Part shown: positions 1 through 41,894 of the stretch, in pieces | Position numbering within the stretch: the stretch's first letter is position 1 | How the letters are laid out: every line of letters starts with the position of its first letter | Made by a program: the position numbers and the translations under genes | Sequence record: SRR31156797_5393 | DNA length: 41,894 nucleotides | Direction: 5' to 3' (one strand) | The notes under the pieces: model-generated | What the model was told of the DNA's origin: nothing | Database searches by the model: none | Seen by the model: only the letters and a program-made list of their open reading frames with translations

Positions 1-674
1 AAAGGTGTCTATCAAGTCGGTGGCTATTCATCTTGCTCAAATTGAGGGGAAATGATGGTAGTGACCTTAGATGAAAATTGTATTCTCCAAGTCTAGGCCC
101 CTCGCCTTTGGGTTAAAGTTGTTGCCGGTAATCAGCGTTTATTGACTCAAATATCTTTGAGAAGGAAGCTGTTTTCATTGTGTATCACTCACAGAGTTCA
201 TAGAACAAGTGTTATTCGGTACTAAAAAGTAAAAATGGCTTTATTAACCCCTGTGGTTTTTGGCGTAGTGAGTCCAATGGGCAGTACAAATGATAAATTT
301 GCTTATGGTTAACACCAAATACTCTCTATTTGGAAGGTGATGATAACAAAATCGGCGTTGTTCCGATATTAACTATTTTACAAAAGCCTGAGGCCTATCA
401 TCCTCGCTGTTAGTATGGTATCGATATCGCATTTAAGCTTGTTGAATGCTGATTAGAAAACTGGTTCAGCATTCTGAAAAAAAATGATTCAAACCATGTC
501 ATTAAAGAACTATTTCACCTACATCATTCAAACTACAACGGGCAAAGGGGCTGGAGACAGAGTGTAGAAAGTCCCAAAAATTAAACCTTACCCGCAAATT
601 AACATCGCTCCTTTCACTATATTTTATATAAATCTATTACGCTGAATGAAATAGAGAACTCAGGAGTGATGTTA

Positions 675-1979
675 ATGCACCTCACCCATCATGGCGGTAA
701 AAATACGGTGACTGGTTCGTGCCACGAGTTAGCGTTTGGTGACCGTTCCATTCTGATTGATTGCGGGTTGTTTCAGGGGCCAGAGGCTCAGGAGCTTTCT
801 GTTACTTTTCCTTTAGAAAACATTAAAGCGTTGGTGTTAACTCATGCCCATATTGATCACATTGGGCGCATTCCTTGGCTGTTGGCTGAAGGGTTTGACC
901 AACCGATTTACTGCACAAAAGCAACAGCAGAGCTTGTTCCTTTAATGTTGGATGATGGGCTTAAAATTCAGCAAGGTTTGTCGTATGAAGCGCGTAAACA
1001 GATTTTAGATGCTATCTGCCGTCTGATTCAGCCAGTGGATTATTACCGTTGGGTGGATGTTGATACTTTCCGTTGTCGCTTTCATCCCGCTGGGCATATT
1101 CTTGGCTCTGCGTATGTGGAAGTAGAATTGCCTAATCAAGAGCTGGTGGTGTTTTCTGGTGATTTAGGGCCGAGCAATACGCCTCTTCTTCCTGATCCTG
1201 CCGCTCCTCAAAAAGCCGATTACTTAGTCGTAGAAACCACTTATGGTGATGTTCATCATGATGGTGTTGAACTGCGAGCTCAGAAGTTAAAAGAAATTAT
1301 CGACCGCTCTTTAACGGACGGAGGAACCATACTTATTCCGGCATTTAGTGTTGGCAGAACTCAGGAACTGTTGTTCGATATTGAACAGTTGGTTTTTGAG
1401 CACGGTATTGATGCCAGTCTACCGATTATTTTAGATTCACCAATGGCGCTCAAGGTGACTGAATCCTATCGTAGGTTTAGAAGTTTATGGGGAGAAGAAG
1501 CGAAACATCGACTTAAAATGCACCGTCACCCATTAGCATTCGATCAGTGTATTGTTGTTAAGGATTATAAGTCTCATCAGGCTTTGGTTAATCGTCTTGC
1601 TTCAACTGGGGAGCCAGCAATTGTCGTGGCCGCTTCCGGTATGTGTGAAGGCGGGCGAATTATGGATTACTTAAAAGCGTTATTGCCTGATGAGAGAACC
1701 GATGTGATTTTTGCTGGATATCAAGCGGAAGGAACTTTAGGTAAGTCTATTCAACAAGGCAATGAAACGGTGTGGATTGATGAAGATGAAGTTACCGTCA
1801 ATGCTCAAATTCATACCATGTCGGGCTATTCTGCTCATGCTGATAGAGATGATTTAGTGGCTTTCATTGAAGGAATAAAGACCAAGCCCAAAGAAGTACA
1901 CCTTGTTCATGGTGAGCCTGAGGCAAAACAGGCATTTGCTGAGGAGTTACGTTCTAAAGGTTATAACGTTGTAGATTAA
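675..1979 (+). CDS. rjg: MBL-fold beta-CASP metallo-hydrolase (rjg-like, the O-antigen right-junction gene in Vibrio)
   Basis: Motifs DCG, THAHIDH, AGHILGS, VETTYG and YSAHAD...VHGE. AGGAG RBS at 662-666 favours ATG 675 over GTG 666. Position before UDG/yjaG/hupA/purD matches V. cholerae synteny from memory; the symbol rests on that synteny. Confidence 0.85.
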   Translation: MHLTHHGGKNTVTGSCHELAFGDRSILIDCGLFQGPEAQELSVTFPLENIKALVLTHAHIDHIGRIPWLLAEGFDQPIYCTKATAELVPLMLDDGLKIQQGLSYEARKQILDAICRLIQPVDYYRWVDVDTFRCRFHPAGHILGSAYVEVELPNQELVVFSGDLGPSNTPLLPDPAAPQKADYLVVETTYGDVHHDGVELRAQKLKEIIDRSLTDGGTILIPAFSVGRTQELLFDIEQLVFEHGIDASLPIILDSPMALKVTESYRRFRSLWGEEAKHRLKMHRHPLAFDQCIVVKDYKSHQALVNRLASTGEPAIVVAASGMCEGGRIMDYLKALLPDERTDVIFAGYQAEGTLGKSIQQGNETVWIDEDEVTVNAQIHTMSGYSAHADRDDLVAFIEGIKTKPKEVHLVHGEPEAKQAFAEELRSKGYNVVD

Positions 1980-1988
1980 CCTACCGCG

Positions 1989-2558
1989 CTATAAACAGGT
2001 GTGAACATGCCTTTTAATATACGCTACAACTTCAGCTTCAAACCATGGGTTCTTCTTCAACCACAATGTATTTCTTGGCGATGGATGAGGGAGTGGCAGG
2101 TAAGTAGGGGCCCACTTCTGCCATTGCTTAACGGTTTCAGTAAGAGTTTTCGGTTTATCTTGCAGATAATAGTTTTGTGCGTATTGGCCGATAAGCAGTG
2201 TCATCTCTATATTGGGTAGTTCTGCTAGCACCTTGTCATGCCATAGCGGTGCGCACTCTTTTCTCGGCAGTAAGTCACCACTTTTCCCTTTTCCCGGATA
2301 ACAGAGTCCCATCGGCATAATTGCGATGCTTTTTGGATTGTAGAAGGTGTATTTATCCACATCCAACCATCTTCTTAATCGATCTCCGCTCGGGTCATTC
2401 CATGGGATAGAAGTTTCATGGACACGAACACCCGGAGCCTGACCGATAATGAGTAACTTAGCGTCTTGATGTGCCTGAATTACAGGGTTTGATCCAAGCG
2501 GTAGTGAGTGGTTACAAACATCGCAGGCTCTGATTTGATTTAATAATGCGCCTAGCAT
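1989..2558 (-). CDS. Uracil-DNA glycosylase superfamily protein (family 4-like)
   Basis: CxxC near the N-terminus, IIGQAPG motif, two more Cys, LPHPSPRN motif. Start overlaps the upstream stop (TGATG). Confidence 0.88.
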   Translation of the reverse strand: MLGALLNQIRACDVCNHSLPLGSNPVIQAHQDAKLLIIGQAPGVRVHETSIPWNDPSGDRLRRWLDVDKYTFYNPKSIAIMPMGLCYPGKGKSGDLLPRKECAPLWHDKVLAELPNIEMTLLIGQYAQNYYLQDKPKTLTETVKQWQKWAPTYLPLPHPSPRNTLWLKKNPWFEAEVVAYIKRHVHTCL

Positions 2559-3484
2559 CAGTAACCTTTATCAAAATCAATCCGGTGCTCTAACTGGAAT
2601 CCATCACGCCATAGACGGAAGTTTTGGGCAAATATTTCGATGACTTGTTCAGGAAAACTTAATGCTGCGATATGAGGCGTCACGGTAATTTCTGGACAGT
2701 TCCAAAATGGGTGTGAGGCTTTCAAAGGCTCCTCGATAAATACATCTAAAAACGCATGCTGTATAAAACCCTGTTCAATCGCTGGGATTAAATCATCTTG
2801 ATTCAATGTCGCGCCTCTGCCGACATTAAACAGCAAAACATCTTGGCAGTTACTCATTGTCTCTTTGTTTAATAGCCCTTTGGTTTGAGAAGTATTAGGT
2901 AATGTGTTGACGATGATGTCAGATTGCTTCATTGCACTCGATAACTCATTAATGTGGTAAGTATCATCAAAGCTCCCTGTTTTTGGTGGAATCCCAGTAC
3001 TATTAATTCCAATCGTTTTAATACCGAAGCTTGAAGCGACGGTAGAGAGATGAGAGCTGATAGAACCCGTTCCAAGTATCAACATGGTTTTATAATTGAG
3101 GGATTGATATTGATGAGGCTGCCACGTGCTTTGGTTTTGCTGTTGTTGGTATAGGCTAAAATGTCGATAGTGGCTAATGGCATAGCCCATGACATATTCA
3201 GCGATTTGTTGGCCGAATATTCCTTTTACATTGGTTAGCTCATAATCCTGACGCAAGTTTGCGGATGTTAAAGCGTCAACACCAGCGTAAGCGGACTGTA
3301 ACCATTCTAGTTGTGGAAAGTCATCAAGGCATTTTGCAGCTAAGGGCGGAGCCGCTAGAAGGATGGTGGCTTCTTCTCTCTTGGTGGTGATCTCCAGCCC
3401 CTCTATCGCCAAAGATTCAATCCCGAGTCGATAAACATCGTCCTGTTCAGTCAAAATATAAAGCTGATGGTTGAAATTGTTCAT
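2558..3484 (-). CDS. D-isomer-specific 2-hydroxyacid dehydrogenase
   Basis: AGVD, GTGSIS Rossmann-like motif, FNVGRG, LDVF..EPL and TPHIAA motifs. Confidence 0.9.
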   Translation of the reverse strand: MNNFNHQLYILTEQDDVYRLGIESLAIEGLEITTKREEATILLAAPPLAAKCLDDFPQLEWLQSAYAGVDALTSANLRQDYELTNVKGIFGQQIAEYVMGYAISHYRHFSLYQQQQNQSTWQPHQYQSLNYKTMLILGTGSISSHLSTVASSFGIKTIGINSTGIPPKTGSFDDTYHINELSSAMKQSDIIVNTLPNTSQTKGLLNKETMSNCQDVLLFNVGRGATLNQDDLIPAIEQGFIQHAFLDVFIEEPLKASHPFWNCPEITVTPHIAALSFPEQVIEIFAQNFRLWRDGFQLEHRIDFDKGY

Positions 3485-3584
3485 AAGTGTGGCTTTTTCC
3501 CTTGCGGTTTGTACTCAAGTATCTTGATGTTGCTTAAGCTTATCCAGTACACTTCCGCTGTCTATTCCTCAACGGTGAGTGATT

Positions 3585-4172
3585 ATGCTCCAAAATCCTA
3601 TTCAGGTTCGTCTCGAGAAGTTTGAACCTTGGCAACAAATTACTTTCATGGTTTGTCTGTGCGAGCGCATGTACCCTAACTATGCCATGTTTTGTGACAA
3701 TACTGAATTTGCACAAGCTCGAGTATACCGAGATATTCTGGATAGCGTGTGGGAACAACTGACCGTTAAAACCGCTAAAGTCAATTTTGAGCATCAACTA
3801 GAGAAGCTGGAAGAGATCATTCCAGATTCCGAACAGTATGATGTGTATGCGGTTTACCCAGCCATTGATGCGTGCGTGGCTCTATCGACGCTATTGCATG
3901 GATTGTTAGACCGTGATTACCTGTTTGAAAACATGCTTGAGATTAGCCAGATTTCAGTAATGACAGTTGCGCAGTTAGAAGAAGCACAAACGGGTGAAGC
4001 GATCACCAATGAAAATCAAAAGCAGAATGAAGCCGTTTGTGAAGAGTGGGATGTACAGTGGGCGATTTACCGACCACTGCGTGAAGCTGAAAAACGCGAT
4101 ATTGATTTGATCAAAGATTTACGCCAAGAGTTGCGTGAAGATGCGGTTAGCAATATTGGTGTGACGTTATAA
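3585..4172 (+). CDS. yjaG: YjaG (DUF416) family protein
   Basis: MLQNPIQVRLEK...CLCERMYPNY matches YjaG; lies near hupA as in gammaproteobacteria. ATG at 3585 chosen. Confidence 0.88.
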   Translation: MLQNPIQVRLEKFEPWQQITFMVCLCERMYPNYAMFCDNTEFAQARVYRDILDSVWEQLTVKTAKVNFEHQLEKLEEIIPDSEQYDVYAVYPAIDACVALSTLLHGLLDRDYLFENMLEISQISVMTVAQLEEAQTGEAITNENQKQNEAVCEEWDVQWAIYRPLREAEKRDIDLIKDLRQELREDAVSNIGVTL

Positions 4173-4176
4173 ATTG

Positions 4177-4203
4177 AAGGCCCTTGGTTATCCAAGGGCT
4201 TTT
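4177..4203. terminator. Bidirectional intrinsic terminator between convergent genes
   Basis: GCCCTTGG-ttat-CCAAGGGC stem followed by TTTT. Confidence 0.75.
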
Positions 4204-4204
4204 G

Positions 4205-5266
4205 CTATTGTTCGTCTTCGTCCCGGCTTTCTATCACGCCATGAGCCTGTTTCCAACGCTCCCAACGCTCCGTTGCCAGCTTCTGCATGTTGGTTGTACG
4301 GTCAGCTTCATCAATAATCTCTTCTCCAATTAAATGCTCGAAGATATCTTCAAGAGTGAGTAACCCTTGAACCGTTCCGTACTCATCAACCACTAAGGCC
4401 AGTTGCTGGTGGTTTTCGATCATCTGCTCAAATGCCTTAGGCAACGTCATCGTGTTGAGCATCACACGCAATGGACGCATGACTGCTCCAAGTTGTTTCG
4501 AACCTAATCCACTTTGTTGGAGCTTGAATAGTTCAAGGCGGTGCACAAAACCGAGGATATTGTCTTTATCTTGGCTATGAACCAAAGGTCGTGAGAACGG
4601 CGTTTCTTTATATCGATACAAGAACTCATCAATCGTCATCTCGGCGTCAACTCGAAACAAGACCCGTCTTGGTGTCATAGCATGAGTAATCGATACATTT
4701 CGAATGTTCAGTAGGTTGTAGAGGATCTTTGATTCCCCAGCTTCGAACTCTCCACTTTCATTAGCCAGCATCGCCATAGCGGATAATTCATCGCGTAACT
4801 TAGGCGTTGTGTGGTTGCGAGTGAGCAAGCGGGTAATTTTCTGTGAAGCCCAAACAAAGGGCGCAAGTAACCAAACTAACCAACGTAGAACTTCAGCCGT
4901 TGCTGGGGCGAGCTGTCTCCAGTAAGTGGCCCCTATGGTTTTAGGCACGATTTCAGACAGGAAAAGAATGCCTAATGTGAGCACTGCCGAAAACAGTCCC
5001 AACCATTGGCTACCAAAAACAACCGCTGCGTGCGCACCCGCACCTGCGGCTCCTAGGGTATGGGCAATGGTATTTAGGGTCAGAATTGAGGCTAGGGGGC
5101 GATCAATGTCTGCTTTTAACTGTTCCAGTTTTTCAGCACTCGAGTGGTTCTGTTGTCTGAGCTGCGCTAAATAGCTGGGGGTAATACTTAAAATCACCGC
5201 CTCAAGTACCGAGCAAATAAACGATACGCCGATAGCAATACAGACGTAAGCCGTAAGCAGGAACAT
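4205..5266 (-). CDS. CNNM (DUF21) + CBS domain membrane protein (hemolysin/CorB-like)
   Basis: SFICSVLEA, ILTLNTIAHT and LSEIVPKTIG transmembrane motifs; CBS pair with VVDEYG..GLLTLEDIFE. Confidence 0.9.
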   Translation of the reverse strand: MFLLTAYVCIAIGVSFICSVLEAVILSITPSYLAQLRQQNHSSAEKLEQLKADIDRPLASILTLNTIAHTLGAAGAGAHAAVVFGSQWLGLFSAVLTLGILFLSEIVPKTIGATYWRQLAPATAEVLRWLVWLLAPFVWASQKITRLLTRNHTTPKLRDELSAMAMLANESGEFEAGESKILYNLLNIRNVSITHAMTPRRVLFRVDAEMTIDEFLYRYKETPFSRPLVHSQDKDNILGFVHRLELFKLQQSGLGSKQLGAVMRPLRVMLNTMTLPKAFEQMIENHQQLALVVDEYGTVQGLLTLEDIFEHLIGEEIIDEADRTTNMQKLATERWERWKQAHGVIESRDEDEQ

Positions 5267-5583
5267 TGGGTCTCCTATGTGTTTTTATTCGCTAAAATGA
5301 TGAGTTTTCGACTCAAAAATCAGAGAGATAATTATGCTGATTGGCTGATAGTTCAACCAGAATAGGTGCTTTGTATCTCGCTTCTAAACTATTAAATGAG
5401 GTGTTTTTGTGCCCAAAACAAGTGTTGTATGATGTGCAATTGGTGTCAAACTGTGAGTTGAAGCTCAGATTATGGTTAAAACTACGTCATAAAGACGAAT
5501 CTTACGCGACAAACCTTTGCCACACGGGGCGTTTATGCTTTAGAGTGATGTGAATTCGATAACCTATGTAGAAGGGAAAACTA

Positions 5584-5856
5584 ATGAACAAGACCCAATT
5601 AATCGACTTTATCGCAGAAAAAGCAGACCTATCTAAAGCTCAAGCAAAATCTGCTCTTGAAGCGACTCTAGGCGCAGTTGAAGGTGCACTAAAAGATGGT
5701 GACCAAGTTCAACTAATTGGTTTTGGTACATTCAAAGTAAATCATCGTGCAGCTCGCACTGGCCGTAACCCAAAAACGGGTGCTGAGATTCAAATCGCTG
5801 CAGCAAACGTTCCTGCATTTGTTGCAGGTAAAGCACTGAAAGATTCAGTGAAGTAA
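5584..5856 (+). CDS. hupA: DNA-binding protein HU-alpha
   Basis: MNKTQLID...[21 protein letters not shown]. Confidence 0.97.
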
Positions 5857-5864
5857 TCTATACT

Positions 5865-5894
5865 ACGCCGAGATAGTCCTTTATCTCGGCGTTT
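5865..5894 (+). terminator. Hairpin/terminator after hupA
   Basis: ACGCCGAGATA / TATCTCGGCGT 11-bp stem with a short T run. Confidence 0.7.
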
Positions 5895-5899
5895 CTAAT

Positions 5900-6592
5900 A
5901 TGAATAAAACTCTTCTCTCAGTTCTTACCCTATCATTCATTGCTGGGTGTTCTTCTTCAGCAACCAATCCTACTCTTGAACAAATGAACCAGCTTTCGGG
6001 CGGCCAACGTACCGGTGATGCAACCAGTTTTTATTGGTATACAGAAGGTGTTTCTCTACCTGTAACCGCTTCGGATTATGTCGTTTCAGAAACGTATGGC
6101 TGGTATAAAACCACTTATCGCTGGAGTGAAGGTGCAGTTCGTGAAGTCGTAAGAGCAGGCGAACAACTTAAAAATGATGAATTGACTCCTTACACCGTAC
6201 ACATGCGATTTAATAAGGATGGTGAAGCGGTTTATCAGCAGTATCGAGTTAATAGTAAGATTTTGCCGTTAAATGAAGGGCAGCTAGAGCGTTATGTTTT
6301 AGAAGCTCAGGCGATCAGGACCATGACTAAAGAGCAAGATAAGAAAGGCTCTGAATTGTTGCAAGGTTACTGGGATGGTGAGACGTTTGAAAGCTGTAAC
6401 GGTAAGGATTATACCCAAGTAGAGTTTAACCACACTTTGCCAAACTTTGTTATGAGTCGTTTATCGAGCCTCGATAACTACGTCGGCTTCTTAGGTAAGA
6501 TTCGCAATAATACTGTGTATATTGATGAGCTGTTGATCTTGGCTGATGATGATCACGATTGTATCCAACGTCCTCAGTTGATAACAGAGTAA
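5900..6592 (+). CDS. DUF1481 (YjaH-like) lipoprotein
   Basis: Lipobox FIAGC; position between hupA and purD as for yjaH. Confidence 0.75.
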   Translation: MNKTLLSVLTLSFIAGCSSSATNPTLEQMNQLSGGQRTGDATSFYWYTEGVSLPVTASDYVVSETYGWYKTTYRWSEGAVREVVRAGEQLKNDELTPYTVHMRFNKDGEAVYQQYRVNSKILPLNEGQLERYVLEAQAIRTMTKEQDKKGSELLQGYWDGETFESCNGKDYTQVEFNHTLPNFVMSRLSSLDNYVGFLGKIRNNTVYIDELLILADDDHDCIQRPQLITE

Positions 6593-6604
6593 CTTTCGCT
6601 AGCC

Positions 6605-6640
6605 AATAAAAAAGACGCTGAATTTCTCCAGCGCCTTATT
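6605..6640 (-). terminator. Terminator after purD (probably bidirectional)
   Basis: Minus strand reads AAGGCGCTG-gagaaatt-CAGCGTCTTTTTT. Confidence 0.7.
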
Positions 6641-6658
6641 ATCTTTACTGTTTAGCCA

Positions 6659-7951
6659 TTACTTTTCAGCTTGCTCACGTGCGATTGCGCGGTAACCAAT
6701 GTCGTTACGGTAGAAAACACCGTTCCAGTCGATCTGTTTGGTTAACTCGTAAGCACGTTGTTGTGCTTCAGATACAGTGTTGCCTAATGCTGTTGCACAA
6801 AGAACACGACCACCGTTAGTCACAACATTACCGTCTTTTTCAGATGTACCCGCGTGGAAAACTTTTTGACCTTCAACTTCCGTTGTTGGTAAGCCTGAAA
6901 TAACATCACCTTTGTTGTAATCGCCTGGGTAGCCACCTGCAGCAAGTACGATACCGATAGAAGCACGCGGGTCCCACTTAGATTCCATTTGGTCCAGCTT
7001 ACCGTCGATAGCAGCGAGACAAAGCTCCACTAAATCAGATTGCATACGCATCATAATTGGCTGAGTTTCAGGGTCGCCAAAACGGCAGTTGTATTCGATA
7101 ACCTTAGGTGTGCCGTCTTTATCGATCATTAGGCCTGCGTACAAGAAACCTGTGTATGGGTGACCTTCAGAAGCCATGCCGCGTACCGTAGGGTAGATAA
7201 CTTCATTCATGATGCGATCATGAATTTCTTGAGTGACCACTGGCGCCGGAGAGTATGCACCCATACCACCCGTGTTAGGGCCAGTATCTTTGTCGCCAAC
7301 ACGTTTGTGGTCTTGGCTGGTGGCCATTGGTAGAACATTCTCGCCATCCACCATAACGATGAAGCTCGCTTCTTCGCCATCAAGGAACTCTTCGATAACC
7401 ACTCGGCTGCCTGCGTCACCAAATGCGTTGCCTGCCAGCATATCTTTAATTGCGTCTTCCGCTTCTTCAAGCGTCATCGCAACGATAACACCTTTACCCG
7501 CAGCGAGGCCGTCAGCTTTAACAACAATAGGTGCACCCTGTTCACGAACATAAGCTAGAGCTGGCTCAATTTCAGTGAAGTTAGCGTAAGCGCCAGTTGG
7601 GATTTTATGACGAGCAAGAAAATCTTTAGTGAATGCTTTAGAGCCTTCAAGCTGAGCTGCTGCTTCAGTTGGGCCGAAGATTGGTAAACCTGCAGCACGG
7701 AATGCATCAACAACACCGATAACGAGTGGGGCTTCAGGGCCAACGATAGTTAGGTCAATGGCATTTCCTTGTGCAAATGCAACTAAGCCAGCAATATCTT
7801 CAACCTGAATGTTTACGTTTTGAAGTTTAGGTTCAAGCGCAGTACCTGCATTGCCCGGTGCTACGAAGATGTTTTTAACGTTTGGGTTTTGAGCGACTTT
7901 CCAGCCAAGTGCGTGTTCACGGCCGCCGGCACCGATAATCAGTACATTCAT
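6659..7951 (-). CDS. purD: Phosphoribosylamine--glycine ligase
   Basis: GAGGREHAL, KADGLAAGKGV, NTGGMGAY and RFGDPETQ motifs. Confidence 0.98.
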   Translation of the reverse strand: MNVLIIGAGGREHALGWKVAQNPNVKNIFVAPGNAGTALEPKLQNVNIQVEDIAGLVAFAQGNAIDLTIVGPEAPLVIGVVDAFRAAGLPIFGPTEAAAQLEGSKAFTKDFLARHKIPTGAYANFTEIEPALAYVREQGAPIVVKADGLAAGKGVIVAMTLEEAEDAIKDMLAGNAFGDAGSRVVIEEFLDGEEASFIVMVDGENVLPMATSQDHKRVGDKDTGPNTGGMGAYSPAPVVTQEIHDRIMNEVIYPTVRGMASEGHPYTGFLYAGLMIDKDGTPKVIEYNCRFGDPETQPIMMRMQSDLVELCLAAIDGKLDQMESKWDPRASIGIVLAAGGYPGDYNKGDVISGLPTTEVEGQKVFHAGTSEKDGNVVTNGGRVLCATALGNTVSEAQQRAYELTKQIDWNGVFYRNDIGYRAIAREQAEK

Positions 7952-7966
7952 TCTTTAAAATCCTTA

Positions 7967-8063
7967 TAGCTGCGCCAATGACATTATTTCTGCGTCAAAA
8001 GTGCTCATTTATACTTATAAACTGCGCGCTTTTTTCTTGAACTAAAGCCATTGGCTTGCTCTA
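7967..8063. repeat. ~97-bp imperfect palindromic intergenic element
   Basis: Nested arms GCCAATGAC/GCCATTGGC, AAAAGTGC/GCGCTTTT and TTTATA/TATAAA; bounded by TAG...CTA. Confidence 0.6.
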
Positions 8064-8109
8064 CGCATTTCAAATATTAATAAGTTTAAAATGCAAAATA
8101 TCAAAAATG

Positions 8110-8236
8110 TTTACTCAAAATAGTTGGTGTTGTAGCAAGGCAACAATTGAGCACTTCCCCAGGAGCATAGTTACCTATGTGACTGGGGAGGGCGAAAGCA
8201 GTTAACGCAGCTACAACGCCAAATATGAAGAGTAAA
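8110..8236. repeat. ERIC (IRU) repeat element, 127 bp
   Basis: Minus-strand core CCCCAGTCACATAG-gtaa-CTATGCTCCTGGGGA matches the ERIC central hairpin; terminal inverted repeats TTTACTC...GAGTAAA; canonical length. Confidence 0.88.
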
Positions 8237-8238
8237 AA

Positions 8239-9831
8239 TTAGTGGCGGAAATGACGCATACCCGTAAAGATCATCGCCATACCGTGTTCATCCGCTGCGG
8301 CGATAACTTCGTCATCACGCATTGAACCACCTGGTTGAATCACGCATTTAATGCCTGCTTCTGCAGCTGCATCGATACCATCGCGGAATGGGAAGAATGC
8401 GTCAGAAGCCATTACGCTGCCTGCAACTTCAAGACCTTCGTCTGCTGCTTTGATACCTGCAATTTTAGCAGAGTAAACGCGGCTCATTTGGCCCGCGCCA
8501 ACACCGATAGTCATATCGCCTTTTGCATAAACAATCGCGTTTGATTTCACGTACTTTGCTACTTTCCAGCAGAATAGGGCATCTTTTAGCTCTTCTTCTG
8601 TTGGCTGGCGCTTAGACACTACTTTAAGGTCATCTAAAGAAACCATGCCTTGGTCGCGGTCTTGAACCAGAAGACCACCGTTAACGCGTTTTACGTCAAA
8701 ACCCGTTGTCTTAGTTGACCATTCGCCACATTCAAGTAGACGAACGTTTTTCTTCGCTGCCACAACTTCAATCGCTTCAGCAGAAACTTTAGGTGCGATG
8801 ATGACTTCAACGAACTGACGTTCAACGATAGCGGAAGCTGTTGCTGCGTCTAGCTCTTGGTTGAATGCGATGATGCCGCCGAATGCTGATGTTGGGTCAG
8901 TTTGGTAAGCACGGTTGTAAGCTTCTAGGATATCTTTACCTAGAGCAACGCCACATGGGTTTGCGTGTTTAACGATAACACATGCAGGCTCTGCAAACTC
9001 TTTCACACACTCAAGTGCAGCGTCTGTGTCTGCGATGTTGTTGTATGAAAGTGCTTTACCTTGAATTTGAGTCGCTGTTGAAACAGAAGCTTCTTCAGGG
9101 TTTGCTTCTACGTAGAAAGCAGCCGCTTGGTGGCTGTTCTCACCGTAACGCATGTCTTGCTTCTTCTCGAACTGTTGGTTGAACGTGCGAGGGAATTTCG
9201 ACTCTTCGTCACCGTCTTTGTTCTCACCATAAGATGGAACCATAGTGCCAAAGTAATTCGCGATCATGCCGTCGTATGCTGCTGTGTGCTCGAATGCTGC
9301 AATAGCAAGGTCGAAACGGGTTGGAAGAGTCAAAGACTTCTCGTTTGCGTCCATTTCAGCGATAACACGGTCGTAGTCTGATGCATTAACAACAATCGTA
9401 ACGTCTTTATGGTTTTTCGCCGCAGAGCGAACCATTGTTGGACCACCGATATCGATGTTTTCAACAGCGTCTTCTAGCGTACAACCTTCTTTTGCTACGG
9501 TTTCAGCGAATGGGTAAAGGTTAACCACAACCATATCGATTGGGTTAATACCGTGAGTGGCCATGATTTCATCATCTTGACCACGACGACCAAGAACGCC
9601 GCCATGTACTTTCGGGTGGAGTGTTTTAACACGTCCGTCCATCATTTCCGGGAAACCGGTGTAGTCTGAAACTTCAGTTACAGCAATGCCTTTTTCTGCA
9701 AGCAGGCGAGCTGTACCGCCAGTAGATAGGATATCGACACCGCGCTGTGCTAGCGCTTGTGCGAACTCAACGATGCCAGTTTTATCTGAAACACTGATAA
9801 GTGCGCGGCGAATTGGACGAGCGTTACTCAT
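8239..9831 (-). CDS. purH: Bifunctional AICAR transformylase/IMP cyclohydrolase
   Basis: [26 protein letters not shown] and MRHFRH motifs. Start at ATG 9831 (MSNARP), not 9918. Confidence 0.98.
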
Positions 9832-9993
9832 GCTTCCCTTTTCCTTTATTTCATGGAGTTGATATCCCCGGTGACCTGCTTCTGCTAGGTGGTTGGGGAT
9901 AAGAAAGATATTTGCCAAAATTGTTCATGGGTGAAGGTGATTCATCACAAACTTGGTCAATTTTGGTAAAGACCTTTGCTCCTGATTTCGGAT

Positions 9994-10045
9994 GGCGCGT
10001 ATTCTAACCAATTTATTACAAAAGATCTCGCGCAATCGTTTGGCA
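9994..10045 (-). promoter_or_regulatory. purH promoter with PurR box
   Basis: Minus-strand -10 TAGAAT (10001-10006) with discriminator ACGCGCC. GCGCAATCGTTTGGCA at 10030-10045 resembles the PUR box ACGCAAACGTTTGCGT. Confidence 0.7.
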
Positions 10046-10190
10046 TGGGCAAAATAAACCCTAAAAATAGGTTTTTCAAGAGAAAAAAGTAATGAAACAG
10101 TAAATAAAAGAGGTTAAGTGATTTTTATCTAAGCCTAGTTTATAGAGCTCTAGACTTAGATATGTCTAAGCGATAAAAGTATGCTTGGTT

Positions 10191-10298
10191 TTATAGTCCT
10201 AACCATGCAGCGCCGCGAATTCCGCTGCTGTCTCCGTATTGTGCTTGTTTAAACTGGATGCTTGCGCTGTCGGAGAAAACGTATTTGGCTGTTGCTGG
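10191..10298 (-). pseudogene. 3' remnant of a ROK-family sugar kinase (Mak/fructokinase-like)
   Basis: Translates as PATAKYVFSDSASIQFKQAQYGDSSGIRGAAWLGL*. GDSSG(V/I)RGAAWL is the C-terminal signature of Mak-type ROK kinases. No start codon; overlaps the upstream ORF in another frame. Confidence 0.85.
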
Positions 10299-10731
10299 TT
10301 GGCGCTGCAGTTTCTGCATGAGCTTGTAATGCCTCATATTTGTTGTGATGGTTTACATTCGCCTCGTAGTGCCACTGATAGGCAAAAGGCAGTTTAAAAG
10401 CACTGTGAAGAGAAAACAGCTCTTGTGCATAGTGATTCTTTTTATGGGATGTGGATACCAGTATGGAGTGATCTCGAAGATACTCTGTGATTACCATGCA
10501 GGCTAATTCTGCATCCAGCCCCTCAATTGCAACCTGGCATAAATCGAAACGGCTAATACCCAAACTTAGAATCTTCAATGACTCGCTGAGCTTGGCTTCT
10601 TTACCTTTGGTAATGTTATAAAGTACAAATACGGAACGGAAGTGGCCTGCCAGCTGTTTGAGTTCATTGATCTGCCAGCCAGCTAAGCCTTCTTGTTCAA
10701 GAATGAAAGTAATGCGCGAGGTAATGGTCAT
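10249..10731 (-). pseudogene. HPr-like domain protein, probably a truncated HPr-like/PTS EIIA fusion
   Basis: The N-terminal ~85 aa follow the HPr pattern (F.S...A...S.L..LSLG....D...V.IEG.DA..A) but lack the active His (GLAGWQ in place of GLHARP). NKYEALQ resembles the start of an EIIA domain, after which the ORF runs into ROK-derived DNA. Confidence 0.65.
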
Positions 10732-10733
10732 TA

Positions 10734-11036
10734 TTATTTAGACAAACATTTATCCATCACTTGCTGAGCGTTAGTCAGTACTTCTTCAATAGATAAATGA
10801 AAAGTACTACAGCCTTTGAAGCGTTCCTTTTCCTCAATGTCTATGTCGGACACTATCAAGCGAATATCTGCAGAGATAATCTCTTTGATTGTTAATGCGT
10901 TTTCAATTCCCATCGCACCTTGTGTTTCAACCTTTATTGAAACATTACGCTTCTGAGCCTCTTTCTGTAACACATCAGCAGCCATATAAGTATGTGCAAT
11001 ACCGGTTGGGCAAGCTGTTACTGCGACTATTTTCAC
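10734..11036 (-). CDS. PTS fructose-family EIIB component (stand-alone, FrwB-like)
   Basis: KIVAVTACPTGIAHTYMAA and KVETQGAMG motifs; GTG start. Confidence 0.92.
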   Translation of the reverse strand: MKIVAVTACPTGIAHTYMAADVLQKEAQKRNVSIKVETQGAMGIENALTIKEIISADIRLIVSDIDIEEKERFKGCSTFHLSIEEVLTNAQQVMDKCLSK

Positions 11037-11135
11037 TTTAAATATTCCATTATGAATAAGCTATAGAGCGGTAACTATAACACCGTGGTAAACATTGAGT
11101 GGAAAGAGGTTATTAAATATTGCTTAGGAAAGAAC

Positions 11136-11166
11136 AAAAAGAGCTGTGCCTAAAGGTAGACACAGC
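11136..11166 (-). terminator. Terminator of the ABC/amidase operon
   Basis: Minus strand reads GCTGTGTCTA-cctt-TAGGCACAGC-TCTTTTT. Confidence 0.75.
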
Positions 11167-11204
11167 AAACACAACATTTTCTAAGGGAGTTTTTCAATGA
11201 AAAA

Positions 11205-11969
11205 TTATAGAATTCTCGAAAGGAAAGTCTGTGTACGTACCTGCTGAGGGTTGAGCAGAATTTCGTTAGGGGGACCTTCTTCAACGACAACGCCGCCATC
11301 CATGAAAATGACTTTATCTGCAGCTTCTTTGGCGAAGCCAATTTCATGAGTTACGACGATCATAGTCAAACCTTGATCAGCGAGAGCTCTCATTGTTTCC
11401 AGTACTTCGCCAACTAACTCTGGATCAAGCGCTGATGTAGGTTCATCAAACAAAATCACATCTGGTTTGATTGCTAATGCTCTTGCGATTGATACCCGCT
11501 GTTGTTGCCCCCCGGAAAGCTGACTTGGGTAGTCATTTTCGCGATCTGCTAAGCCGACTTTTTGTAACAATTCACGGGCATATGCAATCGCCTCTTTCTT
11601 CGGGTGTTTATGTACACCAACCGGTGCTTCAATCAGGTTTTCCATAACAGTCATGTGTGGATATAGATTGAACTGTTGAAATACCATGGCGATTTTTTCG
11701 CGTTGCTTTGCAATATATTTTGTTGATGCATGGTGCAATTGACCATTTTTGAATTGGTAGCCAATTTGTTCATCACTAACAGAAATGTAGCCACTATCCA
11801 TGTGTTCTAATTGGTTAATACATCTTAAGAAGGTTGACTTACCGGATCCTGAGGGTCCCAGTATTACCACTACTTCTCCTTGCTTAACGTCTAAGTTGAT
11901 ACCTTTTAGTACCTCGTTATCACCAAAGCTTTTATTAACATCGCGAGCTTCAATTACCAAATTACTCAT
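11205..11969 (-). CDS. Polar amino acid ABC transporter ATP-binding protein
   Basis: [29 protein letters not shown] and VVTHE motifs. Confidence 0.95.
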
Positions 11970-12912
11970 TGGTGACTCCTTTCTGCGTTAGCGTTTCTTC
12001 CTTCTTAAATAGCTTGGATAGAAGTAATGACCAGTGGCTTTTTTTCGCATAGCGATCAGATTTATTGTAGTAATTTTCTACAGCATCCTGAACCACGCTA
12101 AGGACTGATGTAACAACCAAATACCAAATAACAGCCACCATGAGTAGCGGAATTACTTTAAAGTTGCTGTTGTAAATACTCTGCACTTCGTAGAGAAGAT
12201 CTCCCATCGCAATCATACTAACCATAGAAGTTGCTTTAACCATGTTTATCAGTTGGTTACTGGTTGGTGGTACTATGGATTTCATTGCCTGAGGAATGAT
12301 GATTCGACGGTAAACTCTTGCCCGCGACATCCCAAACGAATGTGCCGTTTCAAATTGTTTTTCATCTACAGAAATCAGGCCTCCTCGAATAATTTCAGCC
12401 ATATAAGCGGCTTCATTTAATGCAAGGCCAGCAATGGCTGCCGTCAATGGTGTGATTAAATCATTGGTATCCCACTGGGCTAATTCTGGTCCCAAAGGAA
12501 TGCTTAAACTGATATGCGGAAACAAGCTGGATAAGTTGTACCAAAACAGGAGTTGCACTAGTAAAGGCGTCCCGCGAAAAATCCAAACATAAACAGAGGA
12601 AACTGATCGTAGTACAGGATTTTGCGAGATTTTAGCTATCGCCAAAAATAGCCCAATTACGATACCTATTACCATAGCAACCACGGTCAACGCCAGAGAC
12701 ATCTCAAGGCCGCTTATAATTGCGGGATTAAAAAGGTATTTGAATACAGTTGGCCATTCAAAATTGGGATTTTGAGATACCAATTGAATAAGCTTCAGCG
12801 CGATCAGTCCTACAACTAATATTGCTAGCAGAGTGCCATACGGCACTCTACGTTTTACGTTAGCAACATTTCGTGGATGGTCTGAGGCGTTTATGTACTT
12901 TTCATTAAGCAT
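11962..12912 (-). CDS. Polar amino acid ABC transporter permease
   Basis: [15 protein letters not shown] and [14 protein letters not shown] (HisM/GlnP family). Confidence 0.95.
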
Positions 12913-12929
12913 ATCGCCGAGACTCCTTA

Positions 12930-13820
12930 CTACTGAGTTTTGGTCGTAGCTAGGTTAATACCCGGCTGATCTAAACGGTTACCAGTAAGACCCCATTTTT
13001 CTAGGATCGCGTCATACGTTCCATTTTTATGGAGTTCTTCATAACCACTTTTAATAACGTGAGCAAGAGGAGAGCCTTTCGGAACTACAGCACCTTGGTA
13101 TAAGTCACCAAAGCCGTTTGCCTGACCTGTACCAGTCAGTTCCAGAGCGCCATCCGATACTTTTACAAAGTAAGATAGTGGTGCGCGGGAAGAGAAGAAG
13201 GCATCAGCACGGTTAGATTTTACTGCCAGAATAGAGGTTGGCTGGTCAGAGAATGACATAACTTTAACCGCGGGTTTTCCTGCTTCTTCACATTTAGCTG
13301 ATTGTCCGCGAATGACTCGTTCAGCAGAGCCTCCAGCCATAACAGAAATGCGTTTACCACAAGTGGTATCCAGACCATCAATGTTTTCTGGGTTGCCCGC
13401 TTTTACGGCAAAGACAACAAACTCCTGAACATAATCAACGAAATCGACACTCTCTTCACGGCTTGCAAAATCACCCACCGGGCCTGAGTCGTATGTATAG
13501 CGTCCGGATTTAATCCCCATAAGGATAGAAGAAAGTCCGTTAACACTCTTATGCTCGATTTTAATGCCTAGTAATTCCGATAACGCCTTATCAAAGTCGA
13601 TAGCTGCTCCGGTAATGTGATTGCTATCGTTAACGATAGTGTATGGAGGAAATGAGCCATTCATGACGGCAGTCATTACACCTGCATCTTTTATGTCCTG
13701 AGGGAGCATTTCATGGAGCTCAGCATTGTATGCTTGTGTTGGTATATCTGCTGCGTTAGCAAATGGAGATATTGCTAATAGTGAGCAAAGTGCGGTAGTG
13801 ATTAAATTGATTTTTTTCAT
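12930..13820 (-). CDS. Amino acid ABC transporter substrate-binding protein (SBP family 3)
   Basis: Signal peptide MKKINL...ANA-ADI from ATG 13820; FPPY, CGKRISV..G and GTYDAILEKWGL motifs. Confidence 0.92.
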   Translation of the reverse strand: MKKINLITTALCSLLAISPFANAADIPTQAYNAELHEMLPQDIKDAGVMTAVMNGSFPPYTIVNDSNHITGAAIDFDKALSELLGIKIEHKSVNGLSSILMGIKSGRYTYDSGPVGDFASREESVDFVDYVQEFVVFAVKAGNPENIDGLDTTCGKRISVMAGGSAERVIRGQSAKCEEAGKPAVKVMSFSDQPTSILAVKSNRADAFFSSRAPLSYFVKVSDGALELTGTGQANGFGDLYQGAVVPKGSPLAHVIKSGYEELHKNGTYDAILEKWGLTGNRLDQPGINLATTKTQ

Positions 13821-13845
13821 GTCTACTATCCTTGTAGCTATAAAA

Positions 13846-14652
13846 TTAAGAGTTAACCAGTTGTGGAGTATCAAAACGTCGGTTGGCCAGTGCCGGAAGT
13901 ATCGAGCGAGCATAGTCGATGCGTTCTTTTTTGATAACTGCAACGACGAGTTCATCCTGTTCGCTGGCGCTGGCAATACTGACACCTAATGGATCGATGG
14001 CTTTACTTAATCCAATGTTTCTTGGACCAGATTCACCGATTGCAAGCATGTAACAAGTGTTTTCAAGCGCACGGGCTGTAATCAGTGTGTCCCAGTGATG
14101 CTCTTTCAGCGGCCCTTTCACCCAGGCTGCAGGAAGAACCAGAGCATCAGCACCATCAAGTACCAGACGGCGGCTTAATTCCGGGAAGCGAACGTCATAA
14201 CACGTCATCAAACCGAGTTTGAATCCATTCACATCAACCAATGGTGGTACTTCTGTGCCCGGGATGACATTGGTAGATTCTTTCATCGTAAATGCATCGT
14301 ATAGGTGGAGCTTTTTATACTCAGCGATGACTTCACCCTGACGAATTCCCAGATGTACGTTCCAAACTTTTTCACTCTCATCTTTTGATGGGACGTGAAT
14401 AGTCATCAGTATCGTCATGTGAAACTGTTTGCTAAATGACAGCAATTCAGAAACAAATGGTCCATCGAGATTTTGCGCTGCTCGTCTAACTAAATCTGGG
14501 TCGGCAATATCTCGGGCTAAAATACCTTCCGGTAGAATTAATAGTTCAACGCCTTTCTCTGCTGCAGATTCAATATATTTTTTGCAGGTTTCAAGGTTTT
14601 CCTGCCATGTTTTCGCTACTGTAAACTGGCCTAAACCAACAACTAATTCCAT
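13846..14652 (-). CDS. Carbon-nitrogen hydrolase, Nit1/YbeM (deaminated glutathione amidase)-like
   Basis: Glu-Lys-Cys triad motifs LPEG, YKKLHLYDAF and TCYDVRFPE, plus ARALEN. Confidence 0.88.
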   Translation of the reverse strand: MELVVGLGQFTVAKTWQENLETCKKYIESAAEKGVELLILPEGILARDIADPDLVRRAAQNLDGPFVSELLSFSKQFHMTILMTIHVPSKDESEKVWNVHLGIRQGEVIAEYKKLHLYDAFTMKESTNVIPGTEVPPLVDVNGFKLGLMTCYDVRFPELSRRLVLDGADALVLPAAWVKGPLKEHHWDTLITARALENTCYMLAIGESGPRNIGLSKAIDPLGVSIASASEQDELVVAVIKKERIDYARSILPALANRRFDTPQLVNS

Positions 14653-14661
14653 GTTTATTCC

Positions 14662-15612
14662 TTACCAACTTTCTTCTGAGAACAATGTGTTAATTGACAA
14701 TGGTTCAGAGAGGATTCCCTGTTCATAAATTTCTATACACCAGTCTTCCAGCATTTTCTTATTTGCGCTGATGCCCTGATCGTTCCATGTCTGGGGGAGA
14801 TCTTTGTGCATACGAGAAATGTCATCGAGCAACCAGGGGGTGGTGTCTGCATACTTAGTTCGTTTATCCATCCACAGATGGTATGAGTCGTCAAATGCAG
14901 CGCTGATTAGCTTTCCAATACCTGGATTGTTAGCAACAAAATCACGCTTCAGAACGACAATGTGAATACCGGGGATATAGCCCTGCTCCTGAACATAGGT
15001 ACGTTCAATGTTCTGGTAATTTTTGAATAGAGGGCGAAGTTTTGAATCTTCATTGAAAAATCCTGCAGGCATAAATGGAGTGCAGATTGCGTCTAACTCG
15101 CCCATTTCAAGCAGTTCAACCATTGGAGTGTCATCAGGGCAATTATCTATCCAGCCTGGTTGTCCAAAACCAGCAAGGCGGTCGACGATAGGGTGCTCTG
15201 CTGTTAGACGACCCACAAACCAGTGGATGTCTTTCATATCGATTCCTGCCTGACGGAAAATTGCACGAGTCCAGATGTTTCCGGAATCCTGCCATCCTGT
15301 CAGACCAACTTTCTTGACGGATTTCAGCTCATTAATTTCACTCGATTTACGAGTAAGAATGCAGCGATGTCTGAAACCTCGCATTAAGAAGTGAGGAATG
15401 CCGATGAGAGAGTCGTCGCCTTTTGCTTTTAGCTGACTATAACGGCTGAGTGACATCTCGCCGCCTTGGTATTCAGGATGTTTGCTCCAATCATCAACAA
15501 GAGTGTTAACTCTGGTGATATTCAAATCCAATTCTGAGCTTGAAACTTCATTGAGCAACAGTGGTGTCAGGTAGTCCCAGTCTCTGACAGCAAGGTTAGT
15601 TTGTACAGCCAA
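14662..15612 (-). CDS. Cytoplasmic type II periplasmic-binding-fold protein, 4,5-dihydroxyphthalate decarboxylase-like
   Basis: EMSLSRY, IPHFL.R.FRH, VG..GWQDSGNIW.R and GELDA motifs recall that family; no signal peptide. Start uncertain: TTG 15612 has GGAG 6 nt upstream; ATGs at 15624 and 15642 are alternatives. Confidence 0.65.
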   Translation of the reverse strand: MAVQTNLAVRDWDYLTPLLLNEVSSSELDLNITRVNTLVDDWSKHPEYQGGEMSLSRYSQLKAKGDDSLIGIPHFLMRGFRHRCILTRKSSEINELKSVKKVGLTGWQDSGNIWTRAIFRQAGIDMKDIHWFVGRLTAEHPIVDRLAGFGQPGWIDNCPDDTPMVELLEMGELDAICTPFMPAGFFNEDSKLRPLFKNYQNIERTYVQEQGYIPGIHIVVLKRDFVANNPGIGKLISAAFDDSYHLWMDKRTKYADTTPWLLDDISRMHKDLPQTWNDQGISANKKMLEDWCIEIYEQGILSEPLSINTLFSEESW

Positions 15613-15675
15613 GTTTAACTCCATTAAACAATCGTGAAACATTAGTTAAAAATTATACTAATTGTGATTTTTTGG

Positions 15676-15705
15676 TTGTACAATGTGTTTTTTGTTACTG
15701 TACAA
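15676..15705. promoter_or_regulatory. Candidate MocR operator repeats
   Basis: TGTACAA at 15677-15683 and 15699-15705, 22 bp apart, in the divergent intergenic region. Confidence 0.5.
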
Positions 15706-15715
15706 AAATTAATTT

Positions 15716-17050
15716 ATGGACAAAGAATCGATAAATAAACAAGTGGTTGAATCCATTAAGGGACTTAGCATTCAGGATATGACTGTTGAGATGACGGCTC
15801 TTATAAGATCAGGTGCGATTCCTGTTGGTGTTAAATTGCCTGCGGTAAGAGCCTTAGCTGAGGAGCTTTCTATTAGCCCGACATCAATTTCGATCGTATG
15901 GAATAACCTTAAAAAAATAGGGTTGATCGAGAGTGCAGGACGCAATGGTGTGTGGGTGAGTGGCAGCGATCCATCTCCCAGACCTAAACGATTTGAAAAC
16001 GTGGGTAACTTCGGTAATCGAACTAAAGTTGATCTTATGTATTCAGGACCGGATGTTTCTCTGCTACCAAAAATGGAAGAAGCGTTTTCTTATGCCTGCA
16101 AAACGGAAAATATTCATAGTTATCAAAGACAAGAAATTACTGATGAACTCAAGCAGTCGGTAGTGAATGATTGGCCGTATAAAGCTGAATCCTACATGGC
16201 GACTAATGGTGGTTTCGATGGCCTGCAAGCTATATTAAGTGCACTGGTTCAACCCGGTACTTGGATGGCTGTTGAAGAACCGACGACGGCTCGTGTTTTG
16301 GATATCCTGGATAATTTGGGAATCCGTATTGTCCCTGTGGCTTGTGATGAAGAAGGACCGATGGTTGAGTCTTTAGCTAACGCTATGGATAAAAAACTGT
16401 CCGGTTTTCTTTTCCAGCCGCGGACTCATTCCGTACTTGGAACGTCAGTGTCTGAAAAGAGAATGAATGAGTTAGCTCCATTATTAGAATCGATACCACT
16501 GATCATCGAAGATGATGGTATTGGTTGTATTTCAGAATCAAAAGCGACGAGTTTCGGTGACCGTTTCCCTGAACAAGTTGTCCATATTCGTAGTTACTCA
16601 AAAACGCTTGGACCGGATTTTCGCCTTGCTGTTTTATCAACTACGAAAAGCAAAGCTCAGTCTATACAGGCGTACCGAAATTTTGGAGCCAGTTGGACGA
16701 GCCGAATATTGCAAAATGCAGCTGCGCATTTGTTGAATAGTGATGGTTATACCATCTATATCAAAACCACCCGCGATGAATATGCAAAACGCCGTAGATG
16801 GTTGACCGATGCTCTGAAAGAGAGAGGGGTAAGTTGGTTTGGCTCAGAGGGGCTCAGTGTATGGATCCCTGTTCCTTCTGAACGTTATGCCTTGGTGACT
16901 ATGGCGGTTCATGGATACGCTGTTTTCCCAGGGCGTCGATTTTTAACAGAAACAGCCTCGGATTACATACGTGTCGCATCCAGTGGATTAAAACAAGAGG
17001 ATATTGAACCTCTTGCAGATGCTATCGCACTTTGCTTTGATATCAGTTAG
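15716..17050 (+). CDS. MocR/GabR-family transcriptional regulator (GntR wHTH + PLP aminotransferase-like domain)
   Basis: LPAVRALAEELSISP wHTH, IIEDD, and SYSKTLGPDFRLA carrying the PLP-binding Lys. Confidence 0.92.
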   Translation: MDKESINKQVVESIKGLSIQDMTVEMTALIRSGAIPVGVKLPAVRALAEELSISPTSISIVWNNLKKIGLIESAGRNGVWVSGSDPSPRPKRFENVGNFGNRTKVDLMYSGPDVSLLPKMEEAFSYACKTENIHSYQRQEITDELKQSVVNDWPYKAESYMATNGGFDGLQAILSALVQPGTWMAVEEPTTARVLDILDNLGIRIVPVACDEEGPMVESLANAMDKKLSGFLFQPRTHSVLGTSVSEKRMNELAPLLESIPLIIEDDGIGCISESKATSFGDRFPEQVVHIRSYSKTLGPDFRLAVLSTTKSKAQSIQAYRNFGASWTSRILQNAAAHLLNSDGYTIYIKTTRDEYAKRRRWLTDALKERGVSWFGSEGLSVWIPVPSERYALVTMAVHGYAVFPGRRFLTETASDYIRVASSGLKQEDIEPLADAIALCFDIS

Positions 17051-17060
17051 TTGTTTAAAC

Positions 17061-17092
17061 AAAAAAGCTCAACTATTTCTAGTTGAGCTTTT
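17061..17092. terminator. Bidirectional terminator between the MocR gene and fis
   Basis: AAAAAAGCTCAACTA-tttc-TAGTTGAGCTTTT. Confidence 0.85.
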
Positions 17093-17117
17093 AAATTCAA
17101 TAAATTAGCGTGAGCTA

Positions 17118-17414
17118 TTAATTCATGCCGTATTTTTTAAGCTTCTTGCGAAGAGTACCGCGGTTGATACCCATCATAGTTGCTGCGCGAGTTTGGTTAC
17201 CGCGAGTGTACTGCATGATGGTATCTAGTAGTGGTTGTTCAACTTCCGCTAGAACTAACTCGTATAGTTCTGTTACTTCTTGGCCATTTAACTGAGCAAG
17301 ATAGTTTTTAAGAGATGCTTTAACGGAGTCACGTAATGGCTTTTGCGTGATTTGGTCTTGTGAAGTTACTGTAGTTACTGTTAAAGCTTCTGAAGTCAGA
17401 TTTTGTTCGAACAT
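17118..17414 (-). CDS. fis: DNA-binding protein Fis
   Basis: KPLRDSVK...[27 protein letters not shown]; 98 aa. Confidence 0.98.
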
Positions 17415-17462
17415 ATTCGGTCTAGCTCTTCTCTTAATTATGATGCAACGTTACCCGCGCGG

Positions 17463-18431
17463 TTATGCTTGGGTATTATCAAAATAACCTTCAAGCGCTT
17501 CTAATTGCAGCTGGGCTGCCTCTATAGCGTTGAAGGAACGGCGAAACTCACCTGCTTGTTCATGTTCCTTTAAGTACCAACCAACGTGCTTACGCGCGAT
17601 TCTCGGACCTAAATACTCACCATAAAAATTATGTAGAGCAGTCACATGACCAAGCAAAATACCTTTCACTTCCTCAGATGGAAGTTCAGGCATTGTGGTG
17701 CCGTTTTCCAAATAGTGTTGGATTTCCTGGAAAATCCACGGACGACCCTGGGCAGGGCGTCCAATCATTAAAGCGTCAGCGCCTGTGTACTCAAGCACGT
17801 ATTTGGCTTTTTCCGGAGAATCGATATCACCGTTAGCGATAACCGGAATCTTAATCGCCTCTTTTGCCGCTTTAATGCTGTCGTATTCTGCCTCACCTTT
17901 GTACATACAAGTACGTGTGCGCCCATGAAGCGCCAGTGCTTGTATGCCGCAGTTTTCGGCTAATTGAGCGATATAGACACAGTTTTTGTTTTCTGGGTCC
18001 CAGCCAGTTCGGGTTTTAAGAGTCACAGGGACATCTACCGCATCTACTACGGTTTTCAGAATATCTTCAATGAGATCTGGAAAACGTAGCAAAGCGGACC
18101 CGGCCAGCTTTTTATTCACTTTTTTCGCTGGGCAGCCCATATTGATATCGATGATTTGCGCACCGTTCTCAACGCTAAACTGAGCCGCCTCGGCCATAAG
18201 CTGTGGATCACTTCCCGCTATTTGTACTGAACGAATGCCCGATTCGCCTCTATGTACCATGCGGCTTTTTGATTTCTCGGTTTTCCACAGCGCAGGATTG
18301 GAAGACATCATTTCACTGACGGCCATTCCTGCACCATAACGAAGACACAACTCACGAAACGGTCTATCAGTAACACCCGCCATTGGGGCGACGATAAGAT
18401 TGTTCTTAAGTTGATAATTTCCGATCTTCAA
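17463..18431 (-). CDS. dusB: tRNA-dihydrouridine synthase B
   Basis: [15 protein letters not shown] and HGRTR motifs; directly upstream of fis. Probable TTG start at 18431 (MKIGNYQL). Confidence 0.96.
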
Positions 18432-18458
18432 AATGTCTTCACAGCTTAGTACCAGCAA

Positions 18459-18495
18459 GGGCGCGCATTTTACGCATTTTTTCACTGCGTGAAAA
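18459..18495 (-). promoter_or_regulatory. dusB-fis promoter, stringent type
   Basis: Minus strand reads TTTCAC-16 bp-TAAAAT followed by the GC-rich discriminator GCGCGCCC. Confidence 0.6.
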
Positions 18496-18570
18496 GACTA
18501 ATATTTGAGCATTTACAAATTGTTTTTGTAAATTGTCTATTTTTCAATCAATTAAGTTCAAAAGTTAAAT

Positions 18571-19458
18571 TTAGTTTAACTTTTGACCAGAGATTCGACA
18601 CCACTCTTTCATCTCAACGATAGGGTCGATATGCAGTTCGTCGCGATAGTAATTGGCAACGTCTTCAGCTTGAGTGTCTAACACGCCTGACATGGCTAAT
18701 TGACCTTTAGGCTTCATTAGTCCTTTAATCACACCGGATAGTTCACGAAGAGGGCCTGCGAGGATATTCGCAACAACAACGTCTGCGGCTAATCCTTCAG
18801 GTTGATCTTGAGGGAGGTAAACTTCGATTTGGTCTTTCACGCCATTGCGTTCAGCGTTGTCTTTCGAAGCGAGTAGTGCTTGTGGATCGATATCGATCCC
18901 TATGACTTTTTCTGCGCCTAGTTTGATCGCAGCGATCGCCAAGATGCCGGAACCACAACCAAAATCGATAACAGTTTTACCTGCTAAATCCAGAGATTCT
19001 AACCATTCTAAGCACAGTGCCGTTGTTGGGTGGGTACCCGTACCAAACGCAAGACCTGGGTCAAGCATAACGTTGACGGCTTCTGGATCTGGAATATCAC
19101 GCCAGCTTGGACAAATCCATAAACGCTCACCGAATTTCATTGGGTGGAAGTTGTCCATCCATTCGCGTTCCCAGTCTTTGTCTTCAATTTGCTCGACTTT
19201 ATGTGCAAACCCTTCAGGAAGCAGCTTGCTATCACGAATCTGGCTGATGATAAGAGCGGTATCCACTTCTGCATCATACAAAGCAAGAACGTCGGTATCC
19301 CCCCATAGACGAGTTTCGCCAGGTAAAGGCTCAAACACAGGCGTGTCTTTTGCGTCGAGGAAAGTAACAGACAAAGCGCCAGTATCTTCCATTAGCATAT
19401 CGCTAATGTGTTCTGCGTTTTCGTTAGTCGCGTTTAGCTTGATTTGAATCCAAGGCAT
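18571..19458 (-). CDS. prmA: Ribosomal protein L11 methyltransferase
   Basis: [21 protein letters not shown] and DFGCGSGIL motifs. Confidence 0.97.
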
Positions 19459-19541
19459 GTGATTGCTCTCTCAGTTCTTTATATTGGCGCAGAGTTTACT
19501 CTTGCACTCGTGGTGCTGCAACTTTGCGCGACGGTAGAAAC

Positions 19542-19568
19542 AAAAATACCCACCGAAGTGGGTATTTT
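19542..19568 (-). terminator. Terminator after accC
   Basis: AAAAATACCCAC-cgaa-GTGGGTATTTT. Confidence 0.85.
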
Positions 19569-19583
19569 ACAAAGCGTCGTCTA

Positions 19584-20933
19584 TTAAGACTTATTCATAC
19601 CGAGTTTTTTCTCTAGGTAGTGAATGTTCGCGCCACCATGCTGGAAGTTCTCATCTTTCATGATCTCTTCCTGTAGAGGTACGTTAGTCTTGATGCCTTC
19701 TACAATCATCTCGTTTAAAGCATTTTTCATACGAGCGATGGCAACGTCACGGTTTTCACCGAATGTGATTAGCTTACCAATCATTGAATCGTAGTACGGT
19801 GGCACTGTGTAACCTGAGTAGATGTGCGATTCCCAACGAACACCCATACCGCCTGGAGTATGCAGACGAGTAATTTTACCCGGGCTTGGTAGGAAACGTA
19901 CTGGATCTTCCGCGTTGATACGACATTCAACGGCATGGCCACGAATCTTGATGTCATTTTGAGTGAATGACAGAGGCTGACCTGCTGCAATGCGAAGCTG
20001 CTCTTTGATTAGGTCAACGCCAGTTACCATTTCAGTCACGGGGTGCTCAACCTGAATACGTGTGTTCATCTCAATGAAGTAGAACTCGCCATTTTCGTAT
20101 AGGAACTCGAAAGTACCTGCGCCTCGGTAGCCAATTTCAATACATGCACGAGTACAACGTTCACCGATGTACTTACGCATCTCTTCAGTGATACCTGGAG
20201 CTGGAGCTTCTTCCACCACTTTTTGGTGACGACGCTGCATTGAACAGTCACGCTCACCTAAGTGGATTGCGCCACCTTGGCCATCCGCAAGAACCTGAAC
20301 TTCAACGTGACGAGGGTTTTCAAGGAATTTTTCCATGTAAACCATATCGTTGTTGAATGCGGCTTTTGCTTCAGCACGTGTCATGCTGATTGCGTTAACC
20401 AGTTCAGCTTCGGAGCGAACAACACGCATACCACGACCACCGCCGCCGCCAGATGCTTTGATGATAACTGGGTAGCCGATGCGTTTAGCGTGAGCTTTGT
20501 TTTTCGCTTCGTCATTGTCCAGTGGACCATCAGAGCCTGGTACACAAGGAACGCCAGCTTTCTTCATTGAGTTGATAGCAGAAACTTTGTCGCCCATCAG
20601 GCGAATAGTTTCTGCTTTAGGGCCAACAAAGATGAAGCCACTACGTTCAACTTGTTCTGCAAAATCTGCGTTTTCAGACAGGAAACCGTAACCAGGGTGG
20701 ATAGCGATCGCGCCCGTTACTTCTGCCGCAGAGATAATGCGAGGGATGTTTAGGTAGCTTTCTAAGCTTGATGCAGGACCGATACAGATCGATTCATCAG
20801 CGAGAAGGACATGCTTTAGATCGCGGTCTGCTGTTGAGTGAACAGCAACCGTTTTGATCCCTAATTCTTTACACGCGCGAAGGATACGAAGTGCAATTTC
20901 ACCTCGGTTCGCGATGACTACTTTATCTAACAT
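19584..20933 (-). CDS. accC: Acetyl-CoA carboxylase, biotin carboxylase subunit
   Basis: [15 protein letters not shown] and [10 protein letters not shown] motifs; ATG 20933. Confidence 0.98.
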
Positions 20934-20947
20934 AGACAAGGCCTCAA

Positions 20948-21406
20948 TTATTCGATAACAACAAGTGGTTGATCGAATTCAACAGGCTGACCATCTTCTA
21001 GTAGGATTGCAGTAACAACACCAGATTTGTCTGATTCGATTTGGTTCATCATTTTCATTGCTTCAACGATACATAGTGTATCGCCAACAGATACTTTTTG
21101 GCCTACTTCGATGAATGGCTTAGAGTCTGGACTTGGAGAGCGGTAGAAAGTACCAACCATTGGAGAAAGAACTTGATGGCCAGCAGGAACGCTAGCTTCT
21201 GTCGCAGGAGCAGCTGCTGCTGGAGCTGCCGCCGCAGGTGCAGGTGCCGCTACTGGAGCTGGTGCAGCAGCGTAATGTAAAGGTGCTGGTGCAGGTACAC
21301 CATTACGACTGATTCGTACTGACTCTTCACCTTCAGAAATCTCTAGTTCAGCGATACCTGATTCTTCAACTAGCTCAATTAGCTTCTTGATTTTACGAAT
21401 ATCCAT
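20948..21406 (-). CDS. accB: Biotin carboxyl carrier protein
   Basis: [10 protein letters not shown]-terminus, Pro/Ala linker, EAMKM biotinylation motif. Confidence 0.98.
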
Positions 21407-21465
21407 GTTTTCTTTCTCTTTTATCTTGTTAATAAGACAGCCTCTACGGGCTGCAGAGTGTTTGG

Positions 21466-21915
21466 TTACTGTGCCTGCAAATGTTTAATGGCTGCAGACA
21501 AAGCAAATTCATAACCTTGTGCACCTAACCCGCAAATCACCCCTTGTGCTTTATCAGACAAATAAGAGTGATGACGGAATGGCTCACGTGCGTGAACGTT
21601 CGACAAATGCACTTCAATAAAAGGAATTGCAACGCCGAGCAATGCATCGCGCAGAGCCACACTAGTGTGGGTAAATGCAGCGGGATTAATTATTATGAAG
21701 TCTACGTTGTTATGTGCTTGGTGAATGGCTTCTATAAGCTCATATTCACGATTAGATTGAAGATGTTCTAGTTCAACTTCTGCTTTTTGTGCTTGTTCAC
21801 GCAGCGTCGAAACAATGTGCTCTAAAGTATTAGAACCGTAGTGCGTTGGCTCGCGTAAACCTAATAAATTTAGATTTGGGCCATTGAGAACAAGAATGCG
21901 TGATTTTGCAGTCAT
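21466..21915 (-). CDS. aroQ: Type II 3-dehydroquinate dehydratase
   Basis: [25 protein letters not shown] and EVHLSN motifs; ATG 21915. Confidence 0.96.
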
Positions 21916-22024
21916 TATGTCGCTATCTTCCTCTAAATCTTTAGCTCGTAACATTTTTGATGATTTTCGCGTTAGACGCGAGGATTTTTGTCAAAAAATT
22001 GTAGAGATTTTAAAATTGACCAAG

Positions 22025-22074
22025 ATTATAGCTAATTCACAGCAAATGGCAGCAAATTACTGGTCTTATCACTT
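22025..22074 (-). promoter_or_regulatory. aroQ-accBC promoter with candidate FadR site
   Basis: Minus-strand TATAAT at 22025-22030. TACTGGTCTTATCACTT (22058-22074) resembles the FadR consensus AACTGGTCnGACCAGTT. Confidence 0.5.
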
Positions 22075-22354
22075 TTTATTTACTAATCAGTATAGGAGAA
22101 ATGGGAGCCGTGGCACAGAGTTGGCTGACCTTTTAGAATTCCACTATTTGGGTGCGTTTCCAATATCAGATTTTTCTGATATTTCAAAAAATTGTAATTT
22201 GTTTGATATTCATTCCCTAATCAGAAACTATAGTTGATGTATTAAGCTTTAACGAATGTGTGAGTACGCTAAAACGTGTAGGAATTTTTCTCTTAGTACA
22301 AACATAACTATATAAATGAATCGATGGCGTCGGCGTCAGAAAGGTGGTTAGAAA

Positions 22355-23149
22355 ATGAAAGTTACTCAATCTATTGCAATATCGTCGTTAGTTTTAGCCA
22401 GTTCTGCATTTGCAGCAACAGGCTCTGATATCAAAGATAATCAGTCAAAGCTGGCGGATGATCCAACAAAAGTCGTGACAAAACTAGGCGTGTCTTATGC
22501 TAACAACTATGACTTTGATGATTCAAATGTTTCTATTTCTGGCTCGTTAGCCTTTGACCCTGCAAGAAAAATTAACTTACGTTTGAACTCGGATGCCAGT
22601 GAGTGGCGTGTTGGTGGCTCTTGGCTATTTCCTGTCGGTATTTTGAACTTTAACTTTGGTAAGAATGAATACACTAATGGTGCAAATCAGACTAACTACA
22701 GTGTCGGAACCTTTATTCCATTGAGCGTGTTTGGTGTGGAACCTCTGGGGATTCAACTGTTCCCAATGGCTGGATATACGTATAACGATGGCGAATCACC
22801 TAGCTGCCGAGCAGGTGCCGCTTGTTCTGAAGTTAACTTTGTCGGAACACCAAGTGCGGATAACGGCTTTTATATGGCGGATTCTGCAGGTAGTAGCGGT
22901 TATGTTGGTGCTTTTGGTCTCAAACCTTTAACACAAGAAATCACTCTCATGGGATTTGCTGCAACAACTTATGGTTCTGAAAATAGTGAAGGTGAAAACT
23001 ACAAAGGGTTCTTTGCTGGTGGCGGTGTGAGCTATTTAGCGAACAAGAACCACTCATTCAGTCTGATGACGTTTATGATGGACAACAATACTTACCTTGA
23101 CGATCCAGACAAGCGAGTGATTGCGTCTTATACATACCAGTTTGATTAA
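22355..23149 (+). CDS. Hypothetical exported protein, probable outer-membrane beta-barrel
   Basis: Signal peptide ending AFA; Gly/aromatic-rich alternating strands; C-terminal ASYTYQFD. Confidence 0.7.
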   Translation: MKVTQSIAISSLVLASSAFAATGSDIKDNQSKLADDPTKVVTKLGVSYANNYDFDDSNVSISGSLAFDPARKINLRLNSDASEWRVGGSWLFPVGILNFNFGKNEYTNGANQTNYSVGTFIPLSVFGVEPLGIQLFPMAGYTYNDGESPSCRAGAACSEVNFVGTPSADNGFYMADSAGSSGYVGAFGLKPLTQEITLMGFAATTYGSENSEGENYKGFFAGGGVSYLANKNHSFSLMTFMMDNNTYLDDPDKRVIASYTYQFD

Positions 23150-23174
23150 TCATCGTTTAAGTATAACGTGAAAT

Positions 23175-23210
23175 AAAAAATGCCCCACATTCAAAATGTC
23201 GGGCATTTTT
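23175..23210. terminator. Bidirectional terminator
   Basis: AAAAAATGCCC.ACAT...ATGT.GGGCATTTTT. Confidence 0.8.
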
Positions 23211-23230
23211 CGTTAAGCCTTAATGATTAT

Positions 23231-25180
23231 TTACACCAATTCGGCTTTCTCTGCGATAAGCTTATCAACCACGCTTGGATCCGCCAGTGTTGATGTATCG
23301 CCTAAGTTACCTGTATCACCCGTTGCGATCTTACGTAGGATGCGGCGCATGATCTTACCTGAACGTGTTTTCGGTAGTGCATCTGTCCAGTGAAGAACAT
23401 CCGGAGTAGCAATTGGGCCAATCTCCTTGCGTACCCAGTCTTTCACTTCTTTGTGCAGTTCGGCATTTGGATAGACACCATCGTTTAGTGTGATGTAAGC
23501 GTAGATTGCCTGACCTTTAATGTCGTGAGGTACACCAACAACAGCAGCCTCTGCGATTTTATCGAATGCAACCAGTGCAGATTCAATTTCAGCAGTACCC
23601 ATACGGTGACCTGAAACGTTGAGTACGTCATCGACACGTCCGGTGATCCAGTAGTAACCATCTTCATCACGACGAGCACCATCCCCAGTAAAGTACATAC
23701 CTTTAAAGGTTGAGAAGTAGGTTTGCTCAAAGCGCTCATGGTCGCCATAGACTGTTCGCATTTGCCCTGGCCATGAATCTAGGATAACCAGGTTACCTTC
23801 GGTTGCGCCTTCAACGATTTCACCCATATTATCAACCAGTGCGGGTTGAACGCCGAAGAAAGGACGAGTGGCAGAGCCTGGTTTTAATTCGGTTGCACCT
23901 GGCAATGGAGTGATTAGAATGCCACCCGTTTCTGTTTGCCACCAGGTATCTACGATTGGCGATTTCTCATTCCCGATGGTTTTGTAGTACCACTCCCAAG
24001 CTTCGGGGTTAATTGGCTCACCGACCGATCCCATGATACGCAGGCTGCTACGAGTCGTATCTTTAACGGCTTCGTCGCCTTTCGCCATCAGAGCGCGAAT
24101 AGCGGTTGGCGCGGTATAAAGAATGTTGACGTTATGTTTGTCAACCACTTGACTCATGCGGTTAGTATCTGGGTAGTTAGGTACACCTTCAAACAGAATT
24201 GTTTTAGCGCCGTTAGCTAATGGGCCATAAACAAGGTAAGTGTGACCAGTAATCCAACCCACATCTGCAGTACACCAGAAGGTTTCGTTTGGTTGGTAAT
24301 CGAATACGTATTTGAATGTCATAGTTGCGTATACAAGGTAGCCACCAGTGGTATGAAGTACGCCTTTAGGCTTACCGGTGGAACCTGACGTATACAAGAT
24401 GAACAGCGGGTCTTCTGCTTTCATCTCTTCAGGTGGGCAGTCTGCTGAAACTTTAGCGGTTGCTTCGTGCCACCAAACATCACGGTGATCGTGCCATGCT
24501 ACATCACCACCCGTACGTTGGAACACGATAACTTTATCGATAGATTTTACTTCCGGATTGGTCAGTGCTTCATCCACGTTTTTCTTAAGTGGAACTGCAC
24601 GACCACCACGAACGCCTTCGTCTGCCGTTACAACCAGTTTGGCGTTTGAGTCAATGATACGACCCGCCAGTGCTTCTGGAGAGAAACCACCAAATACCAC
24701 CGTGTGAACGGCACCAATACGGGTACACGCTAGCATAGCAACCGCAGCTTCAGGAACCATTGGCATGTATAGACACACGACGTCGCCTTTACGAACGCCT
24801 TGCTCTTTCATTGCGTTTGAAAAACGACACACTTGTTCGTGCAGTTCGTTGAAAGTCAGTGTTTTATCATCTTCAGGGTTATCGCCTTCCCAGATGATAG
24901 CGACGTCATCGCCGCGCTCAGCAAGGTGACGGTCAATACAGTTGGCGGATACGTTGAGAGTACCATCTTCAAACCAACGAATGTCTACGTGTCCAGTGTC
25001 GAAAGAAGTCTGTTTCACTTTAGTGAATGGCTTAATCCAATCCACAATCTTACCGTGTTCGCTCCAGAAACCTTCAGGATCAGATACTGACTGCTGATAC
25101 ATGGCTAGGTAAGTGTCATTATCCGCATGCGTGTGAGATTTAATATTTTCTTTTACCGGATAAATGTGGGCTTCACTCAT
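23231..25180 (-). CDS. acs: Acetyl-CoA synthetase
   Basis: [21 protein letters not shown] and [12 protein letters not shown] motifs. Confidence 0.98.
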
Positions 25181-25288
25181 TACTCATTCTCCTTATGAAT
25201 ACAGCTTGGTTCCTCTATGGTGTTTTAAACAAACATAAATGAACCTTGTTATGCCTATAACTTTTAGCCACAAGGGAAAGTTTCACAA

Positions 25289-25346
25289 TTAGACTTTAGG
25301 ATAAATGAGCGATATTTCTTTTTGAATAAGTGTGCTTTCAATCGCT
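25289..25346. promoter_or_regulatory. Candidate CrbR-like and CRP-like sites upstream of acs
   Basis: TTAGAC-TTTA-GGATA at 25289-25303 is an imperfect GAC-N4-GTC; TGTGC-N6-TCGCT at 25331-25346 is CRP-like. Confidence 0.4.
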
Positions 25347-25368
25347 TAAAAGCGTCTTTTTCACAAAA

Positions 25369-25998
25369 TTAGTTGTATGGAGAGGTGAATGTCGGCAAGT
25401 CACCTTTGGTCAGGCGAACAAACACTAGTGCTGCGGATATGGCATCCTGCAAGGCATCATGCTTATCTTGTAGGGGAAGATCTAAATGACGACAAATAGA
25501 GTCCAAACTTAAGTCGATATACGCATTCGGCAAATGACGTTCAAGCTTATCGTGATAGATCTGGCTCACCTCTATCAGGTTGTTTGGCAATGGAAATCCC
25601 AGCTGTTTTCGGCAGGCGATGTCTAGGATTTTCTTATCATAACGAATATGGTAGCCCACCAACGGACGGTTGCCGATAAAGTCTATCAGCTGAGTTAACG
25701 CTTCTTTTTCTGACACGCCATCAATTAAGTCCTGATGACGCATTCGGTGAATGCGAACAGAGGTGGAATCAAGCGATTGTGGTGCTCTTAAGCGGACTTC
25801 AAATGGCTGGCTAGTCACAATGCGATTATCAATAATTTTGGTGGCAGCGATAGTCACTAACTCAGCTCTGTTGGGATCAAGGCTGGTGGTTTCGCAATCC
25901 AGAGAGACGAATTCACTCGAACTCGATGTTTCAAACAGAGCCTGATAGGGTGAGCCTTTGAGTTTATGATGCCAGTAGCGACGAGTGAGCCAATTCAT
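25369..25998 (-). CDS. DEDDh 3'-5' exonuclease (DNA Pol III epsilon-like)
   Basis: ExoI/II/III motifs LDCETT, GYHIRYD and HDALQDA. Confidence 0.92.
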   Translation of the reverse strand: MNWLTRRYWHHKLKGSPYQALFETSSSSEFVSLDCETTSLDPNRAELVTIAATKIIDNRIVTSQPFEVRLRAPQSLDSTSVRIHRMRHQDLIDGVSEKEALTQLIDFIGNRPLVGYHIRYDKKILDIACRKQLGFPLPNNLIEVSQIYHDKLERHLPNAYIDLSLDSICRHLDLPLQDKHDALQDAISAALVFVRLTKGDLPTFTSPYN

Positions 25999-26010
25999 AA
26001 GATGCCTTAA

Positions 26011-27834
26011 TTAGTCGCGAATTTGGTAATGATAACCAAGCCACTGTTTGAATTTTTTCACCACATGCAGACTGTGACGAAGGAGATCGCGCTCGGTTCT
26101 ATCCAGTTGTTTTAAGTCGATACTGTTGCTGCTGCGTTGATTGGCGAGCTGTTGCGCTAAGCGCAGTTTAAAAAATTGCTTGAGTGCTTCACTGAGGTTA
26201 TCACCGGTTTGTTTCTCTAATACTCTGCGCTCCACCAGAGCGTTGATGCGATCAAAGGTGTTGTTCACTGCTACCTTGTGTTCAAGACTTAATGCGCGAA
26301 TACCATGTACGATGGGGAAAATGCCTCCCTGCTTGATATCTAACCCTGTTTTAGAGCTTTTGACGTTACCGAACAGGGTCAAAGGCACGGAAAAATTCAG
26401 TGCAGGGCGGGTAAACTCGGTCAGGATCAGTTCCTGATCAGCCATCAACTGGCTGAGATGTTCTTTGATTGGTTTTAGTAGTTTCTTGTTACCGGCAATA
26501 GCATGAGCATCTGCCATGATAGCAATATCCATCACCTGTTCCGGCTTGGCGGCTTTGACCCAACTGGTCAATGTATTCTTCCATTGACTCTGGCTTTTCA
26601 CCCATTTGGGGTTGTTGACCATAACTTTACCCGGGCAGAGTGGGTAACCAAGCTGTAATAGGGTATGAGTGAGTTCATTCATCACGCTTTCACATTGGTG
26701 CCACTCTAATCCATCTTTAATCACGAGTGCGTTGTCTTGGTCGGTTTTTAAAATCTGCTCGCCACGTCCTTCTGAGCCTAAAACGATTAAGCAGCAGTGG
26801 TCGTGTAAAGCGGGTGGAACAACTAACTCAAACGCTTTTTCTATGATTTGTTCATTAACGGCGGAAATCAGTTCCATGACAAAACGAGTGCGTACCCCAC
26901 GACTCAATAAACTCTCGATAAGTTCTATTTGTTTATTGGACGCAAGCGCAAGCTCTTCAACACTGGATGCTCTTGCGATAGCCAAGGTCAACACATGGGA
27001 ATGGGTGGAGAAGGTGCTGAGGATCTGGGTCATATCTAAGATGCCGACGGCACTGTTACCGTCGCACACCATCACTCGCTTAACCCGATTACGGGTCATC
27101 ATCACCATCGCATTAAATAGAAATTCGCCGTCATCAACATGCATGACAGGAAACGTGGCTATTTTGCCGATTGGTGTATCCAGAGGGTAATTATCAAGCA
27201 TCACAGCGTGTAGCATATTGGTACGAGTGACAATGCCATACGGGTGATGGGTTGAATCAATCAGTCGTATATCGCTCTCGTCTAGGCGTACCAAAGCAGA
27301 ATCTACGCCATTGTCTTTCATCTGCATGGTGACAGACTGGAGTGACTGTTCCGGAGATAGAATCATCGGAGGCGTATAAATGGAGCTGTCGACTTTAGTC
27401 AGAATGAATTCAGCAATGTTTTTTTGTTGTTGGGCGGCTTCAATCAGTTCTTGTCGTTTGGCTAAATTGTTGTCGAAGTAGGCGGCAAACTGGCCGTTTT
27501 CATTATAGAGCTCAATAAAGACTTGTTTAGGGAGTAAGTAGCTGAGGGTATCTTCAAGTGCAACATATTGGTGTTTGACCTGTTGTTCAAACAGAGCCCG
27601 GACATCAAACATGTCATCATTGGCGTAGTGGGCATAAATCTCTTTGCCGGTTGCAGAGCGTTCCTCAACCGTGCCTTTGATTAAAACGTGCAGGTGGCTA
27701 CTTGGTTTCCCGCTTGGAAGCAGCGTTGAGCCCGCCCGAAAGTAAGCGACATCTAATGCGGCACGTAATTGTTTTTGTTGATCAGGCGTGAGCCGATCAA
27801 AGGGCGGAGATTGCATGTTGAATTTATCAGGCAT
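26011..27834 (-). CDS. cNMP-binding + CBS + DUF294 putative nucleotidyltransferase
   Basis: N-terminal cNMP-binding fold, CBS pair, LGSEGRGEQ...DQDNAL NTase motif and DIKQGGIFPIV helical domain. Confidence 0.9.
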   Translation of the reverse strand: MPDKFNMQSPPFDRLTPDQQKQLRAALDVAYFRAGSTLLPSGKPSSHLHVLIKGTVEERSATGKEIYAHYANDDMFDVRALFEQQVKHQYVALEDTLSYLLPKQVFIELYNENGQFAAYFDNNLAKRQELIEAAQQQKNIAEFILTKVDSSIYTPPMILSPEQSLQSVTMQMKDNGVDSALVRLDESDIRLIDSTHHPYGIVTRTNMLHAVMLDNYPLDTPIGKIATFPVMHVDDGEFLFNAMVMMTRNRVKRVMVCDGNSAVGILDMTQILSTFSTHSHVLTLAIARASSVEELALASNKQIELIESLLSRGVRTRFVMELISAVNEQIIEKAFELVVPPALHDHCCLIVLGSEGRGEQILKTDQDNALVIKDGLEWHQCESVMNELTHTLLQLGYPLCPGKVMVNNPKWVKSQSQWKNTLTSWVKAAKPEQVMDIAIMADAHAIAGNKKLLKPIKEHLSQLMADQELILTEFTRPALNFSVPLTLFGNVKSSKTGLDIKQGGIFPIVHGIRALSLEHKVAVNNTFDRINALVERRVLEKQTGDNLSEALKQFFKLRLAQQLANQRSSNSIDLKQLDRTERDLLRHSLHVVKKFKQWLGYHYQIRD

Positions 27835-27968
27835 ATACCCTTCCTACTTGAAGTTACAGCATGTTCGCTTCTATTTGGGATTTCGTTTCTCTGTTTCATC
27901 AATGCTGTTGGATATCACAGATGAGGATACCTATGCTAAGTGTGACAAATTTCTTTCTCTCCTCCAGA

Positions 27969-27982
27969 CGACTTTGGTCTAA
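27969..27982. promoter_or_regulatory. Candidate CrbR-binding motif
   Basis: cGAC-TTTG-GTCtaa between the divergent DUF294 and MFS genes. Confidence 0.5.
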
Positions 27983-28113
27983 TGGGGGCAAAGCCCCCAC
28001 AGGTAAAGTTGTGATAGGGGAAACAGTTCATTGACGAAAGTTCCCTTTTTTGCGAGCGTAACTCGTTGCATAATGGCGGCGTATTTTTTCTCTTATGCAG
28101 TTTAGGATGACTA

Positions 28114-29304
28114 ATGTTCAAGCCCTCTCCCTATGGGTGGATTTCCCAGTATTTCTTTGGATTCTTTTTTGCTTATGGCGTTTATCTGCCATTTTGGGCT
28201 TTGTGGTTTGAAGGTCAGGGCGTTTCTGCCAGTAATATCGGTGCGTTAGTTGGGATCGGTTTTGCGACGCGTTGTGTTGCAAACTTGGTGATTACGCCTC
28301 GCATTCATAAAGTGGAGCACCTTTTGCCCGCTCTGCGCTGGGTGTCTCTTGCATTAATGCTGTTCATTGCGTTTCACTTCTTTACTGGCGGCAGCTTTTG
28401 GCTACTGGCGTTGGCAACGATACTGTTCAACATGGTCTGTGGTCCGGTTCTACCGCTCTCTGACTCTGTGGCGAATCATTATGCTCAACGTAATTTGCTC
28501 GACTATGGTCGCTCTCGCTTGTGGGGCTCGATTGCTTTTATTGCCGGTTCTACCGTGGTGGGGTATCTGGTTGTTCTGTATGGCTCAGATATGATCGTCT
28601 ATACGGCGCTGTTTGGGGCTTTTGCGACTTTAATCCTTAGCTTACGCAACCCGAGAGTTATGCCTGTTACGGATCATAGTGAGCAAAAGGTTCGTCCTAA
28701 GTTGACCGAATTGCTACGTGAATGGCCGGTGATAAAGTTTCTGTTGTTGATTGCCCTGATTCAAGGCAGCCATGCGGCTTACTACAGTTTTGGTTCTATT
28801 CACTGGAGAGCTGCAGGTCACTCGGAAGACATTATTGGTTACTTATGGAGTTTAGGTGTCGTTGCTGAGATATTGGTTTTTGCAATCAGTAAGCGTGTCT
28901 TTTCCCGTTGGAATGTTAGAACCCTGTTTTTGATTGCTGCGATTGGTGTGATCGTTCGTTGGGGATTAACCGCATCGACAACAGCATTACTCGCTCTGAT
29001 TGTTATTCAGTCTTTGCATGGTGTGACGTTTGCGATGGCGCACATTGCGACGATTAAGTACATCCAACATGCTCCAAAACATAAAATGGTCGCACTTCAG
29101 GCGTTATACAATGCCATTCCTCTTGGTGCTGTGATTGCTTTGATGACAGCAGTCAGTGGCTGGGGATACGAAAACTGGGGAGCTGGGGTTTTCTGGGGGA
29201 TGACCTTGATGGGTGTTCTAGCGTTGTTTGTGAAGGTCGATTTACCTCAGTCACAAGTTAAGGACATTTCATCGCTCAAAGCGGAGCCTGAAGCACAAAA
29301 TTAA
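28114..29304 (+). CDS. MFS transporter, HcaT (3-phenylpropionate transporter)-like
   Basis: FFAYGVYLPFW, DYGRSRLWGS, QGSHAAYY and LWSLGVVAE motifs; about 12 hydrophobic segments. Confidence 0.88.
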   Translation: MFKPSPYGWISQYFFGFFFAYGVYLPFWALWFEGQGVSASNIGALVGIGFATRCVANLVITPRIHKVEHLLPALRWVSLALMLFIAFHFFTGGSFWLLALATILFNMVCGPVLPLSDSVANHYAQRNLLDYGRSRLWGSIAFIAGSTVVGYLVVLYGSDMIVYTALFGAFATLILSLRNPRVMPVTDHSEQKVRPKLTELLREWPVIKFLLLIALIQGSHAAYYSFGSIHWRAAGHSEDIIGYLWSLGVVAEILVFAISKRVFSRWNVRTLFLIAAIGVIVRWGLTASTTALLALIVIQSLHGVTFAMAHIATIKYIQHAPKHKMVALQALYNAIPLGAVIALMTAVSGWGYENWGAGVFWGMTLMGVLALFVKVDLPQSQVKDISSLKAEPEAQN

Positions 29305-29428
29305 CCCTATGCAATTGAGTTAAAATGATAACCCTGTTTAATAAAGCCTCTTCTTGAGGCTTTATTTCTTTATAGCTTGGAAGACTTTGGACAATATTGA
29401 GAGATTTCACAGGGAATAGGGAAGTCGG

Positions 29429-32400
29429 ATGCAGGGTTGGTTGGTAATTCCAGTCTCGCTCGCTTATTTGGGCGTGCTGTTTCTTATTGCGTGGTATGGC
29501 GATCGTCAGACGCGATGGCTGGCTAATTGGCGTCCTTGGATTTACAGCCTGTCTATTGCGGTTTATTGCACTTCTTGGACTTTTTACGGCACGGTGGGCC
29601 AGGCGAGTCAAAACCCGTGGTCTTTTTTACCTATCTATATTGCCCCTATCATCGTTTTTACTCTTGGCTGGCGAATTCTGGCTCGCCTGATTTTGATCGC
29701 TAAACGCGAGCATATTACCTCTATCGCTGACTTTATCGCAGCCCGTTATGGCAAATCTCAGGGGCTAGCGGTCGCTGTTACTCTGATTGCAGTGGCTGGT
29801 ATTCTGCCCTATATCGCACTGCAGCTTCGTGGTATTACCATGGGGCTCAACATCATTGCCCCTGACCTGAGTACCCAATTGGGTTACCAGGACGACAGCG
29901 TTTCTTGGTTTGTGGTTTTAGCTTTAGCGTTGTTTACCATGTTGTTTGGTACCCGCCATATTGATAACACAGAGCATCACCGCGGGATGATGATGGCAAT
30001 TGCTTTTGAATCGATGGTTAAGTTAGTGGCGTTTTTAGTGGTTGGAATGTTCATTCTTTACCTTGCGATGCGTGACCAAAATGTCGAACTGTTGGACATT
30101 GCTCGTCAGACTTACCAATCTCCGAACTGGCCGACGCTATTGATTCATACCATCTTGACCATGATTGCGATCATCTGTCTGCCGCGTCAGTTCCATACCA
30201 TGGTAGTGGAAAATGAACGGGCTCAAGATCTTCACACTGCTCGCTGGTTATTTCCTTCCTACCTCATTTTGATGGGGTTATTTGTATTGCCGATTGCTTG
30301 GGTGGGGCAGGGATTATTGAGTGGTACTGCACCCGATACCTTTGTTATTAGCGTTCCTGTCGCGGTCGGTGCTGATGATATTGCCCTGTTGGCATTCCTT
30401 GGAGGGACATCAGCAGCATCTGGGATGGTGATTGTTTCCACTATTGCACTCGCCATTATGGCATCCAACGATTTGGTGATGCCTCTATTGCTACGTCGTA
30501 TGCGTCTGTCTCAGCGTAATCATCGTCATTTCTCTGGCTTATTGGTCATCATCCGCCGCGCTTTGATTTTACTGCTATTGCTGGGAGCTTGGGGTTTCTA
30601 TCTGGTGCTGGACACCATCCCATCGCTTTCCGCGATTGGTTTCCTTTCTTTTTCTGCAATCACCCAATTCGCACCGGCGTTGATTGGCGGAATGTATTGG
30701 CGAGAGGGAAATAGGAAAGGGGTTTATGTTGGCTTAGTGGTTGGCTTTACCCTGTGGATCATTACCTTGATGAGTGCGACCAATATGCTGGCTGGTGATC
30801 ATCAGAGTAATGTGCTGCTGTGGGCAATCACTCCGCCGGATGTATTAAGCCGCATGGGACTAGAGAGTTCAGACTGGGGGATGTTACTCAGTGTGACACT
30901 GAATACCTTATGTTATGTCGCAGTATCTATTGCAACTCGCTCAAGCTTAAGTGAGCGATTACAATCTGCAGCCTTCGTCGGTACCCCTTTACCTGAAAAC
31001 GAGAATATCAGCCTTTACCAAAGTCGAGTCACGGTGGGCGAATTAGAAATGTTGGCATCTCGTTTTGTTGGACGTCCCCGTGTTCGAACAGCATTTGATC
31101 AATATTGGGACCAACAGCGGGAAACGTTAATGCCCAATCAACAAGCACCTTCGACGTTAATTCGTCATACCGAGCGTGTGTTGGCTGGGGTGTTTGGTGC
31201 TTCTTCGGCTAAGTTAGTGCTGACTTCTGCTCTGCAAGGCAGAAATATGCAGTTGGAAGAAGTGGCAACCATTGTCGATGAAGCTTCTGAACTGTATGAC
31301 TTTACTCGTGGGCTGTTGCAGGGCGCGATTGAACATATTGGTCAGGGAATTGCGGTTGTTGATAAACAATTGCGGCTGGTGGCGTGGAACCAACGTTACT
31401 TGGAGCTGTTTGATTTTCCACCTGGATTAATTCAGGTCGGGCGTCCGATTGCGGATGTGATTCGTCATAATGCGGAACAAGGCTTATGTGGCCCGGGCGA
31501 TCCAGAAGAGCATGTTCGCCGCCGGGTGTATCACCTAGAGCAGGGGACACGCCATACCTCTTCTCGAGTTCGTCCTGATGGTCGAGTGATTGAGGTTCAA
31601 GGAAACCCAATGCCAGGTGGCGGCTTTGTGATGAGTTTTACCGACATTACCGTTTTCCGCGACGCGGAACGTACGCTTCAGGAAGCCAATGAAAATCTGG
31701 AAGAGCGTGTATTAGAGCGCACACGTGAACTGGAAACGTTGAATAAAAAATTGGTTTCTGCAACGCAGCGTTCAGAGCAGGAATCTCAATCCAAATCACG
31801 CTTTTTGGCTGCGGTGAGTCACGACCTCATGCAGCCTTTGAATGCTGCCAGACTTTTTGCTTCATCTTTATCGGAAGTTGCTCAGGAACAAGAGTCCAAA
31901 CGGCTATCGCATCATATTGAAAGTGCGTTGAGTGCGGCGGAAGACTTGATTGGTGATTTGCTGGATATCTCACGTTTAGAGTCCGGTAAGTTAGAAGTGA
32001 ACTTCCAAAACTTCAAAGTGAATGATGTTCTATCCAATTTGAAGGCAGAGTTCGAAGCTTTGGCTCATAAGCAAGGCATTGAGTTTAGTACGGTTCCGTC
32101 ATCGCTGTTCGTTCACTCTGACCCTCGATTATTACGTCGGGTTATCCAAAACTTTCTGACTAATGCGTTTCGCTATAACCCGAAAGGTAAGGTGATTCTG
32201 GGTGTAAGAAGAGTCGCTGGTAAAGTTCGTATTGATGTTTGGGATAATGGCATTGGTATAGAAGAGGATAAACAGCAAGAGATCTTTGAAGAGTTCAATC
32301 GTGGCAGTCAAGTTCGTTCAGACCAAGGGTTAGGCTTGGGGCTTGCGATATCAAAAGGGATTGCTCATGTGCTTGAACATGAAATCTCGATGCGTTCTTG

Positions 32401-32863
32401 GCCGGACAAAGGCAGTGTTTTCTCCCTGACTCTCGATAAGGCTGAACCTGTCGAAGTTGTGCCGATAAAAGCTGCGCCGCCTGAAGCTGTGCATGATCTT
32501 AATCATCTACGGGTACTTTGTGTCGATAATGAAGATGAGATTTTGGTCGGTATGCGTACTTTACTAGAGCGATGGGGCTGTGAGGTGAAGACGGCACTCG
32601 ACATTAAACAGAGTTTGAAAGCCTTGGATGAACAATGGATTCCCGATGTTATCCTATCGGATTACCGTCTGGACAATGGCCGCACGGGACTAGAAGTTTT
32701 ACAACAATGTCGATTACGCTTAGGTGATTGTTTTGAGGGCGTTATCATCAGTGCTGACCGCAGCCCAGATATTCTTGACGGTATTGAGTCGAATGGGTTT
32801 AGCTTTATGGCGAAACCGGTGAAACCATTGAAATTGAGGGCACTGTTGAACCGCATTGGTTAA
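29429..32863 (+). CDS. crbS: Hybrid sensor kinase: SLC5 transporter-like domain, STAC, PAS, histidine kinase, receiver
   Basis: AVYCTSWTFYG sodium:solute symporter domain, VSHDLMQPL H-box, GLGLGL G-box, C-terminal REC (SDYRLD...KP); next to acs. Confidence 0.9.
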   Translation: MQGWLVIPVSLAYLGVLFLIAWYGDRQTRWLANWRPWIYSLSIAVYCTSWTFYGTVGQASQNPWSFLPIYIAPIIVFTLGWRILARLILIAKREHITSIADFIAARYGKSQGLAVAVTLIAVAGILPYIALQLRGITMGLNIIAPDLSTQLGYQDDSVSWFVVLALALFTMLFGTRHIDNTEHHRGMMMAIAFESMVKLVAFLVVGMFILYLAMRDQNVELLDIARQTYQSPNWPTLLIHTILTMIAIICLPRQFHTMVVENERAQDLHTARWLFPSYLILMGLFVLPIAWVGQGLLSGTAPDTFVISVPVAVGADDIALLAFLGGTSAASGMVIVSTIALAIMASNDLVMPLLLRRMRLSQRNHRHFSGLLVIIRRALILLLLLGAWGFYLVLDTIPSLSAIGFLSFSAITQFAPALIGGMYWREGNRKGVYVGLVVGFTLWIITLMSATNMLAGDHQSNVLLWAITPPDVLSRMGLESSDWGMLLSVTLNTLCYVAVSIATRSSLSERLQSAAFVGTPLPENENISLYQSRVTVGELEMLASRFVGRPRVRTAFDQYWDQQRETLMPNQQAPSTLIRHTERVLAGVFGASSAKLVLTSALQGRNMQLEEVATIVDEASELYDFTRGLLQGAIEHIGQGIAVVDKQLRLVAWNQRYLELFDFPPGLIQVGRPIADVIRHNAEQGLCGPGDPEEHVRRRVYHLEQGTRHTSSRVRPDGRVIEVQGNPMPGGGFVMSFTDITVFRDAERTLQEANENLEERVLERTRELETLNKKLVSATQRSEQESQSKSRFLAAVSHDLMQPLNAARLFASSLSEVAQEQESKRLSHHIESALSAAEDLIGDLLDISRLESGKLEVNFQNFKVNDVLSNLKAEFEALAHKQGIEFSTVPSSLFVHSDPRLLRRVIQNFLTNAFRYNPKGKVILGVRRVAGKVRIDVWDNGIGIEEDKQQEIFEEFNRGSQVRSDQGLGLGLAISKGIAHVLEHEISMRSWPDKGSVFSLTLDKAEPVEVVPIKAAPPEAVHDLNHLRVLCVDNEDEILVGMRTLLERWGCEVKTALDIKQSLKALDEQWIPDVILSDYRLDNGRTGLEVLQQCRLRLGDCFEGVIISADRSPDILDGIESNGFSFMAKPVKPLKLRALLNRIG

Positions 32864-32888
32864 GTCGGGTTCCGGACAAATGAGTACT

Positions 32889-32911
32889 AAAAAGCCCTCG
32901 AAAGAGGGCTT
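32889..32911. terminator. Terminator between crbS and gppA
   Basis: AAAAAGCCCTC-gaaa-GAGGGCTT. Confidence 0.8.
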
Positions 32912-32934
32912 AATGTTATCAACCTGAGTTCAGG

Positions 32935-34428
32935 TTATTTCGCTTCTATACTCAGAGGCCAGCCAATATCCGTTTGACGGTTGGCTTCCAGTTCCAGCTC
33001 TGCTTGAGTCAGTGGGTTTGCTTCCAACCAAGTTTTGTCGAGAGAAAGAACAAGGTTATCCCCTTCTGCGATTAGAGTGATTTTAGGCTCCAACTCTACA
33101 CAGCGACGGTGGCTGAGTAATACCGCCAAACGAAGTAAACGCAATACTCGCTTACTACTGATACCAGAAAGCGCATACTGTTCTGGCAGTGAAGTTAGCT
33201 GTTCACGGTAACGCCTAGTGACTTCGGCAAGCAAGTGTTTCTGCGCGCGGGTAAAGCCCGGTAAATCTAAGTTATGCAGTAGGTAAGCGTTGTGTTCGCC
33301 ACCTTTTTTGAAATCGATAGAAAGACCGATTTCGTGTAGTTCAGCCGCTGCGTGTAGCAGCATTTCTGCTTGCGGCTCATTGATCCAAGCTAAACCGCCA
33401 CATTGTGCCAATAATTTTCGCGCTAAGGTAGAAACCTGATGGGCATAACATTGGTCAATCTGATACCGGCTTTGCACACTATCAATAGTACGAGCTCGAA
33501 TATCATCCTGACGCAGATCAGCCATCATGTCATAGACTAGCCCTTCGCGCAGAGCTCCGCCTGCAAGCGTCATCGACTCGATACCCAGTGACTCAAAAAT
33601 AGCGATCAGGATAGATAGCCCACTAGGGAACACAAGTGCTCGCTCTAATGTTAAACCTTCTATTTCCAACTCTTCGAGGTGGTCTGAACGCATCGCCTGT
33701 TTTTTTAGACGATTGAGCTTTGCCAGAGTAATAACTTCGTCCATCCCCTGAGCAAGCATGATTTCTTGCAAGGCTTGAACAGTGCCACTTGCACCAACAC
33801 AAACATCCCAGCCAAGCTGAGAATATTGGTCAAGAATCGGTTCAAGCCCTTTTTTTGCAGCATCAATAGCATTGTTAAAATTGGTGCTGTTAAGCTGGCG
33901 ATCTTTAAAGTGGCGCTCTAGCCAAGTCACACAGCCCATTTTTAAACTCGTTAGAGCTTTGGCTTCAAAGCCTTCACCAATAATAACTTCTGTACTGGCA
34001 CCACCAATATCAACGACCAAGCGGCGTCCCATTCCACCAGAGGTGTGCGCGACGCCCTTATAGATAGTGGCAGCTTCTTCTTCACCTGAGATAACTTCAA
34101 TAAAGTGACCTAAGATTTGGTTCGCTTTACTTAGGAAGTCTTCAATATTCGTTGCTGTGCGTAATGTCGCTGTTCCAACAATACGAATATTTTCGGCAGG
34201 AATGTCTTGTAAGCGCTCGGCAAACAGACTTAAACAATCCCAACCACGTTGCATTGCCTCAAGGCTTAATGCGTTGTTGTCATCTAAACCAGCAGCAAGG
34301 CGTACTTTACGCTTTATCTTTGCCATGGTTTGAACGCTGCCATCGATATGTCTGACGATCAGCATATGGAAGCTGTTCGAGCCTAAATCGATAGCGGCAT
34401 ATAACGGTGAAGAAACAGTTTGGCTCAT
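32935..34428 (-). CDS. gppA: Guanosine-5'-triphosphate,3'-diphosphate pyrophosphatase
   Basis: [19 protein letters not shown] and GALREG motifs; follows rhlB; ATG 34428. Confidence 0.95.
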
Positions 34429-34435
34429 AGATGAA

Positions 34436-35737
34436 TTACGAATCCTTTGGCTTTTGCTGCGTACGTGGACGTCTTTGTGGCTTACGATTACCGTTACGAG
34501 AACCACCAGTGTTGGTACGACGCTGTGGAGAAGAAGAGCGTAGAGTCAACGGTTTTGGTAGATTCGTCAATAGTGCTGAAGGATCGTATTCAGACACTGG
34601 AATCGCATGTTCGATGTATTCTTCAATCGAAGTCAGGTTGATGGCGTACTCTTCACATGCAAAAGAGATAGAGTTGCCACTTTCACCTGCACGGCCTGTA
34701 CGACCAATTCGGTGTACATAGTCTTCACAATCATCCGGTAAATCATAGTTGAAGACATGTGTCACTTGTGGAATGTGCAAACCACGAGCTGCCACGTCTG
34801 TCGCAACCAGAATATCGACTTCACCTTTAGTAAATTGCTCAAGGATTCGCTCACGTTTTTTCTGTGGAACGTCACCAGTTAAAAGACCAACACGATGCCC
34901 ATCAGCGGCAAGGCTACCCCAGATTTTTTCACAACGATGTTTGGTGTTAGCAAAAATAATTGCGCGATCTGGCCAGTCTTCTTCAATAAGCGTTTGTAGA
35001 AGCGCCATTTTATGTTCGTTTGAAGGTTGGAAAAGTTCTTCTTTAATGCGGTGTCCTGTTTTTCTTTCAGGCTCTACCACAACGTGCTCAGGGTTGTGCA
35101 TGTGTTCGAATGCCAATTCCTGTACACGGTAAGAAAGTGTCGCAGAGAACAACATGTTCAAACGATCTTTTGGTTCCGGCATACGACGGAATAAGAATCG
35201 GATGTCTTTGATAAAACCAAGGTCAAACATACGGTCAGCTTCATCAAGAACAACGGCTTGGATGTTATTCAGGTTGAATACTTTCTGTTTGTAGAAATCG
35301 ATAATACGACCAGTGGTACCGATCAGAATATCAACGCCATCTTGTAACTTACCTAATTGCTTATCATAGCTTTCACCGCCGTAAGCAAGAGCAGTTTTAA
35401 GACCAGTACTAGCCGTCAGTGTATCGGCGTCGTTAAAAATCTGAATCGCCAGTTCACGCGTCGGCGCCATGATAATCGCTCGCGGCTGACTGGATTTACG
35501 ACCTTCAATCTCAGGCGTTTTTAGTAAATGGTTAAAAGTAGCAGCAAGAAACGCGATGGTTTTACCCGTACCCGTTTGAGCTTGTCCTGCAATGTCTTGG
35601 CCAGTGAGCAGTACTGGCAACGCCAAGGCTTGAATCGGGGTACAATACTCGAACCCTTTTTTATCCAATCCTTCAATAACTTGGGGGTGTAAATCCAAGT
35701 TGGCGAATTTTTGCTCTGTGATATGTGTCTTTTTCAT
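34436..35737 (-). CDS. rhlB: ATP-dependent DEAD-box RNA helicase RhlB
   Basis: [21 protein letters not shown] and HRIGRTGR motifs; trxA/gppA synteny. Confidence 0.96.
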
Positions 35738-35872
35738 CGCTATAGAATATCAGCTTACACTTGCAATACGGAAGTAAATACATTCCAATAGAGCATCTAT
35801 TTACTGGTTAGTCGATAATCAGTCTATTGATTTGCTACTAATCAGTTCAGAAAAAACACATTGGAGTGGAAG

Positions 35873-36199
35873 ATGAGTGATAAAATGTTGCAGCTATCTG
35901 ATGATAGTTTTGAAAACGATGTAATCAAAGCTGCAGGCCCGGTTCTTGTTGATTTTTGGGCAGAATGGTGTGGTCCTTGTAAGATGATTGCTCCTATTCT
36001 TGATGAAATCGCAGAAGAATACGAAGGCAAACTCACTATCGGTAAATTGAATATTGACCATAACGCGGGAACACCACCAAAGTTTGGTATCCGTGGTATT
36101 CCTACGCTTCTTCTTTTTAAAGATGGCAGCGTAGCAGCGACGAAAGTAGGCGCATTGTCTAAAACTCAATTGAAAGAGTTCTTAGACGCGAACCTATAA
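35873..36199 (+). CDS. trxA: Thioredoxin 1
   Basis: WCGPC active site; ATG 35873 after GGAG. Confidence 0.97.
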
Positions 36200-36438
36200 T
36201 TCGCGATAACTTTACCGTACATGTTCCTTTTATCTTTAAGTTCCGACTGAAAGTTAATTAGGTATAAATATATGTACGGTTTTGTTTTTGTAAAAAACAT
36301 TTTCTAGACTAGGCTAATATTTAGTGCTAGTTTATCGCACGTAAATTAAACAAGTGTTCACTTCTTGGTCAATCCTGAGACCAAATCCATCTTAACTAGA
36401 AAATAGATCCTATTTTGACTAAACAAGCATCCACCACA

Positions 36439-37698
36439 ATGAATCTAACAGAACTGAAGAACAGACCCGTATCTGATCTTGTTAAACTTGGTGAGACCTT
36501 AGGCCTTGAAAACCTTGCGCGTCTAAGAAAGCAAGACATTATCTTCTCTATATTGAAAGCTCACGCTAAGAGCGGTGAAGATATCTTTGGCGACGGTGTT
36601 TTGGAAATTCTTCAAGACGGTTTTGGTTTCTTGCGTAGCGCAGACAGTTCATACCTTGCAGGCCCAGATGATATCTACGTATCACCGAGCCAAATACGTC
36701 GTTTTAACTTACGTACAGGTGACTCGATTGCCGGGAAAATTCGCCCGCCAAAAGAGGGTGAGCGTTACTTTGCACTATTGAAAGTGAACACTGTTAACCA
36801 CGACAAACCTGATAACGCACGTAACAAAATCCTATTTGAGAACTTAACTCCACTGCACGCAAATGAGCGTATGGTTATGGAGCGTGGTAATGGCTCGACT
36901 GAAGACATTACAGCACGTGTTCTGGATCTAGCGTCGCCAATTGGTAAAGGTCAGCGTGGTTTGATTGTTGCTCCGCCAAAAGCGGGTAAAACAATGTTGC
37001 TACAGAACATTGCTCAAAGTATTGCTAACAACCACCCTGAGTGTGAGCTGATGGTGCTTCTTATAGACGAACGTCCGGAAGAAGTAACTGAGATGCAGCG
37101 CTTAGTTAAAGGTGAAGTAATTGCATCGACGTTCGATGAGCCAGCATCTCGCCACGTGCAAGTTGCAGAAATGGTGATCGAGAAAGCCAAGCGTCTTGTT
37201 GAACACAAGAAAGACGTGGTTATCCTACTTGACTCTATTACTCGTCTGGCGCGTGCATACAACACGGTTGTTCCTTCATCTGGTAAAGTTTTGACTGGTG
37301 GTGTGGATGCAAACGCTCTGCATCGTCCAAAACGTTTCTTCGGTGCGGCTCGTAATGTAGAAGAGGGCGGTAGCCTGACAATTCTTGCGACAGCGCTTGT
37401 TGATACTGGCTCTAAGATGGATGAAGTAATCTACGAAGAGTTTAAAGGTACAGGTAACATGGAAATCCACCTGAACCGTAAGATTGCAGAAAAACGTGTG
37501 TTCCCTGCCATCGACTTCAACCGCAGTGGTACTCGTCGTGAAGAGCTTCTAACTAAGAATGATGAGCTACAAAAAATGTGGATCCTACGTAAGATTGTTC
37601 ACCCAATGGGCGAAATCGATGCGATGGAGTTCCTCATTGATAAGCTAGCGATGACGAAGACCAATGATGAATTCTTTGACGCAATGCGCCGTCAATAA
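36439..37698 (+). CDS. rho: Transcription termination factor Rho
   Basis: MNLTELK, DGFGFLR and PPKAGKT motifs. Confidence 0.98.
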
Positions 37699-37720
37699 AG
37701 AATTATCAGCGAGTTTTTAG

Positions 37721-37747
37721 AAACACCACCCATTGGGTGGTGTTTTT
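37721..37747 (+). terminator. Terminator after rho
   Basis: AAACACCACCC-att-GGGTGGTGTTTTT. Confidence 0.85.
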
Positions 37748-37805
37748 GTTTGCATTCTGGTCACTATCGCACGACAATATCAAAGAATGTTAACAGGAGG
37801 TTAAT

Positions 37806-38798
37806 ATGCAACAAGGAGTGTTGTTTAGTTTATTCCTCTCTCTTTTACTGATTTGTTCGCCCGCTTCGGCTGTGGAAATTTCTTCAGCGAGTCAAAACAA
37901 GTTGATCAATGACGGTCAACTTAAGGTGAAAGTATCAGAGCTAGTAGACCTAGCGTTAAAAGACGATATTGATTCCCTCTCATTTGCGATACAGCGCATT
38001 GCTCTACCGCAGCAGGAAGCTGCCCGTTATTTATTGCTTCAATATATGGAAGAGCATCAAGTGGCACTCTCTGGTCAGATGGTTAGCTTTATTGAGCAAC
38101 AGAAAAGTATCATTCCTGTTTATCAGCTCTTAGAGAAAGGGGAAGGTTACGAGTTTTCTGTACCTGCATTTGATTATATTGCCATTGCTCACCGCTTATT
38201 AAAGCAGTGGAAGCAGGATCAGAGTGTTATCGACTTTATGATGAGAGCTGAAAATCAAGAGTTAGATTTACATCAATGGCTTTCTGGTCCTGAATACTTG
38301 GTTCAAGAACGGGAAGAACTGCTTATTAGAGAGTTTGATGGTTTGTCTGTTAATGCGAAAACCGCATTAGTTGAACAGCTGACAGAGGCAAAAGTCATTA
38401 GCTGGCTTCCTTCCTCAGAAGTGATGGTAAAAATGGTTCAAGTGACTCAGGACGCTAAACTTTATAAGTTGCTATGGTTGATGAGAGCTGATTTTTATAT
38501 CGAGCAAGAACTGGTTCGCTTATCTCGTCAAAGTAGTGATTTTTCAACCCAGCAGTTGATGCTAGCGGCAAGTAACCCTCGCCTGACTAAGTTAGCACTG
38601 CAAAGTTTGGTTAAAACCAATGGTCCTTTATCAGACGACGTAAAAAACTTTCTGGTCACACGGTTACAAAATTCTTCAGAAGCCCCTATTGTTGCTCAAG
38701 CACTTGCTGAACAAGGGTACGATTCTTGGTTGAAGGAATTGTTGCAAAATAATCGTCAGGTAGAGAGTCAGGCTATTTTACAGGTTCTCACTCAGTAG
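37806..38798 (+). CDS. Hypothetical exported, helix-rich protein
   Basis: Strong RBS AGGAGG, signal peptide ending ASA, 330-aa open frame; no family recognised. Confidence 0.75.
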
Positions 38799-38886
38799 TT
38801 CGGTGTTCGCAAAGTGGGGGCACTTGAATGGCTCCGGTGAATCTTTTTGCTATACTGCGCGCAGTGTAATTATTGTCAGAGCAGAT

Positions 38887-40740
38887 ATGAGCTTTAAAAA
38901 TTTACGTGATTTTCTTGATCATCTAGAAGCACAGGGACAACTCAAACGCATTTCTCACCCGGTCGATCCTCATTATGAAATGGTGGAAATCAGTGACCGT
39001 ACCTTACGCCAAGGTGGTCCGGCACTGCTGTTTGAAAACCCGATTGGCTACGATATTCCGGTATTAACTAACCTGTTTGGTACACCAGAGCGTGTTGCAA
39101 TCGGTATGGGGCGTGAAGATGTACAAGATTTGCGTGAAGTCGGAAAGTTACTTGCCTACTTGAAAGAACCTGAACCTCCAAGAGGCTTTAAAGACGCCAT
39201 CGATAAAATTCCCGTGTTTAAGCAAGTCTTAAATATGCCTGCTAAACGACTTCGCAGTGCGGCATGTCAGGAAATTATCTGGCAAGGTGAAGAGGTCGAT
39301 TTAGACAAAATTCCAGTGATGAGCTGTTGGGCAGATGACGTAGCTCCGTTATTAACCTGGGGTTTAACCATTACCAAAGGCCCAAATAAAAAGCGCCAGA
39401 ACTTAGGTATCTACCGCCAGCAAAAGTTAAGTAAAAATAAAATTATTATGCGCTGGTTGGCTCATCGTGGTGGCGCACTAGACTTCAGGGACTGGGTAGA
39501 AACACATCCCGGAGAAAACTTCCCTGTATCCATCGCTTTTGGCGCAGATCCTGCCACCATTTTAGGCGCAGTAACACCAGTACCAGATACGCTTTCTGAA
39601 TACGCATTTGCAGGCTTACTGCGTGGCAGTAAAACCCAAGTCGTCAAATCTGTAAGTAATGAACTTGAAGTTCCAGCGAGTGCAGAGATTGTGCTTGAGG
39701 GCTATATCGACCCTAACGAGTATGCTGATGAAGGGCCTTATGGTGACCATACCGGATACTACAACGAAGTTGAGCGCCATCATGTATTCACGGTGACTCA
39801 TGTCACTATGCGAAACAATCCTATCTATCACAGCACATATACTGGCCGCCCACCGGATGAGCCGGCGGTATTAGGTGTTGCTCTCAATGAAGTATTTGTT
39901 CCAATCTTGCAGAAGCAGTTTCCTGAAATTGTCGACTTTTATTTGCCACCGGAAGGTTGCTCATATCGAATGGCGGTTGTGACGATGAAGAAGCAATATC
40001 CCGGGCATGCGAAACGCGTGATGATGGGTGTTTGGTCTTTCTTACGTCAATTTATGTATACCAAATATGTCATAGTGTGCGATGAAAGTGTTAATGCACG
40101 TGACTGGGATGAAGTAACGAAGGCAATGACAGAAAATATGGAGCCTATTCGAGATACTTTGTTTATCGAAAACACGCCTATTGATTCGTTAGACTTTGCT
40201 TCACCTGTGGTAGGCCTTGGTTCGAAGATGGGACTGGATGCTACCATTAAATGGGAAGCAGAATGTGCGATGGCAGATTCCGTGAAACAAGATCAAACAC
40301 ACGAGATTAGTGTTTCGGATATTGAAGAGTTCAAACGTCGTCACCCTGAAATTGAAGATATATACCTACCTCCTTCAACACAAAATCGCATGGCAATTGT
40401 CTCGATGCGAAAATATAAAGCAGGAGAGTCGGAGCAACTATTAAACTCAATATGGAGCTTCTTAGCAGAATATACTGATGCGAAATTTGTGGTACTGTGT
40501 GACGACGATGTAAATCCTCATGATTGGAATGATATTATCTGGGCTGTGACTACGCGTATGGATCCCGCTCGCGATACCTTTACTATTCCAGCAAAAGACG
40601 GAACAGTCTCTAAACTTGGTCTTGATGCAACAAATAAATTTGAAGGCGAAGTAACAAGAGAGTGGGGAACACCGATTAAGAAAGATCCTGATCTAGTCGC
40701 TAAGATTGACGAAATCTGGGAACAGTTAGGAATACTATGA
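38887..40740 (+). CDS. ubiD: 4-hydroxy-3-polyprenylbenzoate decarboxylase UbiD, long form
   Basis: [18 protein letters not shown] and [11 protein letters not shown] motifs; ATG 38887 gives 617 aa. Confidence 0.95.
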
Positions 40741-41006
40741 CTTTTACTGTCCGCTTGCTTCCGAGCAATATTCAGTTTGAAGTCGAACATGGGCAAACGG
40801 TGCTGGATGCTGCACTCAACCAGCACATACCATTTCCACACCGTTGCCGAGTAGGTGCATGCGCAGCGTGTTTGTGCCGTAAAGTGGAAGGCGAAGTGAG
40901 CTACCACCTTGAACCCATGCTCACAGAGAAAGAGCAACAACAAGGATGGATACTTCCCTGCCAAGCGTTAGCCGAAAGTCATTTAGTACTTACTTTTGAT
41001 GAGTAA
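40737..41006 (+). CDS. 2Fe-2S ferredoxin
   Basis: C-x4-C-x2-C...C (CRVGACAAC...LPCQ); ATGA overlap with ubiD. Confidence 0.92.
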
Positions 41007-41021
41007 GTAAGAAGGAAAACC

Positions 41022-41735
41022 ATGACCATTAAATGTAAAGTTAAGTCGATAGAGTCTTTAGCCAATAATACTTACCAAATACTGTTACACCCAGAACAAC
41101 CTGTCTCTTTTAAAGCAGGTCAATATCTGATGGTCGTAATGGGAGAAAAAGATAAGCGCCCATTTTCTATTGCAAGCAGCCCTTGTCGCCATGAAGGTGA
41201 ATTGGAGCTACATATAGGTGCGGCTGAACATAACGCATACGCGATTGAAGTAGTGCAACTGATGCGTGAGGCATTAGAAAAACAAACTGAAATTGAAATT
41301 GATGCGCCACACGGTGAAGCTTGGGTTAAAGAAGACAGTGAGCGCCCTATCTTACTTATTGCGGGTGGCACGGGTTTTAGCTATGTCCGTTCAATTTTGG
41401 ATCACTGTATCGCACAAAGTAAAGTTAACCCTATTTACCTATATTGGGGCGCGCGTGACGCAAGCCAATTATACGCGAAGGGCGAACTAGAAAAAATTGC
41501 CGCTCAATATACTAATGTTCACTTTATCCCAGTAGTGGAAGAGGCTGCTCCAGATTGGCAAGGTAAGGTAGGTAACGTGCTTCAGGCCATCAATGCTGAT
41601 TTTGAATCTTTAGCTGATTTTGATATCTATATCGCCGGACGCTTTGAAATGGCGGGTGCGGCAAGAGAACAGTTTACTCAAAACAAACAAGCATTGAGTG
41701 AAAGAATGTTTGCCGATGCATACGCTTTTATATAA
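41022..41735 (+). CDS. fre: NAD(P)H-flavin reductase
   Basis: [23 protein letters not shown] and GRFEMA...DAYAFI motifs. Confidence 0.95.
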
Positions 41736-41758
41736 AACCTACTGATATAAATACTTAT

Positions 41759-41782
41759 AAGAGGGCTAAAAGCCCTCTTTTT
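41759..41782 (+). terminator. Terminator after fre
   Basis: AAGAGGGCT-aaa-AGCCCTCTTTTT. Confidence 0.85.
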
Positions 41783-41814
41783 GTTATTTTTGCTGCTTTA
41801 TTAAACGAACGCGT

Positions 41815-41894
41815 TATTTTTTTAAGTTTTTTTGAAAAACCACTTGCGCTGTTCTAATTCCTCCCTATAATGCCGCCTCACTGACACGGCAGAC
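41815..41894 (+). promoter_or_regulatory. rRNA operon P1-type promoter (RNA gene beyond the window edge)
   Basis: A/T-tract UP element, -35 TTGCGC (41844-41849), 16-bp spacer ending CTCCC, -10 TATAAT (41866-41871), discriminator GCCGCCTC, then ACTGACACGG as in rrn leaders. Confidence 0.88.

Follow-up and report, generated by a model that had tools for sequence, protein, structure and literature searches.

A widely conserved six-gene set with a divergent MocR regulator, predicted to import and break down an amide-containing amino-acid derivative

We read the gene neighborhood within a 41,894-nt window, which is the whole stretch of DNA analyzed from the record SRR31156797_5393. At 11205-17050, the ORF list gives five tightly packed minus-strand genes followed by a terminator, with a MocR gene diverging on the plus strand. 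In the order of transcription, the five encode a binding-protein-fold enzyme homolog, a YbeM/Nit1-type amidase, and the periplasmic binding protein, permease, and ATPase of an ABC importer. The spacings calculated from the ORF coordinates are 9, 25, and 17 nt plus one 8-nt overlap, of which the 25-nt value assumes that the binding protein starts at 13820. A terminator-like hairpin on the minus strand (11143-11166; 10-pair stem with 5 G-C pairs, then TCTTTTTGTT) lies 39 nt beyond the ATPase stop codon and closes the operon, and a bidirectional terminator-like hairpin (17063-17092; 13-pair stem between A- and T-runs) lies in the interval between the MocR gene and fis. An earlier note on this DNA had described five co-directional genes with their own terminator, a divergent MocR regulator with an intact PLP lysine, and an insertion between purH and fis. 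These observations were accurate, and to the last should be added that two small PTS-like genes (10249-11036) separate purH from the module. Among 23 Vibrionaceae genomes (only those with both genes on one contig were counted), the dusB-purH gap ranges from 0.9 to 22 kb, compared with 7.5 kb here, and the fis-purH interval is therefore a variable insertion spot. This family rarely has the module, which was found in one of 201 genomes. In the order-level sample, a YbeM-like amidase was found in 6 of 201 genomes and the binding-fold gene in one (the seed only).

A search of genome_contigs with the binding-fold protein gave 457 relatives; for comparison across bacteria, we used the loci of the best 80 and assigned genes by ORF clusters. 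All six genes occur in the same order in 55 of these 80 loci, in genera of alpha-, beta-, and gammaproteobacteria, and this arrangement is therefore far above chance. By ORF cluster, the binding-fold gene is present in 80 loci, the ATPase in 79, the permease and the binding protein in 77 each, the MocR gene in 74 (where it is also divergent), and the amidase in 59. The carriers among these loci include marine, soil, and plant-associated bacteria. This computation shows the six genes to be a single conserved unit, and the co-occurrence in other genomes on which the earlier note's reading depended is borne out. The single locus among the 80 that lacks the module (L038) has the binding-fold gene next to a gene for a YdiJ-like D-2-hydroxyacid dehydrogenase, in surroundings that include an FmdA/AmdA amidase, a creatininase-family hydrolase, and peptide-type ABC systems. 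A GNAT acetyltransferase gene found beside the MocR gene in Erwiniaceae is not a member of the module because it remains where the module has been lost (L092).

The three transporter genes, all on the minus strand, encode an ATP-binding subunit of the polar amino acid type (11205-11969; ABC_tran, 127.6 bits), an HEQRo 3-TM type permease (11962-12912; BPD_transp_1, 93.1 bits; TIGR01726, 87.7 bits with a cut-off of 42.2), and a family-3 solute-binding protein with a signal peptide (12930-13820; SBP_bac_3, 66.2 bits). The binding protein ORF as listed extends to a GTG at 13985 (12930-13985), but its true start is likely 13820, because the sequence beginning with MKKINL opens a signal peptide-like N-terminus and aligns with the starts of homologs. 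With a family-3 binding protein, a 3-TM-type permease, and an ATPase, the system is by domain models a polar amino acid (PAAT) importer, in line with the amino acid importer proposed before. Named relatives are more distant. The ATPase is closest to TcyN (330 bits, cut-off 406) and EhuA (312 bits, cut-off 345), the permease scores 145 bits on the cystine permease model (cut-off 300), and the binding protein scores 65 bits on the cystine (Tcy) model (cut-off 312), which is its second-best named relative; none of the three subunits reaches the curated cut-offs for the cystine transporter TcyJLN. The closest solved chain to the binding protein is AncQR (E 2e-20). The subfamily signatures FFSS and GPxGD[FY] are present in 77 of 77 module binding proteins, which have Ser at the position where GlnH and TcyJ have an Asp that presumably holds the alpha-ammonium group of the ligand.

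The first gene of the operon probably starts at a TTG at 15612 (14662-15612, minus strand), although the ORF as listed is open up to an ATG at 15642 (14662-15642, 326 aa). A GGAG sits 6 nt upstream of this TTG, and a database protein of 99% identity (P0001) has 316 aa. The domain search gave no Pfam match for the product, and no signal peptide was found, whereas the binding protein of the transporter has one. The protein matches PDB 9jp7, a 4,5-dihydroxyphthalate decarboxylase, with an E-value of 1e-23 as a single sequence and 1e-42 as a profile; its AlphaFold model (pLDDT 86.3) aligns to 9jp7 in Foldseek with a TM score of 0.81 at 23% identity. These matches are consistent with the earlier assignment as a binding-fold enzyme homolog that is probably cytoplasmic, and the 23% identity to this one solved enzyme suggests decarboxylase-type chemistry. 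Our literature search found no paper on the mechanism or the catalytic residues of 9jp7. The motif RDWD is present at all of the best 80 loci among the 457 relatives and F[RK][HQ]RC at 77 of them. More distant relatives, at 24-26% identity, belong to gene clusters for the cytoplasmic catabolism of carboxylates or aromatic compounds. The name 4,5-dihydroxyphthalate decarboxylase (EC 4.1.1.55) is used for the protein by JGI and in some NCBI records, and the fold agrees with this name. However, a role in the degradation of phthalate or another aromatic acid is barely credible in our judgment: the identity to 9jp7 is just 23-24%, none of the best 80 loci has the dioxygenase, dihydrodiol dehydrogenase, or reductase, the window contains no oxygenase or dihydrodiol dehydrogenase, and a phthalate-type context (Rieske oxygenase, GFO/IDH/MocA dehydrogenase, and Fer2 reductase) appears only at a paralog of 24% identity (L084). 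Most public records instead call the protein an ABC transporter substrate-binding protein. Together with the periplasmic-binding-protein fold and with catalytic residues that could not be assigned, this naming would fit a cytoplasmic protein that binds a ligand without catalysis in an accessory role, for instance as a sensor partner of, or substrate chaperone for, the amidase or MocR. We consider such a role very unlikely, since among solved structures the protein is nearest to an enzyme, an alignment of 24 sequences at approximately 50% identity has about 60 invariant columns, and L038 couples the gene to a dehydrogenase gene in the absence of MocR, the amidase, and the family-3 transporter. 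The finding of no fused forms is weak evidence in the same direction.

The second gene (13846-14652, minus strand; CN_hydrolase, 135 bits) encodes a carbon-nitrogen hydrolase that shares 52% identity over its full length with YbeM of Escherichia coli LF82 and, on the NCBIfam model NF033621 for deaminated glutathione amidase, scores 407.4 bits against a cut-off of 355, which agrees with its earlier reading as a YbeM/Nit1-type amidase. The predicted triad is E42, K114, and C151, and the triad motifs are found in 58-59 of the 59 module amidases. Because it passes the NF033621 cut-off, the protein could serve as a housekeeping deaminated glutathione amidase whatever its neighbors, and YbeM-like amidases are found also without the module. 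In a FastTree phylogeny, the E. coli-type proteins, which we take to be the characterized enzymes of the family, form their own clade apart from the module amidases, on a long branch that calls for caution over long-branch effects; the amidase-only loci are nested inside the module amidase clade. Among the best 80 of the 457 relatives' loci, 21 lack the amidase, and in 15 of these an M20 protein is encoded directly after the ATPase gene. The M20 loci belong to one alphaproteobacterial clade, and the replacement is of the N-acyl-amino-acid amidohydrolase type (three of three proteins tested match Peptidase_M20, and two of two score 365-367 bits on TIGR01891 "amidohydrolase", against a cut-off of 154). 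In five M20-carrying genomes, the best amidase-like match elsewhere is just 30-38% identical, and one genome has none. As M20 takes the place of the amidase, the amide-hydrolysis step is therefore retained even though the protein family changes. For three to four of the amidase-less loci, no replacement amidase was found nearby.

These observations bear on the substrate. The earlier note had offered compounds derived from glutathione or cysteine as well as N-acylated ones. Nit1 splits deaminated glutathione into 2-oxoglutarate and cysteine and glycine building blocks, as described in a review (PMC7041631), and a module that scavenges deaminated glutathione or a related S- or N-conjugate would accordingly yield 2-oxoglutarate and Cys-Gly or cysteine as a source of sulfur or nitrogen. 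The NF033621 score and the identity to YbeM agree with this possibility, as does TcyJLN being the nearest named relative of the ATPase and permease and the second best for the binding protein. We nevertheless find it unlikely. The transporter scores are below the cut-offs, no Cys-Gly peptidase or gamma-glutamyl enzyme is conserved at the best 80 loci, the binding-fold enzyme is left without a role, the E. coli-type YbeM clade is separate from the module amidases, and the M20 replacement suggests a more general N-acyl bond. The sole basis for the glutathione and cysteine options was the below-cut-off similarity to cystine transporters and the family name of the amidase, whereas the N-acylated option gains support from the M20 exchange in one clade. 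The degradation of a compatible solute or an N-acetylated diamino acid, comparable to the ectoine Ehu/Doe-EnuR system, may also be considered. Among named relatives, EhuA ranks second for the ATPase and EhuC for the permease, the MocR protein gives 130 bits with the EhuR model, the M20 replacement reaches 330-333 bits with the model for the N-acetyl-diaminobutyrate deacetylase DoeB2, and the carriers include marine, plant-associated, and soil bacteria. Yet none of these scores reaches its curated cut-off (EhuA, 345; EhuC, 197; EhuR, 480; DoeB2, 550), ectoine hydrolase, transaminase, and semialdehyde dehydrogenase are not conserved in the best 80 loci, and the binding-fold enzyme is again unexplained, such that this explanation appears quite improbable.

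The regulator (15716-17050, plus strand) belongs to the MocR/GabR subfamily, with an N-terminal GntR winged helix-turn-helix domain (Pfam GntR, 36.3 bits, cut-off 27; residues 27-81) and a C-terminal fold-type I aminotransferase-like domain (Aminotran_1_2, 70.2 bits). In an alignment with solved aminotransferases that include PH0207 and KAT II, K296 of the motif SYSK falls on their SFSK/FSK lysine, which we take to be the PLP-bearing residue, and 72 of 74 module MocR proteins have S[YF]SK. Among NCBIfam models, the regulator scores best on that of the B6 salvage MocR PtsJ (NF012025), with 219 bits, below the cut-off of 573, and it therefore matches no named MocR; no pdxK-type gene was found near it in the window. 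A predicted operator (15658-15704) contains TGTACA boxes at 15677-15682 and 15699-15704 and a conserved ACAATTAG element at 15658-15665. The window contains TGTACA-N16-TGTACA a single time, against 0.11 expected, and the box-1 pattern is unique there. The arrangement of TTTGTWCAGTAAC, ATTGTWCA, and ACAWTTAG is kept from Vibrio to Rhizobium. The box-1 pattern was found upstream of the operon in 72 of the best 80 loci, as counted on the same sequences from which it was derived, and has 21 matches elsewhere in 1.57 Mb. Computation thus shows a conserved multi-box TGTWCA element between the divergent genes, a putative operator that is consistent with the regulatory link between MocR and the operon proposed previously. 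A perfect TATAAT (15652-15657, minus strand), read from the sequence, is the likely -10 element of the operon promoter; a simple promoter scan missed it because there is no good -35 element.

Judging from sequence, the most likely function of the module is to take up and degrade an amino-acid derivative that contains an amide. We put at somewhat better than even the chance that it is a substrate-inducible uptake and catabolism operon, in part horizontally spread, whose substrate is an amide-linked amino-acid derivative, probably an acidic one. Import of the compound would fall to the permease and the ATPase together with the secreted family-3 binding protein, and the YbeM-type Glu-Lys-Cys amidase would cleave the amide bond that joins a carboxylic acid to an amine or amino acid. 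Before or after this step, the binding-fold enzyme may act on the substrate or product at its 2-oxo- or dicarboxylate part, by decarboxylation without a cofactor or by a related acid-base step. MocR would occupy the TGTWCA boxes, which are predicted to overlap both promoters, and would switch its state once an amino compound of the pathway forms an aldimine with PLP at K296. A narrower proposal, possible but doubtful in our view, is that the pathway acts on N-(2-oxo- or dicarboxy-acyl) amino acids or 2-oxoglutaramate-type amides, that the binding-fold reaction is new for the fold, and that ybeM is a remnant of the operon. It is hinted at, short of proof, by the Nit1-type product being 2-oxoglutarate (PMC7041631), the coupling of the binding-fold gene to a YdiJ-like, D-2-hydroxyglutarate-type dehydrogenase at L038, the Ser in place of the GlnH/TcyJ Asp, and the nesting of amidase-only loci within the module clade. 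Candidates for a new reaction are cofactor-free keto-acid decarboxylation, ring-opening, or tautomerization feeding the amidase. If ybeM is a remnant, the bacterial "deaminated glutathione amidase" would have begun as a catabolic enzyme of the operon, and E. coli would have lost the other five genes.

The six-gene set is real, widely conserved, and unstudied. Our literature search found no characterized pathway with this gene set, in agreement with the earlier note, whose interpretation as a whole is partly supported; its phrase "undescribed system" is too strong, as all parts belong to known families and the E. coli counterpart of the amidase is already named. YbeM/Nit1 is a textbook case of a "metabolite repair" enzyme, and thousands of genomes carry this annotation. 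Its counterpart in many Proteobacteria is predicted here to belong to a regulated operon for import and breakdown, and this context provides a concrete, testable way to the physiological substrate of YbeM/Nit1 in bacteria. This work also defines a predicted new subfamily of cytoplasmic binding-fold enzymes, for which the genomic context backs neither public label ("nitrate ABC transporter substrate-binding protein" and "4,5-dihydroxyphthalate decarboxylase"). The predicted regulator-operator pair, conserved over three classes, may serve as a biosensor given its inducer.

The module resembles GabR-gabTD, TauR, and the EnuR/EhuR ectoine clusters in having a divergent MocR gene beside transport and catabolic genes, and shares with MocR/GabR-type operons the PLP lysine and a repeat-type operator, following the general scheme of MocR-regulated catabolic operons (PMC5320631; PMC8739950). 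Unlike the module, the regulated enzymes named in the main text of PMC5320631 include no binding-fold decarboxylase-like protein or Nit-type amidase. The Bacillus subtilis yxe operon for S-(2-succino)cysteine breakdown, as described in PMC9706529, likewise combines a Tcy-like family-3 ABC importer, a degrading enzyme, and an M20 deacylase of the TIGR01891 type, the last in common with the alphaproteobacterial variant of the module. Its regulator is unlike MocR, and breakdown in yxe-type systems depends on the monooxygenase YxeK or the class I lyase 2SL (PMC9706529), whereas the module has the binding-fold protein instead and includes no acetyltransferase. That protein is homologous to 9jp7 from Comamonas testosteroni KF-1, with shared residues that include D21, D23, E62, S64, S66, Y68, R88, R91, N122, W124, R126, and H227. 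The two differ in that the family-invariant R93, C94, W117, D119, H150, and K260-Y264 are absent from 9jp7 and the module lacks the phthalate pathway context.

Escherichia coli YbeM has the same predicted Glu-Lys-Cys triad as the module amidase. It is said to have been assayed on deaminated glutathione by Peracchi et al. in 2017, and to our knowledge its only known role to date is that of a lone repair enzyme. The amidase is the only module gene in E. coli, and none of 5,426 E. coli genomes matched at least 80% of a 4-kb Pantoea query that covers the binding-fold, amidase, binding-protein, and permease genes. In Erwiniaceae, the module with its amidase occupies the same chromosomal slot, cspE...tatE-lipA-lipB-dacA, in which E. 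coli carries ybeM alone.

The six genes at 11205-17050 form a real, conserved, and uncharacterised regulon, and all of its parts belong to known families. On the minus strand, these are an ABC ATPase (11205-11969; ABC_tran), a permease (11962-12912; BPD_transp_1 and TIGR01726), a family-3 solute-binding protein (12930-13985 as listed; SBP_bac_3), a carbon-nitrogen hydrolase, hereafter the amidase (13846-14652; CN_hydrolase and NF033621), and a 326-aa binding-fold protein (14662-15642 as listed; matched to 9jp7, a solved 4,5-dihydroxyphthalate decarboxylase). A MocR-type regulator lies divergently on the plus strand (15716-17050; GntR and Aminotran_1_2). For the solute-binding protein, a start at 13820 (MKKINL) is signal-peptide-like and agrees with the starts of homologues, and a TTG at 15612, with GGAG upstream, is likely the true start of the 326-aa gene. 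With these starts, neighbouring genes among the five are 9, 25, and 17 nt apart, with one pair overlapping by 8 nt, and a hairpin with a T-run (11166-11143) lies 3' of the ATPase gene, the last of the operon, which bears out the tight spacing and separate terminator proposed in the earlier note. A bidirectional hairpin is located between MocR and fis. In an NCBIfam scan, the amidase scored 407.4 bits against NF033621, "deaminated glutathione amidase" (cut-off 355). None of the named MocR models was passed by the regulator, and none of the named equivalogs by the transporter. The amidase keeps E42, K114, and C151, and K296 of MocR aligns with the motif that bears the Schiff-base lysine in solved aminotransferases. 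Because ORFs, family matches, and these active-site residues agree, the six-gene layout described from the sequence is confirmed.

The gene set recurs in other genomes. A scan that took a single genome for each species yielded 457 relatives, and gene presence in the best 80 loci was scored by tblastn and ORF clustering. Among these 80 loci, all six genes in the window's order were found in 55, which span gamma-, beta-, and alphaproteobacteria. By gene, the counts were 80 for the binding-fold protein, 79 for the ATPase, 77 each for the permease and binding protein, 74 for MocR, and 59 for the amidase, with contig ends explaining some of the missing genes (L006, L010, L036, L056, and L076). Carriers include Vibrio, Pantoea, Erwinia, Brenneria, Ewingella, and Sodalis among the gammaproteobacteria, Polaromonas, Uliginosibacterium, and Formivibrio among the betaproteobacteria, and Microvirga among the alphaproteobacteria. 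In a phylum-level sample, 7 of 401 genomes had a relative at E 1e-8 or better, and only three of those seven, the seed among them, had one at 46-75% identity. Two loci, L040 (recorded as Martelella alba, a name that belongs to the alphaproteobacteria) and L058 (recorded as Enterobacter sp. BRE11), fell inside Pantoea/Erwiniaceae clades in both trees and have the gene order of Erwiniaceae. This suggests that the assemblies are wrongly labelled or contaminated, or that the genes were transferred recently.

The binding-fold protein had no Pfam match even at an E-value of 10. It matched 9jp7, its nearest solved chain, at E 1e-23 with a single sequence and 1e-42 with a 24-sequence profile; its AlphaFold model (mean pLDDT 86.3) superposed on 9jp7 with a TM-score of 0.81 at 23% identity. 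The structure matches that followed were binding-fold enzymes and binding proteins, e.g., MqnD, Thi5, TauA, and SsuA. The protein has no signal peptide. It has D21, D23, E62, S64, S66, Y68, R88, R91, N122, W124, R126, and H227 in common with 9jp7, and the family-invariant R93, C94, W117, D119, H150, and K260-Y264 are absent from that structure. Paralogues at 24-26% identity are found in cytoplasmic carboxylate/aromatic catabolic clusters, one of them classic phthalate-type. The phthalate review gives no mechanism for the decarboxylase, and a search for fused, longer forms, itself weak evidence, found none. In our reading, the protein encoded in the window belongs to a subfamily of its own, made up of putative cofactor-free enzymes with a differing substrate. 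Publicly, its relatives are named "nitrate ABC transporter substrate-binding protein" or "4,5-dihydroxyphthalate decarboxylase," and every cluster retrieved from the ESM Atlas was named "putative nitrate ABC transporter substrate-binding protein"; context for a mis-annotated enzyme subfamily is one main value of the finding.

The amidase is missing in 21 of the 80 loci. In 15 of these, all alphaproteobacterial or unclassified, an M20 protein is encoded directly after the ATPase gene. Peptidase_M20 matched all three M20 proteins tested and TIGR01891 ("amidohydrolase") both of two at 365-367 bits; near-matches include carboxypeptidase CpsA and N-acetyl-diaminobutyrate deacetylase DoeB2. Across five M20-type genomes, the closest match to the module amidase elsewhere was 30-38% identical, and one genome has none. 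A quick tree computed for the binding-fold protein, with all 81 rows retained, places the M20-type loci in a single clade with 99% SH-aLRT support. An N-acyl/amide-bond hydrolase is thus retained across a switch of protein family. Microvirga has both variants, with the amidase in four species (L008, L061, L072, and L079) and M20 in three (L028, L043, and L064), and these fall in separate clades of the binding-fold tree.

Only one locus, L038 of Rhizobium sp. CG5 (9902-15042), lacks every other module gene. Its binding-fold protein (51% identity) is encoded immediately 5' of a 973-aa YdiJ-like D-2-hydroxyacid (FAD/Fe-S) dehydrogenase (842 bits, below the cut-off of 1350), and its neighbours include an FmdA/AmdA amidase, a creatininase-family hydrolase, and two peptide-type (Dpp/Opp-type) ABC systems. 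This gene context again links the binding-fold enzyme to amide and 2-hydroxy/2-oxo-acid chemistry, and L038 may represent a second, distinct pathway with the same enzyme.

The transporter's binding protein keeps R121, the Arg that aligns with the DERKK motif of GlnH and TcyJ. All 77 module binding proteins have FSS, as opposed to LHD in GlnH and LVD in TcyJ, and all 77 have a GPxGD[FY] motif. In the structural literature, the Asp of GlnH is described as holding the alpha-ammonium group of the ligand. If so, the module's ligand might be held otherwise than a plain amino acid; a binding mode compatible with an N-substituted or keto compound is likewise only hinted at, and the new conserved Asp could compensate.

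For regulation, the intergenic regions have in common TTTGTWCAGTAAC, followed about 10 bases on by ATTGTWCA and then by ACAWTTAG, from Vibrio to Rhizobium, with about 10-20 nt between the MocR start codon and the first box. In 72 of the 80 loci, the box-1 pattern, which was built from the very sequences on which it was counted, lies no more than 260 bp 5' of the operon; elsewhere it has 21 matches on both strands of 1.57 Mb. The eight loci with no match are accounted for by contig ends, by L038 with its lack of MocR, by a single long spacer, and by variants that have diverged. TGTACA-N16-TGTACA is found once in the window (15677-15704; 0.11 expected), and a perfect TATAAT lies next to the boxes on the minus strand (15657-15652); the boxes therefore overlap both promoters. 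MocR control of the operon, together with autoregulation, is thus a prediction with computational support.

In Vibrionaceae, the binding-fold gene is rare: of 201 genomes from the family to which Vibrio sp. HA2012 belongs, only this seed itself has it, and there it is at another place beside a TonB-dependent receptor gene. Among 26 family genomes compared, 23 have dusB and purH on one contig; the gap between them, taken by hand from tables, varies between 0.9 and 22 kb and does not exceed 2.2 kb in 10 of them, and that in the window is 7.5 kb (9919-17462). Given this rarity and range, the module is an accessory element inserted at a variable site between fis and purH. In Vibrio sp. HA2012, dusB and purH are 12.8 kb apart, but the module is on another contig. 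The location between purH and fis claimed in the earlier note holds as a position, but the module is not alone there, since two small PTS-like genes lie between purH and the module (10249-11036, minus strand). One has a fructose-type PTS IIB domain (PTS_IIB, 69 bits; TIGR00829, 105 bits), and the second, an ORF of 160 aa, matches HPr weakly and below threshold (21.3 bits, cut-off 23); neither an IIC nor an IIA partner appears in the ORF list for 8000-20000. The purH ORF as listed (8239-9918) has a TTG start about 33 codons upstream of the family-model and relative starts, and the real start is probably further in.

A further main value of the finding is genomic context for YbeM/Nit1. In Erwiniaceae and several Yersiniaceae, the module lies between pagP/cspE and tatE-lipA-lipB-dacA-rlpA-rodA. 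At the equivalent slot, E. coli LF82 has pagP-cspE-crcB-ybeM-tatE-lipA-lipB-dacA, and the YbeM of this strain shares 52% identity with the amidase in the window. In none of 5,426 E. coli genomes did the match take in 80% or more of a 4-kb Pantoea query from the binding-fold gene to the permease, and no TGTWCA box was seen by eye upstream of E. coli ybeM. In an order-level sample of 201 genomes, six had a YbeM-like amidase and only one, the seed, had the binding-fold gene; the five lone amidases comprise three in the E. coli-type slot, L092, and L093. The L092 amidase lies between an Erwiniaceae-type GNAT gene and tatE with no module genes on either side, and that of L093 has a different context. 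A FastTree was built from 66 amidases, namely, 59 from module loci, that of the window, and six lone ones. Those of L092 and L093 are nested within the module clade, and the four E. coli-type amidases group apart in a clade with a long branch, in a tree with an arbitrary root and subject to long-branch joining. From this nesting, reduction to the amidase alone has happened at least once or twice, and E. coli ybeM may have arisen in this manner. The GNAT acetyltransferase gene adjoins MocR in 38 Erwiniaceae-type loci (e.g., L003, 8124-8555) and remains where the module is the amidase alone (L092, 7810-9087); it is therefore a neighbour rather than a module gene.

The earlier note knew of no characterised pathway with this gene set, and none turned up in the literature searches. 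These also gave no study in which a binding-fold enzyme is paired with a Nit-type amidase; the single match concerns a Bordetella phthalate-type gene, and this MocR group and its regulon may be among those tabulated in the supplement to PMC5320631. The S-(2-succino) lyase was ruled out as an enzyme of the binding fold, being a class I lyase. As to known systems, MocR-controlled GABA, taurine, and ectoine operons have a similar architecture (PMC5320631). The yxe pathway for S-(2-succino)cysteine and the module have in common the pattern of an importer, a breakdown enzyme, and an M20 deacylase, but the breakdown enzymes of yxe are unrelated to those of the module.
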